This document shows, one piece after another, positions 1 to 64,000 of a DNA stretch of 64,000 bases. The DNA comes from Mobula hypostoma (taxonomy: Eukaryota). Both the position numbers and the translations under genes were made by a program. The stretch's first letter is position 1. Every line of letters begins with the position of its first letter. The notes below the pieces were generated by a model. The model worked only from the letters and a program-made list of their open reading frames with translations, searched no databases and was not told where the DNA came from. Location of the stretch: assembly GCF_963921235.1 (NCBI RefSeq), contig NC_086097.1, positions 142,044,001 to 142,108,000 of the forward strand, written 5' to 3'.

Positions 1-1309
1 TCCCCAGTAGTTTCCATCTTTCTGGCTCAATCCCATCTTATTTATGCATCATTCTTTTTACGTGCACCAGAAGAGAAATGGATCTAGACAATTTTTTTGT
101 GTATTGAAATATTTTCTTAAAATTCAATCCTTCCATTTCACCTTCTCCCAAGACAAGAACATGAAGAGCTGAACTGCTAAAAAAAACTCTTTACAACATT
201 AAAAGGCAACATGCAAAATTTCCCATGATACTTTATTTATGCACAGTTATGCTTCTGTAGAGACTCAGTCAAGAATCTGGTTTTAGGATTGGATACCAAA
301 AGTTTTATAGAACATTGTATTTGGAGACAGCCAGGGGATTTTTAGGCTAGGGCAGCAGATGGTCTAAAAGCACATTTACCACCGACAAGATGAGGAAATT
401 AAGTAATGAATAAAAGATCAAGGGTGGAAACAAGAATAAAGTTAACTTCAACACCAGAATGTTCTCTTTTCATGCTAATAACCCAGGTGAACATATGGTG
501 CAAACATTTATTCAAAGGCAAAATACTGTTAATCTCACGAAGGCCCTTAGACTCATTAATGTCCCATAGCAGCATTCCCAATAGCTCTGTTCCCCCTTTC
601 CTTTTGTCTCTGTATCACTGCAACTGTTTGCTCACACAAATGCACATAAATTTCTCTTGATTCTTTCAGCCAATAACCTGCACTTAAAATGTCTACTGTA
701 AATTAGCTCTAACAGCAAGTCTGAGATGTTGGGGGAAAATCGATATGCTCATGGGGAGAACATGTAAGCTGTGCAGATAGCATCCAGATCCCTGAAGCTG
801 AGATACAAAAGCACTAGCTATTGCACAACCCAGACTGGAAATCTGAAACACTGAATGCTTGTTTGTCGGGACACAGCAGAGACCAGCAGCCGGCTTGATA
901 GCAAACCACTCAGAACAATGAGTTGGACCAATAGAAACGTGAGTATTTGCCAGAAACAACACTCTTTTGCAGACTGATTATTTCACCTTGACAGGTGATG
1001 AACTGTTTGCGACCTAACCAGCAGGCTCGGCAAACAACCCTATAAACTAGCAGCCAACCTCTCCTTCATTTCAACAGGAAATACTCGTCATCATGGCAGA
1101 GAATCAACTTTTTTGTTGAAATCCATTCATTGTTATAAGTTCTGTCATTATTCTGACACGTTAGCCAATTTTCTCATATACTGCCAAATGTAATTGTTTT
1201 TCCCTTGAGCATTAAGGGAAATCACCACCATACCAAGCCCATGGGGGCGAATGCACTCCAAAATTGTGAAAACACAAAATGCATACAAAGCTAACATCAA
1301 CATTTAAGC

Positions 1310-1315
1310 TTTATT
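1310..1315 (-). terminator. Candidate distal polyadenylation signal (AATAAA) of map4
   Basis: Minus strand reads TGTA...gaAATAAAgcttaaatg, followed by a GT/T-rich tract (tttgtatgcattttgtgttttc). Confidence 0.45.
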
Positions 1316-3787
1316 TCAAACCTTTACTTGTACAATAAGGACCAAACAATGGGAATTGAATTTTGCCACAATGATGTTGCTTATTAGCGGCCAAACAGCA
1401 AAGCGAGAAGAAAGTTTCCAGAATATTAAATGTGTGCAAGGACGATAGCAGCAGTGGAAATTCTGTACCATTTTGTCCCAGGTACTCACTGCTGCAGCCA
1501 GTTACTGTTTTTACAATCCATTTATAGATTCCAAAAAAGCCTCAAAAATCAACTTGTATTCAGTAACAGCGTACTTTTTCCTAAAAGTCTCACTTCTCAT
1601 CTGAAAATGTAAAAATGACAATTTTTTTGGGGGGGGGGGGAATAGTGCCTCAAACTTATGTTCTGTGACTTTAGTGGACGGATACTTAAAGCTTCAAACT
1701 ATTTCAAAGAAAGATGATAATTTAATGAAAAATAGCCCCAATGAATTTTGAAAGTGTTCTAGCAAAATGAACTGAAATTTCAAGGCCGTTAAAGCCTTCC
1801 CCACTTAAAAAAAATTGGTAGAGAAAATTTATGAAAGACTTCTTTAAAGAATAAAGGTGATTAGCATAAACTGCTAGACAAATTTGCCTACTGACTGCTG
1901 GTTCTAAATGCACCTCAGGGGAGAGGAAAATTTTGGGAAGCAAGAGAAAAGCAAAAAGGAGGAAAAGAGAATGAGAAGATAAAAGTGGAAGGGACAGCGA
2001 AAGAGGAGGTAGGGAATATTTGGGTTGTAATTCCCCTACACTATATCCTCTGAATCTTTCTCGCCTTTTATTTCTAAAAAGTGCTAATCTCTGCCAAATT
2101 CACTTTTGTATCACTGGTTGGAGGCAAAGCACTACCACTGCGTAGTGCAAGGCTGAAACTTAGGCGGACACATTTCCATTGGCAAATGCAGAATTAAAAG
2201 TGAGAAAACACTAATCTTTATACTTCTGTGCCACAGGCAATAATTTATTTAAACCACTGCTTCAACAAAAGTCATTCTATAGTGGAGGTCATGAGGTGAG
2301 ACTCCCCCTTAAAATAGCAGAATCAGCTTTTGACTGGAGGCTTAAGGTCAAAAATACAGATTTTCCCCCTTCTGTTACTTCAGTAAAGCTGTAAGTCATC
2401 CAGTCTCACTGCAGGCACGAACATTTTCTTTCATTCTGGGGATGAGGAAAGGGAACAACTGTGGTGGAGGATATGTTGGTCCTGGTATGGACTACAGTGT
2501 TTTTTTTATACAACAGAATCTACATCATTATACATCAAGCACAATGTCTGTCAAACACACAGTCTCTCTGGAATCAGACGCTGGTCACATTGGTTCCACA
2601 ACCCCAGACGGACTTGGTGCACAGTGCAAACCATCAGTTGATTCAATAAGTTATTGCTTTTTTCCCTCCAAAGGTTGTCAGCTATAATTCCATACAGGAT
2701 TACTTTTTAATCTAAATAGTACATGCAGGTTTTTAAATTTTAGTATTTCAATATTTAAAAGGATCAATACACAAGTAAGTTCATTTTGGAGAGTACCAAT
2801 TCCTGGTGAGACAAAAATCACACTGGTCAGTAACAAGAATATTTTTTGGAGTGGGAAGGGTGAGATGAGGATGTTATGGATCACATTAAACATCACTTTT
2901 GGAACCAGATGCATGTACAATGATTACTGGAACCTCAAAAAAAAAGACTTGCAGTTATAGTGCCTCTATTTCCCTTTCAAAAGTTTCCAAAATGATTTAC
3001 AATCAAGACAAAGTCATCACTGTTGTGGGAATTATACCCAAATGGCTGCTATATCAATTTGCCATAAACAGCTATACAGTAATGAGCACTTAATTGATTA
3101 TCAATACATTTAAAGGTCACATCCTTTTTGAATTCTGTTTGCAGTTACCCCAACCAACAAACACATCAGCTCCTGTCCCTCTAGATATCTATCCAATACT
3201 CTATGAAGATTAATTTTCTGTTTGTCAAGACCAGCCTTCAACTGTAGAAGGTAAAGCCTTAAACTTCCTTCATTAAACATGCATTAGGTATACTCAAGGC
3301 TGAGGTTGAATAGAACCCAAGACTAGTTTCACTAATCCACCCACACCTCACCATGAACTTAGAAGAGCCAAGACCAATTGTGCAGTCCCTAGTGCTGCCT
3401 CGACTGCCTTCATTGTGCAGACCCAAAACCAAATCCACAATCCCCATTCCAAGCGTTCTCTATTCCTCTCCAGGCAGTTCTAACCAGTAAAAATAACAGA
3501 TTTTAAAAGCAACTGAGATTCAGATGATGTCAAGGGTAGAATTCCCAACTCCTGACAAAGACCAATTCACATTAAACCATACAAAGGTAAGAAAACAATC
3601 ACAGCAGCACAAACATCAAAAATCTGTCCAAATACACATGCACATAAACACCTGAAACTGTTGCACCTAGGAGGGTGTACAATACTTTACAAATGGATGC
3701 ATAACATTTTAAGAGTGTTCTTTCAATACAATTGTAAACTTGAAGAAATGTCTCTGGGACTGTTGGGACCAGAGCAATCCCAAGCGT

Positions 3788-3793
3788 TTTATT
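3788..3793 (-). terminator. Candidate alternative polyadenylation signal (AATAAA) of map4
   Basis: Minus-strand AATAAA in repeat-poor, AT-rich sequence downstream of the stop codon. Confidence 0.3.
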
Positions 3794-5624
3794 GAAATCA
3801 ACAGATCAGTTCTGTGCAAATGTAATTTTTTGTACTGAAATTAATCAAACATACTTCCACATGTAAACGTATTTTTTTCTCTGGTAGGAAGGTTGAAGGG
3901 AAAAGCGAGCAGATCAGACCAATTAAAATAAAGTCACTCCAAGAAGTCAACAAAACTCTATAAATGTCATTAATACCTTTCAGTTTCAAATCCAATTTCA
4001 CTTACATCTGGGTATTAGTGCAGATATTTAAACAATGATATTATAACCAGTCATCTAGAACTACTCTGAATTATGTATGAAGAGCAATAGAATGCTATAT
4101 ATTTTAATATGCTTGAGTGATTCTAAATAGTGTTTGAAACATTAAGTACGGGTTTGAATGCAATTGCAATCATAAGCTAACAAGAGGCAATTGTGATACC
4201 AGGCAAACTGGTAGAGAGGCAGTAAATCCCTTTGAAAATTTAGATGAGGGATAATGAACAATGAGGGTTGAACTTGTTCTTTTCTGAGCAACTTTAAAAC
4301 AATGTCTGTCAAATTTTGATCGATAAGATACATTAGTTTATCACTGAACGATCTATTGGTATGTGAAATCCAGATGCATCTCCACAATTCCTCTTTACCC
4401 TCTTACCCCTGGAATTTCCAAAGATAAGAGATCCATCTGTGCACCTCATACTACAGGCAGTACACGGAAAGGAGGGAAAAGGTGAATGCCATGCTTCTAC
4501 ACACGTCTAAGCCTCACTCCATATTTACTAGAGTTGGAGTAAACTAAATACATTCCCTCCTCTGAGTGGCTCTCCACAGTTAAGGAAAACACTCAGTGAT
4601 CATGTAAACAATTTAAAGATTCCTCAGAAATGAACAACGTTACATACAGACAACTCTGGAGTTGTCCCAGAACCCAGCCTCTTCGGACTAACCCTTTTAC
4701 TTGATTCTCTGCACAAAACTACAGCCCTACCCTACAATAATGAAACCAACCTCAACAATTTAACTTGAATCTCAGCTGTCCCATTGGAGACCAATTACCA
4801 AACTTACCAATTATACCGTAGTACACATGTACATGATTGCACCGTACAGTTAGAGCATGTGCAAGACTTACCATTTTAGTATTTAGATTTAAAAACCACA
4901 CAGAATCAACATAGGCACAGGCTCTACTCACATATCTTGTCTTGACAGAACAACTATAAAGGTCTCATACTAGCTTGCTCTTTCCTACACAAGGGTGCAT
5001 CAAGTCTAACTGCTTTTCTATCCTTGCCCCTTCATAAAACTCTGCACAAACATCACTTCTACATACAGCTGCTACCCTGCTTACCAACCACTAAAAACAA
5101 TTTTACAAATCCTAGCTGACTCAAACTCTGTCCTTCATCCCTCGTAGAACAACTTTTAAGGCTGTGCTCCATATGACACAACCTTTAAGATTATATTGCT
5201 TAGAAAAGTGTTAATAGTATTGTTTTTAAATCACTATTCATTATACAATTGTCAGTACTTCATCACCAAAGATTAAACTTGAAGAATTCTATAAGTTAAA
5301 CAATTTACAGTTCTTTTTAAAATCAAACAAACACTGAGGCAGAAACAGAAGCTGCAAAGATTGTAGGATATATGTCTGGTTTATTCACTAACAGGACTTG
5401 TTCTTAATGCAAAAAACATATAGACAATGGCTATGTGCCATGTCCAAATGTGACCATTCCCTTCCCATCCAAGTTCTCCTTCAAACTGGATACAAGCAAC
5501 TGCCAAGTTTCATAGAGATGATTGCACTCTTGTTCCAAAGAGGACTTTAGTTGAATTACTGGGTGTGTGTGTGTGGGGGGGGGGGGTGGAGGTCAGGAGG
5601 GCATAATTTTCTTAACATTAATGT

Positions 5625-6365
5625 ACTGTAGGAATCAATGCCAGGACCCTTACTGTTTGTTATCTATAGCAACATTCTGGATGTGAATGTAGGAGGTACA
5701 AATTTTAAGTTTGAAGATGATGCTGCTGTTCATTATGAGGAAGGCGGTCTTGGGCTACAGGATGATATTGATCAGTTAGGAACATGAGAACAGCCATGCC
5801 TTACTCTGATAAACGTGAGGTGATGTATTTTGTAAGCACTAATAAGGGTCAGCACAGTGAATTTATAGAGGTATTGATATATAGAGCTAAACCTTGGTGT
5901 GCAGGTTCAATGAATCCCTCAAAATGGCAGCACAGGAGTTACGATCATTAAAGAAGCATATGGGACTCATGTTTATTAGTCGGGGCACGGTAAACAAGAG
6001 CATGGAGATTATGGTACAACTTTGTAAAAGTGATTGGCTATAGCTGGAGTACTATGTGCTGATCTGGTTATCACGCTATAGGAAGGACATGATTGCATTG
6101 GAGAAGGTAAGGTGCAGAGGAGATTTACTAGGATGTTGTCTGGGCAGGTGCATATCAATGATGAGAGAATAGATAAATTGGACTTGTTTTTCTTGGCGTT
6201 CAGGGATGAAGGCAGAGACTTATAACATCTAAGACAAGCATATGAATCTCCAATGCATAGAGGCCATGGCAAATGCTGAAAAACGGGATTAGTACAGATG
6301 GGTACTTGATGGTCAACATGGATATGGTATGCTTAAGGGCCTGGCATGTCTTACATGACTCTAAT
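5625..6365 (+). mobile_element. Old, degraded CR1 LINE 3' fragment
   Basis: Remnant GPLLFVIY...KF.DD RT motifs and CR1-type C-terminal sequence, with many stops. Confidence 0.75.
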
Positions 6366-8534
6366 AATGAGCTGCTCTAGGTCAATTCAAAAATAAGACT
6401 TGTGAACATCTTATAAAAGGTGCTTACAACAAAACAACAAACATCCATTTCAACAATAGCTGCTCGGATTGAGGAATAAATTTACACATTTTGAAAGAGG
6501 AATGTGGTATTTAAAATATTACTATTAATCTGCCTGAGGGGGTGGTGAAGACAGACACTCAATTAGCATTCAAATAGTATTTAGATGAGTGCTGACAAAG
6601 GGGATTCAAATCGGTAAATGCTTGATGGCTGGTATGGATATGGTGGGGTGGGTAAAGGATGCGGTTCCACACTGTATGATTTTTATTTATCTGGAGCATG
6701 GACACTTCAGCCATGCATTCACACAAAATATCAAAAAGAAACATTTCTACTTTACACAACTAAGGACCCTTGTTCCTCTGTATATGAGTTAAGATTTCTT
6801 TTTGAAAGATTTAAAGACTGTAATGTTTCTTGTATATGTGGCATTCAAATGAAGGATGAGAAGGGGTCATCTTTCTTTGGGGAAAAGAAGCAGGAGGAAA
6901 GAGTTTGGGTAGGAAGAAGAGGGAAAACAAAATCCTCCTACTTAAATGAAAACAAACAATAACAATGAACAGAGGAAAGTAAATAAAATTTTCAATGACC
7001 AACCTTCATAGGTGCTGAATGACCTGAATTTTTCCAGAAATTTGTAGTTCACTTTTTGTTTCACCGAATTTAAGTTGCTGTTTCACTTTAGAAGAGGCAA
7101 AATGCAGAATAGGGAAAGATGCATCAATACCAAGAGACCTTGGTGAACTTGCAGCAATTCAGCCAGAATGTCTAGATCTCGCTCCTGGACTGAAAGCGAT
7201 CTCTCTGAAGGGTGCATAGTGGAAGGGAAAGATTTGACAAATTGAGTTTAACCCTATTTGCCTTCCTTTAGACTAATAACGAGTGTCCAGGCGCATCCTT
7301 TTAAAAATATTTCCATTTGGCCTCCTAGCATCCAACTAGCTACTGACAACATCCGTACTTCCACACAGCTCTCAGAAGTAGTTCATCTGGTTTAATCCTA
7401 CTGGCTTTTCATTTCAGATATAGTATCCAGTTCAATAACTAATCTCCACCGAAATTCCAGCTTCAACGCTGAAACAATTACTTGAGCTGGAGGCAATAAT
7501 TAAAGGCAGATGGGTAAAGAGAAAGAAATGAGCCTAATTATATAGCTCTTTCTAAGAGTCAGCACTGGGACAAACAGCTTTCTTCTATAACTCTGTGAAC
7601 TCCAGGCTAAGTTGCATCAGAGTGTATTAATTGAAACGGACAGGGAAAAAAAAGTTATTAAAAATTCTCTCAGGGAAGATAAGTGACTCTTTATAAAGTA
7701 TTTTGGGCAACAAACCTTTTAAGGTTTGAAGGTTGCTCACCGCCGTTCATCAAAAAACATTATACTGTACTTTAAAATAATCTATTTTTATGTTCCTCTT
7801 TTAACTCATTTCCCCCGGTTATCCATTCCAAATGTGCAAATTCAATTTGTTTTGTCAATATTTTTTGACATTGATAATATTTACAGGAAAAAAAAGAGGC
7901 AAATAATGAAAGAATACACCATAATGGTAATATTTAGCAGAAATATGCTGTTCAGAGTTTCCCAAGCAATTAGACTCAAGAAGAGTAAAATCCCTTTAAA
8001 AAATTATTATAGCCGTCATCAGTGCAAGGGCAGGTTGTGGTTCAAGGATGTCGGAGAATTCAGGAGAAAAATGGGAAAGACAAAAAGTTGAGGAAAATAA
8101 TTTTTTAAATATGAAATATTCCCTTCAATTACATGTGCTATCTGAGAATGTTGGGGCAAGATTCACCTTCCCCGAGCGTATGCTATTATACGGTGCTTTT
8201 AAATTGCTTATATCCATCTTATCTGTCAAACTTCGTGATCAGATGATCCAATATACTCTTTCAACCAGTTTACAATACAGTATTGCTAGAGTGGTTGTTC
8301 CATTCAAATTTCAAGCCCACCTTAATCCAGAAGAGTGGAAGTCAGTAAGAATGTAAGTGGCAGAGGTAACAAGAATTTGTATATGGATTTTTTAAAAGAT
8401 AATAAAGATGCAAAATGGCTCCCCAGTCCTAAAATAACTCGAGGAACAAGTCCTTTTTAAAGCACAAATCCTGTTAATGATGCTAAACCTCTTTGTTAAA
8501 TGTAGTTGGAAACAAACATGGAGAAAGTATAAAT

Positions 8535-8741
8535 TCACAAGCTCTGCTGTGCTAGAGTGGCAGACACATATCCAGCAGGAATAGCAAGCTGAGGAGATCC
8601 AAGGGAGCTGAGGCTTTCAGTCAGTGATGTGCTGCAGAGAGGAGAGGTGTTGTCTGAAACTGGGGATTTGTACACAATGTCTGCTCCGTGGTCTGTCCTG
8701 GCCTTGGCGTTCTCACGGAACTTCAGTTTATGAGACTCAAT
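8535..8741 (-). CDS. map4: MAP4 terminal coding exon, tau-like frame ([27 protein letters not shown]...[20 protein letters not shown])
   Basis: Strong acceptor ttttcctcttctgcag|ATTGAG. 68 codons plus TGA, collinear with the tau/MAP2 C-terminus. Confidence 0.93.
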
Positions 8742-10367
8742 CTGCAGAAGAGGAAAACAAAATAAAATTTTCTCTACAAACAGAGTCCATAGCACTCTCA
8801 TCCTGGTGGCTTTGTAAATACATTGTAAACCTCAGTACAGAAAATATACACAAGGAAATTCCTGTGTTGTGCCTTTCTTGAATAATACATTAGCTGTTAC
8901 GGAGTACACATTCTGTACACATGGGTTGGAACATAAAGCAGTGTGCGTGAATGGGCAGGGGAAAGAAAAGAGCAATTACTCAGTAAACTCAGCTGGAAAG
9001 TTTATGAATATAGGTATCAACAAGATCAGGATTTACTCTGATGTCATCGGCAATCAAATTGGTGACTGAAACCTGCTGCCAAGACTCACTTTCATTCAAG
9101 TGATTCTTCAAATGCCAATGATCACCCAGATTATTTAACTTTCATAACTGAGATTAATGTTCTCTTGCACAATGACAGCAAATATACATTGTCCAGCACC
9201 ATAAAATAGCAGGAGGATGTCTTCCTCAAATTCTAGCTTTTGGAGAGATGGGGCATTGAAGAGAGGGGGCAGTGGGCCGTGTCCCTCAGCACACCACACA
9301 TTGAAAAATGTCAGTTCTTGGTTCATACAGTTCTAGGTCATTCAGATTCTTGTACTCACAATATCAGGTAACAAGCAGCTCTGCACATAACCAGATTTTA
9401 ATGTGAAAAATAGGATGCATAAAACCAGACTGCTAAATATTCTAAAAGTGAGTGGGTGTTTTGGCACTAAGCATGTCTTCGAGATAAGAATGGAGGTTTA
9501 TGATAGTGTCTGAGTGCACACATCAAAGAGGTAATTTATATTATCTGTATCAAATGGTACAATATAATTAGATACTTCTAATTAACCTTCATTCAAATAA
9601 CAGTTCCTCATTTCTAAGTTACCTGATGTCTATTTTATGTCACTTGATGCTATTTACTAATGTCCCATTGGATAGGAATGGCATGAGTTAGATTCAATAA
9701 AGGTTCCTTTCCTTTTACTCAATGATGGGTAAATCCTGAGTTAGTTATTGAGTAAAACCTCTCCCACACTGCATTAAACACTTCCAGGACTATTACAGCA
9801 TGGATTAGATACTGACTAAAGCCCATTTGCACCATTCAATGGTACACTCCTGCAGAGACGTACAAAATATTAGAAACAAAATGAAGTTCCCTTTGTACTA
9901 TTCAAGCAATCACACACTTCAGAATGTGAACACAAAAGATTATGCACATAGCACAGCTCTTTTTACACTGTTCAATTGAGCTTTGGGTCAGGTACACCAC
10001 AGATAGAAATAATGAAAGTTCAAGTGGTTTTATTTGGTTTGATGCATTGATAAAGAACTTTCTCTGCAGAGTCCTAACAACTTTCTACAGCTCCAATTCC
10101 CATTATATCTTCATACACTTCATGAAGAGCCTATAATTTTACCATTATAACAGGGGCAATATTGTTTTATGGGTCTATATCCATTGAGAAGTTGACAGAG
10201 CATCCAAAGTACAGACAAACATTTCATATCCTATTTTTTTGGGATATGACTTGAATACAATTCCAGAACGAAAGACAAAGAGCAAGTTTACACTAACACC
10301 TAGTTCCCAACTGTTCAACATTCTTTCACAACACTACACAGCCCTTGCAGGCCAAACTTTCACTTAC

Positions 10368-10533
10368 ATGTCTCTTGTATTTGTAACTCTTGGTTGAGAG
10401 TTTCGTCAGACCCGGCAGCTGGGTCCACCCCTACTCCATTTTGCTGTGTCTCACTCTCAGCTTCTCCTGTCAGATCCCTATTTTCTGGAGTCTGACTGAT
10501 TGTTGCTGTTTCTGATTCTTCTTCACCCTCATT
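10368..10533 (-). CDS. map4: MAP4 acidic tail exon (NEGEEESETATISQTPENRDLTGEAESETQQNGVGVDPAAGSDETLNQELQIQET), 166 bp, phase 0 to 1
   Basis: Acceptor tttttag|AATGAG, donor ACAT|gtaagt. Open, acidic frame ending QIQET like the mammalian MAP4 tail. Not in the ORF track. Confidence 0.9.
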
Positions 10534-11129
10534 CTAAAAATACAATCATGGGGTGGGGGTACAATGGTGTATTATTATAGGAGGGCATGAAATGAAATGC
10601 AAAATACATACAAGATTTTCTTTAAAAAACCTAACACATCATGATAAAAAAAATCAAATGCACTGATGGACTGAAATCAAAGCTGGGAATTATTCTTCCA
10701 GGGCCATTCAGGGGAACTGAGGCTAAATGGATTGTCCCTAGCTGCTGAAACGTGGTCCACTGCACCCACGTATTTCCAAAAATACTGGGACTGACTGGTC
10801 GAAGTGGGGAGGAAGAGTGAATTCATAAAGCACCTTATGATCTCAGGAAGTCCCACTGAGCTTCACCATGGTTTGATTGTCACTGCTCTAGTACAGCAGA
10901 ATTTTGATGTTAGTTTCTGCACAGAAAGCCTATGAGAATAGGACAAATAGTCAGCTGCATTTATAAAAGACTTTGGATTAATGCTAGCCAAGAATGCTAC
11001 AGAATTTCCTGCATTATTTAAAAAAAGCATGGAATGTTTCAAAGATTAACACCTAAATAAATAACTGTACCTCAGCACTGCTTGGATTCTCAATTTGGCT
11101 AATGTGCTCAGTGTGGATAATGTAAGGTT

Positions 11130-11460
11130 TGATTAAGACAAATCTACCGAATCTTGAAAGGACTGAATAGAATAGACATCGAGAGGAGGTTTCCAGTCGT
11201 GGGCGAGTTTAGGACAACAGGATACAGACTCCAATTAAAAGAACATCCCTGTAGAAATAACTTTAACCGGAGGGATGGCTGTGGAGGCTAAGCTGCTGGG
11301 TAAATTTAAAGCAGAGGTTGATAGGTTCTTGATTAATAATGCTGTCAAGGGAAATTGGAAGAAGGCAGGAGAGAGGAAATAATAAATCAGTCATGAATGA
11401 ATGGCAAGGCAGACTTGATGGGCTGAATGAACTAATGCTGTTTCTATGTCCTATGGTCTG
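11130..11460 (+). mobile_element. CR1 LINE 3' fragment
   Basis: Similar to the 3' end of the CR1 at 62800-63170; ends gtttctatgtcctatggtct. Confidence 0.75.
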
Positions 11461-12409
11461 GATTTGTGGGCCTGGAGTCATGAAGGACAGTGTAAGCATT
11501 GTAAGGAGAAGAGGGACAGGGAAGTAAGAAGTATTGTCACTAAGGAAAGCTAGTTGTTCAGATTTTAGGATGACAAGATGTAGTAGTTTGTAAGTTTTAT
11601 GAAAAGAAATGAAGCAAATGATATCAAATAAAATCAATGCCCATTGTTCTAACAGACAAGATGTAGCATGGAGGAATGTGCAGTCAGGATATTTGAAGGT
11701 GAAGAGGTGTAAGTTCATTAAAGTTTTGGTAACAGAGAACACAAGACATTTGTGAAAGTGAAAAAAAGATTGGAATTTATTTTCTGACACCAAAGTAAAC
11801 TTGTCAGGAATACTAAAACTGATTTAAGGACCAAATATCAGCACAGGACCTATAACTGAATGGGTTCAGTCTCTCATCTTCAGTCCTCCAGTGCATTTTC
11901 TTTTCCCACCTTCATCTTAATGTTGTAAAAAGATCAGAAAAACTGGACAAAAAAGTCATGACAAATAAGATCACAATTGAAGACACAATCTGTACAATAA
12001 TTCCTGAAGTGAAATTACGTGCACATATTCTGTGTAAAAATATACACCGTTGACACATTGACTGCAATTAAAAAAAAACACTGATACATAAACACAATTT
12101 TCTTGAATGAAATTTATACTGAGAAACTATTATACATATACTAACTTCTTGATTCTTTTTATTTGTTTTCTGTTGAGATGACTTTCTTACTCGGGTTTGG
12201 CTCCTTACTTTTATTTAGTGTCCTTAAGGTGTCTTAATTAAGAGTCCATTATTTATAAATATCTGCAGCTAGTTGGCTGTGAGGGTTTCACTACCAAAAT
12301 TTAATTGATTATTAGCCACCCAAGTCCATTTGGGATGATCAGTTTGCAGGAATGGTGGCCATTTATTCTCCATACTAAACCAGGGTTTCTGACTGACAAT
12401 AAATGTATT

Positions 12410-13240
12410 TTGAACTTTGAACAAAGTACGTATCTATATGTAACTTTAAGATTCATCTCCTTACAGTCAGCCACAAAGAAATCCAATAAAACCCATTAAA
12501 ACAAGACCACCAAAAACCCAATGTGCAGAAAAAAAATCAAATTAAGCAAACAATAAAAGTAAGCAAACAACATTCAGAACTGATGTTCATGAAAATGAGT
12601 CCACAGCCATGAAGCCAGTCACGGCCGATCTAGGAGCTTGTTAGTTGAAGGCCACAGCCTCAGTTCAGTGCAGAGACAAGTAAATCTAGTGACCAGCAAA
12701 CTGAACATCAGTCCATCACTCTCCTCTGGCCTAGCACTGAAATCGTCCAAGCAGTGGGTTGTTCCTCACTGTCGGACCCAGGCCCTGCCGCTTAAAAATG
12801 TTCTTGGGCCTGAGACCCACCATCTTGATTCAGCTCGTATTCAATCTTCCCAGTTTGGCCTGGCACTTAAATTAGCCAAACATCAGCTTTTTCCTCACTC
12901 TCAGGCTTGGACCCACCTCCTTGATTCCGCTTTGCCTCGTTCTACTGCTTCAAATCGGCTCTAAGCCCACTCAAAAATGGCCATACATCAGTTCTTTCCT
13001 CACTCTCGGGCCTGGGCCCCACTGCCTTGATTCAGCACATATTCACCACGCTACAACCGTCGTGCACCTTTGAGAGTTCAACTCACAGTGCAAAAGTGGC
13101 AGGATCAAAAGCTCAACTCTGAAAGGGAAAATACAGGCGATTGATTGCAGTGATCATTTACCAGAAAAAGTGTGATTAATACAGTAGTTAGCAGCTTTGG
13201 TTGCTGTCAGCAAGTCATTGCTGTGTCTCACCATCACCAT
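12410..13240 (-). mobile_element. Unclassified non-coding interspersed repeat with internal ~105-bp subrepeats
   Basis: Its left end resembles short repeat ends at ~34810 and ~56020. Contains degenerate internal copies of ttcctcactctc...ttgattc. No recognisable protein. Confidence 0.45.
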
Positions 13241-13244
13241 TTTA

Positions 13245-15618
13245 CACCGATTGTCTGTTTATTGATGCCGGAAATTTTAACCACGCGAACCTTAAGTCAA
13301 TGCTCCCCAGATTCCATCAGAACGTGGACTTTGCAACAAGAGGGGAGAACGCATTGGACCTTGTTTACACAAACATTCCCGACGCGTACCGGGCAGAGCC
13401 CCGCCCCCCACCTCGGCTACTCAGACCACATCTCTGTTATGCTAATCCCAGCATACAGACCGCTCGTCAGACGCTCCAGACCAGTTCAGAAGCAGGTGAA
13501 AACCTGGCCAGCAGGGGTCATCTTGCTCTTCAAAACTGCTTTGAGCACACTGACAGACACATGTTCAGGGAGGCTGCAACCGATGGCAACTCTACCAACT
13601 TAGAGGAGTACACGGCATCAGTGACTAGCTTCGATGATGTCACTGTGGCCAAGACCATCACTACACACTCTAACCAGAAGCCATGGATGACTGCGGAGGT
13701 GTGTGCGCTGCTGAGGACCCGTGACTCCGCCTTCAGAGCAGGCGACAAGGCAGCCCTAACAACAGCGAAACTGTCCCAGGCCAAAAGAGAAGCAAAGCGT
13801 GCTCACGCCCAGCGAATCCACAGCCACTTCCAGGACAGCAGCGACACGCAGCGCATGTGGAAGGGCATTCAGGACATCAACTACAAGACAGCACCACCTG
13901 CCTGTGCTGGTGATGCCTCCCTCCCAGATGTGTTGAACAACTTTTATGCTCGTTTTGAGGCGGAAAATGACGTGGCGGTGAGGAAGACCACCCTTCTTCC
14001 AAATGACCAGGTGCTGTGTCTTACCATGGCCGATGCAAGGAGAACCCTGTGCAGGGTCAACCCACAGAAAGCTACTGGACCAGACAATATTCCTGGCAGA
14101 GTGTTTAGAGGATGTGCAGACCAGCTAGCAGAGATTCTCACTGACATCTTCAACATCTTCCTGAGCAGCACCGTTGTTCCTATGTGCTTCAAGGTGGCCA
14201 CCATCGTCCCCGTGCTGAAGAAGTCTTCAGTGTCCTGCCTCAATGACTACCGTCCCGTCGCACTCACATCCATCATCATGAAGTGTTTCGAGAGGCTCGT
14301 CACTGGGCACATCAAGACCCTGTTCCCCCCCCTCACTGGACCCTCTGCAGTTCGCATACCGTCCCAACTGATCAACAGATGACGCCATTGCCATCACCCT
14401 CCACCTGGCCCTAACCCACCTGGACAAAAAAAGACACATACGTTCGAATGCTGTTCATAGACTTCAGTTCAGCATTCAACACAATCATTCCTCAGAAACT
14501 GACTGGAAAGCTGAGCCTACTGGGCTTGAACACCTCCCTCTGCAACTGGATCCTAGACTTCCTGACTGGGAGACCTCAGTCAGTTTGGATCGGGAGCAGC
14601 ATCTCCAACACCATCACACTGAGCACGGGGACCCCTCAGAGCTGTGTGCTCAGTCCACTGCTGTTCACTCTGCTGACCCACGATTGTGCAGCAATACACA
14701 GCTCGAACCACATCATCAAGTTCGCCGATGACACGACTGTGGTGGGTCTCATCAGCAAGAACGATGAATCAGCATACAGAGAGGAGGTGCAGCGGCTAAC
14801 GGACTGGTGCAGAGCCAACAACCTGTCTCTGAATGTGAACAAAACAAAAGAGATGGTTGTTGACTTCAGGAGGACACGGAACGACCACTCTCCACTGTTG
14901 TTGAGATCGTTAAGAGCACCAAATTTCTTGGTGTTCACTGGCAGAGAATCTCACCTGGTCCCTCAACACCAGCTCCATGGCAAAGAAAGCCCAGCAGCGT
15001 CTCTACTTTCTGCGAAGGCTGAGAAAAGTCCATCTCCCAACCCCCATCCTCACCACATTCTACAGCGGTTGTATTGAGAGCATCCTGAGCAGCTGCATCA
15101 CTGCCTGGTTCGGAAACTGCACCATCTCGGATTGCAAGACCCTGCAGCGGATAGTGAGGTCAACTGAGAAGATCACTGGGGTCGCTCTGCCCGCCATTAC
15201 AGATATTTTACACCATACACTGCATCCGTAAAGCAAACAGCATTATGAAGGACCCCATGCACTCCTCATATAAACTCTTCTCCCTCCTGCCATCTGGCAA
15301 AAGGCACCGAAGCATTGGGGCTCTCACGACCAGACTCCTCAATACCCAGAGCTTGGACTGACTCCAACCTACTGCCCTCTACTGTGCCTATTGTCTTGTT
15401 TATTATTTATTATAATGCCTGCACTATTTTGTGCACTTTATGCAGTCCTGGGTAGGTCTGTAGTCTAGTGTAGTTTTTGTGTTGTTTTACATAGTTCAGT
15501 GTAGTTTTTGTATTGTTCATGTAGCACCGTGGTCCTGAAAAACTCTGTCTCGTTTTTACTGTGTACTGTACCAGCAGTTACGGTTGAAATGACAATAAAA
15601 AGTGACTTGACTTGACTT
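13245..15618 (+). mobile_element. 5'-truncated Rex1/Babar-clade LINE, frameshifted APE endonuclease-RT ORF
   Basis: ORFs 13201, 14448 and 14977 carry [36 protein letters not shown] and KFADD. The 3' end has AATAAA plus a (GACTT)n tail. Confidence 0.9.
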
Positions 15619-16657
15619 AAACTGGAAACTCTTCTGACCTAAGGCAATAGCAATATACAAGGAATGTGAATTCAGCTGTAAGTTTATCATTCCAGTTTTT
15701 GTACAGTTACAGGAAATATGTTTGCCCAATTAACAAAAGGAGAAAGGGGACAGAAGAACTCATTTCTCTCTAATGATTCGATCTTGAAGGTCAGGTCAGA
15801 TGTTACACTTTAACACCTTAATGATAAAAGCGAAACAATTAAATTTTTTTCCAGACGTCAATCCATAAATTCAAATTAGACAAGGATGAGATAAGTAGTC
15901 ATTTGGCAGCTTAGTTCTTGATGAAATCATGAATCTTTGAATCACTCAACAGCCCCCATAATCTATAAGATATGACACATTCACAGTATAGAAGACAATG
16001 GGAAACTATGGGGACCAGATGACAATGACGTCAGAGATACCCATCTGAAAGGTGAAGGAATCTGGACAAACAACAGAGAATGTGGTTAGAACGTACAACA
16101 TCCCACACTTTGCAGCTTTATTTCAGAAGTGGGAAATGGAAAACAAAGGTGGATGGGTCAAATAAATTAAGGAACTGCACATTTGTAAGTAAATATGGTG
16201 ATGGGGAATGTATTTAAACATCATAGAAAAAGTTACCACGCTGCGCCATTCCTGATTAGAAAATTATATCTGTTCTCCTAAAGACACCAAGTCTTGCTGA
16301 TCTACAGCTTCATAATCCAGGTCACCTTCCTACATAGTACTCAAGTTGGAATTTTGACCATTGATTAGGAATAACTGTAATCAACTGAATTGTATTTTTA
16401 AAAAATCAATTCTATCCTCATCCAACATCTACAGAGTTCTCAGAGAAAGAAGAGCTGAACTGTGGTGCATGGCTTGGAGAACTGGTCAACAGCTGGAAAG
16501 TGACAAGGAGCAAGAATGGCAAATCCAGAGGGGCTGAGAAACAAAGGTCAATACAAATCAGAAGGACAGAAAACTTTTTTATAGTATTTTTCCCCAAAGT
16601 GGATGCATTCACTTGTTACTTCCTTAGTGACTGATTTGGCCACTGCATCTAACTTAC

Positions 16658-16770
16658 CTTCACATTGCCACCTCCTGGGGTATGGTTTAGGTTGTCCAAG
16701 GACCCAATTTTTGATTCAGCTTTGTTCTTGAAATTGGTCTTGCTGGTCTCAATCTTCACATCCCCACCAC
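16658..16770 (-). CDS. map4: MAP4 last repeat exon ([37 protein letters not shown]), 113 bp, phase 1 to 0
   Basis: Acceptor attttag|GTGGT, donor AAG|gtaagt. Contains KIGSLDN and PGGG; the 113-bp size matches the family. Confidence 0.97.
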
Positions 16771-17959
16771 CTAAAATTATTTGTAAAGTAAGCATACTAT
16801 TTACACAAATTACTTGCTTCCTAATACGATAGCAAATTCAGAACGAATTTTAAAAATAGTTCACTTTATTGTTGTTAGAGGCTTGAATACTCAGGGTATC
16901 AATGCCAAAATTAGTGTTTTGCTGTTGCAGCAGCTCAGTATATTACAAGATGTGGAGAAAAGTGAATGTGTACATAATTTACAAGTGTGCAAAATAAGCA
17001 ACAAATTAAACACAATAGTGCAAGATTGGTACACTAATGTAACACAAGTGAAACAGTCAGAAACTGCATTCAGCCTTAGAAGGATGGATACAGAACCAAC
17101 CTGCAGCTTAAACTTTTAATTTACAAAATGTAGATGCCACTGGCAAGGCTATTGGCTGTCCCTACATCCTAGAGAAGATGGTAATGAATTACTGTACTGA
17201 ACTGTTGCATTCCTTCTATAAAGTATTCCCAAGGCTTTTGGGAAGGAAGCAGTTCTAGGATTCTGACCCACTGATATTTAAAGTATTGGTGATTTACCTC
17301 CAAGTCCAGACGGGGTGTGATTAAAAAAGTTATTTTCCATTGTGTACATTAAGTTGGCGGGAACAGTGAGTGCAGAGGATTTCATATTTTAAAAGAAAAA
17401 GGAAGATAAATGAGTACAGATTAGCATAATTTGTACATCATTCATCTGAATGGAATTTTTTATTTACATAATCTTTGGCTCTTTGTAAAATCAATAACAT
17501 GTGGAGCAACGGCTATCGAAATAACTGTTCACCCATTTTGGGTCTTGCCAAGACTATAGTTAAGCCAAGCTGCATGAAAGACACTACCCAAACATTGATC
17601 AAAGAGCTGAATTCCAAAGGGAAGGTTCAGTTGACTGCCCTCAAAATAACTGCAATACTTACACAAGCATTATATCAAGGAGCCCTCGTAAAATGCGTTA
17701 ATTTGCAAAGAGAAAATATACTAGAATATGGTGTCATTCTTTGCAGACAGGAAGACAGTTACACATCAATCAACTCAGCCTCCTGACCACTGCACGTGCT
17801 TCTCAAGGCAGGGTCTGAGACCCAAACATTTTTATCTGCTTTAAACTACCTTACAGCCTTCATGAAGTCAGAAATTGAATATTTGCTGACGCTTGCATGA
17901 AGTAAAACTCTATTTGCAAATCTCAGTAAATGAAGTTGCCTGAATGCTGCAATGTATTC

Positions 17960-20900
17960 AAGAATTCTGAGTGTCACAGTTCCCTTGGAGACACTGGATT
18001 GCTTTGCAGGAGAGAGATTTTAAAAGAAGCGAGTGGGGGCAGTCAGGACATTCTGTGCACCACAGTTCCCTTGGAGATGTTGAATTATGCCTAATTAGGC
18101 ACTTGGCAAGGGCCAGTAAAAAGAAGTTAGGTTTAAGCAGAGCAGCCATTGTGTGTGACCCAGTGCTCCACTGGAGAGTTCAGTCCATGGCTCATAGAAG
18201 CTCTGGCAGAGCGGTGTAAGCTGTAGGAAGATTTTTTCTTTTAATTTTTTCTTCCTTTTTTTCTTATTGCACAGTTACAGCCAGGCAAGATAGTGGAATA
18301 CTCCTTTTGTGCAATGAGGGAAAGCAGGAGACTTCCTTCAGGAAGTGCATCCAGTTGCAGCTACTTACAGACCATGTTGAGGAATTGGAGCTGTATGAAC
18401 CCCGGGCCATTCTGAAGGTACAGGCGATTCAGGGATGTAGTTACACCCCAGATGCAGGACACAGGTAACTGGGTGATCATCAGGAAGGGGAAGGGGATAG
18501 GCAGTCAGTGCAGAGTACTCCTGTGGCCAAGCCCCTCAACAGCAGGTATGCTGCTTTGGATAGTGATGGAGGAATGTCCTAGGGAAGGAAAGCCACAGCA
18601 GTCAGGTCTCTGGCACTGAGCTTGGCCGTGTAGCTTAGAAAGGAAGGGGCGAGAAGAGGCGAATTATAGTGATAGGGGATTCAAAGGTTAGGGGAAAAGA
18701 CAGGAAGTTCTGTGGACAAAAACAAGATTCCTGGATCGTACGTTGCCTCCCAGGTGCCAAGGTCAGGGACATCTTGGATCAAGTGGGAGAGTGCGCAGCC
18801 GGAGGCTGTAGTACACATCAGTACCAACGACGTGTAGGAAGGTTGACAAGGTATTGCACACTGAGTTCAGGAAGCTAGGTACTAAGTTAAAGGACAGAAC
18901 CTCCAGGGCTGTGATCTCAGGACTGTCACCTATGCCATGTGCTAGTGAGGCCAGAAATATGAAGATCACGCAACTTAACACATGACTAAGGAGATGGTGC
19001 AGGAGGGAGGACTTGAGATTTTTTGATTATTTAGCTCTCTTCCAGGAAGGGCAGAGGAACTAATATCTTTGCAGGAAGGTTTGCTAATGTTGCACAGGGG
19101 CAGTTTAAACTACAGATGCGTGGGTTGAAACCAGAGCACCAGAGCAGACAGTGGAGTGGTTGTGGGGAAAGATGTTGGTAAGCCTAGATACAAAGTTAGG
19201 AATCAAAAGGTTGAGCATGATGGGACTAATGTTCTGAATTGTGTATATTTCAACGCAAGGAGTATTGTAGGAAAGGCAGATGAGTTTATGACAGGGATCA
19301 GCACATGGAATTATGACATTGTAGCCAATAGTGAGATGGCTGCAGGAGGGGCAGCACGAGCAGCTCAATGATTCGAGGTTCTGCTATTTTGGACAAGATT
19401 GAGTGGGAGGGGTGGCATTACTATTGAGGAAAAGTGTCACAGCAGAGCTCAGACAGGATAGACTGGAAAGCTCATCTGGTAAGGCTTCATGGGTAGAACT
19501 AAGGTATAAGAAATATATGACGACGTTAATGGGATAATACAATAGACCACCCAACAGTCCACGGGAGTCAGAGGAGCAAATTTGTAGAGGTATCGCAGAC
19601 TGTTACAAGAAACATAAGGTTGTGATAGTAGGTGATTTTAACTTTCACATATTGACTAGGACTCCAATACGGTAAAAGGGCTGAATAGGAAAGAATTTGC
19701 CAAATGTGTTCTGAAAATTTTCCTTAATCAGTACATAGAAGTCCCAACTAGAGAGAGTGATACTAGATCTCCCATAAGGGAACAAGACAGGGCAGGTGAT
19801 AGAAGTTTGTGTCGGAGAACACTTTGCATCCAGGGATCATAATGCTATTAGTTTAAAGGTAATTATGGAAAAGGATGGGTCTGGTTCCTCCAGTTGAGAT
19901 TCTAAATTGGAGAAAGGCCAGTGTTGATGGTATCAGAAAGGACGCGGCAAGTATGGATTTTCTGGCAAAGGTGTAAGTGGGAGGGCTTCAAAAATGAAAT
20001 TTTGAGAGTACACAGTTTGTATGTTTCTGTCAGAACAAAATGCAAGGATAACAGGTTTCGAGAACCTTGGTTTTCGAAAGATGTTGAGGCCCTGGTTAAG
20101 AAGGAGTGCATAGCAGCTATAGGCAAGAAGGAACAAATCAGGTGTGAGAGGAGTATGCAAAGTAAAGGAGAACCCCCAATGACTTCTACAGCGATATTAA
20201 GAACAAAAGGGTTGCAACGAACAAAGTTGGTCCTCTGGAAGATCAGTATAGTCATCCATGCATGGAGCCAAAAGAGATGGGGTAGATTTTAAATAGATTT
20301 TTTTCCATGTATATTTACTTAAGAGACACTCAGAGTCTACAGAAGTGAGGCAATGTAGCTGTAAGGTAATGAACCTTATACAGATTACAGAGGAGGTGGT
20401 GCTAGCTGTTTTGAGACAAGTTTGGGTAGGTATATCCCCAGGGCCTGACAAGGTGTTCTCTCAGACCTTGTGGGAGACTAATGCAGCAATTTTGGGACTC
20501 AAGCAGAGATATTTGAAACGTCTTAGCCATGGATGAGGTGCTGCAGGATTTGAGGACAACTAATGTTGTTCTGTTGTTTAAGTAAGACTCTTAGAAAAGG
20601 CCAGGAAATTATAGGCCAGTGAGCCAGACATCAGTAGCAGTTAAGGTATTGGAAAGTATTCTAAGGGACCATGTATACAAGTAATTGGATGGACAGGCAC
20701 TGATTAGGGATTGTCAACAAGGCTTTCTGTGTGCTAGGTCGTGTCCAATCAATCTTATAGAACTTTTTGAAGAAGTTACCAAGAAAGTTATTGAAAGTGA
20801 GGCAGTGGAGGTTGTCTAAATGGACTTTAGCAAGACCTTTGTCAAGGTCCTGCATGGGCAGCTGGTCAAGAAGATTTAGTCACACAGCACTGAAGATAAG

Positions 20901-21955
20901 GTAGTAAATTAGATTAGTCGTTGGCTTTGTGGGAGAAGCCAGAGTGGTAGTAGATGCTTGCCTTTATGACCAGAAGCCTGTGAATGGTGGTGTGCCACAG
21001 GAATTGGTGTTGGGTCCGTTATTTGTCATCTTTATCAATGATCTTGATGATGATATAGTAAACTGGATCAGCAAATATGCAGACTGGGGGTGCAGTGGAT
21101 AGCAAGGAAGACTATCAAAACTTGCTGCAGGATCTGGACCAGCTGGAAAATAACAGACAGAATTTAATGCAGACAAGTGTGAGGTATTGCACTTTGGGAG
21201 GATAAACCAGGCTAGGACTTGCGTGGTGAATGATAGGGCACTGAGCAGTGTGGTAGAACAGAGGGATCTGGGAATACAGATCCATAAATCCTTAAAAGTA
21301 GTGTCACAACTGGAAAGGGTCGTAAAGAAAGCTTCTGTAGATCAGCCTTCATAAATTTAAGTGGTTAAATACAGGAGTTGGGATGTTATGTTTAAGTCAT
21401 ATAAGACTTGGTGAGGCCTAATTTGGAGTATTATGCAGTTTTGGTCTCCTAGCTATAGGAAAGATGCAAGTAAGAGTGAAAGAGTGAAGAGAAAATTTAC
21501 AAGGATGCTGCCAGGACTTGAGGGCCTAAGTTTAGGGAAAAGTTGAATAGGTTAGGATTTTATTCTATAGAGCTCAGGTAAATGAGGGCAGATTTGATAG
21601 AGGTATGTAAAATTATGAGGGGTATAGATGGGGTAAATGCAGGTAGATTTTTTCCATTGTGGTTGTGTGAGATTAGAATTATAAGTCATGGGTTTAGGGT
21701 GAACAGTGAAATGTTTAAGGGGAACTTGTTCACTCAAGAGGGTGGTGGAAGTGTAGAACAAGCTGCCAACGGAAGTGGTGGATGTAGGTTTGATTTTAAC
21801 ATTCCAGAGAAATTTGGGTAAGTACCATGGATGGGAAGGGTATGGAGGGCTATGCTCCGGGTGCAGGACAATGGGACTAGGCTGATTAATGGTTCGACAT
21901 TAACTAGCTGGGTCAAAGGGCTTATTTTTGTACTGTAGTATACAACAACTCTATG
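17960..21955 (+). mobile_element. Near full-length, degraded CR1 LINE (5' UTR, esterase-type ORF1, EN-RT ORF2)
   Basis: ORF1 remnant IGDS.VRG.DR.FCG...CLPGAKVRDI; ORF2 start CVYFNARSIVGKADE; C-terminal MRADLIEVCKIMRGID. Many stops and frameshifts. Confidence 0.9.
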
Positions 21956-21959
21956 AATG

Positions 21960-22560
21960 GACCAATAATGGGCAGCTGACGGTCACATCTCAAGAATGCC
22001 AGGCAACAACCATCTCCAATGATCGAGAACTTACCCATCATCTACCCCTGACATCAGTGTCTATTGTGTCCCATGTGTCAATAATAAGGGGTCACAATTG
22101 AACAAAATCTCAAAACTGTGCCTTAAGAACACATCTGAAACTAGGTTTCCTTGGGTGAATGGCTCCAAGCCTCATTAGTCAGGAGCATTATGAAATACTT
22201 GCCGCAACGATCTCAACATTCAAGAAGCTAAGAGTCACCTCGGACCCTCTGTAACGGGTACCATCTAAATACTGCAATGCAGATACTTGCTTTAGCTGCT
22301 CAGACAGCACTCCTCAAACCCACATTCTCCATCATGGGCAACAGGCTCAAAGGACACCGCCATCTGCTGGCTCCACTACAAGCTGCACTGTGTCACCTGG
22401 AAATGCCAAGAAGTCCAACCTTGTTGCTGGGTCTGAAAATTGCTACCTGGTTGTACCTTAATCAAAAGAATTACAGCAATTCAAAGAGGTGGCTCCTCAT
22501 CATCTTTTCAAGAGCTATCAGGTATGGGTGAAAATACCGAGCACTACCAGTGGCACTTAG
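21960..22560 (+). mobile_element. Ancient LINE (CR1/L2-like) 3' fragment
   Basis: Highly degenerate sequence resembling an RT C-terminus; a related tail occurs at ~27270-27330. Confidence 0.4.
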
Positions 22561-23149
22561 ACTAAAAGCAAAGCAACCATTATCTGCAACATCACATAGT
22601 AACAAAACCATGAGTTTTCTGTTTTATTGCTACTGGTTGAGGAAGGTACATTGGCCAGGACATCAAAATAAGGTGATATGGTACCATAATTCTCAGGAAA
22701 TGCACTTCAGTTAATATTCACATTCTTCATGTCTCAAAACTTGGAATAGATGTGAACCCACAATTTGCATCCAAGATGCCAACTAATGATGCAGATAAAT
22801 AATTAATTGTTCACAAAATATAAGCAATTCCAATTTTCTATTGCGTTCTCGTTTTTTTTTTGCCAACCATTACAGGAATGAGCTGGTACACCTATTATTC
22901 TTAGTTACAATGGACCAGGGATCACAGAAGAGAGGTAATTAGGAATTCTGTGCCTGGGAGCTAATCAACATGCAAGCAAGTGGGCATGAATATCATAATG
23001 TATTATATACCACAGACAAATATCAGGCTGATGTTGGTCTCACTTGCCATGAGACACTGGAAGACCCTGATGAAGCAGAACAAAATTGTAAACTCAAGGA
23101 AACAGACATTAAGCATGGGCCATTTATTTCAGTGGCTCAGGTATATGTT

Positions 23150-25200
23150 AAGACCACAAGACATTGGAGCAGAATTAGGCCATTTGGCCCATCGAGTCTG
23201 CTCCACCATTTCATCATAGCTGATCCATTTTTCCCTCTCAGCCCCAGTCTCCTGCCTTCTCCTCATATCCCTTCATGCCCTGACCACTCAAGAATCTATC
23301 AACCTCTGCCTTAAATATACATACAGATATGGCCTCCACAGCTGCCTGTAGCAACAAATTCCACAGATTCACCACTCTTGCTAAAGAAATTTCTCATCTC
23401 CATTCTAAAAAGACGTCCTTCTTTTCTGAGGCTGTATCCTCTGGTCTTGGACTCTCCCACCATAGGAAATATCCTCTCCACATCCATTTTATCAAAGCCA
23501 TTCACCATGTTTCAATGAGGTCACACCTCATTCTTATGAATTCCAGTGAATACAAGTCCAGAGCCATCAAATGCTCTTCACATGACAAGCCATTCAAACC
23601 CAGAATCATTTTTATGAACCTCATTTGAACCCTCTCCAATTTCAGCCTTTCTAAGATCAAAACTGCTCACAATATTACAAGCAAGGCCTCACCAGTGCTT
23701 TATAAAGTCTCAACATTATATCCTTGCTTTTATATTTTAGTTCTCTTGAAATGAATGCTAACATTGCATTTACTTCCATCATCAAAGACTCAACCTGCAA
23801 ATAAACCTGTAGAGAATCCTGCACAAGAACTCCCAAGTACCTTTGCACTTCAGATTTTTTATTTTCTCTCCAATTAGGAAATAGTCAACCCTTTCATTTC
23901 TTCTAAGTGCATGACCATATACTTCCCGACACTGTATTCCACCTGCCACTTTTTTTTCGCCCTTTCTCCTAATCTGTCTAAGGCCTTCTGTAGCCTCTCT
24001 ACTTCCTAAAAACTACAGGCCCCTCCACAGATCTTCATATTGTCTGCAAACTTTGCAACAAAGCCATTAATTCCGTTGTCCAAATCAGTGACATATAAGG
24101 TAGAAAGAATTGGACCCAACACAGACACCTGTGAAACACCAGTAGTCACTGGCAGCCAACTAAAAAAGGCTCCCTTTATTCCCACTCTTTGCATCCTGCC
24201 AATCAGCCACTGGTTTATCCATGCTAGAATCTTTCCCATAATACCATGAGCTCGTACCTTGTCATGAAGCCTCATGTGTGGCATCTTGTGAAAGGCCTTC
24301 TGAAAATTCAAATACACAACATAAACTGATTCTCCTTTGTCTATCCTGCTTGTTATTTCTTCCAAAAATACTAACAGATTTTTCAGGAAAGGTTTTCCCC
24401 TGTGGAAACCATGCTGACTAGGGTCTATTTTATCATGTACCTCCAAGTACCCCGAAATCACATCCTTAACAATCGACTCCAACATCTTCCCAACCACTGA
24501 GGTCAGACTAACCGGCCTATGGGTTTTCTTTCTTCTGCCTCTCTCCCTTCTTGAAGAGTGGAGTGACATTTGCAATTTTCCAGTCTTCCAGAACCATTCC
24601 AGAATCTAGTGAATCTTGAAGCATCATTACTAATGCCTCCATAATCTCTTCAGCCACCTCTTTCAGAACCCTGGGGTGCACACCATCTGGTCCAGGTAAC
24701 TTTTCTACCTTCACACCATTCAGTTTCCCAAGGACCTTCTCCCTAGTAATCATAACTTCACACACTTCATGTGCCTGACACCTGGAACTTCCACCATACT
24801 GCTTATGTCTTCCACAGTGAAGACTGATGCAAGATACTTATTCATTTCATCCACCATTTCCTTGTCCCCCATTACTACCTCTCCAGCATCATTTTCCAGC
24901 AGTCTGATATCCACTCTCACCTTTTACACTTCATATATCTCAAGAAATTTTTGGTATCCTCTTCAATATTACTGGCTAGCTTACTTTTGTACTCCATCTT
25001 TTCCTTCTCAATGAGTTTAAGTGTCTTCTGTTGGTACTTAAAAGCTTCTTAATCCCTTAACTTCTCACTAATTTTTCCTCTATTATATGCCCTCTCTTTG
25101 GCTTTTATATTGGCTTTGACTTCTCTTGGTAGCCACGGTTGTGTCATCTTTCCTTCAGAATAGTTCTTCCTCCTTGGGATGTAAAAACCCTGTGCCTGTT
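23150..25200 (-). mobile_element. CR1 LINE, 5'-truncated
   Basis: ORFs 24517, 24006 and 23311 carry PGPDGVHPRVLKE, RPVSLTSVVGK and KFADN. The 3' end is at ~23150. Confidence 0.92.
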
Positions 25201-25426
25201 AAAGATCCTACAGCTTTTCAAAGATGACCAGAGAGTTCACTGCTTTGACCAGCATTTCTTCCACAGCTGTGCTCACAACAGCATATCAAAAAAACTCATT
25301 ATCACACTACAATGTAATTTTCTTACGATTTATAAGAAAATAATATTATTTTCTTATGACTAAAGCTAACACAAGCTTTAATTTTCAACATTTAAGTTTA
25401 GGTTATTTTGAATTTACCAGTAGTAC

Positions 25427-25508
25427 CTGCTTTATGTTTCAGATTGGTCTTGGATCCACACTTTGATGAGACACGGCTCACATCAACTTTTGCTTTTGGA
25501 ATTTGTAC
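25427..25508 (-). CDS. map4: MAP4 repeat exon (VQIPKAKVDVSRVSSKCGSKTNLKHKA-G), 82 bp, phase 0 to 1
   Basis: Acceptor ttgcag|GTA, donor CAG|gtacta. The 82-bp size matches the homologous tau/MAP exon. An alternative in-frame donor lies 9 nt further on. Confidence 0.93.
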
Positions 25509-25574
25509 CTGCAATTTTAAAAGTTGAAAAAAAAGATTTCATTGTTTCAGTACCTTTAAGGTAAAGAAGAAATA

Positions 25575-26715
25575 AGAAACATAGAAACATAGAAAACCTA
25601 CAACACAAAACAGGCCCTTTGGCCCACAATGTTGTGCTGAACATGTACTTACTTTAGAAATTACCTAGGGTTACCCATAGCCCTCCATTTTTCTAAGCTC
25701 CATGTACCTATCCAGGAGTCTCTTAAAAGATCCTATCGTATTCGCCTCCACCACCGTCGCCAGCAGCCCATTCCACACACTCACCACTCTCTGCGTAAAA
25801 AACTTAGCCCTGAAATCTCCTCTGTACCTACTTCCGAGCACCTTAAAACTGTGCCCTCTCGTGATAACCATTTCAGCCCTGGGAAAAAGCCTCTGACTAT
25901 CCACACGATCAATGCCTCTCATCATCTTACACACCTCTATCAGGTCACCTCTCATCCTCCGTCGCTCCAAGGAGAAAAGGCCAAGTTCACTCAACCTATT
26001 CTCGTAAGGCATGCTCCCCAATCCAGGCAACATCCTTGTAAATCTCCTCTGTACCCTTTCTATAGTTTCCACATCCTTCCACTAGTGAGGTGACCAGAAC
26101 TGAGCACAGTACTGCAAGTGGGGTCTGACCAGGGTCCTTTACAACTGTAACCTTATCTCTCAGCTCTTAAACTCAATCCCACGATTGATGAAGGCCATTG
26201 CACCATATGCCGCCTTAACCACAGAGTTAACCTGCGCAGCAGCTTTGAGTGTCCTATGGCCTCGGACCCCAAGATCCCTCTGATTCTCTACACTGCCAAG
26301 AGTCTTATCCTTAATACTACATTCTGCCATATTTGACCTACCAAAATGAACCACCTCACACTTATCTGGGTTGAACTCCACCTGCCACTTCTCAGCCCGG
26401 TTTTGCATCCTATCAATGTCTTGCTGTAACCTCTGACAGCCCTCCACACTATCCTCAACACCCCCAACCTTTGTGTCATCAGCAAATTTACTAACCCATC
26501 CCTCCACTTCCTCATCCAGGTCATTTATAAAAATCACGAAGAGAAGGGGTCCCAGAGCAGATCCCTGAGGCACACCGACCTCCATGCAGAATATGACTGT
26601 CTACAACCACTCTTTGCCTTCTGTGGGCAAGCCAGTTCTGGATCCACAAAGCAAGGTCCCCTTGGATCCCATGCCTCCCTACTTTCTTAATAAGCTTCGC
26701 ATGGGGTACCTTGCA
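25575..26715 (-). mobile_element. Relatively young CR1 3' fragment, starting ~70 bp from a map4 splice acceptor
   Basis: ORFs 26160 and 25671 carry GVPQGSALGPLLF and KFADD. (TTTCTATG)n tail at 25576-25595. Confidence 0.93.
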
Positions 26716-27354
26716 AACGTATCCACAACACGCGCTTTATTAAGGTATACGAAATATTATATTGCTTAAAATGAAAATCCAGATTTCTAATTAGACCAGT
26801 TAATTAGGTTTAAGAGGCCCATGTACGATGAGACCCATGAGGAGCATAGATGTTATATATTATATACATACTCACATAATTGTAAGTTATTCAAAACTTA
26901 ATAAAGAGAAGATAAAGGATCAAGGATTAAGTTTATTCATCATATACTTTTATATGTATTTGGAATTTGCTGTGATGTGTTGGCGTGACATGCAACAAAA
27001 ACATTCCACAAGTCTAAAGAATAAAGAAATATATAAAAGTAAGTTAGAGGTTAAAGTGCGGATATGCAGTAAGTATAACAGACTGACATTCATTAACAAG
27101 CACAATAGTCTAGTGATGATGTTACTGGACCAATGGCCTATTAAGGCTTGATTTAAATTTCACCATTTGGAACAGAATCAGACCAATGCAGTTGACTGAA
27201 TTACTCCCTGGGCAAGTATACTATTTAGTTGCATCAGACAGGAAAAATGTCAAGTGCCATGTCAAGAAAACTAGGGACAGGCAATAAATGTGGAACTTGC
27301 CTCAGGAACACACCCCGAGAATGAATAAGAGCGAGGGATGGGCGAAGTGTTAAG

Positions 27355-29735
27355 CGCACACAATACACCAAAATTAATCCTTACCAACATCTTATACAAC
27401 TTCAACATAACATCCCAATCGCATATGCAATACCTTAATTTATGATGACAAATATGCATAAGCTCTATTTATGACCCCCATCTACTTGTGTCACCATGTT
27501 CAAGGAATTATGGACCTGTATTCTCAGATCCCTTTTTTCTACTGGACTCCTCAGTGCTCTACTGTTCACAGCATAAGTCCTACCCTGGCTTATTCTTCCA
27601 AAGTGCAACTCTTCACACGTGTCTGCATGAAATTCCATCTGCCGTTTTTCAGCCCATTTTTCCAGCTGGTCCAGATCCCGCTGGAAGCTTTGATAGCCTT
27701 TCTTGCTGTTAACTCTGCCCCCACTCTTGCTGATCCAGTTTACTACATCATCATCCAGATCGTTGATATAGTTAACAAACAACAACAGGCCCAGTACCAA
27801 TCCCTGCTGCACACCATGAGTCACTGGCTTCCAGTCAGCGATGGAACCATCTACAAAGCCTCTGGCTTCTTCACAAAGCCAAGGTTTAATCCAGTTTATT
27901 ACCTCATCCTGACTGTCAAGCAATTGAACCTTCTTGATCATGCTCCCATAAGGGACCTTGTCAAAGGCCTTTCTAAATTCCATGTAAACAACATCCACTG
28001 CCCTGCGTTCATTAACTTTCCTGGTAACTTCCTTGAAAAATTCTGCACAAAGCCATGTTAACTATCCTTAATCAGTCCCTGTCTATCCAAATACTTATAA
28101 ATCTAGCCCTTCCAATAACCTGCTTACTACTAATGTCAGGCTCTCTGGCCTATCATTTCCTAGCTTAATTTTAGAGCCGTTCTGGAACAATAGAACATTA
28201 GCTATCCTCCAATCCTCTGGCTCCTCACCTGTTACCAAGGAGGATGTTTTAATTATCTCTACTAGGGCTGCTGCAATTTCTGCAATAGTCTCCCATAAGG
28301 TATAAGGAAAGACCTTGTCAGGGTTTGGGTATTTATCCACCCTAATTTGTCTCAAGACAGCAGACACCTTCTCCTCTATAATCCATATGCAGTCCATGAC
28401 CTCAGTGCTACTTTGCCTCACTTCTATAGACTGTGTCTTTCTCCTGAATAAATACATATGCAAAAAAAAATTTTAAATGTCCCCCATCTCTTTCGGCCCC
28501 AAGCTTAGATGTCCACTCTGGTCTTCCAGAGGACCAATTTTATACCTCACTATCCTTTTGTTCTTAATATATCTGCAAAAGCCCTTGGGATTCTCCTTCA
28601 CCTTGTCTGCAAGAGTAACCTCATGCCTCCTTTCAGCCCTCCTGATTTCCTTCTTTCATGTTCTCTTGAATTTCTTATACTCAAGTACCTCATTTGTTCT
28701 CACCTGCTCTGTACTTCCTTCTTCTTAACCAGTTTCTCAATATCTCTTGAAAACCAAGATTCCCTAACTAAACCTGTTGTCCTTATTTTCTTACTCTGAC
28801 AGGAACATACAAATTTGGTCCTCTCAAAATTTCACTTTTTAAGGCTTCCCACTTACCACATACACTTTTGCCAGAAAACAGACTGTCCCAATTCACATTT
28901 GCCAGATCCTTTCTGATACCATCAAAATTGGCCTTTCTCCAGCTTAAAATTTCAACCCAAGAACAAAACCTATCCTTCTACATAATTAAATTGAAAATAA
29001 TGGCATTATGATCATCAGATGCAAAGTGTTCCCCTACATAAACTTCTGTCACCTGCCCTCATTGCCTAAAAGGAGATACAGTATCCCAATCTCACTTTTG
29101 GGACCTCTATATATTGATTAAGGAATCTTTAATGAACAAATTTGACACATATCACCTGCTATCACAACCTTATGCTTCTTGCAGAGTCTGCAATCTTTCT
29201 ACAAATGTGTTCCTGTAATTCCTGCTGACTACTGAGTCATCAATAATATAATCCCATTAGCATGGTCATCCCTTTCTTATTCCTCAGTTCCACACATATA
29301 GCCTTAGTAGACAAGCTCCCCAGTTTGCCCTGCCTGAGGTCTGTCATGACTATTTTCCTGATTAGCAATGCCACTCCTTCCCCTTTAATCTCTCTCAATA
29401 TATCACAGCCAAGACAACGGGACCCCAGAACACTGAGCTGTCATTCCTGCCCATCCCCTGCAACCAAGTCTCACCAATGGGTACAATGTCATAATTCCAT
29501 GTTCTGATCCCTGTCCTTAGCTCATCCACCTTTTTTACAATACTCTTTGGATTGAAATATACCCAAGTCAGAACATTAGACCCAACATGCTCAACCTTTT
29601 GATTCCTGACTTTGTCTATCAGCTTAACAACATCCTTCTCTAGAATGACTCCTCTATCTGCTCCAGCTCTCTGGCTCCCATCCCCCTGCCACTTTAGTTT
29701 AAACTCTGCCCCCAAGCAGCACTAGCAAACTTTCC
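27355..29735 (-). mobile_element. Degraded CR1 ORF2 fragment (EN to RT)
   Basis: ORFs 29395, 28095 and 27465; same family as the element at 17960-21955. Confidence 0.88.
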
Positions 29736-30034
29736 CTTAAGGATATTATCCTAGCAACATCCTTGTAAATTTTCTTTGTATTCTTTCAAGCTTATTGATA
29801 TAATGTAAGTAGGTGACCAGAACTGCACACAATACCCCAAATTCGGCCTCAGTGCCTTCTCCAACTTTAACATAACATTCCAGCTCCATACTCCATAACC
29901 TAATCTATGAAGGCCAATGTGTCACAAGCTCTCTCTACCAACCCCATCTACCTGTGTTGCCACTTTCATGGAGTGATGGATTTGTATTACCAGATCCCTT
30001 GGTCTACACAGCATACCTCTGTGCCCTACCACCT

Positions 30035-30145
30035 ACCCAAAATGTCGACTGTATTCTTTTCCTAGATGCTGCCTGGCCTGCTGAGTTCCTCCAGCACTTT
30101 GTATGTGTTGCTCGGATTTCCAGCATCTGCAGATTTTCTCTTGAC
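30035..30145 (+). mobile_element. Short Penelope-like terminal fragment
   Basis: Matches the terminal ~110 bp of the element at 46500-46613; starts in the 3' half of the hammerhead motif. Confidence 0.75.
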
Positions 30146-30162
30146 AGTGTAAGTCTTTCCCT

Positions 30163-30348
30163 AAACACAAAATACTCTGCAGATGCTGGGGTCAAAGCAA
30201 CACTCACAACACGCTGGAGGAACTCAGCAGGTTGGGCAGCATCCGTGGAAACGATAGTCAATGTTTTGGAAGGGTTTTGGCCTGAAACGTTGACTGATCA
30301 TTTCCATGGATGCTGCCTGACCTGCTGAGTTCCTCCAGCGTGTTGTGA
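30163..30348. mobile_element. Fold-back Penelope-derived mini-element with 14-bp TSD
   Basis: Inverted arms around a hammerhead remnant. TSD gtaagtctt(t/a)ccct at 30149-30162 and 30349-30362. Confidence 0.82.
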
Positions 30349-32009
30349 GTAAGTCTTACCCTGATTTGTAATCCCAAAGTGCAATACTTCAGACTTTTCT
30401 GCTTTAAATTCAATCTGCCATTTTCGACCCAATTTCCCAGCTGGTGCAGATTACTTTGCAAGCTTTGATAGGCTTTCTTGATGCCCAATAGCTGTCATCC
30501 AGAAATTTGCTGATCTAGTTCACCATATTATCATCTAAATCATTAGCATAAATGATAAACAATAACGGACCCAGCACCAATCCCTGGGGCACACCACTAG
30601 TCACTGGCCTCCAATCAGAGAGAAAACCATCTCCTAACAACTCTCTGACTTCTCCCATTAAGCCAATGTTGAATCTAATTGATTACTATGATCCTGAATG
30701 CCAAATGTCTTAAGCTTCTGGAGCAGGCTCTCATGTGGGACTCTGCGAAAGCCCACGTCAACAATGCCAATCCAGAACCTTTCCTTCATCAACCTTCTTT
30801 ATAACCTCTTCTAGTTGATAACAGTTTTGGTAATCTGTAAGACTGATTAGACATGACCTGCCATGCACAAAGTCTCGTTGACTCTCTATTCAGGAGTATG
30901 TTCAACTTTTATATAGTATAGTTATAATATATTTCAGAAAATTCAGTGTTTGCCTAAATAATCTACTTTCTGATCTGACCCTTGAATAGAATTAAAAGTA
31001 ATTACACTAGCTACACAGATTTACCAAGTGCAATTTGAAATATGTGACTAGATAGAAAGGAACACAGGATATTCACTTTCACAATCAGGATATCTAATTA
31101 ATTGAGTGTATTTCAACAATGACCGGTCATGACGTGGGCATATTCGTTCTTATTGTGCAGTATTCCACTGCAATGCACTGCTTCAGTCTGTTCAATTGAC
31201 TGGCACTTCAAAAGATATTCACAATAAGGAAAAAAGTTGGCAGATTCCCTTTCCTCATGGATATTGATAGGTTGCAAATATCTAGCATGCAATTCAATTT
31301 CAAATTGCTTAAACTTGACCCCTAGGGTGCCAGAACTTCCACCAAAGCCACTACACCATTATAATCCAGGCAACAGAACCATTTCATTAAACTAATTTCT
31401 CTGTTTGCCCGGATATTTCCTCTTCCCTCTCCTGAAGACTGACAAACAAAGGAGTTGGCAACCATAATGCAAGATACTTTTCAATATCACACTATTCACA
31501 GAATGAACTACAATAAGCATCATTTTTTGCTATGAGGGATCTTAGTTAATGCCAGTCCAATCCACTTGTACACAAGCTCTCAGCAAGAGTTGATTGGGCA
31601 GTGAGTAGCACTGGAAATGTAGTGAAAAGTTGTACTCAATATTGATAACCTAAGATCAGTCTTCACAACACAAATGAGGCATCAAATCAGAGACACTGCT
31701 CGGTATTTGTTTTTAAACATGGTGCTGTCCTGTTGGAAATACAACATGAACCACATGCAAAGCAGTGCACCAAGAGTAAATTATTTGTAGTGAACACATT
31801 AAAAGACAGCTGTAAGATTTAAGAGAGTATATTCCCAGCAGCCATACATTACTTTCTTCTGCACCACCACGTGTAGCAGCCGAAACAGGAAATTTTCTGT
31901 CACTAGTATTAAAGTAGAATCCAAATCATTGTCCTACTGGGATATTTTGACCTGTCTATTGTGGACCACCAGTGGCCTCTATGAATGTAAATCTATTTCT
32001 CCTTAATTT

Positions 32010-32570
32010 ATCAGAGTCAGAATTACTATCACAAACATATGCTGTGAAATTTGTTAATTTAGCTGCAGCAGTACTATGCAATATATGATAAATATTGAAA
32101 AATAAATAAATAAACCACTGTAAGTATATATGTATATTAAATAGTTAAATTAAAAATAGTGCAAAAACAGAAAAAAGATTGAGGTAGTGTTCATGGGTTC
32201 AATGTCCATTTAGAAAGCAGGTGGTGGAGGGGAAGAAACCGTTCTTGAATTGCGGAGTGTGCACCTTCAGGCTTCTGTACCTCCTTCCTGATGGTCACAA
32301 TAAGAGGGCATGTCCTTGTGATGAGGGTCCTTAATAATGGACGCTGCCTTTCTGAGGCATTGACTAGTACCCATAATGGAGATGATTAATTTTACAATGT
32401 TCTGTAGCATCTTTCGAAACTGTGCAGTAGCGCCCCCCCCCCCACCACACCCCTCTCCCATACCAGTCAGCAATACAGCCTGTCAGAATACTCTCCGTGG
32501 TACATTTATAAAAGTTTGAATGTTTTAAATGACAAACCAAATCTCCTTAAATTCCTGATGAAATATCTTT
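32010..32570 (-). mobile_element. Rex1/Babar-like LINE 3' fragment
   Basis: ORF 32267 contains CLRKAASIIKDPHH, homologous to the C-terminus of the element at 13245-15618. Confidence 0.75.
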
Positions 32571-33130
32571 TCATAGAATCTTACAATGAGATGACTCAAC
32601 CTAGTCGATCTATGGTGGCTCTCTGAAAGAGTGAACCACTTAATCCATTCACCTATACTATTCTTACATTCCTGAAAACAACTTGCCAATGAAGCTACAA
32701 CAAAATGAACAATTCTTGTCTACCTTCCAGGCCATTAAATAAACAAATAAGAAATAGCAAGTTTTGTGAGTTTATTCACTAGGTTCAAGGCATGTACGTG
32801 GCAATTAGGCCGTGGCTGGGATTCACAGTTTGTACAAAAAGTCAGATTTTTATACTGTGCCCATCAGAATTGTGGAATAACAACCCTTGCGTTTCAAATA
32901 TGCAGACCATCAAAAAGGTGCAATTGGATTTGTACAAATATTAAGACGAGGAACTGGAGGTCTCAAATCCATCACTGGGAGTGACTGTAATGGCACATAA
33001 ATTGCTACACATTATTTGGTATGCTTCTTGTAAGTGCCACAAATTCTCACATTACAAGTAGATTAAATAAGCTTCATGCTAGCAATGCACAAAAAACTAA
33101 TGTAAAGAGAATCCAAAAGCCAATACTCAC

Positions 33131-33223
33131 ATTGCCACCGCCAGGAACATGCTTAATGTTATCCTTGGAACCACACTTGGACTGCACATGACTGTAATCA
33201 ACTTTTTTGTTCACAATCTGAAC
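33131..33223 (-). CDS. map4: MAP4 repeat exon ([31 protein letters not shown]), 93 bp, equivalent to tau exon 10
   Basis: Acceptor gtcttag|GTT, donor AAT|gtgagt. 31-aa repeat with KCGS and PGGG. Confidence 0.97.
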
Positions 33224-34043
33224 CTAAGACACATTGGACAAATCAATTCTAGATCATTTCCTGTTTTAGTAAATAATTTCAAGGCACTGCTGTGCCTTTC
33301 CTGCTATACAGTACATCTCACAAAGAGTTCAAGATTAATATCATCAAGAGAAGAAAAAAAATCAATTAAGTAGTAGATCAACCGCATTCACGATGTATTG
33401 CACAATGACAAACACATTTGGGGAAAAACATCTAACATAAAGGAAAGAGCTAAATGGAAATAACTGTACATTACTGCACCATTAGTTTCTTCAATATGTA
33501 ATCCCTTGTTTGCCATCACCCTCCAGGTTTAGGTTTACAGATGCTCTCCCTAGCTCACATTTAAGATTCCCTTTCAATGGTCTAGGTTTAGGAGTGCCTT
33601 TTCTGGCTGTGTTGCGATGTGGACTCCTCCTTTTCTTGACAAGATTCAGAGCAAAAAGATATGAAAACTGCTGAAAGGCAATATGAACATAGTATTGTTT
33701 TTGTGAAGAAATTCTCATCTCTTTTAACTATGATGTTTTTAGAGTAAAAGATCTGGTTAAGGTCATTTGCATACTTTTGTTAGCCCAAAGTAAGTGTCAG
33801 GATTGAAGTTAGATACCCAATTTCTAATTCTGTTCAGCAAAAGGGTAACCCTATATATTGTGAAATAGCAAAAAAAATCTCACTGAGAAAAGAGCCCAAA
33901 CAGAGTCAAGATAGGGACAAAGACGCTGTGAATAGAAAAACAAAGGAGTGTCAAACAACTATAAGCATTCCCTTGTCCTTTTGGAGAACACAGCAATGAT
34001 GGAGATGCCTCAATTTTGGTGAAGAAAAATACATGTTCATTTA

Positions 34044-34745
34044 TCTGGCCAGGCAGCATCTATAGGAAGTAGTACAGTCAACTTTTCGGGTTGAGACCCT
34101 TCGTCAGGACTAACGGAAAAAAGAGATAGTAAGGGATTTGAAAGTGGGAGGGGGAGGGGGAGACCCGAAATGATAGGAGAAGACAGGAGGGAGAGGGATG
34201 AAGCCAAGAGCTGGGAAGTTGATTGGCAAAAGGGATACAAGGCTGGAGAAGGGGGAGTATCATGGGACGGAAGGCCTTGGAAGAAAGAAAGGGGGAGGGG
34301 AGCACCAGAAGAAGATGAAGAACAGGCAAAGAGTTATTGTGAGAGGGAAGGAGGGAAAAAAAATAATAATAATAAATAGTAAATTAGGGATGGGGTAAGA
34401 AGGGGAGGAGGGGGGTTAACGGAAGTTAGAGAAATCAATGTTCATGCCATCAGGTTGGAGGCTACCCAGATGGAATATAAGGTGTTGTTCCTCCAACCTA
34501 AGTGGGCTTCATCTCAACAGCAGAGGAGGCCATGGATTGACATATCGGAATGCGAATGGGACGTGGAATTAACATGTGTGGCCACACATTTTAATTCCAC
34601 GTCTGTCCACCAGAGGAAGTAGGATCTCCCATTGGCCACACGTCAACTGTACTTCTTCCTATAGATGCTGCCTGGCCTGCTGCGTTCCACCAGCATTTTG
34701 TGTGTGTTGCTTGAATTTCCAGCATCTGCAGATTTTCTCATGTTT
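34044..34745. mobile_element. Rearranged fold-back Penelope-like insertion with 11-bp TSD
   Basis: Minus-strand pLTR and GIY-YIG C-terminus (LRLEEQHLIF), scrambled centre, then a plus-strand terminus. TSD atgttcattta at 34033-34043 and 34746-34756. Confidence 0.85.
34076..34111 (-). ncRNA. Degenerate minimal type I hammerhead ribozyme motif
   Basis: AGUC-CUGACGA-AGGGUCUCAACCC-GAAA-AGUU-GACU. Core boxes are kept, but the stem III palindrome and the cleavage triplet are altered. Confidence 0.6.
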
Positions 34746-34799
34746 ATGTTCATTTACCTACTTTGATAGATCAAGAATGTCATGGGATCCTTGATTAGG

Positions 34800-35135
34800 A
34801 TCAAATCCAAAGTAAATTTGTTATCAAAATCATATACATTTCCATGTACTACCTTGAGATTTATTTTCTTGGAGACATTTACAGGAAAAAAATGCAATAG
34901 AATTTATGAAAAACTATACAAAAACTAAGACTGACAAATAACCAATGTTCAAAACACAAACTATACAAATGAAAAAATAATACTGAGAAAATGAGTTGTA
35001 AAGAAGTTTTGAAAGCGAGTTGGTAGGTTGTGGAATCAGTTCAAAGTAGTGGTGATTGAAGTTATTCACACTGGTTCAGGACCCTGATGGTTCTGGGTAG
35101 TAACTGGTCCTGAACCTGGTGTTGTGTAACCTACC
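34800..35135 (-). mobile_element. LINE-derived (Rex-like) 3' UTR fragment
   Basis: Similar to the segments at 32010-32280 and 12410-12600. Confidence 0.5.
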
Positions 35136-35433
35136 TCTCCAGAGACACTGGCTGATATATTGGTCTTTCTAGTTTTTTGGTTTTAGGTTCAATAACAGTT
35201 TTGATCTGCACATTCCTTTAATTTATTTTCTTTCTCTAATTATCCTCATAAATCTATTAACAAGACATAAGTATGGATTCAGTTCAGTAACCCCAGTCGC
35301 ACCCTACCAGATAAATATTATTTATTTCATCACTCCCCCAACGTTCTATGTAACACAATATTCATTTCTCATATCCCCAGTTCCAATGGAAGGATTGTTA
35401 ATCCAAAACCATAACTGTTTTGATTCCTACATA

Positions 35434-36889
35434 CAATGCCTATAGAAAGTATTCACCCCCTTGGAAGTTTTCATGTTTTATTGTTTCCCAATATTGAATC
35501 ACAGTGGATTTAATTTTTTTTTGTTGATACTGATGAACAGAAAAGGACTCTTCCTTGTCAAAGTGAAAACAGATCTCTACAAAGTGATCTAAAATCAATT
35601 ACAAGTATAAAACACAAAATAATTGACTGCTTAAGTTTTCACACCCTTTAACACGACACACCAAATCATCACTGGGTGCAGCCAACTAGTATTAGAAGTC
35701 ACGTGATTAGTTAAATGAAGATCACCTCCACATCTCCAGGTGGAGAGTCAAGGTGTTTCAACTAATTGTAGTAAAAATACACCTGTATCTGGAAAGTCCA
35801 ACTGCTGATGAGTCAGTATCCTGACAAAAACTATACCATGAAGACAAAAGAACACTCTAAGCAACTCGGCAAAAAGGTTATTGAAATACACAAGTCAGGA
35901 GATGGATACTAAAAAATTTCCAAGTCACTGAATATCCCTTGGAGTACAGTTAAGTCAATAATCAAGAAATGGAAAGAATATGGCACAGCTTTAAAACTGT
36001 TTAGAGCAGGCAGTCCTCAAAAACTGAATAACCGTGCAAAAAGGGGACTAGTGAGAGAGGTCACCAAGAAACCTATGACAACTCTGGAGGAGTTACAAGC
36101 TTCAGTGGCTGAGATAGGAGAGACTGTGCATACAATAATGGTTGCCTGGATGCTTCACCAGTCACTGCTTAATGGGAGAGTGGCAGAGAGAAAGGTACTG
36201 TTGAAAAAAAAACTCACATGAAATCTCGGCTAGAGTTTGCCAGAAGGTACGTGGGAGACCCTGAGGTCACCTGGAAGAAGATCCTGTGGTCTGATGAAAC
36301 CAAAATTGAGCTTTCTGTTCATCAGGTTAAACGTTATGTTTGGCGTATGCCAAACACAGCACATCATCAAAAGTATACCATCCCTACCATGAAGCATGGT
36401 AGTGGCTGCATCATAAACCCAAAGCTACACGGGAATGGCTTAAAAACAACAAAGTAATGTCCTTGAATGCCCAAATCAGTGTCCAGACCTCAATCCAATT
36501 GAGAATTTGTGGCTGGACTTGATAAGGGTTGTTCACTCACGATCCCCATGCAATCTGACAAAGCCCGAGCAGTTTTGTAAAGAATGGGGAAAAACTGCAA
36601 AGCTGATAGAAACCTACCCACACAGACTCAAGGCTGTAATTGCCATCAAAGTTGCATCTAGTAAATACTGACTTGACATGATTGGATAAATATTCACCCA
36701 ATTATTTTGTATTTAATAATTGTAATAAATTGAGACCAATTTGTAGAAATTTGTTTTCACTTTGACACAAAAGAGTCTTTTCTGTTCATCAGTGTCAAAA
36801 AAAAACAATTAAATCCACCGTGATTCAATATTGTAAAACATTAAAACATGAAAACTTCCAAGGGCAGTGAATATTTTTTATAGGCACTG
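35434..36889 (+). mobile_element. Tc1 DNA transposon (Passport-like), defective
   Basis: TA duplications at 35432-33 and 36890-91; long diverged TIRs. Transposase remnant 35838-36671 reads MKTKEHSKQL...WSDETKIEL...PDLNPIENLW, with stops and an internal deletion near 36413. Confidence 0.92.
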
Positions 36890-37139
36890 TATACTGTCTA
36901 GCATGCTGAATGTCTTCAACATTTTCTGAGTTCACTTTTCTTGAATTTGGTCACTGTTTTGGAGGAATTGGCAACTTTAGATCAAAACAGAACTTTAGGG
37001 GAAAAACTCCGCATCTATGAAGATAGTTTTAGGATGAACAACTTTTGTCTGATTAATAACTTTTCATCGGAACTGATGACAGATTCAGATGAAAGGTAAA
37101 CACAGAACAGCCCTGTTCTGATACAACTTACAGCCTAAT

Positions 37140-38835
37140 CATTAGACCATAGATATGGAAGTAGAATTAGGCCATTTGCCCAATTGAGGAAAAACAGATC
37201 AGCTATGATGAAATGGTGGTATAGTTTTTCCTCTCAGCCCCAATCTCCTGCCTTCTCCCCATATCCCTTCATGCCCTGGCCAAACATGAATCTATCAACC
37301 TCTGCCTTAAACATACATAAAGACTTGGCTTCCACAGCTGCCTGTGGTACAGATTCACCACTCTCTTGTTAAAGAAATTCTTCCTCATCTCCATTCTAAA
37401 AGGATGCCCCTCTCATCTGAGGCTCTGTCCTCTGGTCTTAGACACTCTATAGGAAACATCCTCTCCACATCCACTCTATCAAGGTCTTTCACCATTCGAT
37501 AGGCATCAATTAGGTCACCTCTCATTCTTTTGAATTCCAGTGGATACAGGCCCAGAGCTATCAAATGCTCTTCATATGACCAGTCATTTAATCCTGGAGT
37601 CATTTGTGAACCTCCGTTGAACCGTCTCCAGTTTCAGCACATTCTTTTCTATGATGAGGGACCCAAAACTGCTCGCAATACTCTAAGTGAGAGCTCAAAA
37701 TTACCTCCTTGCTTTTATATTCTAGTCCTCTTGAAATTAGTGCTAACATCACAATTGTTGTCCTCCCACAGACTCAACCTGCAACTTAACCTTTAGGGAA
37801 TCCTGCACAAGGACTCCCAAGTCCCACTGCGCTTCAGATTTTTTCATTTTCTCTCCACTTAGAAAATAGTCAACCCTTTTATTTCTTCTACCAAAGTGCA
37901 TGACCAAACACTTCCCGACACTGTATTCCACCTGCCACTTTTTTCGCCCATTCTCCTAATCTAAGTCCTTCTGTAGCCACTCTACTTCCACAAATCTACC
38001 TGCCACTCCATCTGGCTTCATATTGTCTGCAAAGTTTGCAACAAAGCCTTCAATTCCATCATCCAAATAATTGACATATAACGTAAAAAGAATCTGTCTC
38101 AACACAGACCCCTGTGGAATATCACTCGTCACTGTCAGCCAGCCAAAAAAGGCTCCCTTTATTCCTACTCTTTGCCTCCTGCCAATCACCCACTGCTTTA
38201 TCCATGCTAGAATATTCCCTGTAATACCAGTAATTGTTAAGCAGCCTCATGTGTGGCACCTTGTCAAAGACCTTCTGGAAATCCAAACACACAACATACA
38301 CTGATCTCCTTTGTCTATCCTGCTTGTTATTTCTTCAAAGAATTCCAACAAATTTGTCAGGCAAGATTTTCCCTTGAGGAAACCATGCTGACTACAACCT
38401 ACTTTATCATGTGCCTCCAAGTACCCCTAAACCACATACTTAACAATTGACTCCAACCACTGAGATCAGACTAACAGGCCTATAATTTCCTTTCTTTTGC
38501 CTCTTTCCCTTCTTGAAGAGTGGAGTGATATTTGCAATGTTCTGGTCATCCAGAATCTAGTGATTCTTGGAAGATCAAAATATTATATTGCTTATTGCCT
38601 CCACAAACTCTTCAGCCACCTCTTTCAGAACCTTAGGGTGTACATCATCTGGTCCAGATGACTTTTCCACCTTCAGACCTTTCCGTTTACCAAGAATCTT
38701 CTCCCTGGTAATGGTAACTTCAGGCACTTCATGACTCTTGACACCTGGAACTTCCAACACACTGCTAGTGTCTTCCACAGTAAAAACTGACGAAAAATAC
38801 TTATTCAGCTCGTCCACCATTTTTACCTCTCCAGC
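37140..38835 (-). mobile_element. Degraded CR1 LINE, same subfamily as 23150-25200
   Basis: ORFs 38575, 37956, 37749 and 37385 carry CR1 RT motifs. Confidence 0.9.
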
Positions 38836-40259
38836 ATCGGAGAGTGGGGATAACAAACTCTTAAAAATGGCAAGCATTATTGACTGGATAATTTGAAAGC
38901 TATTGGAAAGAGAATAAGTATTGATAACAACACTGGAGATGACCCACTGCTTCTCTTCAAGATCTTTTCAACCCATCTGTAAAAGTGACAGATGAATGCT
39001 TCATCTAACTGCTGAGATCAGTTCTAAGTTGCATGGGTAAAGACCGCACATAAGACATGGCGTTGGTCTGTTGGTCTTGCAATAGACTGGCTTATTAAAC
39101 AAATGCTTGGAGGCAGCTGCTAAGGGAAACAGGCTTAACTTTAAATCAGTTCTTCAGTAAGACCAAGAAATTGGGGGGAAAGAAAACTTAAGACTTGAAC
39201 TGAGTTATTTCAGGCGAATGTCTGATCAATATGGATTAATCCAAAGTCTTCTGAACAAGGCAGGGGACACATTTATAGAACTGACACAGACCAAAACTAG
39301 CTGAAAAGGTTTTAGCAATATCAAGTTTTAGGTTGACAATTAGGATTGTAGCAGTTATCAGGGAAGAATCAGCTGCAACTTTTTTAACTATGGGGAATAA
39401 AGTTGCTGCAGAAACTACAGGGAAAGGACTAAAAAATTTTATAATGTTAACTGGAGAAATGTAATTGATGACTATGTTTAAAAAAAGTGAACTGTGAGCT
39501 GCTCTTTTACAACAAAATAGGAAAACATATTCTTGATATTTTCACTTCAAAGCTTGGATTATCGTGAGAGATCACTCCTGGCATGATGCCACCTTTACCC
39601 TAAAAATATCTCATCTGTGCCAAATATAGATGGCAGTCAGTTCAGTGAGAAGATCTTTACAGTAGAAGGCTGCAGTGCAGCAGACGATTATAAATTCAGA
39701 GCTGAATGTTATATGAATCAATTACTATGGGAGCAGATTTCATCACTAATTCAGCCTCTGAAAGATAAGACTGCTTCTGAGGCACCATCTGGATGTTCTC
39801 TCTCCTTTCTCCTACCAACCCCTCCCTCTGCCACCTACATATACGCATTGTTGTCAAATCAGATGAATCTGTGCTAAACAGAGATGAAATAAGAGCAAGC
39901 AAGAGTATGGCAGGTCTGCCATCTTTAGTCATTCTAATACGTGACCATTGATATACAATAGACCCAACCCTATTAGTATAACATGTTAACTATATGATTC
40001 AAAAACATTTAGCAAGAAATGGTATTTTTAGAGCCTTACAGGGAGGATTTTGTTTCCTTACCACTTATTGCATTGCTTAAAAGAACAATTATTGGTAAAG
40101 AATCAAATCACAAAATTCAGCCTCTGTCACCTTTGTTTTAGCTCAGCCCAATTTATGCTTTCAGATAAAGGACTGCAGCAACTGGATCAGAGGTCATGAC
40201 CATCAAAAAGTAGATGGCAAATCCTCTGATTAGTGACAATTAATCAGTGCAATTAGCAC

Positions 40260-40469
40260 ACTGTAGGGAGAGATTGGGTTTCTTCCTCTGGAATGGTGAA
40301 GGTTGAGAGGAGATCTGACAGAGGATTATACGATTATGAGAGGCAGAGATACAGTAGACATCCAGTATCTTATCCCACAGTTAAAAATGTGTACTATCAG
40401 AGGACATGCATTTACCACTAAGAAGTTCAAAGGAGATGTGTGGGCCAAGTGTTTTTTTTACTATATATG

Positions 40470-40537
<68 letters not shown>

Positions 40538-40870
40538 GTTGGGTGCCTGAGATGCACTGCCTGCCTGGGATGGTGGTGGAGGCAAAAGGATAGGGGAATT
40601 CAGTCATAGTCATATTTTATTGATCCTGGGAGAAATTGGTTTTCGTTACAGTTGCACCATAAATAATAAATAGCAATAGAACCATAAATATTTAAATATT
40701 TTTATTAAATAAATAAATTTAAGAGGCTATTAGGAAGGCACATTAATTTGCATAAAATGAAAGGACTTTGTGTAGGAAGAGGGATAAGTTTAGTGGGCAT
40801 TTGATTACTGATTTCATTAGTTTAGCACAACAATATGGGCTGCTTTTTTGCTACACTGTTCTATGTACAA
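40260..40870 (+). mobile_element. CR1 3' fragment with an embedded (AC)n and a nested Rex-type tail (~40602-40720, minus strand)
   Basis: LRGDLTEDYTIMRGRD motif. The nested piece is the reverse complement of the tail at 48770-48832. Confidence 0.75.
40475..40535. repeat. (AC)30 microsatellite
   Basis: Perfect dinucleotide run. Confidence 0.98.
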
Positions 40871-43800
40871 TTTTGTACAAGGGACATGATGTAAGGAACA
40901 GAATTTATAGAATGGTAAAGCACAAGATGTCAATCAACCCACAGTTTGAAATAGAGGGATCTCTGCAAAAGTACTTCATTATGACACATCAAATTAACAG
41001 AACAATTTTGGGATTTCACAAAAAAAAGTAATAAAGTGAGGAGGTTATACTAAGCATAAAAAAATGCTCAATTTGGCTCAGCATTGCTATTTTCAGTTTT
41101 GGTCACCATGCTTCAGAAGAATGTAAAGGCTTTGGGGAAGCAGTAGGTTTTCTCAAATGCTTGCAGGTGTTAAGGATTAAAATGTTACAGGCAGATTGGA
41201 GAAGATGTGGCTGTTCTCCTTACAGCAGGGAAGGCCAGGAGATCTGAAAATTTCATGGACTACTTGAGCTGAGTAAATAAAGAAAAACTCTTTCAACCAC
41301 CAAAAGAAATGATAATGGCAGATTAAAGGTGACCTGCACAAGATAGCAACCTACACACAGGAAAACATTGGTGCAGTCGTAGTTGGGATTTGGAATACAC
41401 CAATAGAGATACAAATTCAACAATGACTTCAGGAAAGAGTTGGGGTGATAGAACTAACTGATTGTACCTTGAAAACAGAAATTAACAAACACCCAGTCTC
41501 TTCTTTCCTTTTGCAATTTGATCCAGTCCATAAAATATGCTCAGTAGCATTACAGTTCCTTTATTGTTCCTTTTATACAATCTCAAAGACAGTCTTTCTA
41601 GTAATATATTTGTCTTAATGACAACTACTACATCATCTTTCTTACTCACCCTTCCTGAATAAACTACCCTCAGAACCATTAAGCATCTGATCCTTACCTT
41701 TTCAGAGTGATGAGCAGTAAACATAGACTAAAGACCAAACGGTGATACATGAGCCAATACAGATAGGTCTTTGATGGTTGGCTTACACATGATGTGCTAA
41801 GAGACCTGTTTCTGAGCTTTTTCTCATTCTGAGCCAGTATAGACACAAAGGGGAAAATAGCATATTGTACTGCAACTTCTCTGTGACTATGTGATGAGAT
41901 GGATTCATTCAGAATAGACTCGAACTCAAACCAGCGAGTTTCCAATTCTGCATGACTCAGTACTGAATTTTGCATGAGGATTATCCAATATATCATAGGT
42001 GACGTTGACACTGCTCCCAACAGGTTCAATCCATCGGTTCTATACCCCTCTCCTCATTTCCCTGCAGTGCTGCCATTTTTCTTCACTTACTCAAATGAAG
42101 GGGTTATTAACAGTGACCAATTAACCTACCAGTACATCTTTGAATGTGGGAGGAACTCAGAGAACATTTGCAGGAAAAAGTGCAAATTCCATATAAACAA
42201 TATCTGTCGTCAACATCAAACCCAGGTCCTCAACACAGAAGTGCTAACTGCTGTACCACCAGGCCTCTCAAATCAACAGAAGGAATTAATACAAAACAGA
42301 AATCTCAATGTTTTAGTTGAAATCTTGTTGAATAAAAAGTCTCTGAAATGAACTTCAATTCTGTTTCGATTTCCACAGATCCTGTGAGTATTTCCCATAT
42401 TTTCTGTTTTATTTCAGATTGTAGTATCTACAGTTATTCACATTTTGAAATCAGAAATCTTCATATGGAGACAGGGAAAACCGACACTTTGTATTTCTCT
42501 TATGAAAAAACATGACAAAATTATCAAGGTACATAGTCCAGAGAGGATATATCATGAGAGAAGCCCTGAGCAGAATCTTTGATTCCTACTTGATTACGGG
42601 AATGCAGTCACAAGATCGGAGGACTGCAAATTTTGTAAGCTATTCAAATAAGGAAATAGATGGACTTGGTAACCAATTTACCTATGGTGGTAAAATTACA
42701 AAGAACCATTTTCAAAGACAAAATGAATTTTTCACCAGGGAAAGATGGGTTAAAAAGTAACATTCAACACTTTTTTTTTACTAAGTAGTGCCTGACCAAC
42801 TAGACTGAGTTCTTTGATGTAATAACAAGTGTTCTGATGAAGGCTGCAAATTGAAAGGTGATGGAAGTAGACTCTGGAAAAGCTTTCATAGAGCTTACGA
42901 AGAAATCTAAAATAAAACTATTAGAGTACTATTAGAAAGAAATTTGCAAGGTTATGAAGAAAAGCTGATGACAAAAATACCAACTAAATCAAAGAGTAGA
43001 AACGAATGAGAAAATAAAGAAAAAAAATCACACAGAACTATTAGAAATAAGTGATAATGCTTTGACTGAAACAGAATTGACAGTTCATGTTCTTGAAGAC
43101 AGTATTGAGCTGTATTAACAGAATCATACCAAGGATGGGGCCTTATTACAAGGAAGGTCTGTGAAGTTTGAATTTTACTCTTTACAGTAGGTAAAATTGA
43201 ATGGACCTGTAATAAAAAAAATTACTGCCTTTGATAAAGCACATTAGAAGAAAGCATTTCTTAAGCAAATGGGTTAGTAAGCCAAGATAATGAATTTAAA
43301 ATAAATGACAAAATAGAGACCCTAACCACCCTGTGACCTAGAATGCAGTAGTTGAAAGGTGATAGAAGCACATTTTCACAAAGGTTCTGAAGACATCTGA
43401 AATAAAGCTATTTACTATTCGAAAGAAATTTGCAAAGTTCGAAGGATAAACTGAAAATAGATAATACAACTAATCAAAGAGTAGAAACAAGTATCAATGG
43501 TCTGGGTGGATTCCTTCTGAGAATAAGGACCAAAAAGACATCTACAGGCATTAGGGACAAGAAAGATGGCAGCAGTGGATGTAGGCGAGTGGCTAGGGGT
43601 AATAACATACTGCAACCAAGGGAAGAATGAAGGAAAAGAAGGAAAGCAATGTTTTCTTGAAAATCAGAAGTAAAAGTGCAAGTTGTTAAGCTTGACTGGA
43701 TCCGAAGCTCCTAGAAGTAAAAGCTTAGCGCGGTAATTGATTGCATCGTTCAGTGATATAAACAATCTGCAGAAATGCTCGAAAAACGAATGAAATTGAA

Positions 43801-43871
43801 ATGCTTACATATGTATCAACTTAAAAATGAACATAATGAAAAAATATACATATATACTGTCATCCACTCAC

Positions 43872-43994
43872 TTTGCCATTGGTTTGTTTTTGGCTATCTT
43901 TCGTAGCTGTGGTTTTAGCTACTCGAGTCACAGTGCTGGGTTCAACTTTTCGGTTCAATCTTACTGGATCGGGTTTTTTCTCTACTGATTTAGC
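43872..43994 (-). CDS. map4: MAP4 pseudo-repeat exon (AKSVEKKPDPVRLNRKVEPSTVTRVAKTTATKDSQKQTNGK), 123 bp, phase 0 to 0
   Basis: Acceptor atttag|GCTAAA, donor AAA|gtgagt. Resembles mammalian AKVEKK...AQKQPAGK at the same position. Confidence 0.92.
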
Positions 43995-45471
43995 CTAAAT
44001 AAACAACCAAAAAGGGATGGAAAAATAAACAAGTACACAGGCAAATGTAATGAGGGAGAAACTCAAGAGAGAATGTTCTGAAATTTAAAAGAAACAAATG
44101 ATTAACCCAGTTTAGTCATTTAAAATACATACTAACAAAACACAATAGATCAATGTTTTAAAAATAAAGCACACTTCTTACTTCCAATATATTTGAATTC
44201 ATTCTGAGTTATTTATGTACTTATATTCCAAAATATCTTCAGATTGGAAACAACTAAGTTACTTTCTGCTTGGTTTCCACATCATACCCCACCCAACCCC
44301 CACTCTCCTAAAAACCACGATATTATAGGTCAGTGAGCCTGAAGTCAGTCGTGGCTAAATTATTAAAAGTGTTTTCTAAGGGACAGAATATACTGTATAT
44401 GTATTCAGATAGAGAAGGCCTGATTTGGGAAAGTAGGTCATGTCTAACCAATCTTATAGTTTTGAGGAGGTAACCAAGAAGGCTGATGAAACAATACTCA
44501 TGTTCAAAAGTCATTAATGTTGTTTACATGGATTTTAGCAAAGCCCTTGACAAGAACTGTATGGGAGGCTGCTCTAGAAGGTTAAGTTGCTTGGCATTTG
44601 AGATGAGGTAGTCCACTAGATTCAACATTGGCCTAGTGGGAGAGGCCAGTGAGTAGTGGCAAATGGCTGTTTCTCCGACTTGAAGCTTGTGACTAATCGT
44701 TTGCATCAGGAATCTGTGCTGAGTCTGTGGTTGTTTACCTATATTAATGATTTAGATGATAATGTGATGAACTGAATCAGCAAATTTGCAAATGACATCA
44801 AGACAGGGGACACAGTGGACAGTGAGGAAAGCTATTAAGTCTTGCAGTGTGACCATGACCAGCTGGGAAAAAGGGCTGAAAGGTGGCAGAAGGAATTTAA
44901 TGCAGAGAAGTGTGAGATGTTGCACATTGGGAGGACAAACCAGAGTAAAGTATTACACACAAAGTGGTGGGGGTCTGAGGTGTGCCATGGAATAAAGCAA
45001 CCAGGGAAAAATGATCCATCATTCCTTGAAAGTAGACAGATAAGATCATAAAGAGATCTTCCAAAACATTTGCCTTCATAAATCAAGGCACTGAGTACAG
45101 GAATTGGGATATTGTGGTAAGAGTTGCATAAGATGTTGCTGACGCCAAATTTAGGGTACTGGATGCAGTTTTGTCACGCATAAGAAAGATGCCAGTAAGA
45201 TTGAGAGATCAGATAAAAATTTACAAGGATGTTGCCAGGTCTTGAGGACATGAATTACAGGGAAAAGCTGAATAGGCGAGGATGTTATTCCCGAGAGTAC
45301 AGGAGAATCGCCGGGGGGGGGGGGGGGGGGGGGGGGCGGATGTGATAGACATATAAAAAATTACAAGGGATATAGATAGGGCAAAAGCAAACAGGCTTTT
45401 TCCACTTAGCAACACACATCAAAGTTGCTGGTGAACGCAGCAGGCCAAGCAGCATCTGTAGGAAGAGGTGC

Positions 45472-45507
45472 AGTCGACGTTTCAGGCCGAGACCCTTCGT
45501 CAGGACT
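45472..45507 (-). ncRNA. Intact minimal type I hammerhead ribozyme motif
   Basis: AGUC-CUGACGA-AGG(GUCUCGG)CCU-GAAA-C-GUC/GACU: stem I AGUC:GACU, both core boxes, stem II AGG:CCU, palindromic ACGU stem III, GUC cleavage triplet. Confidence 0.8.
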
Positions 45508-45825
45508 AACTGAAGGAAGAGTGAGTAAGGGATTTGAAAGTTGGAGGGGGAGGGGGAGATCCAAAATGATAGGAGAAGACAGGAAGGGGAGGGATAGAGC
45601 CAAGAGCTGGACAGGTGATAGGCAAAAGGGGATACGAGAGGATCATGGGACAGGAGGTCTGGGAAGAAAGATGGGGGGGGGGGACCCAGAGGATGGGCAA
45701 GGGGTATATTCAGAGGCACAGAGGGAGAAAAAGGAGAGTGAGAGAAAGAACGTGTGCATAAAAATAAGTAACAGATGGGGTACGAGGGGGAGGTGGGGCC
45801 TAGCGGAAGTTAGAGAAGTCGATGT

Positions 45826-46092
45826 TCATGCCATCAGGTTGGAGGCTACCAGACGGAATATAAGGTGTTGTTCCTCCAACCTGAGTGTGGCTTCATCTTT
45901 ACAGTAGAGGAGGCCGTGGATAGACATGTCAGAATGGGAATGGGATGTGGAATTAAAATGTGTGGCCACTGGGAGATCCTGCTTTCTCTGGAGGACAGAG
46001 CGTAGATGTTCAGCAAAGTGGTCTCCCAGTCTGCGTCGGGTCTCGCCAATATATAAAAGGCCACATCGGGAGCACCGGACGCAGTATATCAC
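45826..46092 (-). pseudogene. GIY-YIG endonuclease domain of a Penelope-like retroelement (fragment)
   Basis: (V)IY-x-C..C-x-YIGET motif, conserved R...EH, HF and E. No RT present. Confidence 0.9.
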
Positions 46093-46482
46093 CCCAGTTG
46101 ACTCACGGTGAAGTGTTGACTCACCTGGAAGGACTGTTTGACCTCCAACCTGATGGCATGAACATCGACTTCTCTAACTTCCGCTAGGCCCCACCTCCCC
46201 CTCGTATCCCATCTGTTACTTATTTTTATGCACACATTCTTTTTCTCTCACTCTCCTTTTTCTCCCTCTGTCCTTCTGAATATACCTCTTGCCCATCCTC
46301 TGGGTTCCCCCCCCCCCGTCTTTCTTCCCGGACCTCCTGTCCCATGATCCTCTCGTATCCCCTTTTGCCTATCACCTGTCCAGCTCTTGGCTCCATCCCT
46401 CCCCCTCCAGTCTTCTCCTATCATTTTGGATCTCCCCCTCCCCCTCCAACTTTCAAATCCCTTACTCACTCTTCCTTCAGTT

Positions 46483-46518
46483 AGTCCTGACAAAGGGTCT
46501 CGGCCTGAAACGTCGACT
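46483..46518 (+). ncRNA. Hammerhead ribozyme motif with core mutation (CUGACAA)
   Basis: Same as 45472-45507 except for G8 to A. Confidence 0.65.
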
Positions 46519-47150
46519 GCACCTCTTCCTACAGATGCTGCTTGGCCTGCTGCGTTCACCAGCAACTTTGATGTGTGTTGCTTGAATTTCCAGCATCTGC
46601 AGAATTCCTGTTGTTTTTCCACTTAGCTTGGGTGAGATTAGAACTAGAGGTCATGGGTTAATGGTGATAAGGGGGAAAGTTTAAGGGGAACATGAGGGGA
46701 ATCTTCTTCACTCATAGGGTGGTGACAGCATGGAATTAGCTGCCAATGGTGCATGTGGGTTCAATTTCAACATTTACAGTTACAGGAATATGGACGGGAG
46801 GGGCATGGAGATCTACAGTAGAGGTGCACATCAGTGGACAGGTGAGCCATTGGGTCTGATGCTGTTCTGCAGTGTTCTATGTCTCCAGGAGTGGGCCAGG
46901 AATTGGAGGATTGTTTAGACAAAGGACAGACAGTTTAACATCAGTAATGTGCAATTTATTAGAATGAATTCTGAGCAACAGTATAAATCTTTATTTATGA
47001 CAGCAAAGTCGAAAACAATAAGCGTGGATTGATTTGTAGTAGCATGGTCTGAAAAGGTCCCATAAAGCAGTCTAGTCAATGAAGCAAAATTACTAGTGAG
47101 ATCAGCACTAAAATTGGTTCCATATAGGAATCAAAGAGATTTGTTAACAG

Positions 47151-47355
47151 ATATTCAGCAAGCCAGGCAGTATGTATGGAAAAGAGTAAACAGTCGATGT
47201 TTTGGGCTGAGACCCATCATCAGGGTCTGATGAAGGGTCTCGGCCTGAAATGATAACTGTTTATTCTTTTCCGTAGATGCTGCCTGGCCTGCTGAGTTCC
47301 TCCAGCAATCTGCGTGTGTTGCTTTGTATCTCCAGCATTTGCAGATTTTCTTGTG
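47151..47355. mobile_element. Fold-back Penelope-derived mini-element with two back-to-back hammerhead remnants and 11-bp TSD
   Basis: Centre catcatcag-ggt-ctgatgaag with inverted arms. TSD tttgttaacag at 47140-47150 and 47356-47366. Confidence 0.85.
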
Positions 47356-47429
47356 TTTGTTAACAGGCACTTCAGTGATAGTTAGGATTACAGTAGGGGT
47401 GAGTAGAATCTTGCACAATCCATATGGAG

Positions 47430-47820
47430 AAGGGAAAGTGAAAATAATGACAGAGGCTAGTAGGTGATAGGTGGAGGCAACAAAGAATTACAGATGATGG
47501 AATCTGATAGAAACAGAAGATGGTGCATGGATTCCATTATCTACACCCCTTTCTTGCCCTAGCCTGTCATTATTTCCACTCTTCCCTCCTCCATCACCAA
47601 TTACTTCCTCTCATCTGGACCTATCTACTGCTTGCCAGCTTTTTCCCTCCCCTTTCTGTCACCTCTTTATGCTGGCCATTTTCCCTCTGCTCTTTCATTC
47701 TGGATTAACAGCCTTGACTCGAAGAATCAGCTGGCCATTTCCCTCTACAGATGCTGCTTGACTGACTTCTGCCAGCAATTTTTTTTTGTTCCAGATTTCA
47801 GCATCTGTAGCCCCTGTCTC
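47430..47820. mobile_element. Old, degenerate Penelope-like pLTR fragments
   Basis: Purine-rich then pyrimidine-rich arms, with terminus cagatgctgc...cagcatctg. Confidence 0.5.
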
Positions 47821-48369
47821 TAAATTTCAAAGAATATTGCCAGGACTAGAAGACTAGCTATGAGGAAAGATTGGGCAGCCACGATCTTTTTTTGGAACAG
47901 GTGGGTGAGAAGAAATGTAATTAAGGTATATACAGATAAAACAGGAAAGAGCTATTTCCTATAATAGAGAGATCAAAAACTTTGGAAAGTAGATTTAATA
48001 AGTGAAAAAAAATCACCGGAGGTTGATAAAGACTGGAACTTGCTGTCTGAAAGGATAGTAAAGACTTCATCACATTTAAAACTTACAGGGCTATACATGA
48101 AAAATTGGAGTTTGCACTGAATGGTGGTATTAAACTGTGTAGCTCTTTTCATACAGACACAGACAAGAATGGCCTTTTTTGAATCAAATATTTTCAATAA
48201 TTCTATCACTGTTTTTCCAGTAATTTGCTACCTAGGCCACCTTGCCATGAAAACTTTACGACTTCACTTATTTTTATAACTGTTTCAAATTTATCACATT
48301 GCTATCAAATTGAATAAAAAATTCTCCCCTATTATAATGCAAGGGGATTCTTTGCTATAAGATTACTAA

Positions 48370-48832
48370 CTAAAAGTGATGTTGTGGGGATGGATTCTCT
48401 CACGGTGGTGTCTGAAAAGAGGATGCTGTCTAAGTTGCATGCCATCTTGGTCAATGTCTCCCATCCACTATATAATGGAGTGGTTGGGCACAGGAGTACA
48501 TTCAGCCAGAGACTCATTCCTCCGAGATGCAGCACAGAGTGTCATAGGAAGTCATTCCTGCCTGTGGCCATCAAACTTTACAACTCCTCCCTTGGAGGGT
48601 CAGACACCCTGAGCCGATAGGCTGGTCCTGGACTTATTTCATAATTTACTGGCATAATTTACATATTACTATTTAACTATTTATTACTATTTTCTATTAC
48701 TATTCTATTACTACTTATTATTTCTATGACTATTACTATTTACTAATTGTAATATTACTATTACTATTTATTATTTATGGTGCAACTGTAGCGAAAACCA
48801 TTTTCCCCCGGGATCAATAAACTATGACTATG
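48370..48832 (+). mobile_element. Rex1/Babar-like LINE 3' fragment
   Basis: ORF 48384 (SHPLY...RKSFLPVAIKLYN), AT-rich simple repeats, AATAAA plus a (CTATGA)n tail. Confidence 0.8.
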
Positions 48833-49811
48833 AAACTTCCAATGCAGCAGTCCTAATATTGGAATTAACCCTATATAGTTTTCTCCTGTACTCCTAACAT
48901 TAAACTTAGTATTATAGACTTTAATTTTGATTAGATTTTAGGGGCCACATTACACAATTTATAACATAATTTAAAAACTTGCAGAGGCGAGTTAACAAAA
49001 ATGGTAAACATGCTTCACTGGGTTACAAGCACAGTTGGGACTATGCCATAAAATTCTATATTATTCTTACAATAGTCAAATTAGAGTTAAAAGCCAGGAA
49101 ACAAAATGAAGGTTATTCAGTAACTGAATGGGGAGTGAATCTTGGGCAGTAAACTTCATAGAGTTACGATTTCAGGTCAAACCTCACAATTATATTTACT
49201 CTTTCAAATGTTATCTGATAATTTTCTTTCGGAAGAATACAACCTTCCAGAAATAATACACATCTTCAAACTAAGTGTTTGATATTTCTTGGAATACTTT
49301 TATAATTTTCAATATTGCCCCATAATTAATGGATGAGCTGAACAAGGAGTGAAACAGAAGACAAATGAATATTCAAAAGATACAAGGTGCATAGAATATT
49401 AAATCAGAAAGATAAATAAGTTCAACGAGAGTAATAGGAATAGTCCAAACATTAATGAGGAAATTATTAAGAGTAATGAATATTTAGAACAAGTAGAAAG
49501 TTACATACAGTATATTAGCATTTTTTAAAAATAGAACTGCACTTTCAAAAATTTCTTGGATTACGTGACTGTTCTGCATTGTTTGAATATTCTGAGTAAA
49601 CAGAAGGCAATACTTCAATTCAAGTCATTTTTTTAAAATAAGGAGTATTAGTATGTTACATGGTTGAACTTTGATCAACAAAGGAAGCTTCATTCTCCCC
49701 TACTATTTTTCTCATTTCAATTTTCCAATGCTTACTTCTCACTTAATTTATCAAAGTGTGCTTGAATAAAATGACTGGCATTCATTTATCTTCAAATAGG
49801 AAACCACTTAC

Positions 49812-50140
49812 TTTTCCTCCTCCAGGTTGGTGTTTGATATTATCTGTGGATCCGATTTTTGATTTAACATTTTTTAGGTCTGGAGCTGGGGCACTAGTTG
49901 GTCGTGGTTGCTTTGGACCTGCTGCTACAGTGGGTTTTGAAGCTGTACGGGAAATGGGTGTCACTCTTTTTGCCTCAGAAGCAGCTGTTGTCTTCAGAGC
50001 CAGTGTTCTGGGTGCCCGAGAAGTGTTAGATGATGGTGTTCCAGGACTACTCACACCAAGAGGTGTGCTTGGCGTACTTGGGGTAGTGCCAGCACTCTTC
50101 ATAGAGGCTGTAGAAGTAGTCTTTGGGCGACCCGTCTCAC
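49812..50140 (-). CDS. map4: MAP4 exon ending in microtubule-binding repeat R1 (...[25 protein letters not shown]), 329 bp, phase 1 to 0
   Basis: Acceptor gatcttag|GTGAG, donor AAA|gtaagt. Canonical tau/MAP repeat with KIGS and PGGG. Confidence 0.97.
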
Positions 50141-50844
50141 CTAAGATCAAAACAAGAAGAAAGCTATAATCTTGATAAAAATAAATTGTTTCTAGATTAG
50201 GTTGATCTAGTTATGTGTTGAACAATGACATTATTTTACAGTAATGAACAATGCATGACATCTAAATTAGCTAGATGCCTAAAAGTATAAAATACTACAC
50301 TGCTCTTTCCTATTCCTCAAACATCCTTTCACAAATAAACATCTATCTGTCTCTTGAACTGACTCCATGAGCAGTTTAGGTTATACCACAGTTCTCAAAC
50401 TGAGGATCCCCCCACTGGAAATCAGGTTTTTCATTTGTTATTGGTGTTTACTTACAAGGAAGCTTTACTTGCATCAAAAGCAAACGTCCAAAATAAGAGC
50501 ACCAAATTTGTGGTCAACTGTTCAATGTAGCCTTGACTGCCAAGTGATCTGAATGGCATTGACATATATCCATATCAGATTAAAACTTGACTATATGAGT
50601 TTATCTATGGGTGAATGAATCAACAGATCAGAGCTCACAATTATCCCCAGTCCTTACCATTCAAATGATGTAGGTGGAAGTTTAGTCCAAAGATGGGAAA
50701 AATGTAATTGGCTTTAGCATTGCTGACTCATGGGAAAGAGAGCAGAAAACCAACTCATGATCACAAAACCGGAACAATGATAGAATGTTCAAATGCACTT
50801 GTTGGTTGAGGTCACAGCAACAACACATAGGACACTCATCCCTC

Positions 50845-51570
50845 CCCACTGAACTCCCTCCGGGAACTTACCGCTGTTAAGTGGGACAGTGCTACACCTA
50901 GATCCTACACCTCTTCCCTCAACACCATTCAGGGCCACAAACAGTCATTCCAGATGATGTGACACTTCACCTGCAAGTTTGACAAGGTCATCTATTGTAT
51001 CCACTGCTCCCGTTGTGGCCTCCTCTACATTGATGAGACCCAATGTAGATTGGTGGACTGCTTTGTCAAGTACTTTACTCAGATTGGAGGAGCAACACCT
51101 CATATTCAGTCTGGGTATCCTCCAACCTGATGGAATGAGCATTTCTTTTGCTAACTTCCTGTAATTTCACCTTCCTTCTCTCTTTTTCCATTCCCCAATC
51201 TGGTACCCTTCTTGCCCCTTTCTCTTCTCCTCACTTGCCCATCACCTGTCTCTAGTGCCCTCTCCTTCCCTTTATCCTACTGTCCACTCTTTTCTCCTAT
51301 CAGATTCCTTCTTCTTCTTTTGATCTTTACTTCTTCCGACTATCACCACCCAGCTTCTCACCATCACTCCCTCTTTACCCACCTATCTTCCCCCCTCACC
51401 TTGTTTCTCCTATCATTTGCCAGCATACGCTCCTTCCCATCCCCCACTTTCTTATTCAGGCTTCTTCACCTTCCTTTCCAGTCAACTGTTCATTGACCTG
51501 CTGAGTTGCTCCAGCGTCTCCTGTATGTTGCTCTGGATTTTCAGTATCCACCAAATCTCGTGTTTATGTC
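50845..51570 (+). mobile_element. Penelope-like 3' fragment (GIY-YIG remnant plus pLTR)
   Basis: IYCIHCSRCGLLYIDET and LRLEEQHLIFSLGILQPDGMSI, then a pyrimidine-rich tract and the terminus. The hammerhead is deleted. Confidence 0.85.
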
Positions 51571-51815
51571 TTCCAAAATGCATCCTCTAATCACACACGA
51601 GGAATGCCAATATAAATGAAGTACTAGGAGACAACTGGTGCACATGTAACTACATCCCAAGCAAGAAAATTCAGGAGTGTGGAAAGTTATGAGCTAATGC
51701 AAAACCATTGCTGTCAGTGACGGCCCGATGAAGTTGGGGATGGGGAGAGGAGGAGTATTGCAAAGAAAGTGAAATGCACAATAATACAAGGAGAAATAAA
51801 ACAAACACTCATTAC

Positions 51816-51878
51816 CCAAGGGAGACTTTGCAGACAGGGGCTTCCTAACTTCTGTAGATTTTGGTTCAGTTTTGATAG
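51816..51878 (-). CDS. map4: MAP4 63-bp exon ((S)IKTEPKSTEVRKPLSAKSPL), phase 1 to 1
   Basis: Acceptor ttttattttcag|CTATC, donor TTGG|gtaatg. Resembles mammalian MAP4 IKTEGKPAEVKKMTAKSVP. Not in the ORF track. Confidence 0.9.
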
Positions 51879-52501
51879 CTGAAAATAAAATGTTTAAAGA
51901 GTTATAATAATTTTACCAATTTAAGGTGCTAGCTCTAAACAGCCTCTCCCTACTCTAATAACCTTACAACTTTTTAAACATCTTTTTCCTTTGGCAGGAA
52001 AAACAAAACCCTTTATAGATTTGGTTAAATGATCCTTGCTTAAAATTGCTCAGAGACTAGGCCTTACCCCATTTCTTACATGCTATAACTGCATGACCCA
52101 AGGCCAAAGAATTCCACAAAGAGCTCGTCACATATCAGCATTCTTGAGCCATAATTCTGGTCTTTCTGAAGGATGGGCTGAGCCAGCCTAAAAGATTTCA
52201 TATTTGTATTTTGATATAAAATAGCTAATCCACACTGATCAGTTTGAGTGAGGAAACAAATGGTTTGAGACAGTCTCACAACTAGAAGTAATTTATTATT
52301 TCAAAATGTAATCAGGGAAAAAAAATTAAGTTTTGAACTCATTAGGTGAGGGCTATTGATATTTAGCATGGAACTATGCTCAACTCAAACACCCAATACA
52401 TTTAAGGTCAAGTTTCAGAAGAACCAAGAAGTCAGCAAGAAGCTCTGTCTTCTCAAATATTTAGAAATGCTCATGCTATTAAGGATTTAAAAGTGTATAT
52501 A

Positions 52502-54095
52502 CAAACCCCATTTCCAGAAAAGTTGGGATATTTTCCAAAATGCAATAAAAACAAAAATCTGTGATATGTTAATTCACGTGATCCTTTATTTAACTGGCAA
52601 AAGTACAAAGAAAAGATTTTCAATAGTTTTACTGACCAACTTAATTGTATTTTGTAAACATACACAAATTTAGAATTTGATGGCTGCAACACACTCAGCA
52701 AAAGTTGGGACAGAGGCATGTTTACCATTGTGTTACATCATCTTTTCTTTTAATAACACTTCTTAATCATTTTGGAACTGAGGATACTAATTGTAGTAGA
52801 TTTGCAATTGGAAATTTTGACCATTCTTGCTTGACATAAGACTTCAGCTGCTCAACGGTCCGTGGTCTCCATTGTCTGATTCTCCTCTTCATGATGCGCC
52901 ATACATTTTCAATAGGAGATAGATCTGGACTGGCAGCAGGCCAGTCAAGCACACGCACTCTGTGTCTACAAAGCCACGCTGTTGTAGTCCGTGCAGAATG
53001 TGGTCTGGCATTGTCCTGCTGAAATAAGCATGGACGTCCCGGGAAGAGACGTCATCTTGATGGCAACATATGTCTCTCTAAAATCCTAATATGCCTCAGA
53101 GTCAATGGTACCTTCACATACATGCAACTCACCCATGCCGTGGGCACTGATGCACCCCCATACCATCACAGATGCTGGCTTTTGCACCTTTCGCTGATAA
53201 CAATCTGGATGGCCGTTTTCATCTTTGGAACTCGACACCCGTTTTTTCCGAAAACTAGCTGAAATGTGGACTCATCTGACCACAGCACACAGTTCCACAG
53301 TCTTTCGGTCCATCTGAGATGAGCTTAGGCCCACAGAACTCGCCGGCATTTCTGCATAGAGTTGATGTATAGCTTCCTCCTTGCGTAATACAGTTTCAAG
53401 TTGCATTTCTGGATGCAGCAACGGACTGTGTTGAGTGACAATGGTTTTCCAAAGTACTCCCGAGCCCAGGTGGCTATAATTGTCACAGTAGCATGACGGT
53501 TTCTTAGGCAGTGCCGCCTGAGAGCTCGAAGATCACACGCATTCAACAGTGGTTTCCAACCTTGCCCTTTACGCACTGAGATGTCTCTGAATTCCCTGAA
53601 TCTTTTCACAATATTATGTACTGTAGATGTTGAAAGACCTAAATTCTCTGCAATCTTGCATTGAGAAATGTTCCCTTTGAACTGACCAACAATTCTCTGA
53701 CGAATTTTGGCACAAAGGGGTGAGCCACGACCCATCCTTGCTTGCAAAGACTGAGCCTTTGATGGACGCTACTTTTATACCAGTCATGATACCTCACCTG
53801 CTACCAATTAGCCTGCTTAATGTGGAGTCTTCCAAACCGGTGTTACTTGAATATTCTGTGCACTTTTCAATCTTATTTTAACTCTGTCCCAACTTTTGTT
53901 GAGTGTGTTGCAGCCATCAAATTCTAAATTTGTGTATGTTTACAAAATACAATTAAGTTGGTCAGTAAAACTATTGAAAATCTTTTCTTTGTACTTTTGT
54001 CAGTTAAATAAAGGTTCATGTGAATTAACATATCACAGACTTTTGTTTTTATTGCATTTTGGAAAATATCCCAACTTTTCTGGAAATGGGGTTTG
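52502..54095 (-). mobile_element. Full-length Tc1 (DD34E) DNA transposon with 214-bp TIRs, defective transposase
   Basis: TA duplications at 52500-01 and 54096-97; TIRs 52502-52715 and 53882-54095. Transposase 53735 to 52722 reads MGRGSPLC...FQQDNARPH...SPDLSPIENVW, with 34 residues between D and E and an in-frame stop at 53325. Confidence 0.95.
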
Positions 54096-54287
54096 TATTT
54101 ATTTAGATATATTTCAGTTAGCACAACTAATTAAAACAAAAAAACATCATAGGAGGAGGAAATTATCATCTATCCTCACACAATGGCAAGTAAGAACCCA
54201 CAACATACAAGGTTATGAAGTCAATAGCTAACTAACATAGTGTACTATCCCTTCCAATACCCCTTACATGAAAATATTGTAACGTAC

Positions 54288-54462
54288 ATGTTGGTCTTCT
54301 AGGGGTAGAGGCTGTGGTATTTCTTGGAGTTGACCCAGCAGTAGCTGCTACCTTTTGTACTGATGTTGTACTGCTCTTAACAGTAATGTTACTGGGTGTT
54401 TTTGTCACACCTGCAGATGGTGGTCTAGATGAAGGCTTTGTTGGACTCTTTGACTCAGTTGC
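54288..54462 (-). CDS. map4: MAP4 exon, Pro/Ser/Thr-rich region (ATESKSPTKPSSRPPSAG...STPRRPT), 175 bp, phase 0 to 1
   Basis: Acceptor tttttacag|GCAACT, donor ACAT|gtacgt. Lies inside ORF 54232..54495 and is in phase with the next exon. Confidence 0.88.
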
Positions 54463-55829
54463 CTGTAAAAATAAAGAAAACAAGATGTATGGCAACTGTT
54501 ACGTAGCATCAGAATGCAAGGAAATAGCGCCAACTCTGATGACAAAACAGATGTATTAAACGTGTACAGAATCTCAATACATCTCTCAAGCACATAAAAA
54601 TAGTTCATTAACTATTAAACACTTTCAAGAATAATGGACAATTTAAAATAAATGTTGCAGTCAATTTGCATACATTAGGAACCAACAAACCAATGAGACA
54701 GCAAGTTACACTTCTTTTTGCTCTTAAGACTCTACAGAGGAAGTGAAAATTATGGAATCTCTGTATTAGAAATCAACAAAGATTTAATGGGTGCAAAGGC
54801 CAGGATTCTATGGTGATGCTATTTGAAGGATCAATGAACAAGAAACCTGTTAATCTTTCTTGAATATTAACATCCATGCAAACCCTAGCTCAGGAAGGAG
54901 AACATTGACTTAAGAATGACTTGAAAGATAGCTGCACAAATATTAATGCACTATAGCATCTCTTACCTTCTTAAAATGGAAATGTCAATTATATTACACT
55001 GATTTATATTACACTGTCATCTATTTACATTACATTTGTCAAAAAGCCCATATTCCTGACACACCTTCAAAACTCTTTGGCTATTACTGGCAGGATTTAT
55101 GACAGTGAGGAGCCACGCTTAACTATTTTTTGAATACTTCCCACTGCAGTTTCCAGCCTAGTCAAGGATCAACTTTTTTCACCATATATATTTACATAAA
55201 TTAGGAAATTGGGTTAATTAAATTAACAATCTTACTGAAGTTCAATCTTTACCCTTTTTCAGAACAATGCCTAAATTCTTATTAGTATTTTTCCCATTGA
55301 TCCCTTAGACCAAGTCCAGAACTGTCTGATCAAGCTGCATGCAGATTTTAAATGACTATAATTTTACAGGATTAACTCTAAGATGGTTAAAACCTCCCTT
55401 TATTATTGATTAATTTCTGTACTAGTCAGAAATGTGCACACATATTTGCCTTTTTAACCTTCCCCTAATATACCTCAGCAGCATGCTTGTCCTTGTTTGG
55501 TTCAGTTGAATGTTAATATCTTCATTTCTTGATCTAAATAATATAATTCCTTCTCATAGTTGTAATAGTTTGGTAAACCAATATTGTTATGTCAGCTTCC
55601 TTTCCCATCTCCTTTTTATCTAAAACCCTGTATCCAAAATATTGAGCTGCCAATTCGACTGTTCTTAAAAAACTAACTGGGTTTCCAACTGAGCCAAGTT
55701 GGTATACTGGCAAGTTACACAAAGCACAATATTATAGATTAATTTTCAATTCCAGTGATGCTAATTATAGCTGACGCGTTACGGCTGGCTTATGAGCTGC
55801 AGAAGAAGAGCATCCTGTTGGTGACAAAG

Positions 55830-57790
55830 TCATACAGTGGAAAATGACCCTTCAACCTTATCTGTGCCGACCAAAGTGCCTAATTAAGCTAGACCTTTTC
55901 AACTTGTGTTTGGCCCACTTCCCTCTAAACTTTTCCTCTCCCTGTACCGTTCTAAATGTCTTTTAAACATTGTGAATGTTCCTGCCTCCACCACTTCTTC
56001 TGGTAGCGTAAAGTTCATAAGTACATTTACTATCAAAGTATATATACGATGTACAATCTTGAGATTTGTCTCCTAACAGTTTGTGTGAAAAACTTGCCGT
56101 TTGGGTAATCTTTAAATCTTTCCCCACTCACTTTAAACCTACACCCTCTAGTTCTGACTTACCTATCCTAGGAAAAAATCTGTGACCATCCACTTTATCT
56201 ATGCCTCTCATGATAATATAAATCTTTATAAGCTCATCCTTCAATGCTTCAAAGAAAGTGGTCTCAGCCCATCCAATCTCTCCCAATAACTCAATCCCCG
56301 AGTCCCGGCAACATTCTTGTGAATCTTCTCTACATCCTCTCTAGCTTAATCACACCTTCCTTTAATATGTCCAGATCTGCACATGATACTCCAAGTGTGG
56401 TCTCATCAATGTCTTGTACTACCATAATATGACATTCCTACTCTTGTACTTAGTGCCCTGATCAATGAAGGCATGTTCAATTTGCCTTCTTCAGCTTACT
56501 GTCTAATTATGTCACCACTTTCAGGAAACTCTGTTGTGGATCTACAGGGCCTTACCATTCACTGTGTATGCCCTACCCCAAGTTAATTTCCCTAAATGTA
56601 TTACTTCACATTTGCCTGAACTGAATTCCAAGAGCCATGCCTTTGCCCATTTTCCCAACAGATCTGGATCCTGTTGTAACTTTAGATAACATTCTTCATT
56701 AAACCACCACACCATCTATTTTGGTGTCATCACAAACCTTACCTCAGCTTGTCCTTCCAGCCCTTCTTTAAGCCCTCCAATCTTACGCTACATCACCTGG
56801 CTAATGAAGATTAAAAAATCACACCCAGGACTTCAGCAATTTATTTCCTTGCCTCCCACAATATCCTACGATGGACCTGGCCAGGCCCTGAGGATTTATC
56901 AACTTTTATGCACCTCAATACTGCCATCACATCCTCTTTCAAAAAGTTGATATGTTTCAGGACATCACTGTTATTTTTCTTGAACTCTGTAACTTCCATA
57001 TCCTTCTCCAAAGTATAGCTGAGAAATCACAAACAAGAGAAAATCTGTAGCTACTGCAACTCCAAGCAACACACATAAAATGCTAGAGGAATAAGCTTGT
57101 AAAGATTTGGCCTGCTGGGTTCCTCCAGCAATTTGTGTGTTACAACTGAGAAGTATTCATTTTAGACCTTCCCATTATCTTGTGGCCTCACACACAGATA
57201 ATCACACTGATCCCTACTGGGATCTACTCTTTCCCTTGTTACCTTTTTGCTCTTTATATGGGATCTTTTAGGATTCTCCTTTACTTTATCTGCCAAGGAT
57301 GTCTCAAATTCTCTTACTGTCCTCCCAATTTCCTTCTTAAATGCACTCCTACTAGGATTCCATCTGCTTATACCCAATACATACCTCCTCCTTTTTCCTG
57401 ACTGGAGCCTCAAGATTCCTTGTCAACCAGGGTTCCCTTATCCTGACAGTCCTGCACTTTACTCCAGAAGAAACATGTTGGCACTGAATTATCCTTATAT
57501 GATTTTTAAAGCCTCCCATTTGCCACCCCATCCCCTTCTACCTGCTAACACCCGCTATCAATCAACCTTTTCAAGTTCCTGTCTAATGCCTTCAAAATTA
57601 GCCAAGCTCCAATGTAGGATTTTAATTTACCTAGTTTTATCTATTTAAAATCTATAGAATTATGGTCACTGGTCCCAAAGCGCACCCCCACTGACACATC
57701 AGCAACTCGCCCTGCGTCATTTCCAAAGAGGTTGAGTGTCAGGCCCTTCTAGTAGGGCTATCTACATATTGCTAGAGTTCTTGGTTCTGT
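55830..57790 (-). mobile_element. Degraded CR1 fragments with small nested insertions
   Basis: CR1 3' end at ~55830, RT remnants, and ORF 57162 (LADKVKENPKR...IKSKKVTRERV). A Penelope-type terminus is nested at ~57025-57145. Confidence 0.75.
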
Positions 57791-60702
57791 TCACTGATTT
57801 TGAGACTTTAGTTGTGACTTAAGCATGATTGAATACAATTATTCATAGTTGCTGTTTCAAACAGAAGCACTCTTGCTGTGTTCAAAACGAAAATTCAATC
57901 AGCTCTATCAACTGGACAAGGACATGAACTTCCTATGAGCTAAAATGCTTTCTACATAAGTTTGTGTCATCCAAGACCTGGTCTTTTCCAAGTCTGATAT
58001 TTGCAAAACATTTCCTATCAGCAACACAAAAATACTATTTTACATGAGTTAAGCTTATAATTCTTTTATTTTTCCTGCATGAAGCCCAGTACACACACAC
58101 TCCAACCCTCACTGTTCTCCTAACTCACCATGTTCAGTGTTTAACATCTTCTCTAGCCCATCCTTTCCTGACTTAGACTGAGGCTATGTACCCAGACCTG
58201 AGCTTAAGAAAGCATGCTCTCCACCACAAGAAATGTTTACTTTCTAGTACTGTATTTCCCCTCTAAACCTAGCATTCTTTCCAAATATTTCCCTTCCATT
58301 AAACTTCTCACAAAGCCATTTTCTTCTATCTTCCATATCTAAATATTTCAAGGATAATGTTTCATCCCTTTTCTTCAAACTGCCCTAATGGCTGCATATC
58401 ACCGAAGAACTTAATCAAACACACAAAGCTAAACAACCAGAAACTTCATAACTGTTTTTTAATGTCATGGCAATTTAAAATCAGAGAAAGTTACAAGATG
58501 GAAGAAAGCCACATGGTCCATGCTGGGTCTCTGCAAGAGCCAACTCATCTTGGGATACCATGGACCTTAAGCTTCTGGACCAGCCTACTGAGCATGGCCT
58601 TATGCCTTATTTTAGTCCACACAGATGATACCTATCATCCTGTTTTCAATCTTAATTACCTGCTCAAAGTATTTAATCTAATTAATGTGGCAGTAATTCC
58701 CCAATAAGACCATACAGATTTTCCCTGATCAGCTCTCGCCTTTCCAAAGGTACATACAGTAAACCCTAACTCTCGGGATCTTCTCCATTAGTAGCACAAG
58801 GCTCACCAACATGTAGTTACCAGGCTCAATCCTGCTGCCCTTAAGAAAAGGAACACTAACTTTAAAACTCGTCTTCTGGAACCTCATCTGTGTCTAACAA
58901 AAACACGTACATCTCATTTGGCTCCAGTGCTTCCCAGCACAAACTGGAATAGTTCTCATCCAGCCTAGGGGGTTGCCCATAACATCCTCAATCTCCTCAT
59001 TCTGAACATTTATCTGCACCAGATCATCTCTGTACCCTGCCTGAACCCACTTTCTTCCACTTACTTCTCCACATTGTACGGATCTACATATTGATTTCCC
59101 ATTTGGTCTATAAAGGGCTTACTCCAGCCCTAACTAATAACAGAAAAATTAATTCTCCTGTACATCCTCTACAACCCTTCAATTTGTTCTCTTTTAACCA
59201 CTTGTACTTTTCCCTTTCCAATGTCAAAACTGAATCTGTCTTTGCTAATCCCATAACCACTCACTTCCCCACCAACGCTACTTATTGAGTATATAAAAAA
59301 TGTTTTCCCATGTGTCATTTTAGGTTCTTTTGCCCATTACCTTCACCCTATGGTTGCTAATTCTTAACCCTACTGCCAATGGAAACATCTAAAGATGCCG
59401 ACAGTCCTGAGTGTTTTCAGTATTTTCTGTTTTTCAGATTTCTTGCGTATGCACTTCTGATTTTCATTTACTCTTTCTTAGATATCTACTATTGCACAAT
59501 GAGAATGGCTATTGCGGTAAACAAAATAACAAAAGACAAATGCATAAAATCAAGAGCTGTTACTGAGATAAAACAGATGTTTTTATTCTTTTCAGGGAGT
59601 TCCTCAGGATAATTTACTTCCACTCCAGTTTTATAAGATAGCTGATGAAGTCAATGTAGGACCCCCACAGAGAGGATAAGTGGTGTCCAAAAGGGTGGGC
59701 TAAAAGATACCATGCAAAGTGGTAAATTCCTTCTGCTGTTTATTCTGGGGTTCCATGTGGTCCCAGTACGTGGCTTAGTGCTAATCCAAATACTCCATTT
59801 CCACCGTAACAAATCACTGGTCATAGATTCTCAGGAGTAAATGGGAAAGTTTCATTTTTTACCTCTCCGTGGCTTCGGGAACAACCTTGAGTCAACGACT
59901 TTTTCCGGTGACAGTGCTTGGAATAGACCACTCTGTAAGCTTGGTGTCAGCAGTGCAAACAACATGACCTGCCTGGCTGAAAGCTCTACTATTCCTCAAG
60001 GGAAAAGAAGCAGCTCTTCAAGCACATGAAGGCTGTGACTCAAGACAAAACTCATGGTGTAAAGAGCAAAAGGATTGTGCAATGAGTGAAGAAGGCCCAA
60101 CAACACTCTGACAATCATGAAGGGCACAAGTTCTTTGGTGAAAGCCACCTAGGAACTAAACACACAAGGTTGCATCGAATTGGGAGCCAAGGCTGGAAAT
60201 GAATTTCTCAAAAGTAGGCAAGCAGTTTCTTTGAGTATTCTCTGTATATGAGAATCTTTGATCTGAGTGACATGAACTCCACAGTGCAGCAACTTACTTA
60301 GTCCATACTTGCTGTCACTGATAACTAACACAAAGTCAAATGTTAACTAAATATTAACAAGCAAGCTTTGGGAGCCGACAGTGTCGTTACAGAATTTTAG
60401 TTTTCTGTGATGAGGATCTTCCAATCACAAATCTCCAAACGTGCCATTCCTATCTGGAAAGAGGAAGATATTCCGGGGATGTGACTATCTTCAAGAACAC
60501 AGACAAATCAAATGGTGGTTATAAGCAGGGGGATCTCACAATTGTCTATTACAGGGAAAGTCATTCAACCACTACCTGTCAGTGCGTTAAGAGCTGTGAA
60601 GATTTGTTGATTTAGGGATATAGTAGACATTACTTTCACTACTCAAGAACTCCAAACAAATGCAAACAACAGCAACAACTTCTTAATGCAACCTTATACT
60701 GC

Positions 60703-63173
60703 TTCAATCTACATATAGATTGGGTGAACCAAGGGTGTTGAGGAAGACGATTTCTTGGAATGTATGTGGGATAGTTTTCTGAACCAACGTGCCGAGGAAC
60801 CAACTAGAGAGCAGGCCATTCTAGACTGGGTATTGAGCAATGAGGAAGGGTTAGTTATCAATCTTGTCGTGCCAGGCCCCTTGGGTAAGAGTGACCATAA
60901 TCTGGTGGAATTCTTCATTAAGATGGAGAGTGATATAGTTAATTCAGTAACAAAGGTTCTGAACTTATAAGAAGGGTAACTTTGATGGTATGAGACGTGA
61001 ATTAGCTAAGATAGACTGGCAAATGATACTTAAAGGGTTGACGGTGGATATGCAATGGCAAGCATTTAAAGATCGCATGGATGAACTACAACAATTGTTC
61101 ATCCCAGTTTGGCAAAAGAATAAACCAGGGAAGGTAGTGCACCCGTGGCTGACAAGGGAAATTAGGGATAGTATCAATCCCAAAGAAGAAACATACAAAT
61201 TAGCCAGAAAAAGCGGCACACCTGAGGACTGGGAGAAATTCAGAGTCCAGCAGAGGAGGACAAAGGGCTAGGAAAGGGAAAAAAGATTATGAGAGAAAGC
61301 TGGCAGGGAACATAAAAACTGACTATGAAAGCTTTTATAGATATGTGAAAAGAAAAAGATAGGTTAAGACAAATGCAGGTCCCTTACAGTCAGAAACAGG
61401 TGAATTGATCATGGAGAACAAGGACATGGCAGACCAATTGAATAACTACTTTGGTTCTGTCTTCACTAAGGAGGACATAAATAATCTCCCGCAAATAGTA
61501 GGGGACCGAGGGTCTAGTGAGATGGAGGATCTGAGGGAAATACATGTTAGTAGGGAAGTAGTGTTAGGTAAACTGAAGGGATTAAAGGCAGATAAATCCC
61601 CAGGGCCAGATGGTCCGCATCCCAGAGTACTTAAGGAAGTAGCTCAAGAAATAGTGGATATTTAGTGATAATTTTTCAAAACTCTTTAGATTCTGGACTA
61701 GTTCCTGAGGATTGGAGGGTGGCTAATATAACCCCGCTTTTTAAAAAAGGAGGGAGAGAGAAACCAGGGAATTATAGACCGGTAAGCCTGACATCTGTGG
61801 TGGGGAAAATGCTAGAGTTAATTACCAAAGATGTGATAACAGCACATTTGGAAAGCGGTGAAATCATCGGACAAAGTCAGCATGGATTTGTGAAAGAAAA
61901 ATCATGTCTGACGAATCTCATAGAATTTTTTGAGGATGTAACTAGTAATGTGGATAGGGGAGAACCAGTGGATGTGGTATATTTGGATTTTCAAAAGGCT
62001 TTTGACAAGGTCCCACACAGGAGATTAGTGTGCAAACTCAAAGCACACGGTATTGGGGGTATGGCACTGATGTGGATAGAGAATTGGTTGGCAGACAGGA
62101 AGCAAAGAGTGGGAATAAACGGGACCTTTTCAGAATGGCAGGCAGTGACCAGTGGGGTACCGCAAGGCTCAGTGCTGGGACCCCAGTTGTTTACAATATA
62201 TATTAATGACTTAGACGAGGGAATTAAATACAGCATCTCTAAGTTTGCGGATGACACAAAGCTGGGTGGCAGTGTTAGCTGTGAGGAGGATGCTAAGAGG
62301 ATGCAGGGTGACTTGGATTGGTTAGGTGAGTGGGCAAATTCATGGCAGATGCAATTTAATGTGGATAAATGTGAGGTTATCCACTTTGGTGGCAAGAACA
62401 GGAAAACAGATTATTATCTGAATGGTGGCCGATTAGGAAAAGGGGAGGTGCAACGAGACCTGGGTGTCATTGTACACCAGTCATTGAAAGTGGGCATGCA
62501 GGTACAGCAGGCGGTGAAAAAGGCGAATGGTATGCTGGCATTCATTGCAAGAGGATTCGAGTACAGGAGCAGGGAGGTACTACTGCAGTTGTACAAGGCC
62601 TTGGTGAGACCACACCTGGAGTATTGTGTGCAGTTTTGGTCCCCTAATCTGAGGAAAGACATTCTTGCCATAGAGGGAGTACAAAGAAGGTTCACCAGAT
62701 TGGTTCCTGGGATGGCAGGACTTTCATATGATGAAAGACTGGATCGACTAGGCTTATACTCTCTGGAATTTAGAAGATTGAGGGGGAATCTTATTGAAAC
62801 ATATAAAATTCTGAGGGGATTGGACAGGCTAGATGCAGGAAGATTGTTCCCGATGTTGGGGAAGTCCAGAATGAGGAGTCACAGTTTGAGGATAAAGGGG
62901 AAGCCTTTCAGGACCGAGATGAGGAAAAACTTCTTCACACAGAGAGTGGTGAATCTGTGGAATTCTCTGCCACAGGAAACAGTTGAGGCCAGTTCATTGG
63001 CTATATTTAAGAGGGAGTTAGATATGGCCCTTGTGGCTCAAGGGATCAGGGGGTATGGAGAGAAGGCAGGTACAGGGTTTTGAGTTGGATGATCAGCCGT
63101 GATCATAGTGAATTGCGGTGCAGGCTCGAAGGGCCGAATGGCCTACTCCTGCACTATTTTCTATGTTCCTATG
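60703..63173 (+). mobile_element. Young 5'-truncated CR1 LINE
   Basis: Begins inside the EN domain (FNLHIDW, LGKSDHN) with few lesions; 3' tail ttttctatgttcctatg. Confidence 0.96.
61665..63083 (+). pseudogene. Uninterrupted 472-aa CR1 reverse transcriptase and C-terminal segment
   Basis: NYRPVSLTS, YLDFQKAFDKV, GVPQGSVLGP, KFADDTK. The upstream part of ORF2 is broken. Confidence 0.93.
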
Positions 63174-64000
63174 CTTCATTAAAACCTTTTGACTTCATCC
63201 ATCAAGTGGGACTATGAAGTGCACTCCTCAAATTGAGCAAGCAAAGAAATTCATTTTCACTTTATGGCTGCTTCATAATACTGGGTAGGTGATAACTGAA
63301 AGAAGCACAAAACCAACCACAGTGCAGCCTGGTTTTAAACAAGCCTGCATCACTGCCCTGAGTCATTTTGTGATCTTTCTTACTGCAAATTTGCACCTCA
63401 TCTCCAGCATGAGTGAAAGCAAACTACAAGGCTAACAGGGAACTTAGGTTATTTCCAGAACAAAAATGATTCTGAACTCAGCAGTCAAGCTAAGTATAAA
63501 ACAACACTTGTGACATCAGACATCTGATGGCCAAGCTCCATATCGTCTTTGAATCTTCGACTCTTTTACTGACAAATATGAGGAAATGAGTTACAGTGAA
63601 CAAACTTCAAATCTGTTAACAATTTGCAGCTGCTCTGTGACATTGCTCCCTGTCAAAAAGGTTCATTGTATGACACTGGAAAATGTTGCTATATTCCACA
63701 TCTCAGGAACCATTTTTCAGTGAAGGCTGAAGAAATACATCCCTGCCAATTTTTAAGACAGCTATTTTTATTTAATTCTAATCATATAATGCTTTGATCC
63801 CCTAACTATATCATCCTTTACTTGTGCCATAGAAAATTTCTCTTGCTACAGGCACTGAAAATCTGTTCTCTTGCATGCACTCACAAACATGGACACAATA
63901 CCTACCTCCCCATATCTCAACCTTCAAATGCTTCAGTCCCATCATACACCCAATTCTCAGTTGCACTCAGCATCCTTCCCTGAATACATATGACCTGTAC

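What the first reader, a model, noticed from the sequence alone, without database searches (positions are those of the whole stretch)
45397..46627. Young Penelope-like fold-back insertion with an intact hammerhead ribozyme on the map4 sense strand
Seen: ~440-bp inverted arms (about a dozen differences by eye) flank a GIY-YIG remnant, with a perfect 13-14 bp TSD inside a CR1. The left arm has a complete minimal hammerhead (45472-45507) on the minus strand, the strand transcribed as map4 pre-mRNA. Known: Penelope pLTRs carry minimal type I hammerheads with a palindromic stem III that are thought to cleave as dimers. Inference: this intron holds a potentially self-cleaving motif together with its own antisense copy, so co-transcriptional folding could decide between cleavage and a long silencing hairpin.
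Basis: partly seen in the sequence, partly recalled or inferred. Interest (0 to 1): 0.72.

Follow-up and report, generated by a model that had tools for sequence, protein, structure and literature searches.

The report
Ordinary Penelope fold-back, masked hammerhead
This intronic hairpin in a ray's MAP4 gene is one of tens of thousands of copies of a Penelope-type jumping gene, and its tiny self-cutting RNA motif is predicted to be zipped up by its own earlier-transcribed complementary arm, so it likely never cuts the host RNA and is ordinary.

Summary
In detail: 441-column inverted arms (427 matches), a GIY-YIG remnant, a 14-bp TSD inside a CR1, and an intact minimal hammerhead (45507-45472, minus strand) sense to MAP4. 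It lies in a 5.8-kb intron, 1,481 nt before the next exon. It is ordinary here. The exact 36-nt motif occurs 32,886 times in the genome, and 30 of 60 sampled loci are head-to-head fold-backs. Inverted pLTRs, a one-sided tail and dimer-dependent minimal hammerheads are all published for Penelope-like elements. The proposed folding switch is not supported. The antisense arm is transcribed first and pairs every hammerhead base as it emerges (duplex -74 kcal/mol against -6 to -10 for hammerhead folds). No intact same-strand partner lies in the intron, and published Penelope minimal hammerheads do not cleave as monomers. The only notable part concerns insertion: 29 of 30 fold-backs carry exactly one tail, paired arms share subfamily alleles, and here the tailed arm is the shorter. 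That fits priming from both cut target ends better than snap-back. The scan noted all of this before on other DNA of this and other genomes. No cleavage or RNA-end data could be obtained.

The parts
45397..45410 (.). Left target-site duplication (14 bp; last 3 letters shared with the element end)
   Evidence: D17
45410..46140 (-). 5'-truncated Penelope-like copy 1 (about 730 nt): end of the GIY-YIG domain, 3' UTR, pLTR; ends short of the tail; sense to MAP4
45472..45507 (-). Minimal type I hammerhead, core intact, loopless palindromic ACGU stem III, stem II closed by A-U or G.U rather than G-C; predicted cut between 45476 and 45475
45846..46140 (-). GIY-YIG endonuclease remnant; forms the unpaired middle of the hairpin
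46142..46613 (+). 5'-truncated copy 2 (472 nt), head to head with copy 1; its complement is transcribed first in MAP4 pre-mRNA
46483..46518 (+). Second hammerhead copy with G8A at 46492 (a CpG transition), antisense to MAP4
46583..46613 (+). 31-nt Penelope 'tail', present on this end only
46614..46627 (.). Right target-site duplication (first 3 letters shared with the element's continuation)
   Evidence: D17
44312..45396 (+). Old, broken CR1 ORF2, left part (host of the insertion)
46628..46775 (+). Old CR1, right part, continuing the same ORF
43995..49811 (-). MAP4-like intron (5,817 nt) that holds the insertion
43872..43994 (-). Next MAP4-like exon (123 nt), 1,481 nt downstream of the predicted cut site

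Best explanation
This is a head-to-head, doubly 5'-truncated insertion of a very abundant, likely Neptune-type Penelope-like retrotransposon into an old CR1 in a MAP4 intron, and its hammerhead is likely a silent passenger that is predicted to be zipped into a 440-bp hairpin as it is transcribed. Shown: arms, tail, TSD, motif, orientation, copy number. Inferred for insertion: the element's endonuclease made a staggered cut of up to 14 bp, both 3' ends primed reverse transcription on element RNA (one at the tail start site, one about 30 nt inside), and the two truncated cDNAs were joined at 46141. Inferred for MAP4: RNA polymerase makes the antisense arm first, the duplex forms along the arm, and the hammerhead is captured on emergence. 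It has no dimer partner, so the intron is not cut; any consequence would be that of an intronic double-stranded RNA.
For: 32,886 exact copies of the motif, one per about 106 kb. 30 of 60 loci taken in list order are fold-backs, 29 of those 30 have exactly one tail and 25 of 30 a TSD of 10-16 bp. Relatives at 96-97% identity encode RT, a C-x4-C-x2-C linker and GIY-YIG in one ORF. Growing-transcript folds always pair the hammerhead with the antisense arm; duplex -74.2 kcal/mol against -4.6 or -6.0 for the monomer and -8.9 or -9.5 for a trans dimer. The only same-strand relative in the intron (core at 47223) has lost G12 and stem I; the next one, near 34.1 kb, is in the following intron and has a broken palindrome. 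Literature: a minimal PLE hammerhead showed no cleavage as a monomer and low cleavage as a dimer (PMC4209133); the anole PLE hammerhead needed the element's protein and no RNA-seq reads ended at its cut site (PMC11167929); slow intronic ribozymes had no effect on splicing (Fong 2009 as summarised in PMC10919898).
Against: All folding results are equilibrium predictions, not kinetics in cells; editing or proteins could open the duplex. The core is fully intact. The neutral C7T variant (2,317 copies) outnumbers the core-breaking G8A variant at the same CpG (1,416), a weak hint that the ribozyme matters to the element itself. No RNA ends could be examined, and no genome-wide test of orientation within genes was possible.
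Confidence: 0.86

Rival explanations
1. One reading: co-transcriptional folding chooses between hammerhead cleavage and the hairpin, and so tunes MAP4 output.
For: The core is intact and sense to MAP4. An intronic ribozyme tuned to splicing exists in mouse Cpeb3 (PMC10919898, passages).
Against: The antisense arm is upstream and wins at every transcript length tested. The cleavage-compatible monomer share is 1e-4 to 8e-4 for the bare 36-mer and 2e-5 or less in 131 nt of local context. No partner is present. At the mammalian rate quoted in PMC10919898 (3.5-4.1 knt/min) the next exon appears about 22-25 s after the motif, against a 2-3 min half-life for the Cpeb3 ribozyme.
Confidence: 0.04
2. 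The hairpin, not the ribozyme, affects the host: the 440-bp duplex is likely edited by ADAR or cut to small RNAs and could shift inclusion of the 123-nt exon 1.4 kb downstream.
For: The hairpin is predicted at -1022 kcal/mol. Inverted Penelope copies gave siRNAs matching their arms in transgenic flies (PMC3681739, passages).
Against: Two older fold-backs of the same superfamily lie in MAP4 introns (34047-34745 and 47151-47355), and thousands are predicted genome-wide, so nothing singles this one out. The 123-nt exon is present in the closest annotated MAP4-like proteins.
Confidence: 0.12
3. The fold-back arose by snap-back or self-priming of a single cDNA rather than by priming from both target ends.
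For: Self-priming on an antisense template was proposed for head-to-head copies with junction palindromes (PMC3846280, passage). The two arms share 8 minority alleles, as a copied arm would.
Against: Here the tailed copy is the shorter by about 290 nt at its 5' side, so neither copy contains the other: the tailed one lacks the GIY-YIG part and the longer one lacks the tail. In one search's table the tailed arm is shorter by over 40 nt in 8 of 30 fold-backs and longer by over 40 nt in 4 of 30.
Confidence: 0.2
4. A short transcript started inside the left pLTR would lack the antisense arm and carry a free hammerhead that could pair with other element RNAs.
Against: A local hairpin over the same bases could equally stall the reverse transcriptase. 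Only 1 of 30 partner arms starts at the cut site. Such an RNA would not be MAP4 pre-mRNA.
Confidence: 0.1
5. The inverted repeat is an assembly artefact.
For: No listed contig bridges a junction by 31 letters on both sides.
Against: The arms differ at 14 columns, the TSD is exact and the CR1 continues across it. Run X1 has error-free contigs over both junctions, with 20 letters on the element side.
Confidence: 0.02

Closest known systems
Minimal hammerheads (min-HHR) in pLTRs of metazoan Penelope-like elements (Cervera and de la Pena 2014, PMC4209133; abstract to start of methods read)
   Same: Type I, 4-bp stem I, loopless palindromic stem III, mostly in truncated copies; pairs on opposite strands 100-700 bp apart were already reported.
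   Different: Stem II closes with G.U or A-U instead of the conserved G10.1-C11.1 (42,330 U-form against 7,576 C-form matches). Copy number is higher than the about 4,000 and 9,000 they give for coelacanth and Xenopus, counted by another method.
Inverted, 5'-truncated PLE insertions with a one-sided 30-40 bp tail and TSD (Craig et al. 2021, PMC8557442; Arkhipova et al. 2013, PMC3846280; passages read)
   Same: Head-to-head truncated copy, tail at one end only, TSD around the whole unit.
   Different: TSDs here are mostly 13-16 bp against the 8-10 bp in the rotifer examples; the one-tail rule is counted here (29 of 30).
Poseidon element of Anolis carolinensis in vitro (Frangieh et al. 2024, PMC11167929; main text read)
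   Same: Two reverse-transcription start sites that bound the tail; both target strands cut and extended; hammerhead next to the tail.
   Different: That element is Poseidon clade with the ORF starting inside the hammerhead. This family has the Neptune-type Cys linker and its first ATG lies about 40 nt after the tail.
Intronic Cpeb3 HDV-like ribozyme (PMC10919898, passages read)
   Same: A self-cleaving motif in an intron on the pre-mRNA strand.
   Different: That one is conserved, single-copy and active as a monomer with a 2-3 min half-life; this one is a recent repeat, needs a dimer and is predicted to be masked.

Membership tests
Endonuclease-positive Penelope-like element | Single ORF with RT and C-terminal GIY-YIG | tested here: met
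   Relative L048 (96-97% identical over the 730 nt shared) has an open frame of 906 codons; Pfam RVT_1 E 2.6e-5 and GIY-YIG E 7.6e-4, both under their cut-offs; 2,100 homologues at E<=0.001 among 7,989 scored. The window copy keeps only the GIY-YIG end.
Endonuclease-positive Penelope-like element | pLTR from tandem arrangement, holding a hammerhead | tested here: met
   L068 is a partial tandem with two hammerheads 3,514 nt apart flanking the ORF.
Endonuclease-positive Penelope-like element | Inverted 5'-truncated copy, one-sided tail, TSD | tested here: met
   Window. Family: 30 of 60 fold-backs, 29 of 30 with one tail, 25 of 30 with TSD of 10 bp or more.
Neptune clade | C-x2-5-C-x-x-C linker between RT and endonuclease | tested here: met
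   CKRNKCYTC precedes the GIY-YIG domain in L048 and L068; the window copy is truncated just after it. Feature as given in PMC8557442, where Nematis also has a linker motif.
Neptune clade | RT phylogeny | not tested
   No named reference sequences were held; no tree was built.
Minimal type I hammerhead | Core CUGANGA, GAAA, UH and stems I and II | tested here: met
   Sequence; stems I and II form in the bare 36-mer (register B).
Minimal type I hammerhead | Palindromic 15.2-16.2, no stable stem III | tested here: met
   ACGU with no loop.
Minimal type I hammerhead | Conserved G10.1-C11.1 pair | tested here: not met
   Closing pair is G.U (with the extra A) or A-U. The U form is the family's majority. 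A typical rather than an obligatory feature in PMC4209133.
Minimal type I hammerhead | Self-cleavage as a dimer | not testable with these tools
   Needs a bench assay.
Host-regulatory intronic ribozyme (Cpeb3-like) | Able to fold in its pre-mRNA context | tested here: not met
   Predicted only: stems I and II have probability 0.00 in the full cassette.
Host-regulatory intronic ribozyme (Cpeb3-like) | Conserved at the orthologous site | tested here: inconclusive
   One 45-nt contig of organism B starts exactly at the right TSD, which fits an empty site or another CR1 copy.

The most novel reading that the evidence does not exclude
Head-to-head insertion by priming from both cut target ends, at two fixed start sites on one element RNA, is a main route of transposition for this family. 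About half of its tens of thousands of hammerheads would then be born with their own antisense copy: self-masking ribozymes that make long double-stranded RNA whichever strand is transcribed, which could explain why host introns tolerate them and could feed silencing of the family.
Probability: 0.45. Interest if true: 0.45.

Novelty: new member of a known kind. Interest (0 to 1): 0.17.

Why it matters
For MAP4 it most likely does not matter. The value is as one clear example bearing on how Penelope-like elements insert: neither of its two copies contains the other, which argues for two separately primed cDNAs and matches the two start sites seen in vitro. If fold-backs do mask their ribozymes, single sense-strand copies should be depleted from introns while fold-backs are not, a testable genome-wide prediction.

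Tried and rejected
Rfam scan of 44000-48000 at E<=10: 11 weak matches, none a hammerhead, all far below gathering score; no custom covariance model was built. Sequencing runs: no RNA holder listed on record; the runs laid were contigs, which cannot show RNA ends or strand. The empty-site test in organism B was inconclusive: one 45-nt contig begins at the right TSD, and the rest of the right flank had no cover at 97%. The two stretches laid each covered one junction, so the hairpin itself was not examined for editing. My first stem II probabilities used one register only; one search corrects this, since the G.U register does form in the bare 36-mer, but with the core paired to the palindrome. 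I first took the intron to run to 33.2 kb; one search showed an exon at 43994-43872. Cleavage-made 5' ends: only 1 of 30 partner arms starts at the cut site, so they are not the usual source of fold-backs. G8A as a subfamily mark: rejected, 2 of 51 aligned arms and a CpG site. An orientation test in genes was considered and not run, for lack of gene annotation. Paper searches: Penelope + twin priming gave 3 papers, none on PLE fold-backs by title or abstract start; Penelope/Mobula/genome with two of three terms gave no paper on this family among the 10 listed of 2,515. Lunse et al. on dimer cleavage is not held; I saw only its citation in a review (PMC6765202, passages).

Full report
What is there. 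The stretch 45411-46613 is an insertion bounded by an exact 14-bp duplication, TTTTTCCACTTAGC, at 45397-45410 and 46614-46627. Both flanks align, in order and on the plus strand, to the young CR1 ORF elsewhere in the window, so the target was an old CR1. The insertion is two truncated copies of one element joined head to head at 46141. Copy 1 runs 46140 to 45410 on the minus strand: the end of a GIY-YIG domain (Pfam E 8.7e-4, below cut-off), its stop, a 3' UTR and a hammerhead. Copy 2 runs 46142 to 46613 on the plus strand and repeats the last 440 nt plus a 31-nt extension. The arms match at 427 of 441 columns. The hammerhead of copy 1 (45507-45472) has an intact core and a loopless ACGU stem III; that of copy 2 has G8A. 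Rfam did not detect either.

Host gene. The exon at 50144-49812 is identical over the aligned 111 residues to a protein named microtubule-associated protein 4-like from a Mobula ray; the next hits are MAP4-like or uncharacterised proteins of other rays and sharks. Mapping 8 of those 120 listed proteins places exons on the minus strand, including one at 43994-43872. The insertion therefore lies in a 5,817-nt intron, the intact hammerhead is sense, and its predicted cut is 1,481 nt before the 3' splice site.

How common it is. A DNA search of the own genome gave 3,513 candidates, of which 40 were scored, at 96-97% identity apart from the window's own. The exact 36-nt motif occurs 32,886 times, control 0, one per about 106 kb. 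A 30-nt pattern with N7 free gives 42,330 and its C11.1 form 7,576. I fetched 60 stretches covering the first 67 of the 100 listed exact matches (first 5.4 Mb of contig C1). Thirty of 60 are head-to-head fold-backs; 29 of the 30 have a tail on exactly one arm and one has two; 25 of 30 have a TSD of 10-16 bp. Of the 30 singles, 15 have a tail and 15 a TSD of 10 bp or more. This sample is one chromosome end and over-represents loci with two intact motifs. Among all 100 listed matches, neighbours within 4 kb are head-to-head 9 times, tandem twice and tail-to-tail once. In a second set chosen by similarity (38 stretches) I picked 19 fold-backs by eye; all 19 had one tailed and one untailed arm and 17 a 13-17 bp duplication.

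What family. Relatives carry a long ORF with RT, a CKRNKCYTC linker and GIY-YIG, and L068 is a partial tandem with hammerheads 3,514 nt apart. The Cys linker is the Neptune mark given in PMC8557442 and PMC3846280 (passages); no tree was built. The closest named proteins are from sharks and rays at 68-77% identity over part of their length. The window's arms differ from the family majority by 3.1% and 3.3%, whereas most sampled arms differ by 0-2%, so it is young but not among the youngest.

What is known. Inverted truncated copies, a 30-40 bp tail at one end and TSDs are described for PLEs (PMC8557442, PMC3846280, passages). Minimal hammerheads in pLTRs, including pairs on opposite strands 100-700 bp apart, are described, with no cleavage as a monomer and low cleavage as a dimer for the motif tested (PMC4209133, abstract, results and discussion read). 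The anole Poseidon protein cuts and extends both target strands from two start sites that bound the tail; its hammerhead cleaved only with protein, was dispensable for insertion, and no RNA-seq reads ended at its site (PMC11167929, main text read, supplements not). Inverted Penelope copies gave siRNAs in flies (PMC3681739, passages). A 2026 preprint reports tandem hammerhead repeats under-represented in Xenopus introns, though 42-44% still lie there (10.64898/2026.07.22.740005, first part and passages; supplements closed).

Can it cut MAP4 pre-mRNA? On the MAP4 strand the complement of copy 2 is made first. Folding transcripts that end at successive points gave every emerged hammerhead base paired to that arm, from 13 of 13 to 36 of 36; at the first point tested the single emerged base was unpaired. 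The 36-nt duplex is -74.2 kcal/mol, the monomer fold -4.6 or -6.0 and a trans dimer -8.9 or -9.5; the whole cassette folds at -1022. Without the arm the motif is still unfavoured: in the bare 36-mer the core pairs with the palindrome and the cleavage-compatible share is at most 8e-4, falling to 2e-5 in 131 nt of context, where a competing hairpin takes the core. The only same-strand relative in the intron (core at 47223) lacks G12 and stem I. These are equilibrium predictions. Against my reading: the core is intact, and the neutral C7T variant (2,317) outnumbers G8A (1,416) at the same CpG, which may mean the ribozyme matters for the element's own RNA, or may reflect sequence context. No RNA-end data were available.

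How the fold-back formed. In 17 long fold-backs including the window, paired arms are closer than unrelated arms (1.33% against 2.38%) and share more minority alleles (3.35 against 0.74 per pair); 0 of 2,000 permutations reached either value. Both arms thus come from one template lineage, or were later homogenised. In the window neither copy contains the other, which a single snap-back cDNA cannot give; the tailed arm is shorter by over 40 nt in 8 of 30 sampled fold-backs and longer in 4 (read). Priming from both target ends at the two start sites explains the one-tail rule, the shared alleles and the TSD. This is inference; self-priming on an antisense template (PMC3846280) remains a rival. 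Sixteen of 30 partner arms begin within 310-347 of the reference, at the hammerhead's 5' edge, and 1 of 30 at the cut site.

Earlier notes. The scan holds 1,692 notes fitting 'Penelope hammerhead' in this genome and 31 findings on sense-strand intronic hammerheads in at least 16 genomes; none lies near this place. They reach the same readings, including two-ended insertion. They are unchecked AI notes and not independent support; my reading was recorded before the first look-up.

Verdict. A real and well-preserved but ordinary member of a known kind. The hammerhead is likely silent in MAP4 pre-mRNA (confidence 0.86). Interest 0.17.

Noticed in passing
window 47140-47366: Older small fold-back of the same superfamily in the same MAP4 intron: 69-nt arms, 80% complementary, 3 nt apart, 11-bp TSD, both hammerheads damaged.
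   Followed up: partly
window 34033-34759: Older fold-back in the next intron with a 14-bp TSD (13 of 14 match), a sense-strand hammerhead with broken palindrome, and a 22-nt palindrome at the inner junction.
   Followed up: partly
window 30040-30362: Nested Penelope-type ends: a small fold-back (30163-30348 between 14-bp direct repeats, 13 of 14 match) beside an older plus-strand end.
   Followed up: no
genome G000: The U11.1 form of the hammerhead outnumbers the canonical C11.1 form 42,330 to 7,576, so the most amplified version has a non-canonical stem II closing pair.
   Followed up: partly
L069-L128: Fold-back arms pile up at the hammerhead's 5' edge (16 of 30 partner arms at 310-347), where a local hairpin is predicted.
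   Followed up: partly
L048:4637-7354 (+): A copy with 906 open codons covering RT and GIY-YIG; L055 has identical arms, so the family was active very recently.
   Followed up: partly
window 43872-43994: 123-nt MAP4-like exon between the first two tubulin-binding repeats, present in the closest annotated proteins.
   Followed up: partly
window 61635-63083: Young CR1 ORF2 piece, 482 open codons on the plus strand.
   Followed up: no
window 52767-53768 and 35913-36457: Open frames that look like Tc1/mariner transposase pieces (label from my own knowledge, not from a call).
   Followed up: no
window 13192-15231: Non-LTR reverse-transcriptase-like open frames on the plus strand, probably RTE/Rex type (label recalled, not tested).
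   Followed up: no
window 45313-45338: Run of about 26 G in the left CR1 flank.
   Followed up: no
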